DNA of 64,000 bases. Origin: Candidatus Saccharimonadales bacterium (GTDB lineage: Bacteria; Patescibacteriota; Saccharimonadia; Saccharimonadales; EFPC-124). The position numbers were made by a program, and so were the translations under genes. This document shows, piece by piece, positions 1 through 64,000 of the stretch (positions within the stretch are counted from its first letter, which is position 1; each line of letters starts with the position of its first letter). The stretch covers positions 5,778-69,777 of the forward strand of contig DATEFB010000007.1 of the NCBI GenBank assembly GCA_035280845.1, read 5' to 3'. The notes under the pieces were generated by a model. It did no database searches. It saw only the letters and a list, made by a program, of their open reading frames with translations, and was not told where the DNA came from.

Positions 1-22
1 TTCATGATAAGCTTCTAGAAGA

Positions 23-1090
23 ATGCATCTGATCAAACTCGTATTGTTTATTCTATTAGGCTTCGCCATTGCTCAAATTACTGGCATCCATAACCTGGAA
101 AATGCCCATTGGTATGTGTTGGTTGTGGCGGCTCTTTTGGCAATCGGTCTATATGCCAGCACATACGGCATCGACCTAAAGGAAGCGCGTAAGCATCTGA
201 AAATTATTGTCAGCGCAGTAACGGTTGGTGTCGTACTAAAAGCGGCTATTGTAGGCGGTAGCTTGGCGTTGTTGTTCCAGGACCCATTCTTCTTAATCCT
301 CGGCATTACAGTTGCGCAGATCGACCCGCTTTCTGTTGCCGGTTTGATGAAGGGGAGCCGTATGTCTGCGAAGGCTAAAACAATCCTGGCGTCATGGGCG
401 TCGTTTGACGACCCGATAACGGTCATACTTGCTCTATATGCGCCCTTGTTGGTGGCTCAGCTAACCGGCGTGGACCTAGGCTCGATAACGGGCAACCCAG
501 ACACAAGTAGTAATGTGGTTGCGTACGTTCGTGAGCTTGGGCTGAATCTGTTACTGGCGGGTGGTGCGCTGGTTCTGTGGCTTGTTATTCGGTATTACAC
601 CAAGAAAGCTTACGCGTGGCTCGCCCCTAGGTTGGCGGTTAGTGTGTACCTGCTACTTGCGGCTGTATTCTCAATATCGGTGCTTTACTTTATGATGCTG
701 GGCATAGCCTTGGTCGGCCTATTCCTACGCCCGCCAAAGCTCGATATGATCATTGACCACACAATTACATGGGCGCTGCGTGCCGCGGCTGTGTTACTTG
801 GTCTCCTGTTGATTGGTGGAGTAGATATTTGGAAGGGTATTGCGCTTGGTGTGGCTGCTTACTTCGCCCAGGTTATCGTGGGCTTCCTGCTGACGCGCGG
901 ATTGCCAACGAAAGATCGTTGGCATATCTCATTCGCACAACAGAACGGCATTACGGCGATTATTTTGGCGCTGCTGTTTGAGCCGATACATCCCGGTACG
1001 GTAGCCATTGTCGCTCCGGCCATCATTGTGATTAACGGCTTGCACTGGTTGATGAATAAGTTCGTAGACAACAAGCTGCTACGGGCCTAG
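23..1090 (+). CDS. Polytopic membrane protein, cation/proton antiporter-like
   Basis: 355-aa ORF that is almost entirely hydrophobic helices. Segments such as 'GITVAQIDPLSVAGL' and 'FDDPITVILALY' resemble the CPA (Na+/H+ exchanger) family. The family call is from recall only. Confidence 0.45.
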   Translation: MHLIKLVLFILLGFAIAQITGIHNLENAHWYVLVVAALLAIGLYASTYGIDLKEARKHLKIIVSAVTVGVVLKAAIVGGSLALLFQDPFFLILGITVAQIDPLSVAGLMKGSRMSAKAKTILASWASFDDPITVILALYAPLLVAQLTGVDLGSITGNPDTSSNVVAYVRELGLNLLLAGGALVLWLVIRYYTKKAYAWLAPRLAVSVYLLLAAVFSISVLYFMMLGIALVGLFLRPPKLDMIIDHTITWALRAAAVLLGLLLIGGVDIWKGIALGVAAYFAQVIVGFLLTRGLPTKDRWHISFAQQNGITAIILALLFEPIHPGTVAIVAPAIIVINGLHWLMNKFVDNKLLRA

Positions 1091-1116
1091 TAGATTCTGT
1101 AAATGGGTTGGGAAGG

Positions 1117-2494
1117 CTAATGGTACAAATCCAGGGTGCTGTACGGATCATAAAAAGGAATATGCACGACCGGATTATGTATTTGGTACAGCTGCATTGG
1201 CGGTACATTCGCTTCGCCGCTCAAGTTTGTGGCCTGGGAGGTAAATGCCACAGTTCTGCCATCGCCGCTAATTGACGAGTAGAAGCTCCAGCCATTGGCC
1301 TGCACGCCGTCGCGCGAGCCGCGATTGATGCGCCGGGTCAGGTTGGCGCTACGGTCGTATAGGAAAATATCAATCGCGTCATTGTTGTCGGCCTGCACCA
1401 GGTTGTTGGCCAATGAGCCATACACAACGTAGCGGCCGTCGTAACTGATATCGGGATAGTACGTTTCGCCAACGGCTTGGTTGCCGCGGCTGGTAACGTT
1501 AATCCGCTGTGTGGCGCCGGTTTGGACGTTGTAGACAAATACGTCATTGTTTTCGTTGGTGTCGCCAGGCACGATATTCGTGGCCTGCGAAATGTAGGCA
1601 ACAAACTGCCCGTTGCCACTAATGACTGATTGGTTAGATGCGCGGTTGGCAATGCCGCCGCTCTGAGTTTTACTAACCAGCTTTATCTCACCTGTTTGTA
1701 GGTCGCGCCGGTAGACGTCGTACGTTTCATTCGTGTCTTCGGGTACTAGTGGCGAAAAGGCTGTGAAGGCGACATAGCGCCCATCGTAACTCATGGTAGC
1801 TTCGTTATTGCTGGCCAGTGCTGTCGGTGCTCGCGTTACGCGTGACCCCGGCAGTGAGGTTGCGAACGGCAACATCCAGGTTGTTATTGGTGTCGCCCGG
1901 CCCAATCGGGTGGTCAGTGCTAAAGACTACAGATTGACCGTCACGGCTGAGGATGGGTCCATACTCGAACGACATTCGCTCCTCGACGCTAATGCGCAGG
2001 CCGAGCGTATTAAGGTTGGCTAGTGTGTGCTTTTTTGTAACGCGGTCGTATACAAAAATGTTCATGCAGGGGATGCCGCCGCAAGCCGTTAGCGAGGGGT
2101 CGGCGAGCAAATTTTTTGCCAGTGACGTAAAGGCGACGTAGCGGCCATCGGGCGATACGCTTGGCCGGTGGCTAAGGTTGTTGCCTGGTTTGCCATCTGG
2201 CCCACGGCTGATTAATTCAGTTTGCTTGGTAACTCGGTCGTATGCAAAGATGTCTGGATACCCGCTGGTATCGCCAGAAACCAGCATGTCAAAATTGGTG
2301 GCAAAGACGGTGATACGGCCGTCTTGGCTAATGGTCCGCGGAGACTGTTTCTCGATCCAGGTGTGGGGCGAGTTAAAATTGAGGCCAGAAGTTACGCGCG
2401 TTGTCGTACTCAAGCTACTGGCGCGAGCGGTTGGCGTAGTAACAAGCCCAAGGCCTACTGATACTAAGAGCGCTACAAAAAGTGTTTTTTTCAT
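1117..2494 (-). pseudogene. Secreted TolB-like beta-propeller (PD40 repeat) protein split by a frameshift near 1805-1815
   Basis: Two overlapping same-strand ORFs: 1805..2494 (signal peptide MKKTLFVALLVSVGLGLVTTPTARA) and 1117..1905. Both carry PD40-type repeats ('DGRYVAFTS', 'DGRTVAFTSQATNL', 'PGDTNxxxDVF'). The repeat register continues across the junction (...VTRNASTDSTGQQ* then ...SNNEATMSYDGRYVAF). Confidence 0.55.
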
Positions 2495-2790
2495 GATCCT
2501 CCTTATGATAAGAGGGAAAAGTTAAATGGCTCTGAAACGAATAGCTTAAGTAAGAATAGATAGTGCGCACCTGGCAGTTATGGTGGGCGAAGTCGGTTGA
2601 CTCCGTCAAATACTTATGCTTTAATGTGACTAAACGAAAGGTTTAATATAATAATGGCAGGCACAACTTCAAACTAGTCGCTTAAGCACTTGTTTTTTGT
2701 TGTGTTCAATATATTTAAACCTAGAAACCGAGCGCCGTTTAAGCGATTAGCTTACACATCAGGCGCTCGGTTTTTCTATGGAGCAAATAT

Positions 2791-3357
2791 ATGCAAGAAA
2801 TCCTTAAGGCCATTCACAAATCAAAAAACCCTAATGGCCGTCCGCTTATAATAGCCATTTCTGGCTACGGTGGTTCGGGCAAAACAACGCTCGCGGAAGC
2901 ATTAAAACAGCAGCTGCTGAGTGCAGAGATCGTGACAATTGATTCCTTCAGTAATCATGTATGGCACCGCAACGAAGATTGGGATAATTTTGACCGTAAC
3001 AGGTTTGTAAAAGAGATTCTTCGGCCTGCTCATGCGAACAAGTTTCCGCTCACCTACGCACGTGTGCCATGGCCAGGATATACGGAAGACCCTGCTATTC
3101 GTGTGCAGCGGACCACGCACCTCATTGTTGAAGGTTGCAGTATTTTCCATCCTGACCTGCTTGATTTATATGATCTAAAAATTTGGGTTGATTGCCCACT
3201 TGAGGAAGCGACCAGGCGCGGCATGTGGCGCGACCGGCATGTTCATAAAGACGAACAAGACCACTATTGGCGTACCATTTGGATGCCGAATGAGCGCGAT
3301 TTTATGGCCAAGTATCGTCCAGATGCAGCGGCCGACATACTATTTAACACGAATTAG
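2791..3357 (+). CDS. P-loop kinase of the uridine kinase / phosphoribulokinase family
   Basis: 188 aa with an N-terminal Walker A 'ISGYGGSGKTTLAEAL'. Size and layout are typical of Udk-like kinases. GGAG lies 8 nt upstream of the ATG. Confidence 0.55.
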   Translation: MQEILKAIHKSKNPNGRPLIIAISGYGGSGKTTLAEALKQQLLSAEIVTIDSFSNHVWHRNEDWDNFDRNRFVKEILRPAHANKFPLTYARVPWPGYTEDPAIRVQRTTHLIVEGCSIFHPDLLDLYDLKIWVDCPLEEATRRGMWRDRHVHKDEQDHYWRTIWMPNERDFMAKYRPDAAADILFNTN

Positions 3358-3366
3358 TGTAACTAA

Positions 3367-5148
3367 ATGAAATACTTGAATATAGGAATATTGGCACATG
3401 TAGACGCTGGCAAGACCAGCCTTACCGAACGGTTATTGTATACAGCGGGTGTGATCGACAAAATCGGCAGTGTCGACGCAGGCAATACTCAAACTGATTC
3501 ATTACAGCTTGAGCGTCAGCGCGGCATCACCATTAAATCGGCCGTCGCTTCGTTTGATATTGGCGATACGCGCGTCAACCTGATCGACACGCCCGGACAC
3601 CCCGATTTTATAGCCGAGGTAGAGCGTGTGTTGAGTGTGCTCGATGGTGTGGTGCTTGTCATTTCGGCCGTAGAAGGGGTGCAGCCGCAGACGCGCATTT
3701 TAATGCGAGCATTGCAACGCCTTAAGATCCCAACGGTCATCTTCGTAAATAAAATTGACCGCATGGGTGCTCGGTATGATGATTTGCTTGAGGAAATTGC
3801 CGCCAAGTTAAGCTTGGAAGCTGCGCCAATGGTGACAGTGGGGAATCTGGGCCATAAAAACGCCAATGTTAAGCTCAGCATTCAGGTTAAGCCGAGCAAT
3901 GCCACCCCGATATTCTTTGGTTCGGCTATCACGGGCGCGGGCGTCGTAGAGTTAATGAACACCCTGCCCACCCTGCTGTCTGGCGCGAATAATTCCGCAC
4001 AGGCTACTTCGGGCACTATTTTTAAGATCGAGCGTGGGCAGCGAGGCGAAAAGATCGCTTATCTGCGTATGTTTTCGGGCACAATCAGGGCGCGCGAAAA
4101 TTTGCCTTTCGGAAAAGTGGTCGCTCTACACGTTTATAGGCATGGTCAGACATTAGCGACAACAAGCCTTGGCGCCGGCGAGATTGGTAAGGTGTGGGGC
4201 TTGGGGAGGGCGCAGGTTGGCGATGTGGTGGGTGAAGCCAGTAATGCTATCTCTGCCTTTGCACCTCCGACGCTTGAAGCCGGTGTGGTTGCTAAAAATG
4301 CCCAACAACAGGCTGCACTAAACACTGCGCTAAAGCAGCTTGCCGAACAAGACCCGCTGATTAACCTCCGGCAAAGTGGGCAAAACTTGTACGTGTCGCT
4401 GTATGGCGAAGTGCAAAAAGAAGTAATTGCTATGACGCTTGCCCAAGATTTTGGCGTTGAGGCTGCATTTGAACGGACGCAGCCAATTTGCATTGAGCGC
4501 TTAGTCGGTACTGGCTACGCTGTGCAGTTTTTGCAGGAAGAGAGTAACCCGACTTCGGCAACGGTGGGGCTGCGCATTGAACCAGGCCAGCCTGGCTCGG
4601 GTTTAGTAGTTAGGCTCGAAAATATATCACCACGCCTTTTACCGCTTTACATCTATAAAAATACGAGTAACTTTGTCGGGCATATGCGTGAGTACGTCAT
4701 CGAAACTCTGAGGCACGGGCTAGAAGGGTTAGAGGTCACCGACTGTATAGTGACAATCACAGATAGCAATTACTATGTTGGCGACGGCATGGGCAAACCA
4801 ATAAGCGAGACACCCAAGACTACGGCGGCTGACTTTCGTGCATTAGCCCCAACCATTCTACATAAGGCGTTACAACAAGCGGGCACCGTGATATGCGAGC
4901 CAATATGTCATTTTACGCTAGAAGTCCCCAATGACGCTCTTGCCAGAATCTTGCCAGTACTTGCGCAGCTTCGTGCCATTCCAAGCTCCACAGAACCTGG
5001 GCGCGGGGTGTATGTTCTAAGAGGCGAGATTCCATCCGCCCTTATACACGACCTGCAGCAAAGGCTCCCGGATTTGACGAGCGGTGAAGGCTTTTTGGAG
5101 TATGTGTTTGATCGGTACGAGCCAAAACGTGGGTTTGAGCACCGCTAG
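3367..5148 (+). CDS. Tet(M)/Tet(O)/OtrA-type ribosomal protection GTPase homologue
   Basis: 593-aa translational GTPase. The N-terminus 'NIGILAHVDAGKTSLTERLLY..GSVD.G.T.TD...ERQRGITIKS...DTPGHPDFIAEVERVLSVLDG..LVISA.EGVQPQTRIL..AL..L.IPT..F.NKIDR' follows the Tet(M) N-terminus closely as I recall it. Confidence 0.7.
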   Translation: MKYLNIGILAHVDAGKTSLTERLLYTAGVIDKIGSVDAGNTQTDSLQLERQRGITIKSAVASFDIGDTRVNLIDTPGHPDFIAEVERVLSVLDGVVLVISAVEGVQPQTRILMRALQRLKIPTVIFVNKIDRMGARYDDLLEEIAAKLSLEAAPMVTVGNLGHKNANVKLSIQVKPSNATPIFFGSAITGAGVVELMNTLPTLLSGANNSAQATSGTIFKIERGQRGEKIAYLRMFSGTIRARENLPFGKVVALHVYRHGQTLATTSLGAGEIGKVWGLGRAQVGDVVGEASNAISAFAPPTLEAGVVAKNAQQQAALNTALKQLAEQDPLINLRQSGQNLYVSLYGEVQKEVIAMTLAQDFGVEAAFERTQPICIERLVGTGYAVQFLQEESNPTSATVGLRIEPGQPGSGLVVRLENISPRLLPLYIYKNTSNFVGHMREYVIETLRHGLEGLEVTDCIVTITDSNYYVGDGMGKPISETPKTTAADFRALAPTILHKALQQAGTVICEPICHFTLEVPNDALARILPVLAQLRAIPSSTEPGRGVYVLRGEIPSALIHDLQQRLPDLTSGEGFLEYVFDRYEPKRGFEHR

Positions 5149-6389
5149 TCCGTCGGTTGGTGGTCTGTGCTTTTCTGACGCAGCCAAAAATACACCGACC
5201 CTAAAACGAGTATCGTAACCATAATTATGACACTCCAGCGGATAGGTTCAACAATTTTGCCCTCTACTGCAAATATGCCTATGAGACTCAGCAGCGCGGC
5301 GGAAAGCAGCTTGCCAACAAAAGAATAGAGCGAGCCGAGTGTGGCCCGTGATTCGTCTGGGGCATGGTGCTGGATTTGCGTCTCGTTATGAACTGACATA
5401 ACGCGCAGCATCCTGGTAAGCAAGAAGAAGCCGATCACGGCTATAGCGGTGCCGCCCATAAAACTTAGTGCGAAGAGTGCTGTAAAGCCGAGGATGATCG
5501 CAAGATGGTGGCGCGCAATCTGAGCCTCCAAGTGATGCATCCACCAGTACAATACAACGGCCGTGGCGCCGCCGATCGAGATAAACAGCGCAACCATCTG
5601 AGTCGGCGTGCCCACTTGCTGGTAGTAGGCGGGCAGGTATTCGCCGAGCATACCCATTAAACCCTGCACAATAATGGCGCCGAACAAGATGCGACGCAAC
5701 AGAGGCTTGTCTTTGATTGTTTTTAGGGCGCCTGCTAAAACTTTAGGTTTTATATTAACTTCAACCTCGGTTTTGCTGTGTGTTGAAGGCAGTCTTAGCG
5801 TGATCCACAGTGACATTGCGCTCACCGCCACACTTAAAACAAGCAACAACGAGTAGTGCGGGCCAATAAGGAAAGCTGCAAAGCTACCGGCAGCGTATGC
5901 AAGCATAGTAAAAGCGCTGCTGCGTGCATAGATTTTGCCGAAAGCTTTTTTGTTTTTGTCGTCGAGCGATTCGTACAGGTATGCCTGGAATGCCCCCGAA
6001 ATAAACGCCTCGCCTATGCCCCACATAACAAATCCGGCGGCATAGCCCAAAAAGCTTGGGAACAAAAGCCACGTGGCAAATGTAGCGAGCTGCAAAACAT
6101 GGCCAAGCACGAGCGACCATTTTTTAGACATTTTGTCGGCAATAATGCCTGTGGGCACTTCGGCGAGTACAGAGACAACCATCCAAATAGCCAGCAGCAG
6201 ACCAATGCCAGTCGCAGAAACATCGCCCCGCTCGCCAAACATAATGACGTAGAACGGGTAAATGACAATAAATTCGGACATGAAGGACAGGGCGAAGATT
6301 CGCTTAGTGAGGGGCGGTAGCGGTTCGCGCGGTGTAGTGCTCCTGGCGCGGCCCAATAACGCGTATAAAGAAATACGTTTTTTACTCAT
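5145..6389 (-). CDS. MFS transporter
   Basis: About 12 hydrophobic helices. The start is moved to ATG 6389 (MSKKRISLYALL...). The ORF-track N-terminal extension to 6686 runs through an unrelated high-GC cassette and reads as low-complexity Arg/Ser/Pro. The stop overlaps the convergent GTPase stop in a shared CTAG (5145-5148). Confidence 0.75.
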   Translation of the reverse strand: MSKKRISLYALLGRARSTTPREPLPPLTKRIFALSFMSEFIVIYPFYVIMFGERGDVSATGIGLLLAIWMVVSVLAEVPTGIIADKMSKKWSLVLGHVLQLATFATWLLFPSFLGYAAGFVMWGIGEAFISGAFQAYLYESLDDKNKKAFGKIYARSSAFTMLAYAAGSFAAFLIGPHYSLLLVLSVAVSAMSLWITLRLPSTHSKTEVEVNIKPKVLAGALKTIKDKPLLRRILFGAIIVQGLMGMLGEYLPAYYQQVGTPTQMVALFISIGGATAVVLYWWMHHLEAQIARHHLAIILGFTALFALSFMGGTAIAVIGFFLLTRMLRVMSVHNETQIQHHAPDESRATLGSLYSFVGKLLSAALLSLIGIFAVEGKIVEPIRWSVIIMVTILVLGSVYFWLRQKSTDHQPTD

Positions 6390-6429
6390 AATGGTTAAAT
6401 GGCACAAAGAAAGTATAGCAAGTGTAGGG

Positions 6430-6468
6430 CTTCGCGCCTGCCCCAATGGTGCTGGGGCAGGCGCGAAG
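6430..6468 (-). terminator. 15-bp perfect GC-rich hairpin downstream of the 6475..6804 ORF (no T-tract)
   Basis: cttcgcgcctgcccc (6430-6444) pairs perfectly with ggggcaggcgcgaag (6454-6468). Confidence 0.55.
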
Positions 6469-6474
6469 GGGCAC

Positions 6475-6804
6475 CTAATGCCGGCGCAGGCGGTACACAA
6501 GCGCCGCGATGATGTACACGAGCACGAGACAGCCGATGAAGAGGGGGATGGACCCCCACCACGACCAGCCGAAGGCTGAGGTGAGGCCGCTCGCCAGCGC
6601 GCCCGATGGAACGAACAGGACGGCCGCCTTGGTGAAGTTCTCCCGGTAGCTTCCGCCGCCGAAACCGAAGGTGGCAATCTCGCCAACGCCGTGGATGACG
6701 CCGGCCAGGATTGCTGCCGCGACCAGCGCGATCAGGCCGCCCTTCAGCGCCCAGGCGATATCGCTCCCGGTCACATCGACAGTAAACTGCAGTGCTGCGT
6801 TCAT
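6475..6804 (-). CDS. Small three-helix membrane protein, unknown function (high-GC cassette A)
   Basis: 109 aa with a strong SD (aacaGGAGGaatgaATG) and mostly G/C third positions. Three hydrophobic segments. TTGACT-16-TATAAT lies in the AT-rich upstream flank. Confidence 0.6.
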   Translation of the reverse strand: MNAALQFTVDVTGSDIAWALKGGLIALVAAAILAGVIHGVGEIATFGFGGGSYRENFTKAAVLFVPSGALASGLTSAFGWSWWGSIPLFIGCLVLVYIIAALVYRLRRH

Positions 6805-6905
6805 TCATTCCTCCTGTTGAGGACGACAAATCGGTGACTTAATTATAAAATAAGCTATTATTTAGTCAAGTATTACAAGAATAATAATGATGTTAACAAA
6901 GTACC

Positions 6906-6934
6906 TTGACAGTCATAGTAATATGACTTACACT
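6906..6934 (+). promoter_or_regulatory. Sigma70-type promoter giving a leaderless padR transcript
   Basis: TTGACA (6906-6911), 17-nt spacer, TACACT (6929-6934). The ATG at 6941 is 7 nt downstream and has no SD. Confidence 0.5.
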
Positions 6935-6940
6935 GTATTT

Positions 6941-7270
6941 ATGATGAACAAGAATATGTCATCGGATTTGCTCCGTGGCCATACCGACACCATCGTCCTG
7001 AAACTTTTGGAAGGTGGCGATAAGTACGGCTACGAAATCACTAAATTAGTGTATGAGCATTCCGGCCAGAAGTACGAATTAAAAGAAGCCACCATGTACT
7101 CGAGCCTGAAGCGTCTCGAAAACGATGGGCATATCACCTCGTATTGGGGTGATGAAACCCAGGGCGGCCGCCGCAAATACTACCGCATTACCCCGTCCGG
7201 GCGTGTGCTATATAAAGACAATAAGCAGAACTGGGACAGCGCAAAGCAGATCCTGGGCAACCTATTATAA
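6941..7270 (+). CDS. PadR family transcriptional regulator
   Basis: 'LLRGHTDTIVLKLLEGGDKYGYEITKLV....YELKEATMYSSLKRLENDGHITSYWGDETQGGRRKYYRITPSG' is a canonical PadR winged helix. Start chosen from promoter geometry; the ORF track starts at 6887. Confidence 0.8.
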   Translation: MMNKNMSSDLLRGHTDTIVLKLLEGGDKYGYEITKLVYEHSGQKYELKEATMYSSLKRLENDGHITSYWGDETQGGRRKYYRITPSGRVLYKDNKQNWDSAKQILGNLL

Positions 7271-7283
7271 GAAGGAAATAATT

Positions 7284-8078
7284 ATGGAAAAGAAACTACA
7301 GTCATTCTTAGAAAAAACATTTGAACCCTACGGTGCGTTCCCATCCCGCGCAGACGTGATGCAGGAAATGCGCGTTAACTTGCAAGAGAAATACGCTGAC
7401 CTGAAAGGCCAGGGCATGGGCGACAAAGAAGCCTATGAAGCAACGATTGAATCGTTTGGTGACATTGCCGAAATCATGGAGCAATTGCCCCACGGCACAG
7501 CCGACGAGCCAGCTGCCCGCCGCGCAAGCAAAGCCAAGTTCAAAATGGTTTCGTTGAAGGAAGTTGACCTTGGCGACTCTAACCTGAGCACGGCGAACTT
7601 TAGCGGCAGTGATATTGCGGGCACATCGTTCGACAATTCGAACATGACCGGCGCGGTGATGATGGGCGCAAATGCCAAGAACACATCGTACGTTAATACA
7701 AACCTAACCGACGCTAAGTTCGGGGCAAGCAACCTGCAATACGCGCGTTTTAACAAAGCCAATCTGACTCGCACAACATTTAGTGCGTCTGCCTTGAAAG
7801 AAGTTAAGTTCACCGATGCAGTTTTGCTCGACACATTGTTTAGTCGCTGCGACATGGGCGGGGTAGCATTCGATAACCTCACTCTTGATGGTGTTGCCTT
7901 TGAAGCGACATCGCTCAAGGGAGTCACGTTTAAGGGTGCAACTATTACGAACGTGTCATTCCATCACAGTGAGGTAAAGCACGCCAACTTTGACGGCGCC
8001 ACAATGGACAAGGTAACCTACGCAATCCTGCAGGGTGCAAAAGCGAACCTGCAAAACGTTACTGTCGCAACGAGCTAG
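7284..8078 (+). CDS. PadR-associated N-terminal helical domain fused to a pentapeptide-repeat domain
   Basis: The N-terminus 'MEKKLQSFLEKTFEPYG...DVMQEMRVNLQEKYADLKGQGMGDKEAYEATIESFGDIAEI' resembles DUF1700-type partners of PadR. From about residue 95 there are tandem pentapeptide repeats ('ANFSGSDIAGTSFDNSNMTGAVMMGANAKNTSYVNTNLTDAKFGASNLQYARFNKANLTRTTF...'). Confidence 0.7.
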   Translation: MEKKLQSFLEKTFEPYGAFPSRADVMQEMRVNLQEKYADLKGQGMGDKEAYEATIESFGDIAEIMEQLPHGTADEPAARRASKAKFKMVSLKEVDLGDSNLSTANFSGSDIAGTSFDNSNMTGAVMMGANAKNTSYVNTNLTDAKFGASNLQYARFNKANLTRTTFSASALKEVKFTDAVLLDTLFSRCDMGGVAFDNLTLDGVAFEATSLKGVTFKGATITNVSFHHSEVKHANFDGATMDKVTYAILQGAKANLQNVTVATS

Positions 8079-8097
8079 TGCTATACTTACGTCTGTT

Positions 8098-9939
8098 ATG
8101 AGACGGCTCATTGCAGGCATTGTTGGGGTAAGTGCGTTCTTGTTTGCTGCAAGTATGTTGGTCGCGCCCCAAGTGGGCGCGTCTGCATATGGCGAAAGCC
8201 AGTACGGAATCTGCAAGTTCGAGCGTCGCTGTCCGCCAAAAAATACCGTAGCCGAGACAAAAGCCGGATTGCAGGTTGCAGTAAACCTGGTAGACGGCCA
8301 GCAGATTGCCCGCGGTGAATACGAAGTGAAGGTAACGCCGCTCAATGGCGACGGCCGGAGCTTTAAATACGTTGAATTTTATGTAGACGGCGTGTTAGTA
8401 AGTACCTTTTACCCGGATGAGACCGGGACTGCAGTCTGGTCTTGGGACACCAACCGGTATGCGGGCACAAACATAAAAGTGCTCATTTACGACACCGACG
8501 ACAGTGTGCTGACCCAGCAATTTACTGTGCGCATACTTGAGCCTGGGCAACAGCCTTCCGAGGAAGGGATTGACCCATCCTTATTGCCGGGCACAGCGGG
8601 CGGGCAGGGGAACGACAACGTTATTGCACAGTTCTTTGCGTTCCTTGAGGCGTCGGTGAGGGTCATCCCCACGCCGCTGGCGTTGAGCATTCCTTTGGTA
8701 TTGCTACTGGTGATGCTCGTTATTATTTTATTGCTATATATGCAAAGTCGGCGCGAGGCGGCAGAGATCCGTCGACAACAGCTGGCGCTTGCCCGTGCGC
8801 GCCAGCTCGCCGAAGAGAAAGATGGTTTTATTGAGCTTGTCTCGCACTATTTACGCACACCGTTGACACTTATTCGTGGCGGCATGGATTATATCGGCAG
8901 CATGCCAATTGGCGCAGGTATTCTGGCCGCGCTTACGAATGCTGTAAGTGTGTTCGGTGACTCCATCGAACGATTGGTCGGTGGTATTGCCGATGACCCG
9001 CGTCTGGCGACGATTCCTTCTGTGCCAGATGTTGGTAAGCCGCCACGTGTGTGGACGGCGCCGCAGTTTTGGGTTCCGGTCGCCAGCATTGGGCTGGTAC
9101 TCGCCCTTATGGATTATGTATTGCTTCGTGCGGGCAAGCTGGACGGATCGTTCATTGCGTTGGCCACACAGGTCGGTTTGTATGTGGCGTCGATTATTGC
9201 GTTGTACGCTGTGCTTCGATGGCGGCAATTGCAGGCGCGCGACAAGGCGCAGAACCAGCTACAGGAGCAGCAACAGGCTGCTATCGATGAAGCCCGTAAC
9301 GAACTCATACGCGAGGCTGCAGCCACGTTAGCATTAAAGCTGGATGCAATCCATAGCGCTATGGCCGGTGTGCCGGAAAGCCAGGGTAAGTCGTTTATGA
9401 ATGAAGGGTATGCCCGGATCGCAGAAGTACTGCGTCGGTTCCGTGCTACAGCTACTGTTGTGCCGCCGGTAACTGCCATGCCTTTTGTGCAGTTTACACT
9501 TGAATCGCTTGTGAGCCAGGCCGAAAAGCAAGTCGCGCAGGCCGCCGAGGCCAAACGCATAATATTTGTTGGTGGCACTGGCGATGTTACCTTGGCAAGC
9601 CCGCAGCCAGCATGGCTGGTGCAGGTGTTGGCGTCGGTGCTCGATAACGCCATTGCCTACAGCCCCGAGGGGTCGCAGATAGAAATAGGTGGGCAGGTAG
9701 AGCAGGGGATAGCTGTGTTATATGTTCGTGACCACGGCGAAGGCATCCCGGAAGCTAAACTTGCCGAGCTCTTCCAGCCATTTTCCAAGGCGGAGGGCGC
9801 CATGAAATTTGACCATCCGGGTATTGGGCTCAGCTTGTACCTGGACCGTTTGTTGGTCACTAACCTGGGCGGCAGCATCCATATAGAATCCAGCCCGGGC
9901 AGCGGCACAACCGTGCACATTGCCTTCCCAGTCCGCTAA
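8098..9939 (+). CDS. Sensor histidine kinase with an extracytoplasmic Ig-like domain (orphan)
   Basis: Signal/TM, then a ~170-aa beta-rich domain, then TM 'LALSIPLVLLLVMLVIILLLY'. H-box 'ELVSHYLRTPLTLIRG'; ATPase boxes 'VLDNAIAYSP', 'DHGEGIP', 'GIGLSLY', 'GGSIHIESSPGSGTTV'. No response regulator is adjacent. Alternative start at 8035. Confidence 0.8.
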   Translation: MRRLIAGIVGVSAFLFAASMLVAPQVGASAYGESQYGICKFERRCPPKNTVAETKAGLQVAVNLVDGQQIARGEYEVKVTPLNGDGRSFKYVEFYVDGVLVSTFYPDETGTAVWSWDTNRYAGTNIKVLIYDTDDSVLTQQFTVRILEPGQQPSEEGIDPSLLPGTAGGQGNDNVIAQFFAFLEASVRVIPTPLALSIPLVLLLVMLVIILLLYMQSRREAAEIRRQQLALARARQLAEEKDGFIELVSHYLRTPLTLIRGGMDYIGSMPIGAGILAALTNAVSVFGDSIERLVGGIADDPRLATIPSVPDVGKPPRVWTAPQFWVPVASIGLVLALMDYVLLRAGKLDGSFIALATQVGLYVASIIALYAVLRWRQLQARDKAQNQLQEQQQAAIDEARNELIREAAATLALKLDAIHSAMAGVPESQGKSFMNEGYARIAEVLRRFRATATVVPPVTAMPFVQFTLESLVSQAEKQVAQAAEAKRIIFVGGTGDVTLASPQPAWLVQVLASVLDNAIAYSPEGSQIEIGGQVEQGIAVLYVRDHGEGIPEAKLAELFQPFSKAEGAMKFDHPGIGLSLYLDRLLVTNLGGSIHIESSPGSGTTVHIAFPVR

Positions 9940-9983
9940 CAGTTGGTTTTACCCCTTTACTTCGGTATAATGCCTTAAGTAAT

Positions 9984-10057
9984 GGCACCTTGGCGGAGTG
10001 GTTACGCAGAGGTCTGCAAAACCTCGTACACCGGTTCAATTCCGGTAGGTGCCTCCA
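9984..10057 (+). tRNA. tRNA-Cys (GCA), CCA encoded
   Basis: The acceptor stem ggcacct/aggtgcc pairs. Anticodon loop ct-GCA-aa, T-loop ggttcaattcc, discriminator U. TTGGTT-16-TATAAT promoter at 9944-9971. Confidence 0.9.
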
Positions 10058-10067
10058 CGAATGAAAC

Positions 10068-10096
10068 AAAAAAGCCCGCGACATGCGGGCTTTTTG
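10068..10096. terminator. Bidirectional intrinsic terminator
   Basis: aaaaaa-gcccgc-gacat-gcgggc-ttttt, with A-tract and T-tract on either side. It sits between tRNA-Cys (+) and the convergent 10108..11400 gene (-). Confidence 0.8.
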
Positions 10097-10107
10097 CTTG
10101 GCTACGC

Positions 10108-11400
10108 CTACTGGTAGCGTTCGAGGCTGGCGATGGTTTGGTGCTGGATAGTGCGGCTGTTCAGGTCATTCACTGATTGCAGCATCTGCCCTGCAAGCTT
10201 GTCGCCAAGCTTCAGGTCACGCTCGTAGTTTTTATCGAATGCCTCACGGTCAGCTTTTGTGTACATAAGCTTCCAGAGTGCGCCCGATGACGTCTTAACG
10301 GTAATCGATGAGTCATCAATTGCCGAGATTTCCCCCATAATGTTGCGGCGGATGATGTCTGAATCATCGCCCGATTCAACATTGAAGAACGCGCCCGCTG
10401 CCGGGTTGTAACTGTTCATGCCACGGATTTGGCCTTTCTGGGCAACAAACAACCCTTCGTTTTCTTGCTTCGAGAACTTGTTGAGGTCGCACGTATCGGC
10501 GCCGTTGTTAAGACACCGGTCGCTCAGGCCGCCCCATTTTGGCTCAAAGATAACCTGTTGTTTGGGGTCATCCTGTAAAGGAGCGTTCAAGCTGCCCTCT
10601 TTAAACGCCGCAAGCTCATGGCTCATTGCAAAACCAAAGTAGGTGGTTGCTTTACTCACCTTGTTGCTGGCAATCTCGTGCCGCATATTTGTTTCGGGGA
10701 AGACCATGACCAGCGTGCCAACCGTGCTGGCTGTGGCGCCGGCAGGCTCACCCTTACTGAAGTAGCGGAAGTCACTGGCTTTAACCGCCAACGTTTCGTT
10801 TATATCCCGGGATGGTTGCATCTTATCGCCCCAAGTGTATTGCTTGTGCAATGTCACCTGGTTGGCGTCAATTGCAGTTACGACCGCAAAGTATGGTTGC
10901 TGGTAGGCGTTTGACGGGTCCTCGCGTGGCGGCAGGCTAACATATTCAATGCCGTCTTTAGGCACTTCCATGTCGTTCCTGGCGCGGAAGGCCAGGCCGG
11001 TCACAGTGTTTACTTCGGCATAGGCACTAATTGCGGCGTCGCTATATGAACGCGCTGTGCCGTGTTCAAACTTGCGGCCGTCGTAATCTATTTTTACCTT
11101 ATCTCCTTCAATGATTCGGCGGACAAGCGAGATTGGATCGCTGCCAATGGCATACGCATACCCGCTAAAGGCAACGGTACTTACTATGACTGCCGCAATA
11201 ATGCCAGCGGCCAGTTTGTGGCCGTGGGTGAAGCGTGCGAACACGTTCCACGCGGCGCGCTGCTGGGGTTCGTTGTTAAAATTTTGCACTGCGTGTACTA
11301 CCTTAATCTTTTGCATAGTTGCTGTTACGAATGTGTTTGTGTCGTCGCTGCGACGATCTGATGCAGCGACTATTTTAGCGTCAAAACGGTGGTCGTTCAT
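10108..11400 (-). CDS. Membrane-anchored protein co-transcribed with the ECF sigma factor (putative anti-sigma)
   Basis: The start overlaps the sigma gene stop (ATGA at 11397-11400). It has a ~70-aa cytoplasmic N-terminus, one TM ('LAAGIIAAVIVSTVAFSGYAYA') and a ~340-aa external domain. No HxxxCxxC zinc motif was seen. Confidence 0.5.
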   Translation of the reverse strand: MNDHRFDAKIVAASDRRSDDTNTFVTATMQKIKVVHAVQNFNNEPQQRAAWNVFARFTHGHKLAAGIIAAVIVSTVAFSGYAYAIGSDPISLVRRIIEGDKVKIDYDGRKFEHGTARSYSDAAISAYAEVNTVTGLAFRARNDMEVPKDGIEYVSLPPREDPSNAYQQPYFAVVTAIDANQVTLHKQYTWGDKMQPSRDINETLAVKASDFRYFSKGEPAGATASTVGTLVMVFPETNMRHEIASNKVSKATTYFGFAMSHELAAFKEGSLNAPLQDDPKQQVIFEPKWGGLSDRCLNNGADTCDLNKFSKQENEGLFVAQKGQIRGMNSYNPAAGAFFNVESGDDSDIIRRNIMGEISAIDDSSITVKTSSGALWKLMYTKADREAFDKNYERDLKLGDKLAGQMLQSVNDLNSRTIQHQTIASLERYQ

Positions 11401-11954
11401 GACAAGTCGCTCCTTAATTGGGTCTTTGCCCGGCGCAACCAGGTGCGCACGGTATTAATAGGTACTGATAATTCATCGGCGATTTCCTGGTAGCTTTTGC
11501 CGTGCCAATAATAGGCCTCGACCACCTGCCGATGTGTTGGTGGTTGTAATGCTGCTACCGCGTTCCGCACAATCTTGCGTTCTTCTTCGGCGGCGTAGTC
11601 GGGGGCGGCCATGTCAGCGAGCTCTTCAATATCCTCGCTGGGCATTATTCTTTTTTGCGCCCGCAAATGATCGAGCGCTTTGTTGGTGGCGATTTTATAG
11701 AGCCACGTCGAAAACCTCGATTTTGTGCCGTCGTATTCCCGGATCCGCTCGAACGCCTTGATGAATGCATCTTGTGCAATATCCTCGGCGGTTTGGCGGT
11801 CGCCAGTCAGGCGTTCACAGTGTATGATCACGCCAATGTGGTAGCGCGAAACAAGCTGCTCGAACTGATCGATATCGCCATTAATGACCGACTGTATTAT
11901 GGTGTGTTCATCCATTGCACCAAGTATACGTTTGGGGGTGCTCGAAAGTTTCAA
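11397..11954 (-). CDS. ECF (group 4) sigma-70 family factor
   Basis: Region 2 'AEDIAQDAFIKAFERIREYD...FSTWLYKIATNKALDHLR'. Region 4 'HRQVVEAYYWHGKSYQEIADELSVPINTVRTWLRRAK'. Confidence 0.85.
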   Translation of the reverse strand: MKLSSTPKRILGAMDEHTIIQSVINGDIDQFEQLVSRYHIGVIIHCERLTGDRQTAEDIAQDAFIKAFERIREYDGTKSRFSTWLYKIATNKALDHLRAQKRIMPSEDIEELADMAAPDYAAEEERKIVRNAVAALQPPTHRQVVEAYYWHGKSYQEIADELSVPINTVRTWLRRAKTQLRSDLS

Positions 11955-12025
11955 GCCATGATCCTTCTATTTTAGAAATGCTTACTGCACTGTAACAATT
12001 TGCCCACCTGGAACGTATACTATAT

Positions 12026-12844
12026 ATGATGAATCAATCCCAAAAACAAAAAATGAAAGAGATTCTTGCGAGCGCGTACCATGGCGACGTGCAGGCTTTT
12101 CTAGATGATCTTGAGCGCGAGCTTACTACTGTAGAGATCCAGCCTAAGCGCACGGTGGCTCCTGGCACACCCATAATCATTAGCCTTACTAATGTGAGCC
12201 GCACCTACCGGCTTAACCGCAAGAACACCGTGAACGCCGTGAAGGATGTTTCTATTACTGTCCACGAAGGTGAGATTGTGGCGCTTACTGGTCCAAGCGG
12301 CAGTGGCAAGAGTACGCTGATGCATCTGATCGGCGGACTAGACAAGCCCTCCAGTGGCACGGTGCAGGTAGACGGCGCATCGGTAGGCGATATGCATGAG
12401 GGCAGCCTTGCGCGGTACCGAAATGAGATCGTTGGGTTTGTATTCCAGTTCTTTTATCTGCAACCATTCCTGCGCGTTTCCCGTAATATTGAGCTACCGC
12501 TGATGTTCGCGCGGACGAAACGTAAAACGCGTGCCTCGGCCATTGACGCGGTTGTGCAGTCGGTAGGTCTTGGCGACCGAGCGGCGTTTTTGCCAAAAGA
12601 GCTTTCGGGCGGCCAAATGCAGCGCGTGGCAATTGCGCGCGCTCTGGTGAATGAACCTAAAATTTTATTGGCCGACGAGCCAACCGGCAACCTCGACAGT
12701 AAAAATAGCGAGGCAATTATGAAACTCCTGCAGGCTATACGTGAAGCGCGTGGAACGACAATGGTTATCGTGACCCACGATCCGCGCGTAGCCGCATGGG
12801 CCGACCGCGTTATTAAACTCGAAGACGGGCAGGTGGTGTCATGA
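12026..12844 (+). CDS. ABC transporter ATP-binding protein (MacB/LolD-like)
   Basis: Walker A 'GPSGSGKST', signature 'LSGGQMQRVAIARAL', Walker B 'ILLADEPTGNLD'. It has a ~55-aa N-terminal extension. Confidence 0.85.
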   Translation: MMNQSQKQKMKEILASAYHGDVQAFLDDLERELTTVEIQPKRTVAPGTPIIISLTNVSRTYRLNRKNTVNAVKDVSITVHEGEIVALTGPSGSGKSTLMHLIGGLDKPSSGTVQVDGASVGDMHEGSLARYRNEIVGFVFQFFYLQPFLRVSRNIELPLMFARTKRKTRASAIDAVVQSVGLGDRAAFLPKELSGGQMQRVAIARALVNEPKILLADEPTGNLDSKNSEAIMKLLQAIREARGTTMVIVTHDPRVAAWADRVIKLEDGQVVS

Positions 12845-14622
12845 GGATCGTTGACGCATATATTTTGGCTCGCACAAAAAGAAAGACGCGACGCATACGC
12901 ACGGCATTAGTGACTGTTGTGAGCGCCTTGTTGTTTGCAGTGCTCTTTTTTGGCGCATTCATTGCGGCGGGCGTAGTGCAGGGCGCTAACGAAGTGAAAG
13001 ACGTCGGATTTAACAGCCGGTATCTTACAAGCATCCTCTCAACTGGGCGCCCTGCTTGGAATTACGACGAGATCAGCAATAAAATATATGCCCAAATGGA
13101 TGCTGAGCTTCGGGCTAAAAAAGTTACTGTCGACCAAAATACGCACAACGACCCAAGCTACATGGCCGAATACACCAGACGGCTTTCAGGAGAAATGGGC
13201 GCGAAAGATAAAGAGGCGCTGAAACGCTTCGAGGAAAGCTTACCAGGCTTAGGTAAGCCAACTGCCACGTACCATCTGCGGGGCCTTGCGTTGAATGAGG
13301 CGTTGACCCATCACGAGAACTACCAGGCCGACCCCAAGGTGAAAAGGCTTGAGACATTTGCCGAAACAAAGGCCGAGCCCGAAGATAAAGATCCGCTCAC
13401 CCGCATGGAATTTTACTCTGCCGAAAAAGATATGCTGCGTACCCAGCTTGCGCCAGGTCAGACCTTTGACTGGCAGCCTGGCCAGCCAGTACCTCTTATA
13501 CTGCCGTACCCGTATTTGGAGCGTTTAGCGGGCAGGTCATTTGCAAACATTGATGCAGCGACTAAAAATGCGGCTTACAAAGAGCTTATTGCGGCGTATT
13601 CTGGGAAAATTCTGAATTACTGCCATCGCACCACGACTGCCCAGCAGCAGCTTCAGGATGTGGTTGCCTACAATCACGACGCCGCCAAGGATAAAGATAA
13701 AACAACGAACCCAATTGCGATTCCTGTGTGTGGCGACTTTGACCAAAAGCTGCTCAAAAAATTGGGAATAATCAGCGAGCCGGCAACGACCGAGCCAAAA
13801 CCGCTGTTTGCAGCACCGGCACTTCCTGCGCCAAAAACAACCCGCGTTGAGTTTAAGATCGTTGGTTTTATACCTGGCCAGGACCAGTACAATACCGATT
13901 TGCTTACCTCTATATTCTCGGGCGTAACAACATTCCCGGCTGTGCCGAATCCAGCCATAATACCCAGGGAAGTGGCAGTGGCAGACGCGGTATTTACTAT
14001 CGCCAGCCAGGATGTTTTCCGGACACAGGAATTTCTATTCGTTGATTTTGCGAGCCGCGATGATCAAAAAGCATTCCTGACCAACGGATGCCAGGGCGAC
14101 GAATGTAACAGTGGCAGTAAGCCCTTTATGCAACCTTTTGGCAACCTGAGTGTCGCGCTAGAGGGGATCTATAGGGTACTGGTTGGGGTTGTGCTGGGAG
14201 CTGTGGTGGCAATGATGATTATTGCTGCACTCATGATTTTATTTACGATCAGCAAAGTTATTGCCGATAGCACAAAGGAAGTGGCTGTATTCCGGGCACT
14301 AGGCGCACGCCGTCGTGACATAGCTCAGATTTACTACACATATGGTTGTATGCTGGCCGTGAGTGCGTTGCTATTCGCGGGTATCATAGGGGCGACAGGC
14401 GCCTATGCTGCGAACGTGGCGTTTGGCGACCGCTTTGCAGCCACATTAGTGCAGTCGGTCGGCGCATACACACAGAACCCCACAATCAACTTGATTGGTG
14501 TCGAACCCATCTGGTTGCTGGGCGTCACTGGCGCTTTGCTTCTGGCGGCAATGATTGGCATAACAATACCCGTTTTGGCCGCACTGAAACGCAAGCTTAT
14601 TACAATTCTTCGCGAAGAGTAA
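12841..14622 (+). CDS. ABC transporter permease, MacB/FtsX type
   Basis: The start overlaps the ATPase stop. N-terminal TM, ~400-aa external domain, C-terminal FtsX-like three-helix bundle ('VAVFRALGARRRDIAQIY...'). Confidence 0.75.
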   Translation: MRIVDAYILARTKRKTRRIRTALVTVVSALLFAVLFFGAFIAAGVVQGANEVKDVGFNSRYLTSILSTGRPAWNYDEISNKIYAQMDAELRAKKVTVDQNTHNDPSYMAEYTRRLSGEMGAKDKEALKRFEESLPGLGKPTATYHLRGLALNEALTHHENYQADPKVKRLETFAETKAEPEDKDPLTRMEFYSAEKDMLRTQLAPGQTFDWQPGQPVPLILPYPYLERLAGRSFANIDAATKNAAYKELIAAYSGKILNYCHRTTTAQQQLQDVVAYNHDAAKDKDKTTNPIAIPVCGDFDQKLLKKLGIISEPATTEPKPLFAAPALPAPKTTRVEFKIVGFIPGQDQYNTDLLTSIFSGVTTFPAVPNPAIIPREVAVADAVFTIASQDVFRTQEFLFVDFASRDDQKAFLTNGCQGDECNSGSKPFMQPFGNLSVALEGIYRVLVGVVLGAVVAMMIIAALMILFTISKVIADSTKEVAVFRALGARRRDIAQIYYTYGCMLAVSALLFAGIIGATGAYAANVAFGDRFAATLVQSVGAYTQNPTINLIGVEPIWLLGVTGALLLAAMIGITIPVLAALKRKLITILREE

Positions 14623-14650
14623 GGCCGAGCGCCTCAGCCGCGGCAATTAG

Positions 14651-14679
14651 TTGGCTCCTTGCGATAACTGGGGTATAAT
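14651..14679 (+). promoter_or_regulatory. Sigma70-type promoter for tRNA-Leu
   Basis: TTGGCT (14651-14656), 17-nt spacer, TATAAT (14674-14679), about 20 nt upstream of the tRNA 5' end. Confidence 0.55.
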
Positions 14680-14699
14680 TTCCCTGTTATCGCAAGCTC

Positions 14700-14786
14700 G
14701 GGCGAGTGGCGGAATCGGTATACGCGGCGGACTTAAAATCCGCTGGTGGAAACACCTTGTGGGTTCAAGTCCCACCTCGCCCACCA
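14700..14786 (+). tRNA. tRNA-Leu (UAA), long variable arm, CCA encoded
   Basis: Acceptor gggcgag/ctcgccc, anticodon loop ct-TAA-aa, long variable arm, T-loop ggttcaagtcc. Confidence 0.9.
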
Positions 14787-14855
14787 AGAAAAGCAGCCTA
14801 TGGGCTGTTTTTTGTTGGCAAGCATAAGCATTTAGGAGTATTATTAACAATAAAT

Positions 14856-15161
14856 ATGGCGCGATTACCTATTCCCGGTTCGGATGAAGGTTCTTGGGGA
14901 GATATCCTCAATGACTTTTTGAACACCGCGCACAATACCGACGGCTCGCTCAAACCAAGCTCTGTGGCGTCAGCTGGAAGCAGTGCATTTGCAAGCCAAA
15001 GCACACTGAACTCGCATGTTACGGGCACTGATCCTCACGCCGATGCCGACTACGCAATTATGAAAGGTGGCGGCCGCAAGATTTTTGTACAGTCTACCGA
15101 TCCGGCTTTAGTTCCTGCAAACGACGTCCAGGATGGGGATTTGTGGATTGATATATCGTAA
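14856..15161 (+). CDS. Small protein resembling the N-terminal module of actinophage minor tail / tail-fibre proteins
   Basis: 102 aa. 'LPIPGSDEGSWGDILNDFLNTAHNTDGSLK' and the C-terminal '...DGDLWIDIS' are motifs I associate with phage tail-fibre proteins. The stop overlaps the next start (TAATG). The ORF-track start at 14706 would run through the tRNA. Confidence 0.4.
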   Translation: MARLPIPGSDEGSWGDILNDFLNTAHNTDGSLKPSSVASAGSSAFASQSTLNSHVTGTDPHADADYAIMKGGGRKIFVQSTDPALVPANDVQDGDLWIDIS

Positions 15162-16522
15162 TGACAGTCGTACGCAAACGCACTAACGGCCAATGGCAGG
15201 TGTTGAGTGGCGACCACTCTAACGTTATTGCTTCGGATGCCCCAACAGGCGTATCTGTGACCACGCCAACAAACGGCGTGGCACGCGTTGTGTGGACGCC
15301 TCCGGTATTTACGGGTAACGGTGACATTCTTAAATTCGTAATAGAGGCGACCGTTAATGGCGGCGGTTTGGCAAAAACCGTGCAGGCTAACCCCGAAGAT
15401 ACAAGTACGCTGGTAACGGGTTTAATTGGCGGCACGTCGTACACGTTTCGTGTGGCTGTGATTAACTCATTTGGCACCGGAGTCTTTTCGTCGGCTACAG
15501 CACCACTTGCCATGGCAACTGCGGGTGCATATGTACTGCCGAATGGTTTGATTATTCCTTCTGGCTGGATTAACCCGGCGACTGCCGGTATCTTTGGCGC
15601 GAACATGGACTACGGCGACCTGACTGTGCATGAAGGCAGTATTGTTACTACGTCGCATGGTCAGGTTATTGAAGACCTCGATATTCATGGCAACATAGAG
15701 ATCAAGCACAATAACGTTATTGTCCGGCATTGCCGCATCCGCAGCATGCAAACGTCGAGCGTCATAACTGGCGGAGAGGGCGTAGTCGATGGCAACAAGT
15801 CAATCGTCGATGGCTTGGGCAACCGCACCTGGCTGGCTAATAACTTGCTTGTTGAATACTGTGAAGTGATTGGTACCGATGACCCCGAAATTAATGACCA
15901 GAGCGGCATTACGTCTGGCGGCAGCACCGGCATAACCGCCCGCTTTAACGTGCTGCACGGTATGTCCGACGCGATTACCCTCAACGACAATGCTACAGTT
16001 AGCAGTAACCTGGTATACGACATTAAGGTTGCCGATGGCTCGCACGCGGACTGTTTCCAGATTACCGACGGCGATAGCACACTCGTCGAAGATAACGTCT
16101 TTATGTGCCACACGCCAACTGGCGCGCCGGTTACTGGCGGCGATGGCGTTCAGCGTGTCGACAAGATTAACGGCCTAGGTAACGCGGCCATCCAAATCGG
16201 CGCCCAGACAGGCACACTCACCAATCTGACAATCAACCACAACTACCTCTCGGGTGGCTACTACACCATCAACTCCAACAATAGTGGCGAGGGCGCGAAT
16301 GGACAGATTACTGGTGCCTACACCAACAACGTCTTTTCTGGCCACTTTAAGTACGGGCCTGTTGGCAATTATGGTTCGGGCATGACGTTTAATAACTCCA
16401 ACATTTGGGAAGCGACGCGTGTCACAAACACATGGTCGGGCCCTGGTGACACAATCGAGAAGTACTACCACCTGACGGCTAGCGCGCAAGTTAACGGAAC
16501 GGTTTCTACTACCACACCATGA
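15161..16522 (+). CDS. Fibronectin-III domain + right-handed parallel beta-helix protein (polysaccharide lyase/depolymerase or tailspike-like)
   Basis: FN3 'PTGVSVTTPTNGVARVVWTPPVFTGNG.ILKFVIEA...TSTLVTGLIGGTSYTFRVAVINSFGTG'. Beta-helix rungs 'HNNVIVRHCRI', 'NNLLVEYCEVIG', 'ARFNVLHGMSDAITLNDNATVSSNLVYDI', 'TLVEDNVFMC', 'INHNYLSGG', 'YTNNVFSGH'. Confidence 0.65.
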   Translation: MTVVRKRTNGQWQVLSGDHSNVIASDAPTGVSVTTPTNGVARVVWTPPVFTGNGDILKFVIEATVNGGGLAKTVQANPEDTSTLVTGLIGGTSYTFRVAVINSFGTGVFSSATAPLAMATAGAYVLPNGLIIPSGWINPATAGIFGANMDYGDLTVHEGSIVTTSHGQVIEDLDIHGNIEIKHNNVIVRHCRIRSMQTSSVITGGEGVVDGNKSIVDGLGNRTWLANNLLVEYCEVIGTDDPEINDQSGITSGGSTGITARFNVLHGMSDAITLNDNATVSSNLVYDIKVADGSHADCFQITDGDSTLVEDNVFMCHTPTGAPVTGGDGVQRVDKINGLGNAAIQIGAQTGTLTNLTINHNYLSGGYYTINSNNSGEGANGQITGAYTNNVFSGHFKYGPVGNYGSGMTFNNSNIWEATRVTNTWSGPGDTIEKYYHLTASAQVNGTVSTTTP

Positions 16523-17511
16523 GCAATTATCTTGTAGTCGTTGGCAACAGCGCCAGTCTGACCGACCAGGATACCTGGTTGCAAAGCCGCTTAACCGGGC
16601 AGAGCCACACGGTCACGATTATTGATGATGGCGCTGCTATACCCGGAAACCTGGACACAACATTCCACGGTGTCATTATGAGTAACACCGCTAACATTCT
16701 GCAGCTGAGCACAAAGTATAATGCCACGTCGCGCGGTGTTGTGGCATTTGGGCCGTACCCGCACACGGCATTTACGACGCAGGCCAGCCCATCCAACGGC
16801 ACGTCAACAACCGCACAGTACGTACTTGCTTCTAACGGCGATGCAATAACGCCAACGGGCTCGGGCACTAACGTTACTTACGCCACTTCAGCGGTGTTGC
16901 ACACGTACATCGACGACAACGGAACATCTTTGGGGTCGGGCGCCTTTAAGTTTTTGACGGCACGGAATGACTTGTTAGCACGCGCTACAGGCGTCCGCTA
17001 CGAAAGCGGGGCCATGATGACCGCGAGTACCGCCGCGCCATCACGCCGGGTGCGCATGGGCTTTACTGACTTCACGCTCCTTAACGCAACAGGCCAGGGT
17101 TGGGTAGATAACGCAATCACCTGGATTACAACTGCACTTGCCAACCAGACGCCAGTCGCCAATGCAGGGTCCGACCAGAATGTCGCTGCTGCCGACCTGG
17201 TCACGCTGGATGGCACAGGGTCAACCGATGGCGATGGCACTATTACTACATATACGTGGTCACAGGTGAGCGGTACGGCCGTCACGCTTTCTTCGACGAG
17301 CGTCGCACAGCCAACCTTTACGTCGCCAGCCTCACTTTCCGGTGCAACGCTTGTGTTTGGTTTAACTGTTACCGACAACCAAGGGGCGACAAGTCCCCAA
17401 GACACAGTAACGATTACGGTTGCGCCACGCGCTTCGATTAAAGTCCGCATAAGCGGCGCATGGGTGGTAAAGCCGCTCAAAACACGAGTCGGCGGCGCCT
17501 GGCGGGACTAG
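16519..17511 (+). CDS. Surface protein with a PKD/Ig-like domain, translationally coupled to the beta-helix protein
   Basis: ATGA overlap with the upstream gene. 'PVANAGSDQNVAAADLVTLDGTGSTDGDGTITTYTWSQVSGTAVTLSSTSVAQPTFTSPA...LVFGLTVTDNQGATSPQDTVTITV' is a PKD/REJ-like Ig repeat. C-terminal 'ISGAWVVKPLKTRVGGAWR'. Confidence 0.55.
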   Translation: MSNYLVVVGNSASLTDQDTWLQSRLTGQSHTVTIIDDGAAIPGNLDTTFHGVIMSNTANILQLSTKYNATSRGVVAFGPYPHTAFTTQASPSNGTSTTAQYVLASNGDAITPTGSGTNVTYATSAVLHTYIDDNGTSLGSGAFKFLTARNDLLARATGVRYESGAMMTASTAAPSRRVRMGFTDFTLLNATGQGWVDNAITWITTALANQTPVANAGSDQNVAAADLVTLDGTGSTDGDGTITTYTWSQVSGTAVTLSSTSVAQPTFTSPASLSGATLVFGLTVTDNQGATSPQDTVTITVAPRASIKVRISGAWVVKPLKTRVGGAWRD

Positions 17512-17571
17512 TGGCGCATCTGCCGAGGTGCTATAATGAAACCGAATAATAACAGGAGTTAATGCAAAAGT

Positions 17572-18129
17572 ATGGAATTAATGTGGATAATTTTGGCCGT
17601 CGTGGTTGTTCTAGCCATAGTCGTTGTCGTTATCTATAACGGCCTTGTCTCGACCCGCGTGCGCGTCGAAGAAGCCTGGAGCGATATTACCGTCCAACTG
17701 AAACGCCGCCTCGACCTCATTCCAAACCTTGTGAATTCAGTCAAAGGCTATGCTACCCACGAAAAAGAAGTGTTTGAGCGTGTTACCGAAGCTCGTGCCA
17801 ATGCCTTAAACGCCCAGGGCGTACAGCAGACTGCCAAAGCCGAGAACCAGTTCGAAGACGCACTGAAGAGTCTGTTCGCAGTTGCTGAGAACTACCCACA
17901 GCTTCGCGCAACCGAAAACTTCCAGCAGCTGCAAGCTGAGCTGACTGACACCGAAGACAAGATCATGGCCTCACGCCGCTTTTACAACGGCTCGGCCCGT
18001 GAGCTGAACATTAAAATCGACAGCTTCCCAAGCAATTTGGTCGCTGGCATGTTCGGTTTTAAGAAGCGTGAATTCTTTGAAACTGCCGACCAAGCCACTG
18101 CCGAGAAGCCTGTTGACGTCAAGTTTTAG
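17572..18129 (+). CDS. lemA: LemA family membrane protein
   Basis: N-terminal TM followed by 'RRLDLIPNLVNSVKGYATHEKEVFERVTEARA', 'ENYPQLRATENFQQLQAEL' and 'RRFYNGSARELN'. Confidence 0.85.
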   Translation: MELMWIILAVVVVLAIVVVVIYNGLVSTRVRVEEAWSDITVQLKRRLDLIPNLVNSVKGYATHEKEVFERVTEARANALNAQGVQQTAKAENQFEDALKSLFAVAENYPQLRATENFQQLQAELTDTEDKIMASRRFYNGSARELNIKIDSFPSNLVAGMFGFKKREFFETADQATAEKPVDVKF

Positions 18130-18140
18130 GAGTATCCCCA

Positions 18141-19016
18141 ATGTATTCGGCGATTGCCGCTAACAAACGAAATACTGTGCTGATTATGGCCATCTTTGTG
18201 GCCATAATTGGCGCTTTGGGTTGGATCGTCAGTAACCTGTACGGCCAGCCGTCATACTTTTACCTGGCATTTATTGTGGCCGGCGTTTTTGCGCTGATCC
18301 AATATTTTGCAGCCGCAAAACTTGCCCTGGCAATGAACGGCGCAAAAGAAATCCAGAAGCGCGACAACCCGCGTCTGTTCCGTACGGTCGAGAACCTCTC
18401 GATCGCCACAGGTATGCCTATGCCAAAGGTCTACCTTATCGATGACCCGGCACCGAATGCTTTTGCGACTGGTCGTGACCCCAAACACGCCTATGTTGCC
18501 GCAAGCACCGGTCTGCTCGAAATAATGACCGACACCGAGCTTGAGGCAGTTATGGCCCACGAGCTTGGCCACGTCAAGAACTACGATATTCGCGTCATGA
18601 TGATTGTATTCGGGCTGGTGAGCGCTATTGGGTTTATTGCCGACATGCTCCTGCACATGATGTGGTGGGGCGGCAACGATGACGACAACCCAAACCCTCT
18701 CTTTATTGTGCTCGGCATTGTAGCCGCTTTACTTGCGCCGCTTGTTGCCTTGCTTGTACAGATGGCTATTTCGCGCCAACGCGAGTATCTGGCTGACAGT
18801 ACGGGCGCAATGACCACGCGCTATCCGGAAGGTTTGGCAACAGCCCTCGAAAAAATTGGCCAGACAGGATCGACTATGCGCCGCCAGAACACGTCTACGG
18901 CCCACCTCTTTTTTGCGAACCCGCTGAAGGGAAATGCGCTTGCTAAATTGTTCAGCACGCATCCGCCGATCCAAGACCGAATCGCCCGGCTTCGCGCCAT
19001 GGGCACCAAACTGTAA
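18141..19016 (+). CDS. htpX: HtpX-type M48 zinc metalloprotease
   Basis: 'HELGHVKNYD' (HExxH) between TM pairs, 'REYLADSTGA', C-terminal 'THPPIQDRIARL'. Confidence 0.85.
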   Translation: MYSAIAANKRNTVLIMAIFVAIIGALGWIVSNLYGQPSYFYLAFIVAGVFALIQYFAAAKLALAMNGAKEIQKRDNPRLFRTVENLSIATGMPMPKVYLIDDPAPNAFATGRDPKHAYVAASTGLLEIMTDTELEAVMAHELGHVKNYDIRVMMIVFGLVSAIGFIADMLLHMMWWGGNDDDNPNPLFIVLGIVAALLAPLVALLVQMAISRQREYLADSTGAMTTRYPEGLATALEKIGQTGSTMRRQNTSTAHLFFANPLKGNALAKLFSTHPPIQDRIARLRAMGTKL

Positions 19017-19026
19017 GGGGTAAATC

Positions 19027-20058
19027 GTGGCATCGAGCAAACAAAAAAAGAAGCAGCCAGCCAGCCAAAAGCAACAGAATGCAGTTATTGCCCGCTGGAA
19101 AGCGGTTATTGCTGACGGCAAGGCGAGGGCCAATCTATACCTTTCCCGACGGCCGCATAGGGCTTTCCGCATAACCCCCACCCGCAGCTACAAACGGGGT
19201 GAGCGGGTAGAGGGCGCATGGAGTCTTGTTAAAGGATCGTTCGGAACGATTTGGCACGAAAAACGCACTATTTGGGTGCTCATGCTACTGTTCGCGCTCA
19301 CCAGCTATATTGTCGTAGGCGGAATCTCCCAGCTGAGTTTTGTAGATTTGCGGCAGGCCACACAAGAGCTATTTCAGGGGAACCTGGGTGCCCTTGGGTC
19401 GGTCGCGACGTTATTCGGAGCAGCCGTTACGGGGAGCCTCAGCCCTACGGTTTCGCAGGTACAGCAGTTTTTATCGGGCGCCTTGGCGTTTTTGTTCTGG
19501 CTCAGTTTAATCTGGATATTGCGACGGCGGCTGGCCGATCAGGATACGTCGGTAAAAGAGGCGTTATATAATTCGGGTGCGCCGGTTATTCCGTCTATTT
19601 TGGTTGCGACAGCGCTCATGATCCAGCTTATCCCCGCGGTCATTGGTATTCTTGGTGCAGTTCTAACATTAAGCGGCGCCTGGTTTCAGGGTGGGGTAGA
19701 GAGCATGCTGGTTTGTACGGCTGCGGCGCTGTTGGTGCTGCTTTCGATCTACTGGATTGCTGGCTCTGCCACAGCCATGATTATTGTGACAATCCCAGGC
19801 ATGTACCCGTGGCGGGCACTTTCGGCCGCGAGCGATTTGGTTATTGGCCAGCGTTGGCTCATTGCACTGCGGGTTGTTATTATGGCGCTCGTTGTGTTTG
19901 CCGTATGGGCACTTGTTTTAGTGCCTATATTGCTGCTCGATGGTTGGCTCAAATTTAACTGGCTCCCATTGATTCCCATTGCCGTGCAGTTTTTGGGCGC
20001 GTTTACGCTTACCTACGCTGCAACATTCGTCTATAAAATGTACAGAAGTATGATATGA
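19027..20058 (+). CDS. Polytopic membrane protein, unknown function
   Basis: GTG start, Lys-rich N-terminus, about 6 hydrophobic helices. The stop overlaps the ligA start. Confidence 0.5.
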   Translation: MASSKQKKKQPASQKQQNAVIARWKAVIADGKARANLYLSRRPHRAFRITPTRSYKRGERVEGAWSLVKGSFGTIWHEKRTIWVLMLLFALTSYIVVGGISQLSFVDLRQATQELFQGNLGALGSVATLFGAAVTGSLSPTVSQVQQFLSGALAFLFWLSLIWILRRRLADQDTSVKEALYNSGAPVIPSILVATALMIQLIPAVIGILGAVLTLSGAWFQGGVESMLVCTAAALLVLLSIYWIAGSATAMIIVTIPGMYPWRALSAASDLVIGQRWLIALRVVIMALVVFAVWALVLVPILLLDGWLKFNWLPLIPIAVQFLGAFTLTYAATFVYKMYRSMI

Positions 20059-22073
20059 ACAAATCAGATGCAAAAGCCCGTATAGCAAAATTACGCGACC
20101 TCATTAACGAGTACCGTTACGAATATCACGTTAACAACCATTCCATCATGGAAGAATCGGCGGCTGATGGGTTAAAGCATGAACTTGCCGAACTCGAAGA
20201 GCAATACCCTGAACTAATTACGCCCGACTCGCCAACCCAGCGCGTAGCAGGCGAGCCGTTGCCGCAATTCGTATCGGTTGAACATAAGTCGCGCATGCTT
20301 AGCCTGAACGATGTGTTTAGCGCACAGGAAGTCCAGGCGTGGGAAGACCGTGTTATAAAGAACAGTCCCGCTGGCACTAAGCTGGATTTTTTTGCTGACA
20401 TTAAAATGGATGGCCTGGCATGTTCGCTGGTGTACGAAGACGGCGTATTGGTGCGTGGCGTAACGCGCGGCAATGGCACCGTTGGCGAAGATGTGACGCA
20501 CAACGTCAGGACTATAGATTCAATTCCGCTGCGCCTGCGCAAAGCCCCCGAGACAGAGATGTTTTTACAGGGTCGCACAGAGGTTCGCGGCGAGATTGTA
20601 ATGTACAAAAAAGACTTCGAAGCGCTTAACAAGGCACGGGAAGAGCAAGGTTTGCCGCTGTTCGCAAACCCCCGTAACTTGGCTGCAGGCACAGTGCGGC
20701 AGCTCGATCCAAAGTTGGTTATTCACCGGCCATTGCATTTTAGGTCATGGGATATTATTCGTGACGATGCATCCGAGATTCCTACCAACCGCGCTGCTTA
20801 CGATGCCATTGGCGCGCTTGGTTTTTTGGTAAACCGTGAAGCGAAAGTACTGCCCGATGTGGCGGCCGTTATGGCATTTTCCAAGGAATGGGAAGACAAG
20901 CGTCATGACCTGCCGTTCAATACCGACGGCCTGGTCGTAAAGGTCAACGACCGACGGTTATTTGCATTCCTGGGCGTGGTCGGGAAGGCCCCGCGCGCTG
21001 CCGTGGCGTTTAAGTATCCTGCCGAACAGGCAACCACAAAGATTAAAGACATATTTGTGAGTATTGGTCGCACCGGTGCTGCAACCCCTGTTGCCGTGCT
21101 TGAGCCCGTGGTTGTTGCCGGTTCGACTGTGCAAATGGCAACGCTCCACAACGAAGGCGAAGTACGCCGCAAAGACGTGCGTGTGGGTGACACGGTGATT
21201 GTGCAGAAGGCTGGCGATATTATTCCTGAAGTCGTTGAGTCGCTTAAAAAGCTGCGCACTGGTTCTGAGCCTGAATTTAAAATGCCGACTGCGTGTCCGG
21301 AATGTAGCACTACGCTCGAAAAGCGCGACAACGACGCTGTGTGGCGCTGCCCCAACAATAACTGCCCGGCTCGCGTGCACAACCTGATCCAGCATTACGC
21401 CAGCAAAGCCGCGCTCGATATTGATGGCTTGGGCGAGAAAAATGTTTTGGCATTGCTCGATGCAAAACTCATACGCGATTCAGCCGATCTTTATACGCTT
21501 ACAAAAGACCAGCTTCTGCGCCTTGACCGCTTTGCAGAGATTTCGGCGAGCAAATTAATCGATGCTATTGCTGCAAAAAAACGCCCAGGTTTAAGCCATT
21601 TCATCTACGGCTTAGGCATTCGTCAGGTCGGTGCGCAAACGGCTGTCGATTTAGCAAACCGCTTCGAAACGTTGGATGCGCTTCGGGTTGCAACCATCGA
21701 TGACCTTCGGCAAGTTGAAGGCGTCGGCGAGGTTGTGGCCGAGAGTATTGTGGCTTGGTTTGGCAGTGATGACCATCAACAGCTGCTGGCAAAATTCGCC
21801 AACGCAGGCGTCGAGCCGCAAAAGGTTGTGTATACCGGCGGCCCGCTGACGGGTAAAAACTTTGTCATCAGCGGCACGCTCGACATGGACCGCGAAGAAG
21901 CCGCCGAAAAAATACGCGCGCTTGGCGGTACATTCCAAAGCAGTGTCGGCAAGACCACGACATATCTTGTGCTGGGCGAAAATCCGGGCCAGAGCAAAGT
22001 AGACAAAGCCGAGAAACTTGGCACTAAAATCGTAGACGAAGCCGGTTTTAAAAAGATTCTGGAGAGTTCGTGA
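20055..22073 (+). CDS. ligA: NAD+-dependent DNA ligase
   Basis: 672 aa. Adenylation lysine 'DIKMDGLA', Cys4 finger 'CPECSTTLEKRDNDAVWRCPNNNCPA', HhH repeats, C-terminal BRCT ('GKNFVISGTL'). Confidence 0.95.
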   Translation: MNKSDAKARIAKLRDLINEYRYEYHVNNHSIMEESAADGLKHELAELEEQYPELITPDSPTQRVAGEPLPQFVSVEHKSRMLSLNDVFSAQEVQAWEDRVIKNSPAGTKLDFFADIKMDGLACSLVYEDGVLVRGVTRGNGTVGEDVTHNVRTIDSIPLRLRKAPETEMFLQGRTEVRGEIVMYKKDFEALNKAREEQGLPLFANPRNLAAGTVRQLDPKLVIHRPLHFRSWDIIRDDASEIPTNRAAYDAIGALGFLVNREAKVLPDVAAVMAFSKEWEDKRHDLPFNTDGLVVKVNDRRLFAFLGVVGKAPRAAVAFKYPAEQATTKIKDIFVSIGRTGAATPVAVLEPVVVAGSTVQMATLHNEGEVRRKDVRVGDTVIVQKAGDIIPEVVESLKKLRTGSEPEFKMPTACPECSTTLEKRDNDAVWRCPNNNCPARVHNLIQHYASKAALDIDGLGEKNVLALLDAKLIRDSADLYTLTKDQLLRLDRFAEISASKLIDAIAAKKRPGLSHFIYGLGIRQVGAQTAVDLANRFETLDALRVATIDDLRQVEGVGEVVAESIVAWFGSDDHQQLLAKFANAGVEPQKVVYTGGPLTGKNFVISGTLDMDREEAAEKIRALGGTFQSSVGKTTTYLVLGENPGQSKVDKAEKLGTKIVDEAGFKKILESS

Positions 22074-22612
22074 ACATTACGTTTATTACCGGCAACGAGC
22101 ATAAAGCAAAATATGTCGCGCAGTGGTTGGGTGTTCCGGTAGCGCATCGCAAGTTAGATTTAGATGAGCTGCAAACGCTCGATCTGCACACACTCGTAGA
22201 CCACAAGGCAAAACAGGCGTTCGACATTGTAGGCACACCGGTTCTTATAGAGGACGCGCAGCTTGTTTTTGATGCCATGGGGCGCCTGCCAGGCCCATTC
22301 ATTAAATTCTTTGTCGAAGAGCTTGGCCCTGAAGGTATTGCCCGCATGCTGAATGCTTTCGATGACCGACGGGCATTTGGCAATATTTGTTACGCACTGT
22401 ACGACGGCCGGGAAATGAAATATTTCGAAGGCAGTATGAGCGGGAGCATTGCCACGGAACCCCGCGGCACGGGCGGCTTTGGGTTTGACAGCATTTTTGT
22501 AAACGACGGCTACAAAATCACACGTGGCGAAATGAATGAAGAGACGTACGCAGCAACATCGTATCGAAAGCAGGCGCTCGATAAGCTGGCGGCACATTTG
22601 AACCGCGCATGA
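22070..22612 (+). CDS. Non-canonical purine NTP pyrophosphatase (Ham1/RdgB family)
   Basis: 180 aa. 'ITFITGNEHKAKY', 'VLIEDAQL', 'PGPFIKFF' and 'GFGFDSIF' fit ITPase-family motifs. Confidence 0.7.
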   Translation: MNITFITGNEHKAKYVAQWLGVPVAHRKLDLDELQTLDLHTLVDHKAKQAFDIVGTPVLIEDAQLVFDAMGRLPGPFIKFFVEELGPEGIARMLNAFDDRRAFGNICYALYDGREMKYFEGSMSGSIATEPRGTGGFGFDSIFVNDGYKITRGEMNEETYAATSYRKQALDKLAAHLNRA

Positions 22613-23544
22613 AATACCTTGCGACCTGTATAAGCGGCACACAAGAGATTATTGGTCAGCGGCTCAATGCATTCTCGAGTGGTGAATTGCGTATTCTGGA
22701 ATTACAGAATGGGCTCGTTATTTTTGAATCGACGCTCACACAAAACCAACTCAGCGAGCTGCGGTTTTTTAACAACGTGTACGAGTTGCTGGCCGATGGG
22801 GCAGGGGAGGTGAGTGAGCTGCCCGTTCCGCACATAGACGGAACTTTCACGGTCCGGCGCAGCGTGCAGAACCAGCCCACGCACATAGACGACCTAAAAG
22901 AGCATGTTATCGCAAAAAGTTCGGCTACATTTACAGCCCATCGGCCTGAAACCGAATTTCTCTTGCTTGAGCGTACCGATGGCCGGAAGTTATGGGGCAG
23001 ACTGCTGCCGCGCGCCGGATTTAAGCAGCGCACCATTGAGCAGGGCGAGCTGCGCCCTGAACTGGCACATATTCTTGGCCTGGTCGCTGGGCTTGATGCA
23101 AAAGCCACAGTGCTGGATCCTTTTGCCGGATACGGCGGCATTGCGCGCGAAATGCTACACGGCTTTCATGTTAAGGAAATGCTCGCGGTAGAACGCAACG
23201 AACATCTTATTCCGCACCTTAAATCAATTCCACGCGTTACAGCCATGCATGGTGATGCCCGGCAGCTTGCACATGTTCATACCCGGAGCATTGACCGCAT
23301 TGTGACTGATCCGCCTTGGGGAGAATTCACGAATCGGCCAGAATCAGAGATGCGGGCACTGTACGGGCATTCGCTTGCGCAGATGCATCGGGTGTTGCGG
23401 GCAAAAGGCGCCGTGGTTATGTTGACTGCCGCACCATTTTTGCCTGAAGTCGCCACGGCATCGCATTTTGATGTGCTAAAACAATACCCGATTTTAGTGA
23501 ATGGCCGCAAAGCAACAATCTATAAATTGCGTAAGATAGGCTAA
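22609..23544 (+). CDS. THUMP-like domain RNA (guanine-N2) / N6-type methyltransferase
   Basis: SAM motif I 'VLDPFAGYGGIA' and motif IV 'IVTDPPWG'. The N-terminal ~150 aa fit a THUMP-type fold. Confidence 0.6.
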   Translation: MKYLATCISGTQEIIGQRLNAFSSGELRILELQNGLVIFESTLTQNQLSELRFFNNVYELLADGAGEVSELPVPHIDGTFTVRRSVQNQPTHIDDLKEHVIAKSSATFTAHRPETEFLLLERTDGRKLWGRLLPRAGFKQRTIEQGELRPELAHILGLVAGLDAKATVLDPFAGYGGIAREMLHGFHVKEMLAVERNEHLIPHLKSIPRVTAMHGDARQLAHVHTRSIDRIVTDPPWGEFTNRPESEMRALYGHSLAQMHRVLRAKGAVVMLTAAPFLPEVATASHFDVLKQYPILVNGRKATIYKLRKIG

Positions 23545-23552
23545 AGGCAATT

Positions 23553-24287
23553 ATGACCGATATAAATCCCTCTGAGTCCATACACAACGGATTGCCACGC
23601 CAAGGCCCAGGGTCAGATTCAACCACTAAGGCACTGTTTGGCACGATAAAACATCCCAATAAGATACAGCGTGGTATAGACATGGGCTGTGGCACGGGCC
23701 GCTCTACGATCTGGTTGGCGCAGCAGGGTATCGATATGGTCGCTATAGATACGAGCCAACCGTTTCTTAATACGCTGCATGATGCCGCGACTCGCGCAGG
23801 CGTCGCTAATCATATAAACACCAAGAAGATGTCTATAGGTGCTGTTTCATATCCAGACGAGTCGTTTGATCTCGTTTGGTCAGAGGGCGCAGCTTATTTC
23901 ATCGGCTGGGCGCGTGCTCTGACGAGCTGGAAGCGTTTGCTCAAACCCGAGGGGTATCTCATAGCCACCGACATGTTCTGGACAACGGACAGTCCCACGC
24001 CAGAGTTAGCGGACTTCTTCAAAGACGATAATGTCCTCACATTAGAACAAGGATCGGAAATAGCGCGGCAATCAGGCTATGTGGTGAGGAAAACCTATAT
24101 TCAACCTGATTCAGATTGGTTCGATGAATATTACAGCGCTCTTGAGGAGCGGGCTGAAAAATTCTCTGCGCAGCCTGACCCTAAACTGAGGGAAGCGGGC
24201 GATCAGGCAAAGCAGGAAATTGCCATAAGGCGCAAGTATAAGACTGAGTACCAACATGTGGGCTTTGTACTGCAAGTAGCAGGCTAA
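23553..24287 (+). CDS. Class I SAM-dependent methyltransferase
   Basis: Motif I 'GIDMGCGTGRSTIWLA', post-I 'VAIDTS', 'LKPEGYLIATD'. Confidence 0.7.
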   Translation: MTDINPSESIHNGLPRQGPGSDSTTKALFGTIKHPNKIQRGIDMGCGTGRSTIWLAQQGIDMVAIDTSQPFLNTLHDAATRAGVANHINTKKMSIGAVSYPDESFDLVWSEGAAYFIGWARALTSWKRLLKPEGYLIATDMFWTTDSPTPELADFFKDDNVLTLEQGSEIARQSGYVVRKTYIQPDSDWFDEYYSALEERAEKFSAQPDPKLREAGDQAKQEIAIRRKYKTEYQHVGFVLQVAG

Positions 24288-24427
24288 AACCTTGCAGCAT
24301 AAGCACGTTTGTGCGATAGTTGTATTAGGCTAGTACGCTAAGAGGTTCTTGGCGTCACCGAACACAAAAAACATTCCTAAAACAAAAAGAACCTCTCGGG
24401 TGGGCGCGCACTAGCTCCCAAATTTGT

Positions 24428-24895
24428 ATGCCAGACCCTAATCTAATACGCCAGCGAAGAAAGAATTACCGCACCGCCATTGAGGGTGCGGTTGGTTCCA
24501 CGTTGTTTCGCCACATTTATGTCATCGACAGGCGCGACGGCCGCGAATTTGACACGCTAGAAGATGGCGAGAACGCCTGTGCCTACGTTGTCTCTTGTAT
24601 TCTTTTGCTGCACGGCCTTATTGATGCCCCGCATTCAACAGTAGCGACCACCCTCGAGAAAATGCATGAAGCCGGATGGCGCCAAACGAACGAGCCAGTA
24701 TGGGGCGACATTGTCCAGTGGCCTGTGCGGAACGGTCACATGCACCTTGGGTTCTATATTGATACGCAGAATGTTGTTAGTAATTCGTCTATGCAGCGGA
24801 TGCCTATAAAGCACCACCTGAAAATGTCAGACGGCCGTACGCCGGTTGCGTACTATACGCACGACCTGCTGCAAGAGCCGCAGGCGGCCAATTAA
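24428..24895 (+). CDS. Hypothetical protein, possible papain-fold (NlpC/P60-like) Cys...His arrangement
   Basis: 155 aa. 'ENACAYVVSCIL' followed by 'GDIVQWPVRNGHMHLGFYID..NVVSNSS' is reminiscent of NlpC/P60 catalytic spacing. No signal peptide. Confidence 0.35.
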   Translation: MPDPNLIRQRRKNYRTAIEGAVGSTLFRHIYVIDRRDGREFDTLEDGENACAYVVSCILLLHGLIDAPHSTVATTLEKMHEAGWRQTNEPVWGDIVQWPVRNGHMHLGFYIDTQNVVSNSSMQRMPIKHHLKMSDGRTPVAYYTHDLLQEPQAAN

Positions 24896-24954
24896 CCCTT
24901 TTCGTAAACGGTATAGCGTGTTATAATTTCATCCGTACTCTCAAGGATTCCCTT

Positions 24955-25031
24955 GGGGCATTAGCTCATTTGGCTAGAGCGCTTCCATGGCATGGAAGAG
25001 GTGATCGGTTCGAATCCGATATGCTCCACCA
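24955..25031 (+). tRNA. tRNA-Ala (GGC), CCA encoded
   Basis: Acceptor ggggcat/atgctcc with the G3:U70 Ala identity pair. Anticodon loop at-GGC-at. TATAAT at 24922-24927. Confidence 0.9.
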
Positions 25032-25034
25032 CGG

Positions 25035-25111
25035 GGGCGATTAGCTCAGCTGGTTAGAGCGCGTCACTGATAATGACGAGGTCCGAGGTTCAAGTCCCCG
25101 ATCGCCCACCA
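25035..25111 (+). tRNA. tRNA-Ile (GAU), CCA encoded
   Basis: Acceptor gggcgat/atcgccc, anticodon loop ct-GAT-aa, 3 nt after tRNA-Ala. Confidence 0.85.
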
Positions 25112-25122
25112 GAATTTATCAC

Positions 25123-25157
25123 AAATAACCCGCCGGTATGGCGGGTTATTTGTTTTG
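25123..25157 (+). terminator. Intrinsic terminator after the tRNA-Ala/Ile pair
   Basis: 12-bp stem aaataacccgcc / ggcgggttattt with loop ggtat, followed by gttttg. Confidence 0.8.
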
Positions 25158-25164
25158 TGTATAA

Positions 25165-25842
25165 TTGCTATCTATGAGCTTTGAATTTACACGTAGACCC
25201 CAGCCGGGCGCAGTGGTCGACACAATAAACTTACGAGAGGATGGCATAGACGCAGTATCGTTGCCATCTGCATCTCTTATTTTGGGTGAGCGCCGCTTTT
25301 GGCGTGAGCTTAAGGCGCAGACCGACCCAGAAACGCAGCTGGGTTCTATTGCGGTTCGTTTGGCATACCACATGGAGGAGCTGCGCGTGGGCTATGCTAT
25401 GGCCAATCTGGCAATCTCACGCGGACTACTCGTTGGCGAAGGTGCGTTGATGTTTACAGATTGGTATTCCGATGCTGCTGTGAGTCTGCCGTATTCGCGC
25501 TTTCTGCGCAAGCCGCAGATTTTCCAGCATCTTGAGCAGGCAACGCCGCCCGATGACGACCATGACCATGTCATGTTCATGGACTACATGCCCAACGAAC
25601 GCAACAAAACCGGCTTACATTTGCCCGTGCGCGATGTAGCTGACTACGGCCTCCCCGCCATTGAAAGTGGAAGCGAGCGCTGGCTGGAAGATGAGGACCT
25701 ATTCCTGCGCGCTCGCAGCCCCGCTGAACCCACTGCCGAGCTCACGCGCGTATATAAACAGGAGTTCGGGAAGCGGTTTGACCGCGCGGCGTTTATTTCG
25801 TTTTCGCCCCGTATGAAGCCGGAAGCGTGGGCCGCAGATTAG
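25165..25842 (+). CDS. Hypothetical protein bracketed by tRNA genes
   Basis: 225-aa ORF (ATG alternative at 25174) with no motif I recognise. Coding-like composition. Confidence 0.45.
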   Translation: MLSMSFEFTRRPQPGAVVDTINLREDGIDAVSLPSASLILGERRFWRELKAQTDPETQLGSIAVRLAYHMEELRVGYAMANLAISRGLLVGEGALMFTDWYSDAAVSLPYSRFLRKPQIFQHLEQATPPDDDHDHVMFMDYMPNERNKTGLHLPVRDVADYGLPAIESGSERWLEDEDLFLRARSPAEPTAELTRVYKQEFGKRFDRAAFISFSPRMKPEAWAAD

Positions 25843-25925
25843 CGCCTGCGGCCTGCCTCGCGGTTCGATAGGCTTGTCAAAACAGAGGTAAACTGCTAAA
25901 ATAATTCTCGATATACAACTGCTAT

Positions 25926-26002
25926 GGGCCCATAGCTCAGTTGGTTAGAGCATCTGCCTCTTAAGCAGAGTGTCCTGGGTTCAAGTCCCAGTGGGCCCTC
26001 CA
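25926..26002 (+). tRNA. tRNA-Lys (CUU), CCA encoded
   Basis: Acceptor gggccca/tgggccc, anticodon loop ct-CTT-aa, T-loop ggttcaagtcc. Confidence 0.9.
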
Positions 26003-26105
26003 GATATTATCATTCCCACAACATCTCTTACGAGACCAAATGACGGCTTAGCCTGACAGCTAGAGCCGTCATTTTGGTTGTCGGCCGCAAATACTGCTTC
26101 CACTT

Positions 26106-26414
26106 TTACAGGGCTTCTTTTCTGCTATCCATGTCAACATGCTGGTACGCCCAGCTTCTTAAGGAGTGCCGCAGCCGTATGGCGCAGGTGATGTACCTTG
26201 ATTGCCCGTAACCCGTGCTCACGGCAAAGCCGTTGGGCAAGCCCAGCTTGAAGGCGATGAGTTCGGTACGCATGTAAAGGCTCCCGGGGTTAGTGGTTCT
26301 TGGAACTAACCCGCGCGTAGCGATCCCGACCTCCTGTTGTGATAGCAAAACCACGGCGCGTGAAGCCGTGGTTTTTACAGCACTAATAGCGATGATACAA
26401 AGCAGCCCCCGCAT
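26106..26414 (-). pseudogene. Possible degenerate tyrosine-recombinase (integrase) remnant next to tRNA-Lys
   Basis: 102-aa ORF. 'LYMRTELIAFKLG' resembles the box-I 'TGMRxSELxxLKW' segment. 'IRLRHSLRSWAYQ' resembles box-II 'HDLRHTxASWxxQ'. The two are only ~35 aa apart and the C-terminal Tyr region is missing. Confidence 0.25.
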
Positions 26415-26451
26415 GACACGGGAGCTGCAACATTTTCGCTCTAAGAAGCGG

Positions 26452-27078
26452 CTACTGAGAGGCCCGCAGCGTCAGCAATGACGACTGTAACGCCGAACGT
26501 TGCGCGTTTTCAAATGCAGTGTCGGATATGCATCCGCCGGATCCGCTTTGTACTGTGCCGGGCAGTGGAACAGCGAAGATTTTGCTACCAACGGTGATGT
26601 ATCCATTCTCTGGCTTGATCTCGGCCGCTGTAATGTTGCTGTTCCGGTTCTTCTCGACAGCCAACAGGTCGGCTTGTGAGCTGTAGACGCTGACAGTAAC
26701 GATCGGATGGTCTGCATCACCCCAAGGTGTGGATGGGTCGAACCCACAGACGTTCTGGTCCCCCCCTGTTGCCCCTTTGTCGACTAACTGCTGGGTGGAA
26801 AGTCGAATGAGCTTGTGGTTCACACCGCCAAAGCTGTAATCAGTCATCTTATATAGCGGGGTGATGCCGCTCTTTTTGTCGAATTCGACGCCTAGTTCGG
26901 GCATCTTCGAGACGTTCTGGTTGACGGTCTGGCTGCCGTTATTCGTCGGCGGTGGAGTTTCACCCTTGTTCTGAGCCTGCCACACATACCAACCGCCCAC
27001 AGCAAGTAGCGCAATTACCGCTAGCACTATTACGACTTCGACGACACCGAAGCCTCTCTGATCTCGTGTTGTTGGCAT
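26452..27078 (-). CDS. Type IV pilin-like protein (class III signal peptide)
   Basis: N-terminus 'MPTTRDQRG|FGVVEVVIVLAVIALLAVGGWYVW' has the prepilin cleavage motif G|F with Glu at +5, then a hydrophobic helix and a ~170-aa globular domain. Confidence 0.7.
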   Translation of the reverse strand: MPTTRDQRGFGVVEVVIVLAVIALLAVGGWYVWQAQNKGETPPPTNNGSQTVNQNVSKMPELGVEFDKKSGITPLYKMTDYSFGGVNHKLIRLSTQQLVDKGATGGDQNVCGFDPSTPWGDADHPIVTVSVYSSQADLLAVEKNRNSNITAAEIKPENGYITVGSKIFAVPLPGTVQSGSGGCISDTAFENAQRSALQSSLLTLRASQ

Positions 27079-27282
27079 GACAATTTGCTCGTTTAATTTT
27101 TCCCATTATCTACCTTTAGTGAACCCGTTGCAATAGCGCCATTCGATCTATTGGCTATGCAAGATGCTTTTCATTCAAACGAACCTGTGTTAATTGTTAT
27201 TCAACCCCATGATCATTGTAAGCATCGTGAGGGCGTACCCAATCCGTTTCTCGATTCCCTCACAGAAGGGGGCCGAAAGCCC

Positions 27283-28770
27283 GTGCGTACAATTATGCGC
27301 AGGGTGGCAGTTGCTGCGACAGTGTTGTTAGCCCTTGTGGCTACCAACGCAGTCGTGGCGCCGCCCGCCTTTGCCGTAGCGATGAAGACGAACCGTGTCA
27401 TCCTGAACGGCGCAGATTGGTTGGGGGGCGACGGCGTCAACGTCTACTCCAATGATGGAAACTTCGACTCGAACATGGCCGACACTAACTATGTTAACGG
27501 AGTCCAAAGCGGCTACCGCTGGCAGTGCGTTGAGCTGGTGAACCGGCTCTACCTCACGCGCGGCTGGACAAGTACGTGGTGGTCGGGCAACGGCTATCAG
27601 ATGCTTGACAGCGCACCAGCCCACCTCGCCAAGTCAGCGAATGGCGCGATCCAGGCAATCAATCCAGGTGATGTCATCGTACTGGGTGGCGGCTGGTTAA
27701 ATTTCGGCCATGTCGCCATCGTTAGTGGCGTGACCGGGACGACAATCCATACCGTCAGCCAAAATCTCTCGACTGCGAACGATGGAGTCGGGGGTGACTT
27801 CACCTGGAACCAGTCCGCCAAGACGATCACGCCATGGTCGGGCTACTCGATGACGGGTGTCGTTCATGCTCCAAACGGCGGCGCGTCGGCTGGTAACGGT
27901 GGCACCCCACCCGGCCTCGGCTCCAAGATTGCCTCCGCCCGCCACGCAGATGGCCGCCTGGCCGTCTTCTACATCGGGGCTAACAGCGCGATTTACTACC
28001 GCAACCAGAACTCACCCGGTAGCATAGGTTGGACGTCGGAGATTCACATTCCGGCGTATGCGAAGGCAATCGCGGCAGTCACCAACGCACAAGGTCGGAT
28101 CGAGCTGTTCTACATCGGTGCCAACAATGGCCTGTATCACCGCTGGCAACCCTGGACGAATACCGACCAGTGGTCGCCCGAGGAATACTTCTCGGCCAAC
28201 ATCCGGGCAATCGCCGCAGCCAACAACGGCAACGGCATCCTGGCGGTGATCGCGGTTGGGTCGGACAACCAGTTGTACATCATGCAGCAGCCCGCGCCGA
28301 ACTCGTGGAACGGGCAATGGCACAACATCCCGGCGCAGTCCGTGGATATTGCCATGGCAACGGCGCACGACGGCCGCAACGAGCTGTTCCATGTCGGCAC
28401 CAACTACCAGACGTACCACCGCTGGGAGTGGTCACCGGGCTGCTGCTGGTCGTCGCCGGAGGAGGTCTGGGGTACGAATGTCCGCAAACTGGCCGCAACC
28501 CGCAACGCCGACGGCCGCATGGAGGTCTTCGCCATTGGCAGCAATGCCCAGATCTACAACAACTGGCAGCAACAAGCCGGTTCCAACTGGGCGAATACCT
28601 GGCCGTTGATTCCGGCTCAGGCGCGGTATATCGCGGCGGCGACCAACGTGGATGGCAGGCTGGAGATCTTCTACGTCGGAGCTAACAACTCTGTGTACCA
28701 CCGGCGGCAAACGCAAGCCGGGTGCTGCTGGGGGCCAGAGGACATCCTGCCCGCGAACGTTGCACCGTAG
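27283..28770 (+). CDS. Secreted CHAP/NlpC-P60-type amidase fused to a six-blade tectonin/tachylectin-like beta-propeller lectin
   Basis: Signal peptide 'RRVAVAATVLLALVATNAVVAPPAFA'. Catalytic Cys 'YRWQCVELVNRLY' and His 'FGHVAIVSG'. Six repeats of '(A/H)DGR.E.F.(I/V)G.N...Y.(R/N)WQ'. About 60% G+C by hand count of 28261-28320. GTG start 27283; ATG alternative at 27295. Confidence 0.75.
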   Translation: MRTIMRRVAVAATVLLALVATNAVVAPPAFAVAMKTNRVILNGADWLGGDGVNVYSNDGNFDSNMADTNYVNGVQSGYRWQCVELVNRLYLTRGWTSTWWSGNGYQMLDSAPAHLAKSANGAIQAINPGDVIVLGGGWLNFGHVAIVSGVTGTTIHTVSQNLSTANDGVGGDFTWNQSAKTITPWSGYSMTGVVHAPNGGASAGNGGTPPGLGSKIASARHADGRLAVFYIGANSAIYYRNQNSPGSIGWTSEIHIPAYAKAIAAVTNAQGRIELFYIGANNGLYHRWQPWTNTDQWSPEEYFSANIRAIAAANNGNGILAVIAVGSDNQLYIMQQPAPNSWNGQWHNIPAQSVDIAMATAHDGRNELFHVGTNYQTYHRWEWSPGCCWSSPEEVWGTNVRKLAATRNADGRMEVFAIGSNAQIYNNWQQQAGSNWANTWPLIPAQARYIAAATNVDGRLEIFYVGANNSVYHRRQTQAGCCWGPEDILPANVAP

Positions 28771-28901
28771 CGCCTGCGTTCAGGGCGAGAAGAACAAAGT
28801 GAGAAAAGAGCCGGTGAGTGGAGAGCTTCACCGGCGAAGACCTGAGCCATGTCTTGAAACTGGCTCACTTAAATTACTGTTGATTGCCGCGGATGCTAAA
28901 T

Positions 28902-29059
28902 GAAAATGGCGGGCTACGTGAACGTAGCGCCGCCGGAAAGGGGCACTTATAGGGTTGCGGGCGTAGCCCTCGACCGGAGAGCTGGCCGAGGGCTACGCGT
29001 ACATGGGGACTCGCGTATTCGCGGCGTCCTGTACTGCAATCAACTATTGAGCCATTTTC
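28902..29059. other. 158-nt nested inverted-repeat element (three hairpins closed by a 9-bp helix); candidate structured RNA or island end
   Basis: Closing helix gaaaatggc (28902-10) / gccattttc (29051-59). H1 gctacg-tgaa-cgtagc (28913-28). H2 gcgtagccctcg...cgagggctacgc (28961-98, 12 bp perfect, extendable). H3 gtaca..ggac.cgcg-tatt-cgcg..gtcc-tgtac (28999-29034). Confidence 0.3.
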
Positions 29060-29154
29060 TATAAAAGCAGAAATCTGGCTGTAATGTTAGTGTTAAGCAA
29101 GCATCTCCATGCAAAAGAGACGCCACGCCCGCGTTCTTTTGTTAAAATGGCGGT

Positions 29155-29616
29155 ATGCAGTCCAACCTTCTCTTTCAATATTGCCAGAAGCTTGTTATTT
29201 TATCGGACGACCTGCAAAGCGTGTTGCTTGCGCGGCGGCAGGGAGAAGCTGATTACGATGGAACCTTCTCTTTTATTGGTGGCAAAATGGAAACGACCGA
29301 CGCGACTTTGCTTGACGGCATGCAGCGCGAAAAAAACGAGGAAATCGGCGAAGGTGCAATAGTCGCCGTGCTGCCTAACGAAAGCTACAATATTTTGTTT
29401 AAAAAGAACGACGGCAGCAGTATGGTATTACCTCATATTGCTGGTAAGTTTGTGTCGGGCACTATTGCGCTGAGCGAAGAATACAGCGACTATGCATGGG
29501 TGCCGCTTGCGAACATAGAATCGTTTGAGCCGAAAATTGATAACATTCCCCAGCTTGCGCATTGGGCCAAAAGCAAGCTGGCTGATACGGCAGAAGATCG
29601 CCTTGAACGCATATAA
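29155..29616 (+). CDS. Nudix hydrolase
   Basis: Nudix box 'GGKMETTDATLLDGMQREKNEEIGE'. Extended -10 TGtTAAAAT at 29140-29148 lies 6 nt before the ATG (leaderless geometry). Confidence 0.8.
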   Translation: MQSNLLFQYCQKLVILSDDLQSVLLARRQGEADYDGTFSFIGGKMETTDATLLDGMQREKNEEIGEGAIVAVLPNESYNILFKKNDGSSMVLPHIAGKFVSGTIALSEEYSDYAWVPLANIESFEPKIDNIPQLAHWAKSKLADTAEDRLERI

Positions 29617-29630
29617 ATTACGGAGCCGTT

Positions 29631-30437
29631 ATGCATAAAACACAACTGCTCGAACGCATTGGCCGGCTGCCATTTGGGTCATTCTGGGTCTTTGGTATAA
29701 AGCAAGCGTGGGCGGCTATTTTTGGCGGGCTTATGCTCGGCGCGCTTATTCTGACCGCTTATGTAGACTTGCCGTGGCTGGCACGGTACGACTGGCTGTT
29801 TTTGGCTGCCATCGCAATACAGGCATTTATGTTGCTTGCAAAACTGGAAAAACCGCACGAAGTTATAACCATTGTCCTGTTCCACCTGGTTGGGCTGGGC
29901 ATGGAGCTCTTTAAAACATCTGGCGCAATCGGCTCGTGGTCGTATCCCGGCGAGGCATTCTTTGAGCTTGGTAATGTGCCATTATTTTCGGGATTTATGT
30001 ATGCGGCCGTAGGCAGTTATATGGCACGTTCCTGGCGGGTGCTCGAGCTTGAATTTAGCCACTACCCAAACCGTATCGCAACGGTTGTCCTAGCGGTTGC
30101 GATTTACGTCAATTTCTTTACGCACCATTTTATATACGACTTTAGGTATGTGCTTTTTGGCGCTGTACTCTTTTTGTATGGCCGGACGTGGGTCAGTTAC
30201 GTCGTAAATAAAAAGCGCCGTCGCATGCCGCTGCTTGTAGGTTTTGTGCTAATAGCTTTCTTTATTTGGCTCGCCGAAAACATCGGTACCTACACGCAGG
30301 TATGGCTATACCCCGAGCAGGCTGCCGGGTGGCAAATGGTTGGCCTGGAAAAGATGGGATCGTGGCTGCTGCTTATGATTATCAGTTTTATTATGGTGGA
30401 ATGCCTACACTACATCAGGCAGGTGCGCGCACGATAA
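29631..30437 (+). CDS. Polytopic membrane protein (DUF817-like)
   Basis: 268 aa, ~8 helices. 'FGIKQAWAAIFGGLML' resembles the DUF817 N-terminus as I recall it. Confidence 0.5.
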   Translation: MHKTQLLERIGRLPFGSFWVFGIKQAWAAIFGGLMLGALILTAYVDLPWLARYDWLFLAAIAIQAFMLLAKLEKPHEVITIVLFHLVGLGMELFKTSGAIGSWSYPGEAFFELGNVPLFSGFMYAAVGSYMARSWRVLELEFSHYPNRIATVVLAVAIYVNFFTHHFIYDFRYVLFGAVLFLYGRTWVSYVVNKKRRRMPLLVGFVLIAFFIWLAENIGTYTQVWLYPEQAAGWQMVGLEKMGSWLLLMIISFIMVECLHYIRQVRAR

Positions 30438-30489
30438 TCTTCGCACAGCCATTGACAAAAAACGGTATTTTTTGCATAGTTTTATAGCT

Positions 30490-31197
30490 ATGACATCTGG
30501 TGAATTTTCTGAGTTTTATATTGTTGGCAGCAGCGAGCGTGGGCGTCAGCTGCTGCGCGAACGTCAGCCCCTACGCCACGCGCTGAGCTTGTTTGTGGCC
30601 GCGCCGGAAGCGCACAAAGTCCCCGTGCCTGGGTCGCGAGTGCTGGGCGCCGGACGCTATGGCTACACTTTCGCTATTGATAATATGGCCGTTAAAGTCA
30701 CCACTCCAACATCAAGCCAGGAATCGTTTGATCTTCGCAGGCCGCTTCCACCAGAGGATCTTACCCAGCAATTCGAGGTTTTGGGCGCATTGCACGAATT
30801 TTTGGATGGCGAGCCGGAGGGCATAACTGCGCCGGAGCAGTTTTTTGTTGCACATACGCCAAATGACGCGTACATTCTTGGCCAGCAGTATATGGACGGC
30901 TGGGTATCTGTTGAAGATCAGACCGACAGGGTGTACGGTTGGTCTGATCCCGATGATGAAGGCATTCGGCTTGAGGTGCGTAAGTGGACGAGTGCCTTAC
31001 GCGAGCGCCTGACACGGGGTTTGGGCGGCTTTGCCTACCTCCATCGTCTAGATGACTTGGCATTTCATAAACCCAGCGGTGTACACGGCGGCAATCTATT
31101 GGTGCCTGAGAGTGATACCCTGGACCCTGATACACCCCTTTGTATTATCGACCAACCAGGCCATAACCTGCGCCGAAAAAAGAAAACATCAACGTAA
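30490..31197 (+). CDS. Protein-kinase-like fold protein, probably catalytically atypical
   Basis: Gly-rich loop 'LGAGRYGYTF' and 'MAVKV' (VAIK-like Lys). Catalytic-loop-like 'VHGGNLLV' lacks the Asp. 'IIDQPG' sits in place of DFG. Confidence 0.4.
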   Translation: MTSGEFSEFYIVGSSERGRQLLRERQPLRHALSLFVAAPEAHKVPVPGSRVLGAGRYGYTFAIDNMAVKVTTPTSSQESFDLRRPLPPEDLTQQFEVLGALHEFLDGEPEGITAPEQFFVAHTPNDAYILGQQYMDGWVSVEDQTDRVYGWSDPDDEGIRLEVRKWTSALRERLTRGLGGFAYLHRLDDLAFHKPSGVHGGNLLVPESDTLDPDTPLCIIDQPGHNLRRKKKTST

Positions 31198-31267
31198 GAT
31201 TGACATGCTGGCAAAATTTGCCGTATGATTTGACGGTGCTCATTGTCTAGTGAGAAGGAGAGCACTC

Positions 31268-31603
31268 ATGACCCACGGTTTCAGTGGTTTCGGTGGCGGT
31301 GCCCCGCAGGGCGGTTACGACCAGCCGCTCCGCTGCCCGCGTGACAACGAACTCATGGCCAAGGTCAACGACCGGAACGCCAACGTTGTCATCGACCAGT
31401 GCCCGCGCTGCAAGGGCGTCTGGACGGACGCCGGCGAGATGGAGGCCATCGTGGCTTCCGTCACCAACGCGCCGGGCTTCCGTCCGCAGCCGAACTACGC
31501 GGCCTCCCACGGGAGCCACTCGGGTCACGGTGGTCACGGCGGCCACAACCGCCGTCACCACCGCACCAGCGACGGCATCTTCGGGAGCTTCTTCGGCTCC
31601 TGA
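31268..31603 (+). CDS. zf-TFIIB-type zinc-ribbon protein with His/Gly-rich tail (high-GC cassette C)
   Basis: SD GAAGGAG 7 nt upstream. 'LRCPRDNELMAKV...VVIDQCPRCKGVWTDAGEMEAI' matches the 'CPxC...CxxCxGxWxDxGE' zinc-ribbon family, with the first knuckle lacking its second Cys. Tail 'SHGSHSGHGGHGGHNRRHH'. Confidence 0.6.
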   Translation: MTHGFSGFGGGAPQGGYDQPLRCPRDNELMAKVNDRNANVVIDQCPRCKGVWTDAGEMEAIVASVTNAPGFRPQPNYAASHGSHSGHGGHGGHNRRHHRTSDGIFGSFFGS

Positions 31604-31779
31604 TCATCCGCGCACCGAGCGCCAACATACTGTGCGCTCAGCCCGGCCCCAGGAAGATCCTTTCCTCGGGGCCGGGCACCCCTACCATCGACCAGAAACA
31701 TACCATCATGGTAAGATAGAAGTAGTGCGAAGACACAGCCACAGAGGTGGGCTGAGCCAACATCCCGCTACAAATAATT

Positions 31780-32868
31780 ATGCGTACACGAAAGAACACC
31801 TCCGAGAAAACACGTATCGCCCTTCTTGCAGCAGCTATTGCAGTTCTGTTGCTTGTGGGCGGTTTTTTTGTCGTTAAATATATTACCTCGGGGCAGGCCG
31901 GAGGTCTATTCTCGGGCGGGAATAACCCGCTGAAAGATGTGAGCTTGTTCGTTGACCCTAACTCGAAGCCCGCTGTACAGGCAGCTGCCTGGCGCGGCAC
32001 GCAACCCGAGAACGCTGCGCTCATGGACAAACTTGCAGCCCAGCCAACAGCCCGCTGGTCAACCTATGCCGGAGATTTTGATGCCTTGAGCCAATACGTC
32101 CAGGCCGCGGCGGCTAGCAAAAAAACGCCTGTTCTAGTGAGTTACTTCTTCCCGAAGCGTGACTGTGGCCGGTATTCTACGGGCGGCGCGCGCGACGGCG
32201 AGGAGTACAAAGGTTTTATTGATGGCTTTGCCAACACAATCGGTACGGCCAGGGCAATTGTTATTCTGGAACCAGATGCGATTCCAAACATTAAAGCGCT
32301 CGACGACCAAGGCAAGCCTTGCTTGAGTGACGAAGACCAGCAGCTGTACTATTCCCTCATGGATTATGCGGTGACAACCCTTAAATCGCAGTCCAACATT
32401 AGCCTGTACATCGATGCTGGCAATAGCCAGTGGATCAAAGATACGAATGAGACCGCGAACCGCCTGAAACGCGCCAGTATTGCTAAGGCCGATGGCTTTA
32501 GCCTGAATGTTTCTAACTTTCAGACGACCGACGACACCATTGCATATGGCGAGGCTATTTCGCGTGCCATCGACGGCAAGCATTTTGTGATCGATACTTC
32601 GCGCAACGGCAATGGCCCATTCACGAACCCGGCGTACCCATCGCACGGTTGGTGCAACCCGCCAGACCGTGCGCTTGGCCACTATCCAACTACCCAAACC
32701 GGGCATGGATCTGTCGATGCGTATTTGTACATTAAACGACCGGGTGAATCCGACGGTGCTGACGCTGATCCCCAGAAATGTTTCGGTGGTCCCAAGGCAG
32801 GTGATTGGTGGCCAGACTACGCTGCTGGCTTAGTTGCCCGCTGGCCAAAAGAATTGCAGCCGAACTAA
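31780..32868 (+). CDS. Membrane-anchored glycoside hydrolase family 6 (beta-1,4-glucanase, CslZ-like)
   Basis: N-terminal TM 'IALLAAAIAVLLLVGGFFVV'. GH6 signatures 'FFPKRDCG', 'ILEPDAIPN', 'YIDAGNSQW', 'FSLNVSNF', 'FVIDTSRNGNG', 'YLYIKRPGESDG'. Confidence 0.85.
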   Translation: MRTRKNTSEKTRIALLAAAIAVLLLVGGFFVVKYITSGQAGGLFSGGNNPLKDVSLFVDPNSKPAVQAAAWRGTQPENAALMDKLAAQPTARWSTYAGDFDALSQYVQAAAASKKTPVLVSYFFPKRDCGRYSTGGARDGEEYKGFIDGFANTIGTARAIVILEPDAIPNIKALDDQGKPCLSDEDQQLYYSLMDYAVTTLKSQSNISLYIDAGNSQWIKDTNETANRLKRASIAKADGFSLNVSNFQTTDDTIAYGEAISRAIDGKHFVIDTSRNGNGPFTNPAYPSHGWCNPPDRALGHYPTTQTGHGSVDAYLYIKRPGESDGADADPQKCFGGPKAGDWWPDYAAGLVARWPKELQPN

Positions 32869-32890
32869 CTTAAGCGTTACAATGAGGGCA

Positions 32891-33340
32891 ATGGCTACTC
32901 GTTCAAACACAAAAAAACCAGCGTCCAAAAGCAAATCAAAAAATAAGCAGAACATCCGCCCAATTGATTTTGTGGTGATTGGCCTTGCCGCAGTACTTAT
33001 AATGTTTGGCTTATGGAACATGCGCAGCAAACAAGCCGGCTTGCCTTGCGACAGGCCGGGTCAGGAGCATAACCTGATCGTCCGTGATGATGCGTTTAAC
33101 GTGACGAAACTCACCATCGCGCAGTGCGATGTTATTAAGATTGCCAACCTCGATGCAACGCAAAGCTATGAATTCGCTTTTGGCGTGCACGACAAACACA
33201 TCCAATACCCAGGCTTTAACGAGACGGTTATCCGCCCGAATGAATTCATTGTGATCGATGCCATAAAAGCAGGAATCTACCGCATCCATGACCACTTGCG
33301 TGACAAGGCGGCGGTAGAATTCACAATTGAAGCCAAGTAG
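32891..33340 (+). CDS. Membrane-anchored small cupredoxin-like protein
   Basis: Lys-rich N-terminus, TM 'FVVIGLAAVLIMFGLW', then a ~100-aa beta-sandwich-like domain ('HNLIVRDDAFNVTKLTIAQCDVIKIANLD...YEFAFGVHDKH...GIYRIHDHL...VEFTIE') with His clusters. Fold call is tentative. Confidence 0.4.
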   Translation: MATRSNTKKPASKSKSKNKQNIRPIDFVVIGLAAVLIMFGLWNMRSKQAGLPCDRPGQEHNLIVRDDAFNVTKLTIAQCDVIKIANLDATQSYEFAFGVHDKHIQYPGFNETVIRPNEFIVIDAIKAGIYRIHDHLRDKAAVEFTIEAK

Positions 33341-33343
33341 GTT

Positions 33344-34915
33344 TTATTTAACGTGGACCCAGTATGCGGCAGAGGGAATGCCCTGTTTGTCGGTAATGAA
33401 CGCCATGTACCAGCCCGAAGGAACCAGGTTCTGGTTGGCTGGAATTTCAACGTTAATGCCATCTTTGGTTGTAGTGAATGGCAAGTTGATTGAGCGCTGT
33501 TCAACGTCAGTAACGTGAGTAACCGAGCTTGGGCGCATCAGTTTTGCAGTCCCAATGTTGCTTGGGTTCGACGTTTTGAGCTCGGTCTTTGTGCCGCGCT
33601 CAATTTTTTTGTTACCGCCGGTAATCTGCGGGCGCTCGCCTTTGAACAGGTAGGATGGCGAGTAAATTTCGATCCGCATCTCGAAGCTGTTGTCGATTGG
33701 GTTCGAACCGAATACTGCAACACGGCCGTCTGGCAACAGCATGGCTTCCGAGTGGTAGTTGCGGCCAACCCGAGGTGAGGCTGCGTCGGTAAAGGTATTG
33801 GTGTCGGGGTGGAAAATCTGAGCGTTGTGTACGTCGTCGGTGCGGTAACCGCGTGAGCCACCGGTAGCCAGTACAGTGTCGTCTGGCAGAATGACGGCGC
33901 TTGGGTAGCGGACTGCCTCTTTTAGCTTAGGGCCGTCGGTAAAGGTCGGGTTAGTCTCGTCCAGGTCAATGATTGCTGTGCGGTTGGTTGCGTCTGGAGA
34001 ATCGCCAATGCCGCCGCCGCCCATAACCATAACGCGCTGTTCCTGCGCAGGTGGCAGCAGTAATGAAGCGCTCGTTTCCAGGTATTCTGGATCTTTCAAG
34101 CCGGTGACGGTCTTAAACGAGTTGGTAGTGAGGTCCCAGAAACCAGGCGTACGGCCTTTGTCGGTTGGGCCGTATCCGGCGTTTGATCCAGTGTAAAACA
34201 ACTTGCCTTCGGCTGTCAGCAGTAGGGCAGGGTAGGTAGGGAAGTACTGGTTCAGGTCTTCGCGGTGAGTCCACTGTTTAGTGGCAGGATCAAACATTTC
34301 GGTTTGGCCGTACAGAATCTCGCCTTTTTCGTCTAGGCCAGAGCTTGCCAGGACTTTACCGTCAGCAAGGGCAACCAGTGTTGGATACCAGCGGGCGTAT
34401 TCTAGGCTGTCTACTTTTTCGTAGCGTTCCGTAATTGGGTCGAAAATGTATGAGTCTTTTAAGCCTTCGTATTCTTGTTTTGGCGTAATGGTCAGGTCTT
34501 CGTAGGTTTTAGTACCACCGGCAACCAGTAGGCGGCCGTCTGGCAAAAAGACGTGGCCAGCACAAAAGGCATCCCACGGAGTTGGGATCTCTTTGAAGGT
34601 TTCCAGCTCTGGGTCCCACAGGACGCTGCGGAACGTATTGGCATCAAACTGCTTTTCATCGTTACCAGAACCGGCGATCAGGAGGACCTTGCCGGTGTGC
34701 AACATAGCGGCGTGAATCGAACGTACAGGGGAGTCCATACTGGCAGTATCCCAGCGGCCCATTTGTACCACGACTTCGTGGCGGCGTGAGAGTACATATT
34801 CAACACCGGCCGAAACAGGTTCTGCAACAGCTTGGGCGTTGGCAACAATGACGAGCGCGATAGCTACAACGTAGCTGACCATGCGCCATTTAAATGGTTT
34901 TTTGACTTTCTTCAT
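33344..34915 (-). CDS. glxA: GlxA-like radical copper oxidase (Kelch beta-propeller + DUF1929, galactose/glyoxal oxidase family)
   Basis: N-terminal anchor 'MVSYVVAIALVIVANAQA'. Cross-link Cys 'AFCAGHVFLPDGRLLVAGG', cross-link Tyr 'YARWYPTLVALADG', axial Tyr/equatorial His 'RNYHSEAMLLPDGRVAVFGSNP', second His 'SSVTHVTDVEQR'. C-terminal 'PSGWYMAFITDKQGIPSAAYWVHV'. Confidence 0.85.
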   Translation of the reverse strand: MKKVKKPFKWRMVSYVVAIALVIVANAQAVAEPVSAGVEYVLSRRHEVVVQMGRWDTASMDSPVRSIHAAMLHTGKVLLIAGSGNDEKQFDANTFRSVLWDPELETFKEIPTPWDAFCAGHVFLPDGRLLVAGGTKTYEDLTITPKQEYEGLKDSYIFDPITERYEKVDSLEYARWYPTLVALADGKVLASSGLDEKGEILYGQTEMFDPATKQWTHREDLNQYFPTYPALLLTAEGKLFYTGSNAGYGPTDKGRTPGFWDLTTNSFKTVTGLKDPEYLETSASLLLPPAQEQRVMVMGGGGIGDSPDATNRTAIIDLDETNPTFTDGPKLKEAVRYPSAVILPDDTVLATGGSRGYRTDDVHNAQIFHPDTNTFTDAASPRVGRNYHSEAMLLPDGRVAVFGSNPIDNSFEMRIEIYSPSYLFKGERPQITGGNKKIERGTKTELKTSNPSNIGTAKLMRPSSVTHVTDVEQRSINLPFTTTKDGINVEIPANQNLVPSGWYMAFITDKQGIPSAAYWVHVK

Positions 34916-34916
34916 A

Positions 34917-36662
34917 CTATGCTACCTCCTGATAGCCAGTTATCTTGCGTGTCTTAATAATGTGGACCAGGCGCTTCAGGCCAGGTTTGACTGCGCCATA
35001 TGACCACATAAGCAGCGGGATAAAGCAGATGGCAAGGGTAAGGATGCTCCAGATTTTAACTTCTGGGTACGAGTTGCCGGTAATGCTGCTGTAAGCCAGA
35101 AAGCCCACAATCAGTGCGCCCCACATAATGTGGTCTTTGAATGTCAGCAGGCGGTCGGGCGACGATGACGAGCCTTTGGGGGTTACAACAAAGCTGGTTT
35201 TGCGGCGCAGGATTGTTTTAACGAACGCGCTGGCGTAAATCGGGGCGCACAGCATAGTAACGAGCATGCCTGGAACGCCCAGGGTGCCACGCTCCTCGTG
35301 AGGGCTGACGTTATACTTGCGCATCCAGCCATACAGAATGACCTGTGCGGCAAGGACATCAAAGTATAGTGCGAACCAGATTTTGCTACCAACGTCTACA
35401 CCGTCTTCGCCAAGTACCAGGAACAGGCCAGTGACAAGCACACCAATCAGCCAACTAAGCGCTGCAATTGGGTAGTATCCAATAATCATGGTGTAAAAGA
35501 TTTTGGCGCGCCATGGCAGACGGAACAAAAAGCCCAGGAAGTTGCGCACCAGCACTTCGTTACCGCCACGAGCCCAGCGGAACTGCTGAGAGAAGAAGTC
35601 GGTCCAGCTTGATGGGCCTTCGCCTACGGCTACCACATCAGGGGTATATACTGACTTCCAGAATTTTTTAGTCAGAGGGTTGCGGCTCGAGTGGATACGC
35701 ATACCCGTGAGCATGTCTTCGGTAATTGAGTCTTGGAAGCCGCCAATTTGGTCCCAGGCCGAGACGCGGTAAGCGTGGTTGGTGCCTACGAACATTGCAG
35801 AATGGTAGCTGTTGCCAGACCGTTGAATTGCAGCTTGGAAAATGTAGGCCTGCGATTCAGCACCCTTGGTAATGGGGTTGTCGTAGTTGCCATACACCTG
35901 TGGGCCAACCACAAAGGCAACGTTCGGGTCGCGGAAGTAGCCAAGCAGGCGCTCTGCGAAGTTTGGCAGTGGAATGTGGTCTGAATCTACGGAAAGTACG
36001 TAGTCGTAGTCATCGCCATGGGCATCGAGCCAGGCATTGTGGTTACCATGCTTGGTCTTGGCTTTGAAGCGGCCGCTGGGTTGGTTCCATTTTTCAACGT
36101 CTTTGCGACTGAAGTGTTTTACGCCAAGCTCGCGGCAGGCTTTTTTAATTGCCTTGTCGTTGCCCTCGTCGAGCAGCCAAATATCAATGACGCCTTGGTG
36201 CTTTACCTTTTTCATGGCAATTAGTGTCTTTTCAACCATAGAAAACGGCTCTTTGCTGGGCACAATAGTAGTCGTAAATGCTATACGCTTGCCGCGTTCC
36301 GGTCGGATGGGCACAGGGTTTTTGGCGCCCAGTGTTGCTGCGCACAAGTTGACCATATTAATAAGCCGGAAGACTTCGATAATGACAATGCTTACCAAAA
36401 TAACAATCAGGCCGGGGGTAATGGGCGCGTATTCTTTAGTCAGGAAGCTGTAAAATGCTACAGCCAACCAACCCAAAAAGGCGGTTTCAATGGCGAAGTT
36501 AACAAGAATAAGCGAGAGCGCTTTAAGGGCGTTGCCTTTGCTGGTCAGGCGACGGTATTCGACGGCATAATTTTTGCCTTTGGGGAGTCGCGAAAAAGGC
36601 CCAGCCAACTGGCTGAAGGCACGGTAGTCGTACTCATGCTGCGTATTCTGATCTTTTACCAT
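34917..36662 (-). CDS. cslA: CslA-like processive GT2 beta-glycosyltransferase (cellulose-synthase-like)
   Basis: D,D,D,QxxRW set: 'IWLLDEGND', 'VLSVDSDHIP', 'SITEDMLTG', 'QQFRWARGG'. TM helices flank the catalytic domain. Stop TAG (34917-19) lies 1 nt from the glxA ATG (34915). Start set at ATG 36662 because 36663-36782 is AT-rich and contains a promoter and hairpin. Confidence 0.85.
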   Translation of the reverse strand: MVKDQNTQHEYDYRAFSQLAGPFSRLPKGKNYAVEYRRLTSKGNALKALSLILVNFAIETAFLGWLAVAFYSFLTKEYAPITPGLIVILVSIVIIEVFRLINMVNLCAATLGAKNPVPIRPERGKRIAFTTTIVPSKEPFSMVEKTLIAMKKVKHQGVIDIWLLDEGNDKAIKKACRELGVKHFSRKDVEKWNQPSGRFKAKTKHGNHNAWLDAHGDDYDYVLSVDSDHIPLPNFAERLLGYFRDPNVAFVVGPQVYGNYDNPITKGAESQAYIFQAAIQRSGNSYHSAMFVGTNHAYRVSAWDQIGGFQDSITEDMLTGMRIHSSRNPLTKKFWKSVYTPDVVAVGEGPSSWTDFFSQQFRWARGGNEVLVRNFLGFLFRLPWRAKIFYTMIIGYYPIAALSWLIGVLVTGLFLVLGEDGVDVGSKIWFALYFDVLAAQVILYGWMRKYNVSPHEERGTLGVPGMLVTMLCAPIYASAFVKTILRRKTSFVVTPKGSSSSPDRLLTFKDHIMWGALIVGFLAYSSITGNSYPEVKIWSILTLAICFIPLLMWSYGAVKPGLKRLVHIIKTRKITGYQEVA

Positions 36663-36732
36663 ATAAAAAACGAGGCTTCCCTCGTTCTCCACTAAAATAT
36701 GGACTTTTGCCCACACATTTAACTTATTTGTG

Positions 36733-36761
36733 AGAATAACATTAAAACAGATTAAAGTCAA
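36733..36761 (-). promoter_or_regulatory. Sigma70-type promoter upstream of the cslA-like gene
   Basis: On the minus strand: TTGACT (36761-36756), 17-nt spacer, TATTCT (36738-36733). Confidence 0.5.
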
Positions 36762-36805
36762 GACTTTTGAGAGATTTTTCACAGCGTGACAAGAGTGGCT
36801 GTGAA

Positions 36806-38458
36806 TCAGTCAATACGGTTGGCAATCGTATCCATAAGGTGGGGGTGTGTTTCGCGCAGCAGCTTTCGAAGATGCGTCATGGCACGGAACTGGAGTGCCT
36901 TCACGGCTTCGTCCTTAAGGCCCATGATGGCCGCGACTTCAGCCGTCGGCCTTTCTTCGAAGAAGCGGAGTCTGATGCATTCGCGCTGTTCTTCACTTCT
37001 GATAGTGTCGATTGCCTCCAGTAAGACCTTACGCAGGCCAATGGCTTCCGCAGAGCTCATAAGGGCACGCTCTGGGCTACGCCATTCGCTGTTTTCGGCA
37101 TAGCCCGCATATGAATCGGCGCTTGTGCCAACCGGCATCTCTTCAGTGATGACCTCGCGCTTATATGGACTCGAAGTTATGTAGTCGGCACACTTGTTGC
37201 GCGTGACGGTCATAAGCCATGCTACGACTTTAATGCCTCGGTTCTCGAGATCACCAATTTTTTTAAGGGCGGTCTCGTAGACGCGAGAGGTAATATCTTC
37301 GGCTTGGTCGTGGTCGCGTAGTAGGGAATAGGCAAAGTTATTAACTTTGTGGTACGTTTCGGCGTATAGCTGGGCAAACGCCGCACTGCCATCTTCACCA
37401 CCTTCGCGGATACGGGCAATAAGTTCCCAGTGGTCGGTCGTTACAGTGATCTCTCCAACGTTTTCGGGTGCGTCGTCGTAAGGTTCTTCGGCTTCCATTT
37501 CGTCGTCGGCTTCTTCGTAGCGCTCGTCGGTCTCGGCAGGAGCTTCGACGACGGGCTGCGGCGCTGCCAGCCTGGTTCTTATGGCGAGCCGCCCTTTGGC
37601 CGCCGTGCGCGCCCTGGCTACTAATTCCGAGTCCGCCAAAGACGCAAGTTCCACCCCAAGCACAAGGTGCATATATTCCTGCTCAGCTGGGTCGGGTTGG
37701 CGCATGAATAGTTCGTTGACTGCCTGGGGATTATCGTGTGCATGGGCGCCAAGCACCGCCCAAAGTAGCTGTTTACCATCTTCAGAGCCTGGGTAGTCTG
37801 GTAGCGCAGTAATAAAAGCGTATTGAGTGCGCATATGGGCAAGCGCCCGGGTAAGCGGCTGGCTCAGCACAGTAAACGGTGGCGATTGTGGATCGCAGGT
37901 AAAGTGGCGGGTGAGAGCTGTGTATTCCGGTGGCGCCGTTTCGCCAGGGGTCCACTCCAGGCCTAGTTGCTCGCGCACAATGGCCTCGAGTCGGTTGTTG
38001 AGCGTTGGGTTGGCGTATTCTATGGTATCTAATGTGCGCGCGGCGTCGGCATAGAGTGTTTCGGTAAGGCTCGCGAGGGTGGGTTTGTCGGTTAAGGCGT
38101 CCTGCTGGATGCTCGCCCATATGCCAACAAAACCTTGGATGTGAGTGGAGATTTCATACAAATCCATCGGGTCGTATTGTGGGTTCTCGCCGGTGCTTTG
38201 TCCGGCAATATCTGCCAGCAGGGCACGAGTAGGCGCTTCGAGTCTCTGCGCCAGCGGCATGCTCGATGCATATGCCCAATAGAGTGCGGTGAGGCCCTTA
38301 AAAACATCAGTGATTTCCCCGGGGGATCGCTGCGCAGCCCGCTTGAGCGTCCTCTCCCACGGGGTATTTTGAAAAGCGGCCAACACAAGTGCGGCCGATG
38401 GTTTTTCAGACGAACTGCGTAGTTCGCGACTGGCGCCTTCGGTTTCGAGAATCATCAT
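36806..38458 (-). CDS. ECF-like sigma factor (regions 2 and 4) with a ~370-aa N-terminal extension
   Basis: C-terminal region 2 'FAQLYAETYHKVNNFAYSLLRDHDQAEDITSRVYETALKK...VVAWLMTVTRNKCADYI'. Region 4 'EEQRECIRLRFFEERPTAEVAAIMGLKDEAVKALQFRAMTHLRKLL'. An acidic linker 'ERYEEADDEMEAEEPYDD' precedes them. Start ATG 38458 has AGGAG upstream and its own TTGGTT-17-TATAAT promoter (38505-38477). Confidence 0.7.
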   Translation of the reverse strand: MMILETEGASRELRSSSEKPSAALVLAAFQNTPWERTLKRAAQRSPGEITDVFKGLTALYWAYASSMPLAQRLEAPTRALLADIAGQSTGENPQYDPMDLYEISTHIQGFVGIWASIQQDALTDKPTLASLTETLYADAARTLDTIEYANPTLNNRLEAIVREQLGLEWTPGETAPPEYTALTRHFTCDPQSPPFTVLSQPLTRALAHMRTQYAFITALPDYPGSEDGKQLLWAVLGAHAHDNPQAVNELFMRQPDPAEQEYMHLVLGVELASLADSELVARARTAAKGRLAIRTRLAAPQPVVEAPAETDERYEEADDEMEAEEPYDDAPENVGEITVTTDHWELIARIREGGEDGSAAFAQLYAETYHKVNNFAYSLLRDHDQAEDITSRVYETALKKIGDLENRGIKVVAWLMTVTRNKCADYITSSPYKREVITEEMPVGTSADSYAGYAENSEWRSPERALMSSAEAIGLRKVLLEAIDTIRSEEQRECIRLRFFEERPTAEVAAIMGLKDEAVKALQFRAMTHLRKLLRETHPHLMDTIANRID

Positions 38459-38589
38459 TACTCCTGAGTGAAGTTTATTATAGGCGGGGGATCCGTAATA
38501 ACCAAGCAGCAGCTTTTTGGTGTGGCGACAGCAAAACACCGGGTCCTGCATGCAGGAGGTCCGGTGTTTGTTGCGAAAGAGTGCCGTGC

Positions 38590-39006
38590 CTAGGGTTTTA
38601 GCAAGCCGATGATGAGCGCCATAATCATGATGGTCACAAACTCGTGGCTGATGTTCATGAGCGTGAGCTTCCATGGGCGGTTCTCGAAAGCATCATGAGT
38701 TATGAACCGGGCGGCCACCAGTCCAAGCCATAGCCAGAAGCCGGTTGTCAGTGCATCCTGCAGGAATGAGTTGTGAAAGTAGGCATTCGAAAGCTGTGTT
38801 ACGTGCGCCACCACAAAGGCGGTTAGGAAGCTTACGACCAAGGTCAGGCCAATGGCAACTACTGGGTTTGCCATGTTTTTCTCGTCGAGCCTCGCCAGTT
38901 TGATCCAGGCATTGCCAAACACAGGCTTTGCGTACCAGATTGACCCTACTACCATGCTCGAAAGAGTTGCGAGCACTACTGCCAGCCAGCTTACTTGAAT
39001 GTCCAT
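38590..39006 (-). CDS. DUF1761-like small membrane protein
   Basis: 'VSWLAVVLATLSSMVVGSIWYAKPVFGNAWIKLARL' matches the DUF1761 N-terminal pattern. Four helices. A long hairpin plus TTTTG terminator lies downstream (about 38530-38570). Confidence 0.65.
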   Translation of the reverse strand: MDIQVSWLAVVLATLSSMVVGSIWYAKPVFGNAWIKLARLDEKNMANPVVAIGLTLVVSFLTAFVVAHVTQLSNAYFHNSFLQDALTTGFWLWLGLVAARFITHDAFENRPWKLTLMNISHEFVTIMIMALIIGLLKP

Positions 39007-39062
39007 AGAACCCCCCTTATTTATAGCTTAAGTATGCCTCTGGAGTGGGTGGTGTGCAATGG

Positions 39063-40412
39063 CTACAGTGTCTGCATTCGCTCCACGAATGCCGTGGCCT
39101 GTGCGTATGCTTCGGTGGCGTTCATACGGCCCTGCGCCAGAGCGTCGGCCAGGTTTTTTATGAAATCCGCATTTTGGGTGCGGAGCCCGGGGCGGTCAAG
39201 CGTCCACTGGGGGTTATAGGTGTACGATTTGCAGAACCCCGCACTGCCAGCCAGGCGTTTGGCAAAGTCCTGCACCAGGGCCGGGTCGGTATCGATGATA
39301 GCCAGGGCCTGCGGAATGGTGGTTACGGGCGTGCCCAGCGCTTTAATCTTTTTGCCAAGCGGCCTGTCGAAACCCGCGCCGATGCGCGTCAGGTCTTCGA
39401 TAGTCAGGTGTATTGTCTCGAGGGCAAAGCCGGGTTCGGCGAATGTTCCCAGGTCGGTGCCGGCCAAGGCAACCTGAATGTGTTCATCACCCCGGCTTGG
39501 GTCGATATCCTGGCTTTTGGTTGCCTCGTTAAAACCTGTCGCACGGATGCCGTTATAGCTTTTGCGTGGCATATCGTCGTCGGTGCAGCCAGCGAGTTCA
39601 AGATGCCGGGCAGCCATTTGGGCGGCGCGCAGCTCGTCGAAGCCATCTGGGTTGGTGCTTTGGCGGCCATCGCCCATGCGGCTGTCGTGATACGCAAAAC
39701 CGGCAATTGCTGCGTATGAGTCTGCAGGAGTGAACAGCACAGATTGCCCAACAGCAAGCCGCCCTTGGTTCACTTTTGTGATGTGCCGCGCAACACGCTC
39801 GGCGCCACCGGCGCTGTGCCAGTACTCGTGGTACCCGGCCAGGACATCGCCAGTTTCTACTGATCCGCTGTAGGTGTGAACGCGGTGGTTTTTATCACCA
39901 AAGATTGTGCGCACAACGTATAAGCCGTTGGCTGCGACTGCCAGGGCGGCGTGGTCGGGCAGGTCAAGCGGCTTGATTTCGTCTATGTAGGCACGCTCGC
40001 GGTGGATCATTGCCAGCGGCAAGGGGCGGTCATAGAGCCGTTCGCGTAACAGGGCCAGGTCGTCCAGATCTTGCTCGTGCCCAGCTTGTTGTTTCCAGGA
40101 ATATACATCTGGCAGGCCGGCATACCTGACGCCTTGTTCAATGAACCCGCGCTCGCCAAGTTCCTCTGCTGTTGCGTCGCCCCAGCCGATACTCATGGTT
40201 TGGTCACCACGAGTGAGTACGTTGCGGCCATCTTGTGTTTGCACTTCGTGCCAATCATGCAGCTCGCGGTGCTGGCGGTAGGTATCACTATCGACTGCTA
40301 CATCAAGACTGTGCACGGGACGCACAAACTCATCGAGTAAGCCATCGCCAACAACAATGGCCCTAGATTCCAGACCTAAGTTTTTAACGTGGTTTGATAT
40401 CCGTTCTGACAT
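39063..40412 (-). CDS. Hypothetical protein (possible nucleotidyltransferase-like N-terminus and H..HD motif)
   Basis: 449 aa from ATG 40412 (AAGGAG upstream). 'HSLDVAVDSD' is NTase DxD-like. 'RVARHI...GFAYHDSRMGDG' is HD-like. Both assignments are weak. Confidence 0.4.
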   Translation of the reverse strand: MSERISNHVKNLGLESRAIVVGDGLLDEFVRPVHSLDVAVDSDTYRQHRELHDWHEVQTQDGRNVLTRGDQTMSIGWGDATAEELGERGFIEQGVRYAGLPDVYSWKQQAGHEQDLDDLALLRERLYDRPLPLAMIHRERAYIDEIKPLDLPDHAALAVAANGLYVVRTIFGDKNHRVHTYSGSVETGDVLAGYHEYWHSAGGAERVARHITKVNQGRLAVGQSVLFTPADSYAAIAGFAYHDSRMGDGRQSTNPDGFDELRAAQMAARHLELAGCTDDDMPRKSYNGIRATGFNEATKSQDIDPSRGDEHIQVALAGTDLGTFAEPGFALETIHLTIEDLTRIGAGFDRPLGKKIKALGTPVTTIPQALAIIDTDPALVQDFAKRLAGSAGFCKSYTYNPQWTLDRPGLRTQNADFIKNLADALAQGRMNATEAYAQATAFVERMQTL

Positions 40413-40504
40413 ATGTTCTCCTTGATTACGAACTGAGCATAACAGGAGGGGTACTAGTCTTTTAAACTGTTGTGCAGAAAATGCACACATTGTATAATGC
40501 GGGT

Positions 40505-41314
40505 ATGCAGCATGAATATCCAGTCCGCGCTTATTTTGAAAAATTAGGCCTCGAGGCTGACATTGCCGACCTTTATATGGCGCTTCACACATTTGGCCCG
40601 CAAACTATCTCGCAACTTGCACGCTCGGCAAAAGTAGAACGCACGCGAATTTACCGCATGATCGATCGCCTCAGCGAATCCCACTTAATCGAGACCGAAA
40701 CGCACTACAGCCGCACCATTCTAAAAGCTGCGCCAATCGGCAACTTGCAGCTCTTGTTGACACAAAAAGAAGAAGAGCTCAAGAGCCTCAAGAACGAGCT
40801 AAAAGATATCCGCACGACGCTCGACAGCACCAGCCTCAGCTCGCCATTAACGCATATTCAGTTTTACCGTGGTGCGGAAGGTGTGAAGCAAATGATGTGG
40901 AACCAAACGAAAGCCACATCCGAAAACGTCGCAATTTTGTACGAGAACATGCAGAACCGCACCAACAGCGCCTATTTTGAACGGTGGGTGGAGCGCGCTA
41001 ACAGCAATAACCAGAGATTCCGCGGTATTATTGGCGACCACTTTATAAAAACACAGCAGGAGTGGTATGCGCGGCATACGAACGAGCGTTTGGAGCACTG
41101 GCAGTCGCGGTACGTCTCTGACTTTGTTTTTCCAATCACACATTCCACAATTATTTACGACGACGTGGTTGGCTATTTTAACTGGAAAGACGGCGAAGTG
41201 TTTGGCATTGAGATTTATAACCAGGAAATCGCAAACGCCCAGCGCCAGTTCTTTGAAATGCTGTGGGAGCAGGCGCAGCCAGTCGATGACGTCGAGGGAA
41301 TTGCGGCTGGATAG
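40505..41314 (+). CDS. TrmB family transcriptional regulator
   Basis: 'YFEKLGLEADIADLYMALHTFGPQTISQLARSAKVERTRIYRMIDRLSESHLIE' is a TrmB-type wHTH. TATAAT (40493-98) lies 6 nt before the ATG (leaderless geometry). Confidence 0.7.
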   Translation: MQHEYPVRAYFEKLGLEADIADLYMALHTFGPQTISQLARSAKVERTRIYRMIDRLSESHLIETETHYSRTILKAAPIGNLQLLLTQKEEELKSLKNELKDIRTTLDSTSLSSPLTHIQFYRGAEGVKQMMWNQTKATSENVAILYENMQNRTNSAYFERWVERANSNNQRFRGIIGDHFIKTQQEWYARHTNERLEHWQSRYVSDFVFPITHSTIIYDDVVGYFNWKDGEVFGIEIYNQEIANAQRQFFEMLWEQAQPVDDVEGIAAG

Positions 41315-41355
41315 TAAAAAGGAAAAGCCCAGGGGTGCTAATCCCTGGGCAATCG

Positions 41356-42540
41356 TCATCCCTTTTTGCCGAATGTGCCCAGCCGGTACAGACGGACTAC
41401 CGCCATGCCAGCGGCTAGTGTGCAGAGTCCCCCGGTTGCCAGGAGGCCAAGGCGCAGGCCGCCAGTATCTACTGCCATGCCAGCGAGTGGACCAACGATC
41501 GTAAACGACAGCCGTTGCAGCAGGTTGACTCCGCTGTTGAGCGTCGCACGATGAGTGCTATGCATATGGCCATTCAACCAGCTCATAATGGCAGGGCCCT
41601 GCAGTGCGTGCACGATTTCGTGCCCAAGCACCAGCAGCAACAGCCACCAGTTACCGCTGGCCATCCCGGCAAATCCGAATGCGCCCAATGCGACGTACAG
41701 AGTCATGTAGCGCCCCATGTTCTGTTTGGGGTGGAACCAGTGCGACCAGGCTGCTTTCCAAAGGTTGCGGGCAGCCAGAATCGCGGCAAACAGCGCCACC
41801 GGGATCCCCATGTTCACATAGACTGGCGTTGCCAGCCAGGCGCCCATGTAGGTACAGGTACTGAGTGACACATACAGCACTAGTAGCCAGCGGACCTCTC
41901 GGCTGCCAAGTAGCATGCGCAGAGCTTTTGGTGCAGGCACGACTTCCTCGTGGGCAGACGTGACGAGTGGGGCCTCCTTAAGGCGCAGGACAAAGATCAG
42001 CCCGATTCCGGTCAATAGCCCGTCGGCAATGAACGTTGCGCCAAGACCGACATTATGCGCCAGCCACATCGCCAGTGGCAGGCAGATAACCGGTGCGGCA
42101 AACCCATAGGCGTTCATACGCTTGGTCGCGCGCTCGGCGGCCTGTTGGTGCTCGGCAGGAGTCTGACCCGGCTTGTGCAGCGAGTCGTACAGCAGTGCGG
42201 AGTCGGCGCCGCTGATCAAGCCATTGGCCAGCGCGAGCCCCAGCTCCCATACAACGAACTGCCAGAACTGGTCGCTCAGGCCATATCCGATCATGGAAAC
42301 CACTACAACCGGTGCGCTCAGTTTAATGCACAGGGCGCGGCCAATCTTGTCGGCAATATAGCCGCTCGGCAACTCCCACAGCAGCACAGCCAGCGAGAAG
42401 ATTGATTGCAGCGCAAAAATCTCGGTCTGGTTGAGGCCGTTGTGCATGAAGAACGGTGCCAGGAAGGCGGTCGACACCGAAAGTGTTTTAAACGGCGCAA
42501 ACCGTAGCAACCACTTGGGGTTGTCGCGGTAGGTGTGCAT
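41356..42540 (-). CDS. MFS transporter
   Basis: 394 aa from ATG 42540 (AAGGAG upstream), ~12 helices, 'LPSGYIADKIGR' loop 2-3 motif. Confidence 0.75.
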   Translation of the reverse strand: MHTYRDNPKWLLRFAPFKTLSVSTAFLAPFFMHNGLNQTEIFALQSIFSLAVLLWELPSGYIADKIGRALCIKLSAPVVVVSMIGYGLSDQFWQFVVWELGLALANGLISGADSALLYDSLHKPGQTPAEHQQAAERATKRMNAYGFAAPVICLPLAMWLAHNVGLGATFIADGLLTGIGLIFVLRLKEAPLVTSAHEEVVPAPKALRMLLGSREVRWLLVLYVSLSTCTYMGAWLATPVYVNMGIPVALFAAILAARNLWKAAWSHWFHPKQNMGRYMTLYVALGAFGFAGMASGNWWLLLLVLGHEIVHALQGPAIMSWLNGHMHSTHRATLNSGVNLLQRLSFTIVGPLAGMAVDTGGLRLGLLATGGLCTLAAGMAVVRLYRLGTFGKKG

Positions 42541-42666
42541 TGCGCGCTCCTTCTTAAAGTTGATGACGTGTGGGTCTGGTTTCCCAGAACCCGATCCGCC
42601 TCCGAAAATATAAAAACGTCTCCGCATTTCGGAGACGTATCATGACCTATGAAATAAAGTGTAAGT

Positions 42667-42780
42667 TTATAGACCCGATACGCCAGCAGCTGTGGTTGCG
42701 CTGCCAAGAATAACCACGACAAAAGTGCCGCTTTGCGCGACAACTGGGGCCTGAATGTGGTTACGGCAATATTGGTTCAT
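42667..42780 (-). CDS. Candidate 37-aa hydrophobic peptide gene with its own promoter and terminator
   Basis: Minus strand: TTTACA-16-TATAAT, 9 nt, then ATG (42780). Peptide MNQYCRNHIQAPVVAQSGTFVVVILGSATTAAGVSGL. Stop at 42667. Hairpin acgtctccg-aaatg-cggagacg + TTTTTAT at 42638-42610. Confidence 0.3.
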   Translation of the reverse strand: MNQYCRNHIQAPVVAQSGTFVVVILGSATTAAGVSGL

Positions 42781-42883
42781 AACAAACCAATTATAATACA
42801 TAAGCTTGTTTTGTAAATAGTATGCATACAATGTAACGCAAAAAAGGTTTAGCTTGCAGGCGCCGAATGCTACCATAAGTACT

Positions 42884-43648
42884 ATGAGACCACTTTGGAC
42901 AGGATCAATCAGCTTCGGACTTGTAAACATCCCCGTACGAATGTTCAGCGGCGTGCATCACCGCCAAGGCATTGACCTTGATATGCTGCACAAAGATGAC
43001 CATTCGCCAATTCGTTTTGCCCGCGTGTGCCGCAAAGACGGCGAGGAAGTGCCATGGGACGACATTGTAAAAGGCTACGAATACCGAGAGGGCGATTATG
43101 TGGTCCTGAGCGAAAAAGAGCTCGACAGCCTTGACGCCGAAAAGTCGCAGACAATCGATATCCAGCAATTTGTACAAGAGGGCGATATTGACATCCGCTA
43201 CTTTGAAAAACCGTATTATTTAGAGCCTGTGAAGGGCGGCGAGAAAGCATATTCTTTGCTGCACGCCGCGCTTGAGCAGTCCGACAAGTTGGCGCTGGCA
43301 CGGTTTGTTATGCACCAGCGCGAGCACCTTGCTGTTATAAAGCCTGTTGGTAAGGCGCTTGTTTTAAACCAAATGCGGTTCCCAACCGACATCCGCGTAG
43401 GCACCGATTTAAACCTGCCCGCTGCCGACAAGGTTAGCAAAGATGAGGTGAAAGTCGCCCTCAAGCTTATCTCGCAGGAAACGCGGCCGTTTATGCCCGA
43501 AGATTTTCGCGACACATATACCGAAGAGCTCGAAGAATTGATCAAAGAAAAAACAAAAGGTAAAAAACCGGCTAAGCACAAATCAGCACCAGCCAAAGAG
43601 ACTTCTGCCCACGACCTTATGAGCGCGCTCAAAGCCAGCCTAAAGTAA
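42884..43648 (+). CDS. ku: Ku protein (non-homologous end joining)
   Basis: 'MRPLWTGSISFGLVNIPVRMFSG' is the canonical bacterial Ku N-terminus. Lys-rich C-terminal tail. Confidence 0.9.
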   Translation: MRPLWTGSISFGLVNIPVRMFSGVHHRQGIDLDMLHKDDHSPIRFARVCRKDGEEVPWDDIVKGYEYREGDYVVLSEKELDSLDAEKSQTIDIQQFVQEGDIDIRYFEKPYYLEPVKGGEKAYSLLHAALEQSDKLALARFVMHQREHLAVIKPVGKALVLNQMRFPTDIRVGTDLNLPAADKVSKDEVKVALKLISQETRPFMPEDFRDTYTEELEELIKEKTKGKKPAKHKSAPAKETSAHDLMSALKASLK

Positions 43649-43651
43649 GCT

Positions 43652-46105
43652 ATGGCACTCGAAAAGTACCACGCAAAACGCGATTTTAAGCAGACACCCG
43701 AACCAAAGGGTAAGCCTCGGGCATCGGGCAAAAAGTTGGCGTTCGTGGTACAGGAGCACCATGCTACGCGTCTGCATTATGATTTTCGGCTAGAACTTGA
43801 TGGCGTCCTGAAGAGTTGGGCTATTCCAAAGGGCCCGTCAATGGACCCGCACGAGCATCATCTGGCCGTCATGACCGAAGACCATCCATACGAATACCGT
43901 AAGTTCGAGGGTGTGATCCCCGAAGGCAATTACGGCGCTGGCAACGTGATTATTTGGGATGAAGGCTGGTACGAACCACGCGAGGAAACAGGCAACCAGG
44001 AAGATGTTTTGCGGCGCGAGGCCAAGAAAGGCCATATTACTTTTGTGCTTCACGGTAAAAAGCTGCACGGCGAATTCGCGCTGATTAAAATGGCAAATGC
44101 CAAAGACGATGACGCCTGGCTACTTGTAAAAAAAGGTGATGCTTTTGCCAGTACCAACGACATAACAAAGCAAGACGAGTCGGTAAAAAGCGGACGCACA
44201 GTCGACGAGGTACGGGGCGGCAAAAAAGTGCCCGACCTTTCTGCGTACGCTAAAAAAGCATCGCCGTGGGCGGTGAAACCAATGCTTTGCACGTTGGTGG
44301 ACGAGATCTTCGATAAAGAGGGCTGGTTATTCGAAATTAAGTGGGATGGCTACCGGGCAATCGGGCAGAGGCACGACTCTGACGTGCGGCTATACTCGCG
44401 CGCTGGCACCGATTTTATGACGCACTACCCGCCTGTTGCCGAAGCCTTTCGAGCGCTAAAGCACGACGTTATTCTGGACGGCGAGATTGTAGTAACTGAC
44501 GACGCTGGCGTACCGCATTTTGAATGGTTGCAAAGCTGGCGCCACGCACCGCAGGGTCGGTTGCAGTACCAAGCGTTCGATATTCTGTGGTGCGATGGGT
44601 TCGATGTGCGCACTATGCCACTTATTGAACGCAAAGCGTTGTTGCGGGCCGTGCTGCCGGGTGGATCGCTGCTTCGGTACAGCGACCACGTTGAAACAAA
44701 AGGCATGGCTCTGTTTGCTGAAATGCAGCGCCGGGGGCTGGAGGGCGTTGTTGCTAAAAAGGCAGATAGCCTGTACCAGGAGAATAATCGCGGGAGTGCC
44801 TGGCTCAAAATAAAGACGCATTTACGGCAGGAAATCGTGATCGGTGGGTATACTGAGCCGCGCGGTGGTCGCAAGTATTTAGGCTCGTTGCTCGCGGGCG
44901 TGTACCACAAGGGTGAATTTGTGTATGTGGGCCATTCTGGGGGTGGTATCCCCGACGACCAGCGCAAACTTCTGTTCGAGAGATTGCAGCGGCTGGAACG
45001 CAAGTCGTCACCATTTGCGACCGAGCCAAAACCAAACGCACCTGTGCATTGGGTGCGACCAGAGGTAGTCGCCGAAATGTCGTTTAGCGAATGGACCGAA
45101 GACGGCTACATGCGCCATCCTGCATTTGTGGGTCTAAGAACCGACAAGAAAGCTATAAACGTAAAGCGCGAGAAGCCAAAAAACGGCGTCGTGCCCGTAG
45201 CAAAAACAAAGGAGCATACTATGCCCGAGGCCAAAATAGAATTTACACACCTGGACAAAGTGTTTTTTCCAAAGCATAAATACACCAAAGGCGACATTAT
45301 TGATTATTACAAAACAGTCGCCAGTGTCATGTTGCCGTATGTAAAGGACCGCCCACATTCTATGCTGCGGCAGCCGGACGGCATAAAAGGCTTTGGGTTC
45401 TTCCAGAAAAACAACGAGCATTTGCCGGCGTGGGTGCCAAGCGCCGATATTTTTTCGGAGTCTAATAACGAAGATTTGCATTGGATTGTCGGCGGCGAGC
45501 TGGACACGCTTTTGTACATGGTGCAGCTGGGAACGATCGAAATAAATCCCTGGAATTCACGAGTCGGCCATTTAAACAAGCCCGACTGGATTGTGATTGA
45601 CCTTGATCCTGACGGCGCACGGACATTCAAAGACGTGGTCGAGGTGGCGCACACGGTAAAGGCAGTCTGCGACGAGTGGCACATTCCAACTTACCCAAAA
45701 ACATCGGGCAAAACCGGCATCCATATTTTTGTGCCAATGCAGGCAAAATACACCTATGAGCAAGCCAAGAACCTGGCGCATTTAATTGTGCTTGAGGTGA
45801 ACCAACGGCAGCCAAAAATAACCAGCGTCGAGCGCATGCCAGACAAGCGCCGCAACAAAATTTACCTGGATTTCTTGCAAAACCGCGAAGGCCAAACGCT
45901 TGCCGCACCCTATTCTGTGAGACCAACACCCGACGCGAGCGTCTCGGCGCCGCTGCACTGGCACGAGGTGACGCCAGCCTTAAAACCCTCTGACTTTACG
46001 ATTAAAAATATGCCTGCCCGCATTAAAAAATATGGTGATTTATGGAAGCCGGTCATGGGCAAAGGGATTGATCTGGCGAAAACACTTAAGAAGATAGGCG
46101 ATTAG
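43652..46105 (+). CDS. ligD: Multidomain ATP-dependent DNA ligase LigD (phosphoesterase-ligase-polymerase order)
   Basis: PE domain 'FVVQEHHATRLHYDFRLE...WAIPKGPS'. Ligase 'FEIKWDGYRA' (KxDG). Pol/primase domain 'PDWIVIDLDP...KTSGKTGIHIFVP'. Confidence 0.9.
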   Translation: MALEKYHAKRDFKQTPEPKGKPRASGKKLAFVVQEHHATRLHYDFRLELDGVLKSWAIPKGPSMDPHEHHLAVMTEDHPYEYRKFEGVIPEGNYGAGNVIIWDEGWYEPREETGNQEDVLRREAKKGHITFVLHGKKLHGEFALIKMANAKDDDAWLLVKKGDAFASTNDITKQDESVKSGRTVDEVRGGKKVPDLSAYAKKASPWAVKPMLCTLVDEIFDKEGWLFEIKWDGYRAIGQRHDSDVRLYSRAGTDFMTHYPPVAEAFRALKHDVILDGEIVVTDDAGVPHFEWLQSWRHAPQGRLQYQAFDILWCDGFDVRTMPLIERKALLRAVLPGGSLLRYSDHVETKGMALFAEMQRRGLEGVVAKKADSLYQENNRGSAWLKIKTHLRQEIVIGGYTEPRGGRKYLGSLLAGVYHKGEFVYVGHSGGGIPDDQRKLLFERLQRLERKSSPFATEPKPNAPVHWVRPEVVAEMSFSEWTEDGYMRHPAFVGLRTDKKAINVKREKPKNGVVPVAKTKEHTMPEAKIEFTHLDKVFFPKHKYTKGDIIDYYKTVASVMLPYVKDRPHSMLRQPDGIKGFGFFQKNNEHLPAWVPSADIFSESNNEDLHWIVGGELDTLLYMVQLGTIEINPWNSRVGHLNKPDWIVIDLDPDGARTFKDVVEVAHTVKAVCDEWHIPTYPKTSGKTGIHIFVPMQAKYTYEQAKNLAHLIVLEVNQRQPKITSVERMPDKRRNKIYLDFLQNREGQTLAAPYSVRPTPDASVSAPLHWHEVTPALKPSDFTIKNMPARIKKYGDLWKPVMGKGIDLAKTLKKIGD

Positions 46106-46187
46106 CTGGCTCGCTGCCCGACAATATGCTTGCGTTTAGCTTAGGCAAGATAGTATGCTCAAACTAATTAATATGTAAGGAAACTTT

Positions 46188-47312
46188 ATGGAAGAAAACA
46201 ATAGGCCGGTGGTTCCAAACACCGTGCCCGAACAGACTCCTGTTGCTGGCCCCGCCCCTGCGCCCGCACCAGCACCGCAACCTGTCATGCAGCCAGTAAC
46301 ACCAGTGGTTGGTGGCAAAAAGAACAAAACGCAGCTCCTTGCTGGCATTATTATTGCCGCATTGCTGGTGGCAGGCGGTATTGCGTACGCAGTGTACGCG
46401 TACGTTACCAACACGCCAGACTATTTGCTGAACCAGTCAATCACCCAACTCGCCAAAGAAGAGGCATTTGCTGCCAAGTTTAAGCTGACCAGCGGCACCG
46501 AAAGCAACGGCGTCAGCTTTAGCGGTGACATTGCTGCCCGTGGCGACAAAGCCACTAAAAACGGTGAGGCAGTCGTAGGTATTGGCGCCGGAGACAGCCG
46601 CGTAACCATTACGGCCCGTGTGCTCGGTGAAGAAACCTTCCTGCGTTTCGGCAGCCTTAGTAACTTCCCAAACCTCATGAAGTCACTTTCACCAAGCCAG
46701 GGTGAGCTATACGACACCCCAGAGTTTAAAGAAGCACTTGGCCGTGTCAACGATAAGTGGTTCATGCTTACAAAAGAAGAGCTGGCTGGCGTCGCACAAA
46801 GCACTGCCCAGACTGATTCGGTGAATGGATTCAAACCAGAAGATGTGCAGAAGCTGATGGATGTGTACAACAAGCACCCATTCTTTAAGGCCGACAAGAC
46901 CTTCGACGACGAAACTATCGACAATGTAAAAACCGCGCACTTCAACATTAAGATCGACAAAGCAACCTACAAGGCTTTCTTGACTGAACTGAAGAGCGCG
47001 AACGTGCAGTCGTTCAGCGTTACTGATTCAGACCTCAATAATGCCGACAAAGATGCTGATGACTTTGCTAAGAACGCCGCCGTTGAGTTCTGGGTCGCCC
47101 GGGATTCTAAGAAGTTGAAGCAAGTTAAGTTTGCAGGCCTCGAGGCTGGAAACCAAGCTTCAGTTGTCCTGACATTTGTGACCGAACTGCCTGCATTCGA
47201 GAAACTCGAGAAGCCTGCTGGCGCAACGCCATTCTCTGAGTTCATGACACTTCTGCTTGGGCCATCGCTTGGTGGACTGGGTGAAAGCGGCCTCGAAGCC
47301 GAAGACCTGTAA
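46188..47312 (+). CDS. Membrane-anchored extracytoplasmic protein, unknown function
   Basis: Pro/Ala-rich N-terminus 'GPAPAPAPAPQP', TM 'LLAGIIIAALLVAGGIAYAVYAYV', then a ~300-aa soluble domain. Confidence 0.5.
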   Translation: MEENNRPVVPNTVPEQTPVAGPAPAPAPAPQPVMQPVTPVVGGKKNKTQLLAGIIIAALLVAGGIAYAVYAYVTNTPDYLLNQSITQLAKEEAFAAKFKLTSGTESNGVSFSGDIAARGDKATKNGEAVVGIGAGDSRVTITARVLGEETFLRFGSLSNFPNLMKSLSPSQGELYDTPEFKEALGRVNDKWFMLTKEELAGVAQSTAQTDSVNGFKPEDVQKLMDVYNKHPFFKADKTFDDETIDNVKTAHFNIKIDKATYKAFLTELKSANVQSFSVTDSDLNNADKDADDFAKNAAVEFWVARDSKKLKQVKFAGLEAGNQASVVLTFVTELPAFEKLEKPAGATPFSEFMTLLLGPSLGGLGESGLEAEDL

Positions 47313-47330
47313 CCCGTCATTTACCGCAGA

Positions 47331-47360
47331 AACGCCGCACACACCAGTGCGGCGTTTTTC
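47331..47360 (+). terminator. Intrinsic terminator
   Basis: 10-bp stem aacgccgcac / gtgcggcgtt followed by TTTTT. Confidence 0.85.
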
Positions 47361-47376
47361 GGGTATACTAAGTGTG

Positions 47377-48666
47377 ATGATCAAAGATCTTATTACTCGC
47401 ATGCTCGAACGTCAGGCCGACCGCCTGCTTAAAAAGAACAAACCGATTATTGTTGCGGTGACCGGCAGTGTTGGAAAGACTAGCACAAAGCTGAACATTG
47501 CGACGGTGCTTGCCGAGAAATACAGGGTGCTTGCCCATTACGGTAGCTACAATACGCACATTGCGGTGCCGCTTGCCATTTTTGACCTTAAAGTGCCGCT
47601 GCGTCTTAAGAGTCCCTTGTCGTGGATCAAGGTGTTGTGGGCGACACAAAAGCAGCTAAGCCAGCCGTACCCCTATGATGTGCTGGTACTCGAGCTTGGC
47701 ACCGACCATCCCGGCGAGATTGAGTATTTTAAGAAATATATCAAGCCAGACATTGCCGTTGTGACAGCGGTCGCGGCCGAGCACATGGAGTTTTTTGGCA
47801 CCATCGACGCAGTAGCAAAAGAAGAGCTGGCAGTGACGCACTTTTCTAAAGAAACACTCATAAATTATGACGACGTAGATATGATTTTCTCGAAGCTGGT
47901 CCCCGAAGGCATTAACCTCGACACCTATGGTACAAGCGGCGTTGCTGAATACCGTTTTGAAACCCAGGATTACAAACCGGGCAAAGGTTTTGTGGGCTCG
48001 TTTGTGTCGCCCGAATTTGGTAAGCAACCAGTGACCTTGCAAGTGGTAGGCGAGCACAACATCCGCACCGTTGTGGCCGCAGGCGCGGTCGGCATTAAGC
48101 TTGGCCTGACTGCCGATCAGGTTGCTGCCGGCCTCGCAAAGGTTGTACCGGTCAACGGTCGGATGAACCTGTTAAAAGGCCTGGAGCGAAGCACGCTTAT
48201 TGATGACACATATAACTCGAGCCCTCTGGCAGCGATTGCTGCCCTGCAAACGCTCTACAAGTTCCCGACAAATCAGCGTATTGCCATTTTGGGCTCCATG
48301 AACGAACTCGGCGATTATTCTGCCCAGGCGCACCAGCAAGTTGGCGCCGCCTGTGACCCGTCTTTGCTGGATTGGGTTATTACTATCGGTGCAGACGCCG
48401 CCAATTTTTTGGCACCTGCCGCCGAGCAGCGGGGGTGTCGCGTGCGCAGCTTCACTAGCCCTTATGAGGCGGGAACTTTCGCGCACAGTATTCTGCAGGC
48501 CCGGGCAGTCGTGCTGGCTAAGGGTTCCCAGAACGGTGTGTTTGCCGAAGAAGCGCTAAAAGAACTGCTGGGCGAGGTAGATGAAGACCAGAAGCTCGTC
48601 CGCCAAAGCGCTGATTGGATGGCTATAAAACAAAAGCAATTCGGCGCCCCAGAAGCAAACGATTAG
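47377..48666 (+). CDS. murF: UDP-N-acetylmuramoyl-tripeptide--D-alanyl-D-alanine ligase
   Basis: 'IIVAVTGSVGKTSTK' P-loop, 'LELGTDHPGEI', 'DDTYNSSP', 'GSMNELG'. Start ATG 47377 (GTG alternative at 47374). Confidence 0.85.
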   Translation: MIKDLITRMLERQADRLLKKNKPIIVAVTGSVGKTSTKLNIATVLAEKYRVLAHYGSYNTHIAVPLAIFDLKVPLRLKSPLSWIKVLWATQKQLSQPYPYDVLVLELGTDHPGEIEYFKKYIKPDIAVVTAVAAEHMEFFGTIDAVAKEELAVTHFSKETLINYDDVDMIFSKLVPEGINLDTYGTSGVAEYRFETQDYKPGKGFVGSFVSPEFGKQPVTLQVVGEHNIRTVVAAGAVGIKLGLTADQVAAGLAKVVPVNGRMNLLKGLERSTLIDDTYNSSPLAAIAALQTLYKFPTNQRIAILGSMNELGDYSAQAHQQVGAACDPSLLDWVITIGADAANFLAPAAEQRGCRVRSFTSPYEAGTFAHSILQARAVVLAKGSQNGVFAEEALKELLGEVDEDQKLVRQSADWMAIKQKQFGAPEAND

Positions 48667-48675
48667 CAGCGACCA

Positions 48676-48993
48676 ATGACAATTCTTGATAAACGATCGG
48701 CAATGCGCAAAGGGCTGCTTGAATTGGCAGTTTTAAAAATAATAGCCAAGCAAAAAGCGTATACGTCAGATATTATTGCGCAGCTTGCGACAACTGAGTT
48801 TGCCACGCAAGAGGGCACGCTCTACCCGCTGCTCAGCCGCATGTCACGCGATGGCCTAGTTTCCCATGCCTGGACCGAATCTAAGAGTGGCCCGCCACGC
48901 AAGTACTACGAGCTGACCGAGCAAGGCCGGACCCATCTGTTCCAACTTGACCAATATTGGCGGTTGCTAGTCGCGACAATGCAGGAGCTGTAG
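48676..48993 (+). CDS. PadR family transcriptional regulator
   Basis: 'LELAVLKIIAKQKAYTSDIIAQL......EGTLYPLLSRMSRDGLVSHAW..SKSGPPRKYYELTEQG'. Confidence 0.8.
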   Translation: MTILDKRSAMRKGLLELAVLKIIAKQKAYTSDIIAQLATTEFATQEGTLYPLLSRMSRDGLVSHAWTESKSGPPRKYYELTEQGRTHLFQLDQYWRLLVATMQEL

Positions 48994-49033
48994 GATTGGC
49001 GAAATATTCATCTGGCGGTATAATATCCCCGAC

Positions 49034-49078
49034 ATGACCGATTATCGTTTCACCCTTGCCGCACTTCTCCTCCCCTAG
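49034..49078 (+). CDS. Candidate 14-codon Leu-rich leader peptide upstream of leuS
   Basis: TTGGCG-17-TATAAT (48996-49024), 9 nt, then ATG. Peptide MTDYRFTLAALLLP*. The last three Leu codons and the stop overlap the palindrome ctcccctaggggag (49070-83), followed by T6 (49088-93). Confidence 0.3.
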   Translation: MTDYRFTLAALLLP

Positions 49079-49134
49079 GGGAGCTGCTTTTTTGTACCAA
49101 ACAACCGACACATTAACCGAGGAGTACGCATTTT

Positions 49135-51996
49135 ATGAAACGATACAATCCCGCCGATATTGAACCAAAATGGCAAAAGGTCTGGGAAGACCAGCAAACA
49201 TACAAAGCCGACAACACCAGTAAAAAGAAACCATATTACGCGCTGAGCATGTTTCCATACCCAAGTGGTATTGGACTGCACATTGGCCACGCACGCATTT
49301 ATAGCACCACTGATGTGTTGGCACGTTTTATGCGCATGCAGGGGTACGAAGTGATGCAGCCATTTGGCTGGGACAGCTTTGGTTTGCCCGCCGAGAATTA
49401 TGCAATTAAAACCGGTACGCCGCCACAAGTTGTGACTAAGCAAAATACCGACAACTTTCGTACGCAGGCCAAGCATTTAGGCCTGTCGATTGACTGGTCG
49501 CGCGAATTTGCCAGCACCGACCCCGACTATTACCGCTGGACCCAGTGGTTTTTCCTGCTGCTGCACAGGCGTGGCTTAGCCTACCAAAAAGAGAGCGCCC
49601 AGTTTTGGTGCAATGAATGTAAAACCGTACTGGCAAACGAACAGGTTGTAAACGGGTGCTGCTGGCGCCACGAAGACAAGCCGGTAACCAAGAAGACCCT
49701 GAAGCAATGGTTCTTTAAAATTACCGATTATGCCGATCGTCTGGAAGCTGACTTGGACCAAGTTGACTGGCCGGAAGGCATTAAAAGTATGCAGCGCAAT
49801 TGGATTGGCCGCAGCAAGGGCGCCGAGGTGGACTTTGCAGTTGATGGCAGGGACGAGACCATTAAAATCTTCACCACACGAGCTGACACGTTATTTGGTG
49901 CCGCCTTTATGGTGCTGGCTCCCGAGCACGAGCTTGCCCGAACCATTACAACTCCCGAAAAGCTGCGTGACGTTGACATGTATATAAAGCAGGCCGAGAC
50001 CAAAACCGACATCGACCGCATGGACGAAGGCCAAGATAAATCCGGTGTCTTTACGGGCGCCTACGCAATCAACCCGGTGAATGGCGAGAAGATTCCAGTC
50101 TGGATCGCCGATTTTGTTTTGGGTGGATACGGCACTGGCGCTATTTTTGCAGATGCCCACGACAGCCGCGACGTTGCGTTTGCTCGCCAACACAACATTG
50201 CGCTCAAAGACACTATTGAACCCGAAACCGGCACGCCTCAACAAAACCCCGAATTCCGCCGCAGCATCGTTGCCATTGTGCGTAACCATAAGACCGGTGA
50301 AGTCTTAACGATTAACTGGGGCAAAATGGGCGGCAGCCTGTTTGTAGGTGGTGGCCGTGATGACGAAGAAGACATAATCGCCTGTGCCGAGCGCGAGATC
50401 CGCGAAGAAACCGGCTACACCAACATCCGCTTCGTAGCAAAAACAGGCACGATCCACCACAACTACTTTGCGGCAAGCAAGAACGTCGCCCGACGCATCG
50501 AGGCGCATGGTTTATTGTTCGATTTAGTCGACGAATCGCGCCAGGAAGCAAAGCTCGAAGCTGACGAACAGGGCAAATTCACTGTTGAATGGCTGCCTCA
50601 GAACGAAGTCGAATCCAAAGTGCGCGATGAGCTGCACGCTTTGGTCTTTACCCGCCTGGTCAAGAACGAGGCCTACACCGGCGAAGGCATTTTGGTTGAT
50701 TCGGGTAAGTACAGCGGCATGCGCAGCAGCGAAGCCCGCGAGCACATTGTTGCCGACCTAGAGGCGCAAGGCGTGGGCAAAGAGCGAGTCAACTACAAGA
50801 TCCGCGATTGGCTGATCAGCCGTCAGCGCTATTGGGGTGCGCCAATTCCAATCATCCACTGCCCGAAAGACGGCATTGTGCCTGTGCCCGAAGACCAGCT
50901 GCCCGTGCAATTACCCGAATTAAAAGAATTCCAACCTTCGGGTGATGGCCGGTCGCCACTGGCAAATGTCCGCGACTGGGTAGAGGTTGCATGCCCAACG
51001 TGTGGCGGTCCAGCCGAGCGCGAAACTGACACTATGGATGGTTTTGCCTGCAGCAGCTGGTACTTCCTGCGATTTGCTGACCCTAAAAACAATAGCGAAC
51101 CATTCAGCCGCGAACTGGCCGAAAAATGGCTGCCCGTGAACACCTACGTTGGTGGTGCTGAGCACGCGGTTATGCATTTGCTGTACGCTCGCATGTGGAC
51201 AAAAGTCATGTTCGACGAAGGCATGATAAGCTTCCAGGAACCGTTTACTGCATTGCGCAGCCAGGGAATGTTGCTGGCTCCAGACGGCGGCAAGTTTAGT
51301 AAGAGTAAAGGCAACGGCGTAGATCCCGAAGACGTTATTAATAGCGGATACGGGGCGGATGCGCTGCGCACGGTACTGATGTTCCTGGCGCCATTCGACC
51401 AAAAAACGCCGTGGAGCCCAGAAGCACTGGGTGGCGTGTACCGTTTCTTAAACCGCATCTGGACCATTGCTCAAGAGGTTGACGAAAAAGCGAAGGGCTC
51501 CGATCAAAGCGACGACCTGCGTCGTTCGGTGCACAAAGCCATTAAAAAAGTTACCGAAGACATGCAACAGATGGGCTTTAACACCGCCATTGCCGCCGTC
51601 ATGGAGTTGGTCAACGAGCTGTACAAGCATGCCAAGACTCAGGACATGGCGCAGTATGGCGATGACTGGCGCTGGGCAATAAAAACAACCGCGCAGCTTA
51701 TTGCGCCCTGTGCCCCGCATTTGGCCGAGGAGTTGTGGCAGCAGTTTGGCGGCGAGGGCTCGGTGGCGGTCAGTGAATGGCCTCACTTCGACAAAGCATT
51801 GCTAGTCGCTTCGACCATTACCATTGTGGTGCAGGTGAATGGTAAGATTCGCGCAAAGTTAGAGATGCCTGCGCAGGCATCGGAGGCTGATGTAAAGTCT
51901 GCGGCTTTGGCAGACGACCATGTTAGGCAGTTTGTGTCCGGCGATCCTAAGAAGGTCATTTACGTACCCGGCAAATTACTGAGTATTGTGGTTTAG
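49135..51996 (+). CDS. leuS: Leucyl-tRNA synthetase with an inserted Nudix domain (about residues 362-512)
   Basis: 953 aa. 'PYPSGIGLHIGH' (HIGH), editing domain 'TTRADTLFGA' and 'AHDSRD', 'RDWLISRQRYWGAPIP', 'KFSKSKGN' (KMSKS). Extra segment with a perfect Nudix box 'GGRDDEEDIIACAEREIREETGY'. Confidence 0.95.
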   Translation: MKRYNPADIEPKWQKVWEDQQTYKADNTSKKKPYYALSMFPYPSGIGLHIGHARIYSTTDVLARFMRMQGYEVMQPFGWDSFGLPAENYAIKTGTPPQVVTKQNTDNFRTQAKHLGLSIDWSREFASTDPDYYRWTQWFFLLLHRRGLAYQKESAQFWCNECKTVLANEQVVNGCCWRHEDKPVTKKTLKQWFFKITDYADRLEADLDQVDWPEGIKSMQRNWIGRSKGAEVDFAVDGRDETIKIFTTRADTLFGAAFMVLAPEHELARTITTPEKLRDVDMYIKQAETKTDIDRMDEGQDKSGVFTGAYAINPVNGEKIPVWIADFVLGGYGTGAIFADAHDSRDVAFARQHNIALKDTIEPETGTPQQNPEFRRSIVAIVRNHKTGEVLTINWGKMGGSLFVGGGRDDEEDIIACAEREIREETGYTNIRFVAKTGTIHHNYFAASKNVARRIEAHGLLFDLVDESRQEAKLEADEQGKFTVEWLPQNEVESKVRDELHALVFTRLVKNEAYTGEGILVDSGKYSGMRSSEAREHIVADLEAQGVGKERVNYKIRDWLISRQRYWGAPIPIIHCPKDGIVPVPEDQLPVQLPELKEFQPSGDGRSPLANVRDWVEVACPTCGGPAERETDTMDGFACSSWYFLRFADPKNNSEPFSRELAEKWLPVNTYVGGAEHAVMHLLYARMWTKVMFDEGMISFQEPFTALRSQGMLLAPDGGKFSKSKGNGVDPEDVINSGYGADALRTVLMFLAPFDQKTPWSPEALGGVYRFLNRIWTIAQEVDEKAKGSDQSDDLRRSVHKAIKKVTEDMQQMGFNTAIAAVMELVNELYKHAKTQDMAQYGDDWRWAIKTTAQLIAPCAPHLAEELWQQFGGEGSVAVSEWPHFDKALLVASTITIVVQVNGKIRAKLEMPAQASEADVKSAALADDHVRQFVSGDPKKVIYVPGKLLSIVV

Positions 51997-52051
51997 AGTG
52001 CAAAAGGCGGCACCCGGGTGAGCCCGGGGCCGCCTCGCATCTTGCAACCCG

Positions 52052-52597
52052 TCAATGTGCCAGCATGACACCACGCATGGCCGGCTGTTCCTGGAATGCC
52101 GCGACGAGCGATTCGACATCGCTCGTCGACAGCTCAGTGGCAGCCGTCAGACGCTCCACATATTCGGGGTTGGGGCCGCTTGCGACCAGTCCGCCCAGGG
52201 CTTCCCATTCGGCCAGGTCCAGATCGGGCACGGGCACCAGCGGTCGATGGCGCCGGTGCATGTCGTCGAGGTGGTCGAGGATGGTGATCGGCTGGCCTTG
52301 CGGCGAGTACGGTCCCCACTCATTCAGGATCCGAAGCCGCAGGCCTTCTGCGACGTCAGTCGCTCCGAGCCTGGCCAGCGCCGTGAAGACGCCAGTCGCG
52401 GTAGTGCGGTAGTCGAGCGTGCTGCTGTAGTAGGCGGGCCAGGGCCGCTCGTCGTCCCGCGGCTTGGTGAGTGTGGCCTCGGTCTCGGCGAACTTGTTCA
52501 GGGTCCGCAGGGCGAGGTACCACAACTCCCTTATGCGGTTGATGCGCATCCGTTCCTTGTGGGCGGCAATCGCGTCTGCGTCGGGCTCTCGGCTCAT
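52052..52597 (-). CDS. Hypothetical cytosolic protein (high-GC cassette D)
   Basis: 181 aa from ATG 52597 (AAGGGAG upstream). Third codon positions are overwhelmingly G/C in this frame, which argues for it over the antisense ORF. A GC-rich hairpin lies at about 52003-52035. Confidence 0.55.
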   Translation of the reverse strand: MSREPDADAIAAHKERMRINRIRELWYLALRTLNKFAETEATLTKPRDDERPWPAYYSSTLDYRTTATGVFTALARLGATDVAEGLRLRILNEWGPYSPQGQPITILDHLDDMHRRHRPLVPVPDLDLAEWEALGGLVASGPNPEYVERLTAATELSTSDVESLVAAFQEQPAMRGVMLAH

Positions 52598-52737
52598 CGG
52601 TACTCCCTTAGTCGGGTGCAAAATACGTATATACTATAAAATATTATATGACATACCACAATAACCATTGCGAGTTTCAAGTAGTTACGCTATAATTACG
52701 CTCAAGTAAATACAGATAAACAAAGGAGGCTTTCTTT

Positions 52738-52905
52738 ATGGGTAAACCAAAGAAGCAAACATCTCCGCGCAAGACCGGCCTGCGTCGCAGCCACTTGAGC
52801 CTTGAGCTCAAGCGCCGTGTCAACGGCTTACTGTCAAAGGCTGGCAAGAAGGTCAAGGCAGTTACCACCAAGCGCGAAACCGGTAAAAAGAAGGCTAAGG
52901 CGTAG
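52738..52905 (+). CDS. rpmF: 50S ribosomal protein L32
   Basis: 55 aa, below the ORF-track cut-off. 'MGKPKKQTSPRKTGLRRSHLSL' matches the L32 N-terminus. AAAGGAGG SD lies 8 nt upstream; TATAAT at 52692-97. Confidence 0.85.
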   Translation: MGKPKKQTSPRKTGLRRSHLSLELKRRVNGLLSKAGKKVKAVTTKRETGKKKAKA

Positions 52906-52949
52906 TCGCCTGAAGCTTAATTTCAGTTAACTTTAACAAACTTCTACTT

Positions 52950-53411
52950 ATGGCATCGAACCGTCACCTTGGTCGCATTATTGCTCTGCAAACGCTCTAC
53001 GAATTTGAGTTCCGTCAAGACAGCGCTGACGCACTGGCTGACGTCGACGAAATCCTTGGGCGTAACCTCGAACGATACGACGAAACAATCGACGACAAGA
53101 GTTTTGTCCAGCAGCTGGTCCACGGCGTGCGTGCAAGCGTCGCCAAACTCGATGCTACTATTCAGCCAATAGCCCCCGAATGGCCGCTGGAACAAATCGC
53201 ACGTATTGACCGTACTATCCTAAGAATGGCCCTCTATGAGCTGCTCGAGATGAGCGACAAGGTACCGCCAAAAGTGGCTATTAATGAGGCTGTAGAGCTC
53301 GCCAAGGCTTTCGGTTCCGACAATTCGTCGAAGTTTGTGAACGGCGTGTTGGGTACGGCCTACCGTACGCTGATCGAAGGAAAAGAAGCCGATGGCAATG
53401 CAAGTTCCTAA
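52950..53411 (+). CDS. nusB: Transcription antitermination factor NusB
   Basis: 'NRHLGRIIALQTLYEFEFR', 'RIDRTILRMALYELL...PPKVAINEAVELAKAFG...SKFVNGVL'. Confidence 0.85.
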   Translation: MASNRHLGRIIALQTLYEFEFRQDSADALADVDEILGRNLERYDETIDDKSFVQQLVHGVRASVAKLDATIQPIAPEWPLEQIARIDRTILRMALYELLEMSDKVPPKVAINEAVELAKAFGSDNSSKFVNGVLGTAYRTLIEGKEADGNASS

Positions 53412-53895
53412 GTTTGAGCGTTTCAAGAAATATTTTCAGCGCCACAAACCTATAATCCAAGAAGTAATACGCGAGCAGACCGCCGGTGGGGTGGTGTTCC
53501 GTCGTAACGAAAAAACCAAGGACCTTGAAGTGCTGCTAACCCAGGACGCCAAGGACCGCTGGACAATCCCTAAAGGTCACATCGAAGAAGGTGAGACTGC
53601 CAAAGAGACAGCCGAGCGCGAGATTCGTGAAGAGACCGGCCTCCAGAAAATGGAAGTCATGAGCTGGCTCGGCAAAATTAATTTCCGCTATCGCCGCCAG
53701 ACAAGCCTGGTGCTCATGACGACCCAGATTTACCTGGTCCATGGCCTGGGCGACACCGATAACTTGGCCAAAGAGGATTGGATGAATGGCATCGGCTGGT
53801 TTAAAGTCCACGACGCACTTGATATGATTGAATACGAAGACATAAGCAAATTATTGCTCGTAGGAATGAAAAAAATCAGGCATGCAGGACTTTAG
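53392..53895 (+). CDS. Nudix hydrolase
   Basis: Nudix box 'GHIEEGETAKETAEREIREETGL'. Overlaps the nusB 3' end and the rnc 5' end. Confidence 0.8.
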   Translation: MAMQVPKFERFKKYFQRHKPIIQEVIREQTAGGVVFRRNEKTKDLEVLLTQDAKDRWTIPKGHIEEGETAKETAEREIREETGLQKMEVMSWLGKINFRYRRQTSLVLMTTQIYLVHGLGDTDNLAKEDWMNGIGWFKVHDALDMIEYEDISKLLLVGMKKIRHAGL

Positions 53896-54589
53896 CCCGT
53901 ACCAGACATTTGCCAAAGATTCATTCGGCTTTATTTTTGATGAGCCGCAGTTGTTTATGACGGCCCTGACCCACCGAAGTTACGTGAACGAGCACAAAAA
54001 AAGCACTAAAGAGCACAACGAACGCCTGGAGTTCTTAGGTGACGCCGTGCTCGAATTGGTGGTGACCGAATATTTATACAAGAATTACGACGACCCAGAA
54101 GGCATTTTGACTAATTGGCGCGCCGCTTTGGTTCGCACCGAATCTATCGGCGCTGCCGGGGCAAAGCTTGGGCTGGAAGAACTTATGCGTATGAGCCGTG
54201 GCGAGAAGCATGGTAGCAGCTCGCGCGCCCGTCAACAGATTTTGGCGAACGCCTTCGAAGCCGTTATTGGTGCAATCTACATCGATAAAGGCTACGACCA
54301 AGCCAGCACGTTCATTCACCAACACATTTTAAGTACATTCGACGAGATCCTCGAAACAGGGTCCTGGCGAGATGCCAAGTCGCGCCTGCAGGAAGTTGCG
54401 CAGAGCGCAGAAGGACAGACTCCTGTTTATAAGGTTCTCGAAGAGACTGGTCCTGATCACGATAAGATTTTTACTCTCGGCGTATATGTAGCTGGCGCCC
54501 TGAAGGGCAAGGGCACCGGGCCTTCCAAGCAGGTCGCCCAGCAAGAGGCTGCAAAGGCGGCGCTTGCGAGTTACAAGCAGGTAAAGTAG
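53882..54589 (+). CDS. rnc: Ribonuclease III
   Basis: 'NERLEFLGDAVLELVVTEYLY' signature, C-terminal dsRBD 'GPDHDKIFTLGVYV...GTGPSKQVAQQEAAKAAL'. Confidence 0.9.
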   Translation: MQDFSPYQTFAKDSFGFIFDEPQLFMTALTHRSYVNEHKKSTKEHNERLEFLGDAVLELVVTEYLYKNYDDPEGILTNWRAALVRTESIGAAGAKLGLEELMRMSRGEKHGSSSRARQQILANAFEAVIGAIYIDKGYDQASTFIHQHILSTFDEILETGSWRDAKSRLQEVAQSAEGQTPVYKVLEETGPDHDKIFTLGVYVAGALKGKGTGPSKQVAQQEAAKAALASYKQVK

Positions 54590-54694
54590 ACGCCATTCTG
54601 GCCCCTTGCGGTGAACCTCATTGACAACAGAGGCGATACCCTGTAAAATTGCCAAGAGTTTAACACTACAGTTTAATAAAGGAATTTTTGTTAC

Positions 54695-55078
54695 ATGCTC
54701 GCAATTCGTTTGCAACGTCATGGCCGTAAAGCAGCTCCGGTTTACCGCGTGGCTGTTCAAGAAGCCCAACGACACCCCAGCAGCGGCCGTGTTGTCGCCT
54801 ATGTGGGTGCCTATAACCCTCACACTAAAGAATCTAAAATCGACGCAGAAAAAGTCGAATTCTACCTTAAGAATGGTGCACAACCAAGCCCTCGCGTAGT
54901 GCGTTTGCTCGAAGAAGCCAAGGTGAACCTGCCAGCTTGGGTAAAATCTACCCGCACCGACAAAGCTGCAAAACTGCGCAATCCAGACAAGCTGCGTAAG
55001 AACCAGCCAAAAGAAGAAGCTCCTGCAGAGGCACCAGCCGACGAAGCAGCTCCAGCAGAAGAAAAAACCGAAGAATAA
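54695..55078 (+). CDS. rpsP: 30S ribosomal protein S16 with a Lys/Ala/Glu/Pro-rich C-terminal extension
   Basis: 'MLAIRLQRHGRKAAPVYRVAVQEAQ..PSSGRVVAYVGAYNP'. Confidence 0.9.
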   Translation: MLAIRLQRHGRKAAPVYRVAVQEAQRHPSSGRVVAYVGAYNPHTKESKIDAEKVEFYLKNGAQPSPRVVRLLEEAKVNLPAWVKSTRTDKAAKLRNPDKLRKNQPKEEAPAEAPADEAAPAEEKTEE

Positions 55079-55120
55079 AAAAGAGCACCTCGCATCAGCG
55101 GGGTGTTTTTATTGTCGGAT

Positions 55121-55165
55121 TGGGGTGTCCCCCGGGTTGCAGCGATAAGCTCTGCTGCAACCCGG
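55121..55165 (-). terminator. 13-bp GC-rich hairpin downstream of the alpha-CTD-like ORF
   Basis: ccccgggttgcag ... ctgcaacccgggg is a perfect inverted repeat, 23 nt past the stop at 55188. Confidence 0.55.
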
Positions 55166-55187
55166 GGAGACCGGTTTGTGGAGCCGG

Positions 55188-55625
55188 TCAGGCGGCGAGC
55201 GCCGGGACGGCGTCCTCCTTCAGCTTGAGCCGGGCGTCGAGCGCGGCGAGCTTGGGGACGATGTCCAGGTCGATGGTCCGCTGACCGATGCCCTTGATGC
55301 CCAGCAGGTCGGCCTCGCTGAGGTCGATGAGCTGGCCCACCGTGTGGATGCCGGCCTTCTTGAGGGCGTTGTAGGGCCGGATGCCCAGCTTGACGTCCTC
55401 GATCGTCTGCGCGCGCAGGTTCTCCAGCGGGACGACGGTCGGCGTCTGGCCCGTGGTGCTGGCGCGCGCGATCCGCGAGATGCCCTTGCTGGGGCTGGCG
55501 GTGTTGCCGACCGGGGTCTTGTTGAGGGACCGCTTGGTGGCCGGCGGGGGCACGATGCCGTTGCGCAGGTTGCGCGCCTTCTTGCGGCGCTGGTTGCGGC
55601 GACGGTCGGCCAGGGTCATACGCAT
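55188..55625 (-). CDS. Stand-alone RNA polymerase alpha-subunit C-terminal-domain (alpha-CTD, HhH) like protein with a basic N-terminus (high-GC cassette E)
   Basis: 'IEDVKLGIRPYNALKKAGIHTVGQLIDLSEADLLGIKGIGQRTIDLDIVPKL' parallels the RpoA CTD 'LELSVRSxNCLKRxGIxTxGELxxxxExxLLxIxNxGxKSxxEIKxxL'. N-terminus 'RRRNQRRKKARNLRN'. SD GGAGG. 69 G+C in 55201-55300 by hand count. TTGCAT-17-TATTAT in the AT-rich flank. Confidence 0.7.
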   Translation of the reverse strand: MRMTLADRRRNQRRKKARNLRNGIVPPPATKRSLNKTPVGNTASPSKGISRIARASTTGQTPTVVPLENLRAQTIEDVKLGIRPYNALKKAGIHTVGQLIDLSEADLLGIKGIGQRTIDLDIVPKLAALDARLKLKEDAVPALAA

Positions 55626-55779
55626 AACTTACCTCCGGAAGGAGACGGTCTGAGATGACTAAAAAATATAATACCACAAATATTGTTATAATGCAAGCAT
55701 TTTGTTACCACGAGCAGTTTGCGTGTGCCCGGCATCCTACGCTACAATGTCTGTATCAGGTAATCGTAAGGGAGACTGT

Positions 55780-56214
55780 ATGACCAGTATTGACCAACAG
55801 TTTGTGGAGTTCATTGTAAAATCGCTTGTCAGCAAACCAGAGGCAGTTACCATCGAGCGCCGCATTGATGAAAAAGGCGTATTGCTTGAACTGACCGTTG
55901 ACCCCGAAGACCTTGGCCGCGTTATTGGCAAGCGGGGTGCAACCGCTCAGAGCGTGCGTACATTGCTCCGCGCCCTTGGTACAAAGAATGACGCACGGTA
56001 CAACTTGAAAATCGTTGATGTTGACCGCCCAGGCGGCGTTTCGACTGACGGCTCAGATGATCCTGCAGTGGCCGACGACGAAGATACTACCCCATTAAGT
56101 GCTGCTCCAAGCAAGCCTGTGGAAGAAACAACAGAGAAGCCTGTGGAAGAAAAAGAATCAGTAGCAAGTCGGACCAGAAAAGAACTTGCAGATATGGATG
56201 ATCTCGACATATAA
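55780..56214 (+). CDS. KH-domain RNA-binding protein (YlqC/KhpA-like) with acidic C-terminal extension
   Basis: 'FVEFIVKSLVSKPEAVTIERRIDEKGVLLELTVDPEDLGRVIGKRGATAQSVRTLLRA'. AAGGGAG SD. Confidence 0.8.
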   Translation: MTSIDQQFVEFIVKSLVSKPEAVTIERRIDEKGVLLELTVDPEDLGRVIGKRGATAQSVRTLLRALGTKNDARYNLKIVDVDRPGGVSTDGSDDPAVADDEDTTPLSAAPSKPVEETTEKPVEEKESVASRTRKELADMDDLDI

Positions 56215-56310
56215 TAAAACTAAGTTCGAAAGATCGAACAGCAAAAACAAAAAGAAAAGCTCGTGCGAGCAAAGAGGGATTTTATCCCAAATTGAGAGCT
56301 TTATGTGGCG

Positions 56311-56340
56311 AAACAACCCTCCATTGCGGGGGTTGTTTTG
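56311..56340 (+). terminator. Intrinsic terminator after the KH-domain gene
   Basis: aaacaaccctc-cattgc-gggggttgttt followed by T-tract. Confidence 0.8.
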
Positions 56341-56414
56341 TATCTGAAAGAAATAATAACAAGAGTTGGACTGACGCCCGCACCCGACGTCGTTGGCGGG
56401 TGCGGGCGGCAGGT

Positions 56415-56759
56415 TCAGCAGATGAAGCGCGCGGCCTCGGCGGCGATGGCTCTCATCCTGATTGGAACGTCCTCGGGGACTCCGTGCAGGATGTAGACAT
56501 CGATTGTGCAGTTCCAGACCAGGCCGTGCGACGGCGCGTCGTAGCGGCCCTCTGGCGCCCTTGTCGGGTCGGACCACAGGTAGGCGAGGTGTTCGAACGC
56601 CCTGAGCGCAGCAGCATCCTCTGTGGTCGCCTCATCGGCGACAGTTTCGGTATCCACTCCCAGCTCGGCGCAAATGCGCAACTGGATGAGCTGGTAGATT
56701 GCCGGGGTCGGACGTGTTGCTTGCTGAAGGGCGGCGTCTGTCGTGGCGAACGGTGTCAC
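56415..56759 (-). CDS. Hypothetical protein (high-GC cassette F)
   Basis: 115 aa from GTG 56759 (GAAGGAG upstream; TTGAAA-17-TATAGT further up). G/C-rich third positions. 11-bp GC hairpin cgcccgcaccc/gggtgcgggcg lies just past the stop (about 56375-56410). Confidence 0.45.
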   Translation of the reverse strand: MTPFATTDAALQQATRPTPAIYQLIQLRICAELGVDTETVADEATTEDAAALRAFEHLAYLWSDPTRAPEGRYDAPSHGLVWNCTIDVYILHGVPEDVPIRMRAIAAEAARFIC

Positions 56760-56868
56760 GGGACTCCTTCTGCTTGGCGTATACACATGCTGTGCGTACG
56801 GCTTCACTACTATAAAATGTAAGTCGTAACTTTTCAATATGCGCTTCAGCCCGTATAATCAGAAACAT

Positions 56869-57531
56869 ATGAAACCCAGGCTTATTCAGGTCATTACGCT
56901 TTTCCCCGAGATGTTCGACGGTGTGTTCGGCGCGAGCATGCTTTGGAAGGCTCAGGACCGCGACATTGTAAAGTTCGCGGCTATTAATTTGCGTGAATAT
57001 GGCCTTGGCCCCCGGCATCAGGTAGATGATACTCCGTACGGCGGTGGCGATGGCATGTTGCTGAAACCCGAGCCACTTTTTGCTGCAGTAGAGGCCGCCA
57101 AAAAGAATGACCCCGATGCCCAGGTGCTCCTTATGACGCCACGCGGCGAACGCTGGGTGCAGGCCAAGGCGCAAGAAATGGCCGACGATGGCCGGGGCCT
57201 GATTATTATCTGTAGCCGTTACGAGGGCTACGATGAGCGTATTACTACTATTGTTGACCGCCAGCTTTCGATTGGCGATTACGTCCTGACCGGAGGTGAA
57301 CTTGCTGCTATGGTTGTCGTAGATAGCGTTACCCGTTTGATTCCGGGCGTATTGGGCGGTGAAACCAGCGCCGAGATTGAAAGCTTCAGCGATGGTGAGA
57401 CCCTTGAGTTCCCTCAGTACACCCGTCCTGCTGATTTTCGCGGCATGAAAGTCCCTGATGTTCTTTTGAGCGGAAATCACGCTCAAATTCTTGCATGGCG
57501 CAAAGATAATTCTCCAAAAATACAGCCCTAA
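56869..57531 (+). CDS. trmD: tRNA (guanine37-N1)-methyltransferase
   Basis: 'VITLFPEMF', 'DDTPYGGGDGMLLKPEP', 'IICSRYEGYDERI', 'SIGDYVLTGGELAAMVVVDSVTRLIPGVLG'. Confidence 0.9.
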   Translation: MKPRLIQVITLFPEMFDGVFGASMLWKAQDRDIVKFAAINLREYGLGPRHQVDDTPYGGGDGMLLKPEPLFAAVEAAKKNDPDAQVLLMTPRGERWVQAKAQEMADDGRGLIIICSRYEGYDERITTIVDRQLSIGDYVLTGGELAAMVVVDSVTRLIPGVLGGETSAEIESFSDGETLEFPQYTRPADFRGMKVPDVLLSGNHAQILAWRKDNSPKIQP

Positions 57532-57814
57532 TTAAAAAACTTCCCGAACAGGAAGCGTGCCGTTAAGGGCCAGGGCAAGGGGTAGTTTCGCAAATACATT
57601 GCTACTTGTACCACTTGCCGTGGCATAGAAGAGTTGTTGTGGTGGAACAAAAGCGATCCAGACTTTTTATTTTTCGTGGTGTTTGTTCGTACAGTTTCGC
57701 TTAAGGATATCGTACTTTGTTATTTCGGTAAGCGCAAGCTCTTTAGCGCAAAATTACAACACAAGCGTTTTTGGCCAAGGGAGTATAATAAGAGAAGCTT
57801 AACGGAGACCGACA

Positions 57815-58228
57815 ATGGGGTTATTCACTAAATTCATTAAACCTGTGTATGCTCACTGCGATGTTCCGTGCGGCATCTACGAAACTGACACAATGCGCCA
57901 CGCTGCCGACACCTGCCTAAAGATGATCGAGAAAATCGAAGCCTTACCAGATGAAATGGGTGAGAAGTCGGCCGACCACAACAACTACATCCGCATGGTC
58001 ATGACCAAAGAAAAGCACGCCCAGCTGTGTAAAGAGCAGATTTATCTTTTATGGAGCGATTACTTTAAGCCTGAGCACCTGCAAAAGTTCCCCGACCTGC
58101 ACGACACTATGTGGCAAGCGGCCAAGCAGTGCGGTAAGGTTAAGCAAACCGTCAGCCGTGAAGAAGTGCAGAAACTTATTGACCAAGTAGCAACAATATC
58201 TAAGGTTTTTGAGGAATCGCACCACTAA
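57815..58228 (+). CDS. sodN: Nickel superoxide dismutase precursor
   Basis: Pro-peptide 'MGLFTKFIKPVYA' followed by the Ni-hook 'HCDVPCGIY'. Confidence 0.9.
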   Translation: MGLFTKFIKPVYAHCDVPCGIYETDTMRHAADTCLKMIEKIEALPDEMGEKSADHNNYIRMVMTKEKHAQLCKEQIYLLWSDYFKPEHLQKFPDLHDTMWQAAKQCGKVKQTVSREEVQKLIDQVATISKVFEESHH

Positions 58229-58508
58229 GATGTTTCTTATACGGCGCGTCGAAGGTTTAAGCATGGCTCCTGCATATCCACACGGTAAAATCGTGTTTGC
58301 GTGGCGTCGTAAGGTGGCGCGGGTGGGTGATGTGGTGATTGTGCAGCACCATAAAATGGAGCTTATTAAGCGTGTTGGCCAGATCTCGAATGAAGGGGTG
58401 TACGTTGTTGGCGACAACCCAGACAACAGCACCGACAGCCGGCATTATGGCTGGTTGCCGCTTGGCTCTATAATAGGCGTTGTAATAGGGGGACAGGCCC
58501 GTGATTAA
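58209..58508 (+). CDS. sodX: S26-family NiSOD maturation peptidase
   Basis: 'GLSMAPAYPHG' (catalytic Ser), 'GDVVIVQH...ELIKRV', 'GDNPDNSTDSRHYG'. Overlaps the sodN 3' end. Confidence 0.75.
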   Translation: MRNRTTKMFLIRRVEGLSMAPAYPHGKIVFAWRRKVARVGDVVIVQHHKMELIKRVGQISNEGVYVVGDNPDNSTDSRHYGWLPLGSIIGVVIGGQARD

Positions 58509-58935
58509 ACCAAAACCGACACCGGCTCCAGACGTAGAGAATAAAAAACTCGTCGTCGTTTCGTACGCATATATGGCGGCGGTCATTGGTGTTTCGGTGT
58601 GGCAGCTGGTGATGTTCGAGAAGTTTGCGCCATGGCTTGGCGAGTATCTGGGCAACGGGGTTACGCCCGAAGTGACTCTGTTGGCAATTGCACTCATCGG
58701 CGCACAGGTGTTCTCGCTACCATTCCTGCTTCGGCTGTCATTGAGCCCGCTTGCCCGGCTGGCAAGCGCACTGTTGGCATTCCTGGCGCCAGTGGCCTGG
58801 GCTGTTGTGGCAATTGCTGGCCCTGGATTTACCATGAGATACTTTGTCTTCACAGTAATGGTATTGTTGTGGGCTGGGGCAAGTTTCTGGCTTCTTGGCG
58901 GACCTAAAGTGCTGCGACTAAAGAAGAGGTCATGA
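58501..58935 (+). CDS. Small four-helix membrane protein
   Basis: GTG start overlapping the sodX end. Hydrophobic throughout. Confidence 0.45.
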   Translation: MIKPKPTPAPDVENKKLVVVSYAYMAAVIGVSVWQLVMFEKFAPWLGEYLGNGVTPEVTLLAIALIGAQVFSLPFLLRLSLSPLARLASALLAFLAPVAWAVVAIAGPGFTMRYFVFTVMVLLWAGASFWLLGGPKVLRLKKRS

Positions 58936-59597
58936 TAGAGTTTGCTATCGTAGCCATTGCCTACGGCCTGATTTTTGTGGCTGTTGAGCTGCTGGCCGCA
59001 AAGCTTCACCCCCCTGGCGAGGAAACCCGCAAACTCAGCCATATGCTGGCCGGCGTGGGGGCCGCGCTTTTGCCGTTCGTTCTGAGTTTTAACCAAATTG
59101 CACTTCTAGGCGCCTTGTTTGTGCCTGCCGTCTTTATTTCTATGCGCAGTAATCTTTTTAAATCCGTGCATAAGGTGAAGCGAGTGACGTATGGCGAACT
59201 GTATTTTCCGCTTGCCATATCGCTCTGTGCGCTTTTGTTCCCCGACAGGTTACTGTTCATGTACGGCGTTTTGGTTATTGGCATAAGCGACGCGCTTGCC
59301 AGTTTGCTGGGCCTGCGGTTTGGCCGCAAAAAATACAAGTCGCCCGATGGATACAAGAGTTTTGTTGGTAGCGGGGCGTTTTTTGTGTCGACGGTTATCA
59401 TTGGCACGACTCTTGTTCTGATGCATATTAATACGCCAGTATGGGTAGCCCTGATGTGGAGCATTGTCCTCGCGGCAATACTAACAGTCATTGAGGCCCG
59501 CTCGCACAAGGGCATAGATAACTTGCTTGTGCCGCTCGCTGGTAGCGGGCTCCTGGGCTTCTTTGTGACATTTGGCTTCTTTGGAATTGAGCTTTAA
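58932..59597 (+). CDS. Polyprenol/dolichol kinase or CdsA-family cytidylyltransferase-like membrane protein
   Basis: 'GISDALASLLGLRFGRKKY....KSFVGSGAFF' resembles the CTP-dependent kinase/CdsA family motif. Confidence 0.5.
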   Translation: MIEFAIVAIAYGLIFVAVELLAAKLHPPGEETRKLSHMLAGVGAALLPFVLSFNQIALLGALFVPAVFISMRSNLFKSVHKVKRVTYGELYFPLAISLCALLFPDRLLFMYGVLVIGISDALASLLGLRFGRKKYKSPDGYKSFVGSGAFFVSTVIIGTTLVLMHINTPVWVALMWSIVLAAILTVIEARSHKGIDNLLVPLAGSGLLGFFVTFGFFGIEL

Positions 59598-59648
59598 GAG
59601 GTTTTAAAGTATAATCTTCTCTGTTGCAGTAAAAAGCAGCATAAGCAA

Positions 59649-59723
59649 TGGCGAGTGGCCAAGTGGTAAGGCGCCGCACTCTGGATGCGGAGATCGAAGG
59701 TTCGACCCCTTCCTCGCCAGCCA
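59649..59723 (+). tRNA. tRNA-Gln (CUG), CCA encoded
   Basis: Acceptor tggcgag/ctcgcca (U1:A72 as in bacterial tRNA-Gln), anticodon loop ct-CTG-ga, T-loop ggttcgacc. Confidence 0.85.
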
Positions 59724-59835
59724 TGAAATTATTACAAATAAAAGGACGTTCATTCGAGCGTCTTTTTATGTGGCTCGCAACGAGGGAGCAGACGCATAAT
59801 ATCTCTTGACGGTTATATAACTTTTGAGTAATATA

Positions 59836-60162
59836 ATGAACATGGATACGTTCTTCGCAGCAGTTGCTGAGCCAAATCGATTACGCATCATAGAGATGCT
59901 GCGTGATGGCCCCAGCTCGGTAAACGCACTTGTTGAGCGACTGCACTTAAAGCAGCCGCTTGTCTCGAAACACCTACGCATTCTGGCGGGCGCAGGGGTT
60001 GTTCGTGTGCGCCCTCAGGCCCAACTACGCTTTTATGAACTGGACGAAGCGAAATTTAAGGAGATCGATATGTGGCTCGACACGTTTGCCCACACTTGGA
60101 CTCAGCGGCTTGAAAATCTGGACACGGTGCTGCAAGACATGGAAGAAGACAGTGGGCGCTAA
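59836..60162 (+). CDS. ArsR/SmtB family transcriptional regulator
   Basis: 'FFAAVAEPNRLRIIEMLRDGPSSVNALVERLHLKQPLVSKHLRILAGAGVV'. TTGACG-17-TAATAT (59806-34) suggests a leaderless start at ATG 59842 as an alternative. Confidence 0.8.
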   Translation: MNMDTFFAAVAEPNRLRIIEMLRDGPSSVNALVERLHLKQPLVSKHLRILAGAGVVRVRPQAQLRFYELDEAKFKEIDMWLDTFAHTWTQRLENLDTVLQDMEEDSGR

Positions 60163-60637
60163 GGTAACGATTACGAAAGATGTGCAAAAGCACGAGATAA
60201 CGCTGGAGCGTATCGTGGGCGGATCGCGCGCCCGCGTATGGCAATGCCTGACTGTGCCTGAGTACATTGACAAGTGGTGGGGCCCGAAAGAGTGGATTAC
60301 CGAAACCAAAACATTAGACGCGCGTGTCGGTGGTGTATGGCATTTCTGCATGCGTGGACACGGCACTGCGGTTTGGGGTTTGGCAACGTACGAGGAGCTT
60401 CGCGCGCCAGCATTGATGGTGTACACTGCGACAGCCTCGAACGCAGCCGCTGCGAAGATACCCAAGCAACAACAGCGAGTTACTATTTCGCTTACCGAAG
60501 TAGACGGCTCTACGACCAAAATCACTATTTGCACCCGGTTTAATTCTGCGGCCGACCTAGAGTCTACAGTGCAAATGGGTATGATCGGGGGCTACGACGA
60601 GGCGCTCCATAAACTGGACATGTGTATTAAACAATAA
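60152..60637 (+). CDS. SRPBCC / AHSA1-like protein
   Basis: 'ITLERIVGGSRARVWQCLTVPEYIDKWWGPKEW' is typical of ArsR-linked AHSA1/SRPBCC proteins. GTG start is tentative. Confidence 0.65.
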   Translation: MGAKVTITKDVQKHEITLERIVGGSRARVWQCLTVPEYIDKWWGPKEWITETKTLDARVGGVWHFCMRGHGTAVWGLATYEELRAPALMVYTATASNAAAAKIPKQQQRVTISLTEVDGSTTKITICTRFNSAADLESTVQMGMIGGYDEALHKLDMCIKQ

Positions 60638-60646
60638 GGAGATCCC

Positions 60647-61093
60647 ATGGATACCCCACAAACTACACCAACACCAAGTAAAGAAATGCAACGGCTCAGC
60701 CAGAAATTGGTTGGCAAAGCGCAGCTAAGTGGCGGCGTGACCGGCACAAGCCACTGTGAAGTAATGGAGGGCGGGTTTTTCTTGCTGCAGCACGTTGATA
60801 TTACCCAGAATGGCATGCACATTAAGGGCATCGAGATCATTGGCCACTTAAAAGCTTTTGGTGCTGAACCAACGGCGGAAATCCATTCACGTTTTTACGA
60901 TAACAACGGCAATACGCTCGACTATACCTATGAGCTCAGTGAGGATGGCCGGAAACTCACAGTTTGGGGTGGCGAAAAGGGCTCCCCGGCTTATTACGAG
61001 GGTATCTTTAATGACGACGGTACGTGTAATGGTGAGTGGCATTACCCTGGCGGTGGGGGCTACAAAATGACTACGAAGCCAGTGAAGGGATAA
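60647..61093 (+). CDS. Small soluble beta-rich protein, unknown function
   Basis: 148-aa ORF with GGAG upstream. No firm motif. Confidence 0.45.
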   Translation: MDTPQTTPTPSKEMQRLSQKLVGKAQLSGGVTGTSHCEVMEGGFFLLQHVDITQNGMHIKGIEIIGHLKAFGAEPTAEIHSRFYDNNGNTLDYTYELSEDGRKLTVWGGEKGSPAYYEGIFNDDGTCNGEWHYPGGGGYKMTTKPVKG

Positions 61094-61096
61094 GTC

Positions 61097-61768
61097 ATGC
61101 CAAAACTTAGCATTACTACCAAGCCGCTGTCTCCGCTTGCAATTAACCTGGCGCGCGTCTCGGCAGCGAGCGCGGCATTATTCTTGGTTCTGTTCGCCCT
61201 GCTTCATGTTCTTAAGCCGGAGATCGACCCATCGTGGCGATTCATTAGCGAGTACCAACTTGGCCAATACGGCTGGATGATGCACCTTGCATTTTGGTCG
61301 CTTGCTGTTAGTTCGGCTTCGCTTTGGTTTGCAGTCAAGTCGCAAATTCGAACCATCGGTGGGTATATCGGCCTCTTCTTCCTGTTCGTGGCCACGATTG
61401 GTTTTGTGCTGGCCGCCGCCAATACTACTGATCCTATTACGGCTACGGTTGGGACCGACGCTGGCCGGATCCACAGTACCGGTGCGCTGCTCGCCAGTAA
61501 TGTAACCGGCGCCATCTTCTTTCTGTCTTGGAGTCTGGCACGCAATAAAGGCTGGGCCAAGATTCGCACATCACTGTGGTGGGTTGCCGCGATCGGTATT
61601 TTGACCAACCTCGCCTCGTTTTGGATGCAGGGCATTATGGCCCAGCACCAGAACGTCTTTGGTCCCGACACTCCGATTGGTTTGCCAAACCACCTGCTGA
61701 TCATTGGCCTGGCTGGCTGTCTTTTGGTCATGGCGTCACGTATTATCACGGCGCCAAAGCACCAGTAA
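61097..61768 (+). CDS. Polytopic membrane protein (DUF998-like)
   Basis: 223 aa, 6 helices. 'LHVLKPEIDPSWRFISEYQLGQYGWMM' resembles DUF998. Confidence 0.5.
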   Translation: MPKLSITTKPLSPLAINLARVSAASAALFLVLFALLHVLKPEIDPSWRFISEYQLGQYGWMMHLAFWSLAVSSASLWFAVKSQIRTIGGYIGLFFLFVATIGFVLAAANTTDPITATVGTDAGRIHSTGALLASNVTGAIFFLSWSLARNKGWAKIRTSLWWVAAIGILTNLASFWMQGIMAQHQNVFGPDTPIGLPNHLLIIGLAGCLLVMASRIITAPKHQ

Positions 61769-61829
61769 GTTAACAGGTGTCATCTTGTGGTATAGTAAAT
61801 TCGCCCATCGACGCCACTAGGAGGCGAAC

Positions 61830-62300
61830 GTGTTGGAGAGTACATTGCCCGGAGTGTGGCACATCCAAGGCACTCACGAGAACATGCGGCTGGCGTTCCA
61901 CGACAACCGCACCTGGTACCTGGGCGGAACAAAAAGCCCGGCAATGAGTGGTACCTGGGAGACGACCTATGCTGGAGTGACGATGCGCGCGACGCAGGTC
62001 GGCTCTGCTGCTGGGCGTGGGCTTGCCATTGCGGCCGCCGGTCTGGTGCTCGGCCTGTCACTGGGCACTGCGGTGGTTGTTGCGCCTGCGGTGATCGCGG
62101 GCATCGTGGCATCGAACGCCCAGCGGGAGGGGAATCCTGGCCCCTTCGCCACGTTTGGCCGGTTCGATGTCTTCACTGGCAGGGCTGTGGCGGAGTACCA
62201 GCTCGTGACAGAGTCGCACTACCAGGTCGTCATGCGGTGCGACTTCCGGAACGGCAGTTACTCCGATACTCACCTCGCCACGCTTACCCGCGTGGCCTGA
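61830..62300 (+). CDS. Hypothetical protein with a central Ala/Gly/Val-rich TM hairpin (high-GC cassette G)
   Basis: GTG start with AGGAGG 5 nt upstream. 156 aa. 'GLAIAAAGLVLGLSLGTAVVVAPAVIAGIVA'. Followed by a 12-bp hairpin plus T5. Confidence 0.5.
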   Translation: MLESTLPGVWHIQGTHENMRLAFHDNRTWYLGGTKSPAMSGTWETTYAGVTMRATQVGSAAGRGLAIAAAGLVLGLSLGTAVVVAPAVIAGIVASNAQREGNPGPFATFGRFDVFTGRAVAEYQLVTESHYQVVMRCDFRNGSYSDTHLATLTRVA

Positions 62301-62305
62301 TCAGT

Positions 62306-62351
62306 GGCAAGTGCCGACCCGCGTTATGGGATCGGCACTTGCCCAGTTTTT
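62306..62351 (+). terminator. Intrinsic terminator
   Basis: ggcaagtgccga ... tcggcacttgcc (12 bp perfect) followed by cagTTTTT. Confidence 0.8.
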
Positions 62352-62403
62352 ATTCTGGGCAAAACCTATTTATTGCGCGGCGCTTGTGCATTAAGCTGGT
62401 CGC

Positions 62404-63081
62404 ATGGCGCAAATTCATCACGGCAGGACATCGGACCATCCTTTTATTGACCGGGTATGGGAAACATTTAATATTACCGACGGTGTGTATAGCGCCACCC
62501 CTGATCGTTCGTGGGACCTTATTATGGGCGTAGAGCAGGATGGCACTCGTCATATGATGCTGGCCGGACAGGCGACAAAAGCAGCCAAGGTGCCGTATAG
62601 GTCGGGCACGTATGCAGTTGTTATTTCTTTGACCGCTGGAGCCTACATGCCCCACGCGCCCGGTGACACCTTGCTTGATTCTGCAGAGGTGCTGCAAAAT
62701 ACCGACAACGACCATTTTATGTTAGCGGGCACTGAGTTCTCGTACCCGACCTTCGAGGCGGCGGAGGGCCTTGTCGCGCAGATGGTGGACCTCGGGATTA
62801 TTAAGGGCAATGATGTTGTGACGCAGGCACTCAACGGGCAGCCAAAAGCCATGTCTAAGCGGGCCGCGCAGCGTCATTTTATACGAACCACCGGGATGAC
62901 CCGCAAACAGTTAGAGCAGATCGAGCGAGCGCAGGAAGCGGTGAAGTTATTACAGCAGGGCAAGAAGCCACTCGATGTTGCTGCTGATGCAGGGTATACC
63001 GACCAGTCGCATCTTTCTAAATCGCTCCGCCGGATTATGGATGCTAAGCCGTCTGGTGTGGATGATATCCACAAGCTTTAG
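62404..63081 (+). CDS. AraC family transcriptional regulator
   Basis: C-terminal double HTH 'MSKRAAQRHFIRTTGMTRKQLEQIERAQEAVKLL.....LDVAADAGYTDQSHLSKSLRR'. Confidence 0.7.
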   Translation: MAQIHHGRTSDHPFIDRVWETFNITDGVYSATPDRSWDLIMGVEQDGTRHMMLAGQATKAAKVPYRSGTYAVVISLTAGAYMPHAPGDTLLDSAEVLQNTDNDHFMLAGTEFSYPTFEAAEGLVAQMVDLGIIKGNDVVTQALNGQPKAMSKRAAQRHFIRTTGMTRKQLEQIERAQEAVKLLQQGKKPLDVAADAGYTDQSHLSKSLRRIMDAKPSGVDDIHKL

Positions 63082-63158
63082 AATGTCGTTTTTTTACAAA
63101 ACTTGCCGCACGGCAGTTGGTTAAATACTAGTATCAACAAACAACGAAAGGATCCATC

Positions 63159-63536
63159 ATGGATATGAAATTAGAACTAGTAACCGTTCCCGTTACCGAC
63201 GTAGACCGCGCAAAAAAGTTTTACGTTGAGCAAGTTGGTTTTAATGCCGACCACGACCACCAAGTAAACGAGCACTTGCGCTTTGTGCAGCTGACGCCGC
63301 AGGGCTCTGCCTGTTCAATCGCGATTGGCGAAGGACTAACAACCATGAGGCCAGGCAGCATTGAAGGTTTGCAGGTTGTCGTGAAAGACGCTGCTAAAGT
63401 TCGCGCTGAACTAGTGGCCCGTGGTGTTGACGCCGCCGAAGTAGAAGACTTGCCTTGGGGTATCTTTACCTACTTCCAAGACCCAGACGGTAACCAATGG
63501 TCGGTGCAGCAACTCAAACCTATGGAGGAGGCTTAG
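63159..63536 (+). CDS. VOC (glyoxalase/bleomycin-resistance) family protein
   Basis: 'LELVTVPVTDVDRAKKFYVEQVGF', 'FQDPDGNQWSVQQ'. Confidence 0.8.
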   Translation: MDMKLELVTVPVTDVDRAKKFYVEQVGFNADHDHQVNEHLRFVQLTPQGSACSIAIGEGLTTMRPGSIEGLQVVVKDAAKVRAELVARGVDAAEVEDLPWGIFTYFQDPDGNQWSVQQLKPMEEA

Positions 63537-63643
63537 GCCTCTTTCATGGTGACGGTAGCGAGTTTTTTCGCTCGCTACACTGGTGTCAAACGGTGATATA
63601 CGGTAGAATTCAGTATGATAATCGTAGTGAGTAAGGATTTTGG

Positions 63644-64000
63644 ATGGCCAAAAGTAAATATGTCATTGAAGTAAATGACCTGCGCAAGTCGTATGGTAAA
63701 AACAACGTCCTAAAGGGCGTGGATTTTAAAGTCGAGCGCGGTACGATGCTCGCATTGCTTGGGCCAAACGGCGCCGGCAAAACAACAACGGTGCGTATTT
63801 TGAGTACACTGCTGCCGTTCGACGAGGGAAGTGTGCAAATTGAAGGCTTCGACGTTACATCGCAAGCCGATAGCGTGCGCAGCGTCATTGGGCTGACCGG
63901 CCAGTCTGCGGCCGTAGACGAGCTTCTGACTGGCCGCGAAAACCTGGTAATGATGGGTCGCCTGTACCGGTTGACTCCAGAAAGTGCTAAGGCTCGTGCC
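63644..64000 (+). CDS. ABC transporter ATP-binding protein (DrrA-like), 3' end beyond the window
   Basis: ATG 63644. 'LRKSYGKNNVLKGVDFKVERGTMLALLGPNGAGKTTTVRIL' (Walker A). Open to the window edge, so it is absent from the ORF track. Confidence 0.8.
   Translation, partial: MAKSKYVIEVNDLRKSYGKNNVLKGVDFKVERGTMLALLGPNGAGKTTTVRILSTLLPFDEGSVQIEGFDVTSQADSVRSVIGLTGQSAAVDELLTGRENLVMMGRLYRLTPESAKARA

Follow-up and report, generated by a model that had tools for sequence, protein, structure and literature searches.

A stand-alone RNA polymerase alpha-CTD protein encoded in the rpsP-KH slot of one Saccharimonadales clade

Alpha-CTDs inside and outside RpoA

The C-terminal domain of the RNA polymerase alpha subunit RpoA (alpha-CTD) is highly conserved. 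[quoted passage not shown] Alpha-CTD folds and related helix-hairpin-helix (HhH) units also occur outside RpoA. Phages encode small stand-alone alpha-CTD proteins of 105-240 aa, in which the fold is joined to an unrelated extension; BFVD examples come from Rhodococcus phage Finch (A0A2P1JY10), Mycobacterium phage Mithril (A0A5Q2WLP1) and several uncultured Caudovirales. Other proteins consist of multiple alpha-CTD-like repeats (6 in P0013, 11 in P0014), and the Pgl/BREX kinase PglW contains an alpha-CTD-like HhH module at positions ~790-865. Streptomyces rpoA copies are found on replicons that have been deposited as plasmids (NZ_CP109579.1, 680-1696; NZ_CP108493.1). The literature that we searched held no report of a function for the phage proteins, and nothing directly relevant to stand-alone alpha-CTD proteins or to high-GC genes of Saccharibacteria.

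Here we analyze a gene for a free-standing alpha-CTD protein, called E, in a 64,000-nucleotide stretch of a Candidatus Saccharimonadales contig (the window). The source is a tiny parasitic bacterium from soil, and Saccharibacteria are usually epibionts of Actinobacteria. Ultrasmall epibiotic bacteria of the CPR have few recognisable regulators, and how they control themselves or their hosts is largely unknown. A free alpha-CTD that has been kept for a long time and apparently stems from the host phylum is therefore a concrete candidate for an interaction at the level of transcription, and one that is small, easily expressed and directly testable.

Compared with the described systems, E shares the fold, the HhH motifs and the DNA-contact residues of RpoA alpha-CTDs (S. 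coelicolor, 7vpd and 8hvr; M. tuberculosis, 5uh5), but it evolves fast, has a new Arg-rich N-terminus and lacks the alpha N-terminal domain. The phage proteins in BFVD resemble it in size, but are only 15-31% identical to it, and E is chromosomal and resides in a fixed housekeeping slot. Proteins of the P0013 and P0014 type are the top matches to E among 1.84 billion representatives (122 proteins at E<=1e-10). They rank high because the scores of several repeats are summed; single domains reach 33-43 bits, versus 74 for the orthologue P0038. Their architecture is unlike that of E, with no common N-terminus. The Streptomyces plasmid copies, 41-49% identical to E, are a conceivable mobile source, but they are full-length (338 aa) and include the N-terminal domain that the CTD-only E lacks. 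The likeness to PglW is at the domain level (17-23 bits, and 16.5-18.7 bits over ~70 residues, against a cut-off of 990), and there is neither a kinase domain in E nor a BREX gene nearby, which led us to reject a role in BREX/Pgl or another defence system.

Domain structure, module and slot

The open reading frame of E (55188..55625, minus strand) encodes 145 aa, with a mass of 15.7 kDa and a pI of 11.15 for the whole protein. NCBI lists the protein as HKX72826.1, annotated from the second ATG (143 aa). Its exact sequence is recorded in two assemblies as well as in NCBI, and the identical context in these two separate assemblies rules out an assembly chimera; moreover, orthologues fill the same slot in other metagenomes. 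An antisense frame (55176-55658, plus strand) was rejected as the true gene, since the Pfam match, the homologues and the order GC3>GC1>GC2 all favor the minus frame. An earlier reading of the DNA by sequence alone (the sequence-only reading) had reported a cassette at 55121-55625; the part outside the frame, 55121-55187, is a terminator hairpin.

That reading had proposed a stand-alone alpha-CTD protein, and the Pfam search agrees: PF03118 (RNA_pol_A_CTD) matches residues 70-125 with 51.6 bits (cut-off 23.8, E=7.7e-14), and the helix and hairpin motifs that had been quoted are present as IRPYNALKKAGIHTVGQL and LLGIKGIGQRT. AlphaFold2 predicts residues 67-129 (55239..55427, minus strand) with a pLDDT of 89-94. 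In Foldseek, the model superposes on the solved alpha-CTDs 3n4m, 3k4g, 8hvr_K and 1z3e_B with an rmsd of 1.0-1.1 Å over 66-70 residues and a target TM of 0.8-0.9, and the highest sequence identity (46-49%) is to the S. coelicolor alpha-CTD. By sequence and model, the C-terminal part of E is thus a genuine RNA polymerase alpha-CTD fold. In an alignment with E. coli rpoA, the “265 determinant” (L262, R265, N268, C269, G296, K298, S299) corresponds to L80, R83, N86, A87, G114, R116 and T117, which makes four residues identical and two conservatively replaced (K298 by Arg, S299 by Thr), with Ala in place of C269. Throughout the family described below, the equivalents of R265 and G296 are invariant, while that of N268 is lost in P0002 and P0003. 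The sigma-contact residue E261 of E. coli is a Lys in E.

Of the Pfam domains of RpoA, PF03118 alone matched; the alpha N-terminal domain (PF01000, PF01193) is absent. The RpoA equivalog models score 43-51 bits on E against cut-offs of 228-434 (NF003514, 51.3 versus 434; TIGR02027, 43.4 versus 227.8). E can thus be classified as a protein other than RpoA, because the N-terminal domain is missing, and for the same reason it cannot dimerise or enter the polymerase core.

The basic N-terminus that had been noted is borne out by 16 K+R versus 2 D+E in residues 1-70 (pI 12.0). Within this part, residues 1-28 (55542..55625, minus strand) form an Arg/Lys-rich segment with a predicted helix at 5-21 (AlphaFold2 pLDDT ~90 over residues 1-20) that contains RRRNQRRKKAR and is conserved with P0002 and P0003. 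Residues 29-66 (55428..55541, minus strand) are a Pro/Thr/Ser-rich linker, predicted to be disordered (pLDDT <50 over residues 35-61).

The expression signals proposed by the sequence-only reading are present as well. A GGAGG Shine-Dalgarno sequence (55632..55636, minus strand) lies 6 nt before the ATG. A promoter-like site (55668..55696, minus strand) consists of TTGCAT (55691-55696), a 17-nt spacer and TATTAT (55668-55673) in the extended -10 form TG-n-TATTAT. A generic promoter scan left this site unflagged, because TTGCAT fits TTGACA at only 3 of 6 positions. GGAGG and the same promoter layout, with TG directly before the -10 hexamer, recur in front of the L059 and L060 orthologues. After the stop codon, the inverted repeat I1 (55130..55167, minus strand; 14-bp perfect arms, 10-nt loop, G+C-rich, no U-tract) folds as RNA with -43.1 kcal/mol (z = -7.3) and is presumably a terminator. 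Nothing at the locus matched an Rfam family, and no tRNA gene adjoins E, the nearest being at 59649.

rpsP and a KH-domain (KhpA-like) gene flank E, which is encoded on the opposite strand. Of 58 other Saccharibacteria-like loci, 55 have this slot empty (~100 bp; median rpsP-KH gap over the 58 loci, 98 bp). Gap lengths and comparison with an empty site delimit an inserted module of hairpin, ORF, Shine-Dalgarno sequence and AT-rich promoter at ~55120..55700, with the rpsP transcription unit ending on one side of it and the KH gene promoter lying on the other. In L003, where the site is empty, aagcagtttgcg...tacgctacaat comes immediately after the rpsP hairpin; the window has this sequence at 55710-55748. 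The boundaries of the module show no direct repeats, the terminator hairpin being the only repeat structure, and no integrase or transposase gene lies within 10 kb on either side. The hairpins of six high-GC genes, compared by eye, differ in sequence. We therefore rejected an integron-type or otherwise site-specific mobile cassette, for which a repeated recombination site, a target-site duplication and an integrase or transposase were all missing.

Relatives of E were reached with rpsP as an anchor; direct pattern scans of JGI metagenomes and GTDB genomes returned none, and word-index searches with proteins yielded very little (3, 10 and 4 matches). We define the slot family (E, P0002, P0003, P0038, P0163 and L063 g1) by a basic N-terminus, a C-terminal alpha-CTD, location on the opposite strand in the rpsP-KH slot and, where the gene sequence is available, a GC3 of at least 0.8, all of which E displays. 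The family is tiny and was found only in one Saccharimonadales clade, always in this slot and orientation; besides E, members occupy it in L059, L060, L063 and two JGI contigs. E is not a recent foreign cassette, since orthologues occupy this slot in related Saccharimonadales and have diverged synonymously as deeply as the flanking genes. Derived traits that members share are an insertion following “ID”, the string AAL(D/N/T)PP and a Pro within the last helix; the one-residue insertion and the Pro of E are common to P0038 and L063 g1.

The family evolves fast and drifts away from RpoA, with PF03118 scores of 78, 67, 57, 52, 22 and 19 bits. E and P0002 are identical at 24 of the first 28 residues (86%), but at only 36% of the rest, compared with 91% for the neighbouring gene F. 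The protein had been called an alpha-CTD mimic; the alpha-CTD half of this description holds, but mimicry is doubtful in view of the fall to 19 bits and the Lys in place of E261. The slot may have had a less simple history, since a second family of native GC with a weak alpha-CTD/HhH-like C-terminus shares it (L063 g2, L064). P0161, an alpha-CTD/HhH-like gene from a distant gut Saccharibacterium, lies next to rpsP in L020. We excluded both from the slot family, as they score ~29 bits against everything.

Origin and composition

P0163, the least-diverged family member, aligns to residues 203-311 of S. coelicolor RpoA with 68.7 bits, an alignment that covers the last helix of the N-terminal domain, the linker and the CTD. 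Scores are lower for RpoA from mycobacteria (60), Firmicutes (~50-53), E. coli (41) and Thermus (25). P0163 is also 62-66% identical to actinobacterial-type RpoA fragments, with which it shares LPIEELNLTIR.YN. Alignment and identity together point to capture of an rpoA 3' fragment, and the alpha-CTD of E most probably derives from such a fragment of actinobacterial type. On NCBIfam, all five proteins tested (E, P0002, P0003, P0038 and P0163) score best with the sub-model NF003514, with which P0168, 81% identical to Streptomyces RpoA, scores 255 bits versus 134 for the next model. The actinobacterial type also comes first in the PDB ranking for E and among the best database RpoA fragments. A rough NJ tree, which like the RpoA comparisons took in no Saccharimonadales rpoA, places P0163, L063 g1, P0038 and E as the sister of actinobacterial RpoA. 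These lines of evidence agree with the actinobacterial half of the high-GC donor that had been suggested, and on sequence the donor would be placed there. For the other half, an actinophage, we found no relative beyond domain-level matches: PHROG and IMG/VR gave none, the INPHARED matches were domain-only (<=53% identity, in records resembling bacterial rpoA, with none to an actinophage) and those in BFVD were at the level of the fold. On these grounds a phage origin finds no support.

Alternatively, E could have arisen within the lineage, from a duplicate of its own rpoA or from an older alpha-CTD/HhH-like slot gene of the kind seen in L063, L064 and L020, and have become GC-rich later, its likeness to actinobacterial RpoA being convergence through amino-acid composition. 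We consider this unlikely, but it has points in its favor. E itself separates actinobacterial from other RpoA types by only modest margins in score (51.3 versus 44.9 bits; 57-63 versus 60 bits for one non-actinobacterial RpoA), and high-GC amino-acid usage could inflate the likeness to actinobacterial proteins. Native-GC alpha-CTD/HhH-like genes do occur in the slot or beside rpsP, and, as GC3 is an equilibrium feature of the gene and no relic, composition is silent on the donor. On the other hand, P0163 contains actinobacteria-typical strings that are not driven by G+C (IRNFG as well as LPIEELNLTIR.YN), and its score with S. coelicolor RpoA exceeds those with mycobacterial and Firmicute RpoAs by 8-16 bits. 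P0164, seemingly a CPR-like RpoA, scores lowest against the family (47-51 versus 57-82 bits), and to the second slot family and P0161, E is no closer a relative than any RpoA is.

The gene of E is indeed GC-rich relative to its flank, as the sequence-only reading had stated: 70.1% GC and a GC3 of 0.973, versus 51.6% and 0.41 for rpsP, 0.41-0.61 for the GC3 of other neighbouring genes and 52.7% GC for the window overall. The interpretation of this composition as a donor signature did not hold up. GC3 is 0.97, 0.92, 0.95 and 0.82 in the four family members with DNA (P0002 and P0003 left out), yet the orthologues and the flanking housekeeping genes show similar synonymous turnover. As GC3 is retained in spite of deep synonymous divergence, composition cannot simply be read as the mark of a donor, and the high GC3 of E is not the signal of an un-ameliorated import. 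More generally, atypical G+C need not mean recent transfer, which bears on the reading of “foreign islands” in genomes of this kind. The earlier interpretation is thus, as a whole, partly supported.

Capture of an rpoA fragment leaves the maintained GC3 unaccounted for. An explanation is needed; biased gene conversion at a hot spot of recombination would be one candidate, and selection acting on codon or nucleic-acid composition another. Undecodability of G-ending codons found no support as a cause of the bias as far as the window shows: it contains genes for tRNA-Lys(CTT) and tRNA-Gln(CTG).

Possible roles of the protein

Our data suggest, with moderate confidence, that E is a small nucleic-acid-binding protein that arose from a captured rpoA 3' fragment and acts as a free alpha-CTD. 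This model builds on the observed domain identity, fold, kept contact residues, context, family distribution and pattern of composition and divergence. The rpoA fragment would have been joined to a new basic N-terminus, a sigma-70-type promoter and a Shine-Dalgarno sequence, and the fusion would have reached fixation in the rpsP-KH slot before one soil Saccharimonadales clade diversified. Vertical inheritance with very fast evolution and mosaic replacement of the alpha-CTD part would have followed. The product would be tripartite, with a flexible linker between the Arg-rich N-terminal helix and the free-standing alpha-CTD. Because the minor-groove residues of the “265 determinant” are kept, the free alpha-CTD most likely binds A/T-rich (UP-element-like) DNA, with assistance from the basic helix. 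E would then modulate transcription or nucleoid structure, possibly in competition with the polymerase-borne alpha-CTD, in whichever cell it may act. A decoy or host-directed role is speculative. The rapid divergence, the loss of the N268 equivalent in P0002 and P0003 and the replacement of E261 by Lys all make it less likely that E faithfully imitates the alpha-CTD surfaces of the polymerase.

E might be exported or transferred into the actinobacterial host cell and serve there as a decoy of the host alpha-CTD. It would titrate activators that dock on this domain (GlnR-, AfsR- or DosR-type) or occupy upstream A/T-rich DNA and so reprogram host transcription, with the Arg-rich N-terminus helping in entry or nucleic-acid targeting. 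The actinobacterial type of the domain would fit, as would the use of the alpha-CTD by actinobacterial activators (PMC10235972; AfsR complex 8hvr) and the mosaic, hypervariable pattern of the family, which is typical of conflict genes. The host-like codon usage would fit too, but it is irrelevant if E is delivered as a protein. However, a secretion signal, as had been considered for E, is absent: the protein has no signal peptide and no hydrophobic segment (maximum 15-aa hydropathy, 0.97). No secretion-system or chaperone gene is nearby, the neighbours being housekeeping genes, and a decoy of a highly conserved target should keep the surfaces of that target, whereas the family drifts away from RpoA. 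We therefore regard the idea as rather improbable.

A broader suggestion, which we would give a low probability, starts from the persistent GC3. The clade may actively hold a number of small genes, each with its own promoter, at a codon usage like that of actinobacteria (GC3 0.75-0.97, in a genome of 52.7% GC), through selection at the epibiont-host interface, with a captured host-type alpha-CTD as the extreme case. Two versions are conceivable: E as a hypervariable effector that imitates the activator-docking and DNA-binding module of the host polymerase, or a coupling of gene expression to nucleic acids or tRNAs derived from the host. If true, CPR bacteria would possess a class of host-matched genes that has so far gone unrecognised.

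It is very unlikely that E is instead an RNA-binding or ribosome-associated factor, linked to rpsP and the KH gene, with an Arg-rich RNA-binding helix and an HhH domain on structured RNA. RRRNQRRKKAR is predicted to be helical and both flanking genes encode RNA-binding proteins, but the conserved residues are those with which alpha-CTDs contact DNA. The module was also inserted on the opposite strand, with its own promoter and terminator, into an otherwise contiguous gene pair; the adjacency to rpsP and the KH gene is therefore no sign of co-function. Finally, an inert horizontally acquired remnant, or mobile-element or phage cargo without a cellular role, as the atypical composition, small size and few genomes might suggest, is highly improbable and largely refuted, given the missing repeats, mobility genes and phage database relatives, the conserved promoter, Shine-Dalgarno and terminator layout, the invariant R265 and G296 equivalents, and an ORF that at least seven lineages and alleles have kept intact although synonymous change is close to saturation.

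Gene and domain

The gene studied here, E (145-aa ORF, 55188-55625, minus strand), has rnc and rpsP on its upstream side and, downstream, trmD and a gene for a KH-domain (KhpA-like) protein, all on the plus strand. The window sequence is that of ENA metagenome contig ERZ27257114 k141_1243579 (72.5 kb) and is also found within an NCBI Candidatus Saccharimonadales MAG. The NCBI entry for the protein, HKX72826.1, is named [quoted passage not shown] and begins at the second ATG (55619, 143 aa) instead of the first (55625, 145 aa). The longer form is favoured, since Shine-Dalgarno (SD) spacing is better at the first ATG and the initial MRMTLAD is kept in the relatives P0002 and P0003.

The sequence-only reading had described a basic protein with an alpha-CTD (the C-terminal domain of the RNA polymerase alpha subunit), encoded by a high-GC gene with its own promoter and SD, and all these details are borne out. 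The pI is 11.15, residues 1-70 contain 16 Lys+Arg against 2 Asp+Glu, and the ORF has a GC content of 70.1% (window average 52.7%) and a GC3 of 0.973, compared with 0.41-0.61 in nine neighbour genes. A GGAGG motif 6 nt from the ATG and a promoter-like site (TTGCAT-17-TG-n-TATTAT) precede the ORF, and beyond it lies a G+C-rich hairpin (-43 kcal/mol, z = -7.3) with 14 perfectly matched base pairs and no U-tract. A 42-aa ORF that the source annotation places 5' of the KH gene (55655-55783, plus strand), and that is called likewise on the P0002 contig, overlaps the promoter region of E; it is probably a spurious call on conserved intergenic sequence.

The profile of Pfam PF03118 covers residues 70-125 and scores 51.6 bits, well above the cut-off of 23.8. 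An AlphaFold2 model, for which the alignment was shallow (12 sequences), assigns residues 5-21 to an N-terminal helix (pLDDT about 90), residues 35-61 to a disordered linker of Pro/Thr/Ser type (below 50) and residues 67-129 to a helical domain (89-94). Foldseek matches of this model in the PDB are almost all RNA polymerase alpha-CTDs, and the predicted structure superposes on the solved ones with an rmsd of 1.0-1.1 Å over 66-70 residues (target TM 0.8-0.9); among these matches, the Streptomyces coelicolor domain has the highest sequence identity to E (46-49%). The alpha N-terminal domain is absent from E and RpoA equivalog models score only about one tenth to one fifth of their cut-offs, and the protein is therefore not an RNA polymerase subunit.

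Family, slot and origin

Full-length relatives are extremely rare. Two (P0002 and P0003, 43-44% identical) were found among 5.8 billion clusters, one more (P0038) when 1.84 billion representatives were searched exhaustively, and others by profile search (P0163) and in a metagenomic locus (L063, 3476-4033; L063 g1). The many other matches of the 1.84-billion search are multi-repeat alpha-CTD-like proteins, which owe their ranks to the summing of repeats and score far lower domain by domain. PF03118 scores fall along the family, from 78 bits (P0163) through 67 (P0038), 57 (L063 g1) and 52 (E) to 22 (P0002) and 19 (P0003).

All members sit in the interval from rpsP to the KH gene and run opposite to both, only the KH side being visible for P0163, whose contig ends there. 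Housekeeping proteins of the family-bearing genomes are 77-84% identical to those of the window. Across 58 Saccharibacteria-like loci with collinear rpsP and KH genes, the median gap is 98 bp, and only three (L063, L064, L007) carry an insert. At the empty site of locus L003, the rpsP hairpin abuts the KH promoter sequence that corresponds to window 55710-55748, and this junction places the inserted module at about 55120-55700. We found no repeats at the module boundaries, no mobile-element genes in the neighbourhood and no Rfam match at the module.

P0163, the least-diverged member, aligns to residues 203-311 of S. coelicolor RpoA, which run from the final helix of the N-terminal domain through the linker and the CTD. 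Its scores are 68.7 bits for S. coelicolor, 60 for mycobacteria, about 50-53 for Firmicutes, 41 for E. coli and 25 for Thermus, a similarity to actinobacterial proteins that may be inflated by high-GC amino-acid usage; E ranks the RpoAs in the same order with smaller margins. The best RpoA matches of P0163 in a large protein collection are fragments (58-66% identical) that share strings such as LPIEELNLTIR.YN and IRNFG with it; among them is P0168, which has 81% identity to Streptomyces RpoA. NCBIfam NF003514 is the top-scoring RpoA sub-model for all five family members tested and for P0168 (255 bits, the next model reaching 134), while two non-actinobacterial RpoAs score best on other sub-models. 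A rough NJ tree joins P0163, L063 g1, P0038 and E to the actinobacterial RpoA group as its sister, with P0002 and P0003 elsewhere on a long branch. From the alignment span, score ranking, shared strings, sub-model and tree, we infer that a 3' part of an actinobacterial-type rpoA gene was captured. An origin of the alpha-CTD part within the lineage itself appears unlikely.

The sequence-only reading had suggested, from composition, a high-GC origin, for example actinobacterial or actinophage. An actinobacterial one is probable from sequence comparison; no actinophage source was found in PHROG, IMG/VR or INPHARED. Stand-alone alpha-CTD proteins of phages, including Rhodococcus and Mycobacterium phages, are small as well, but only 15-31% identical to E. 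Full-length rpoA copies are present on some records deposited as Streptomyces plasmids (338 aa; L061, 680-1696 of NZ_CP109579.1; L062, 2317-3333 of NZ_CP108493.1; H15-H32); there are many such records, with a CTD region nearly identical to the S. coelicolor RpoA fragment compared with E.

Possible function

When the family is aligned with E. coli rpoA (NC_000913.3), every member keeps the counterparts of R265 and G296. E keeps L262 and N268 and has Arg for K298 and Thr for S299, but Lys in place of the sigma-contacting E261. In E. coli numbering, the 265 determinant, including R265 and K298, binds DNA and reads A/T-rich UP elements (PMC9178005), and homologous residues of the Mycobacterium tuberculosis alpha-CTD touch promoter DNA beside GlnR (PMC10235972).

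These residues suggest a model in which E, as a free alpha-CTD, would be unable to enter RNA polymerase. Its 265 determinant would bind the minor groove of A/T-rich DNA with the assistance of the Arg-rich helix, and the protein would modulate transcription or nucleoid structure, possibly in competition with the polymerase-borne alpha-CTD. We give this model as a whole about an even chance of being right. The idea that E is a host-directed decoy of the actinobacterial alpha-CTD has its appeal but is rather improbable, since a secretion signal and a secretion context are absent and the drift of the family away from RpoA surfaces fits such a role poorly. That it is an RNA-binding protein strikes us as very doubtful, and that the module is inert DNA as scarcely credible.

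NCBI had already made the domain call, and alpha-CTD proteins that stand alone are known, though uncharacterised. What is new is the architecture and family of E, the apparent host-phylum origin in an epibiont, the fixed slot, the mosaic alleles and the extreme GC3 sustained over the long term.

Composition, alleles and other slot genes

GC3 is also high in the orthologues (P0038 0.92, P0163 0.95, L063 g1 0.82; adjoining genes 0.44-0.6). At four-fold sites coding for the same amino acid, E and P0038 share 59% of third bases, where saturation would give 46% in view of their G/C-only third positions; rpsP, KH, rnc, NUDIX and nusB share 40-49%, with 25-31% expected. Roughly one fifth of the signal is left in both E and the flanking genes. 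E has therefore diverged in step with its genome, its third positions swapping G and C while staying G+C, and its high GC3 is an equilibrium property of the gene in these genomes. Candidate causes are biased gene conversion at a recombination hot spot and selection on codon or nucleic-acid composition; tRNA-Lys(CTT) and tRNA-Gln(CTG) are encoded in the window. [quoted passage not shown] Against this background, a few genes with host-like codon usage stand out more, without being explained by it.

E and P0002 are 86% identical over residues 1-28 and identical in the last six residues, but only 36% identical in the rest, while a small neighbour gene on the JGI contig of P0002 is 91% identical to its window counterpart. 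In its alpha-CTD, E resembles the protein of L059 more closely (56%), although that genome is the more distant one. This mosaic suggests that the alpha-CTD part has undergone allelic replacement or diversifying selection.

Five other small genes of the window (6475-6804, minus; 31250-31603, plus; 52052-52597, minus; 56415-56759, minus; 61830-62300, plus; 109-181 aa) have GC3 values of 0.75-0.84, and all are preceded by an AT-rich stretch resembling a promoter and by an SD of the GGAGG type, with a long G+C-rich hairpin beyond the stop codon. None has a significant match in Pfam, PHROG, NCBIfam or PADLOC; the only weak one, HxsA4-like, is that of 31250-31603. A 539-aa gene (27151-28770, plus) has a GC3 of 0.73. 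In related genomes, unrelated high-GC3 genes occupy the same slots, which behave as hot spots: L007 has a 180-aa protein between rpsP and KH (4559-5101, minus; GC3 0.86; perfect TTGACA-17-TATAAT promoter), and L059 has a 214-aa protein (7787-8431, plus) at the position of the 181-aa one of the window, to which it has no detectable similarity, as well as a further such gene (5388-5771, minus).

A second slot family (L063 4101-4577, minus; L064 3488-3961, minus; 157-158 aa, 26% mutual identity) has native G+C and a weak alpha-CTD/HhH-like C-terminus with sub-threshold PF03118 scores (22 and 15 bits); in L063 it adjoins the high-GC family member. P0161 (MDO4978840.1, 168 aa; L020 4453-4989, minus), from a distant Saccharibacterium (isolate S32M_St_metabat_32, locus 45% GC), is convergent to rpsP, with native GC3 (0.41), an N-terminus resembling a coiled coil and a C-terminus resembling an alpha-CTD, and is no nearer to the E family than to any RpoA.

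L004 (JBLMYZ010000043.1, labelled Acidobacteriota) and L007 (DATMTU010000052.1, labelled Dongiaceae), contigs of GTDB species representatives assigned to other phyla, have Saccharibacteria-type gene order and proteins 59-75% identical to those of the window, and are probably mis-binned. The window also encodes a nickel superoxide dismutase (Sod_Ni; 57815-58228, plus), followed by an S24/S26-type peptidase (58209-58508, plus), and a multidomain LigD (43652-46105, plus). These seem odd equipment for a CPR bacterium; SodN is also present in several related loci.
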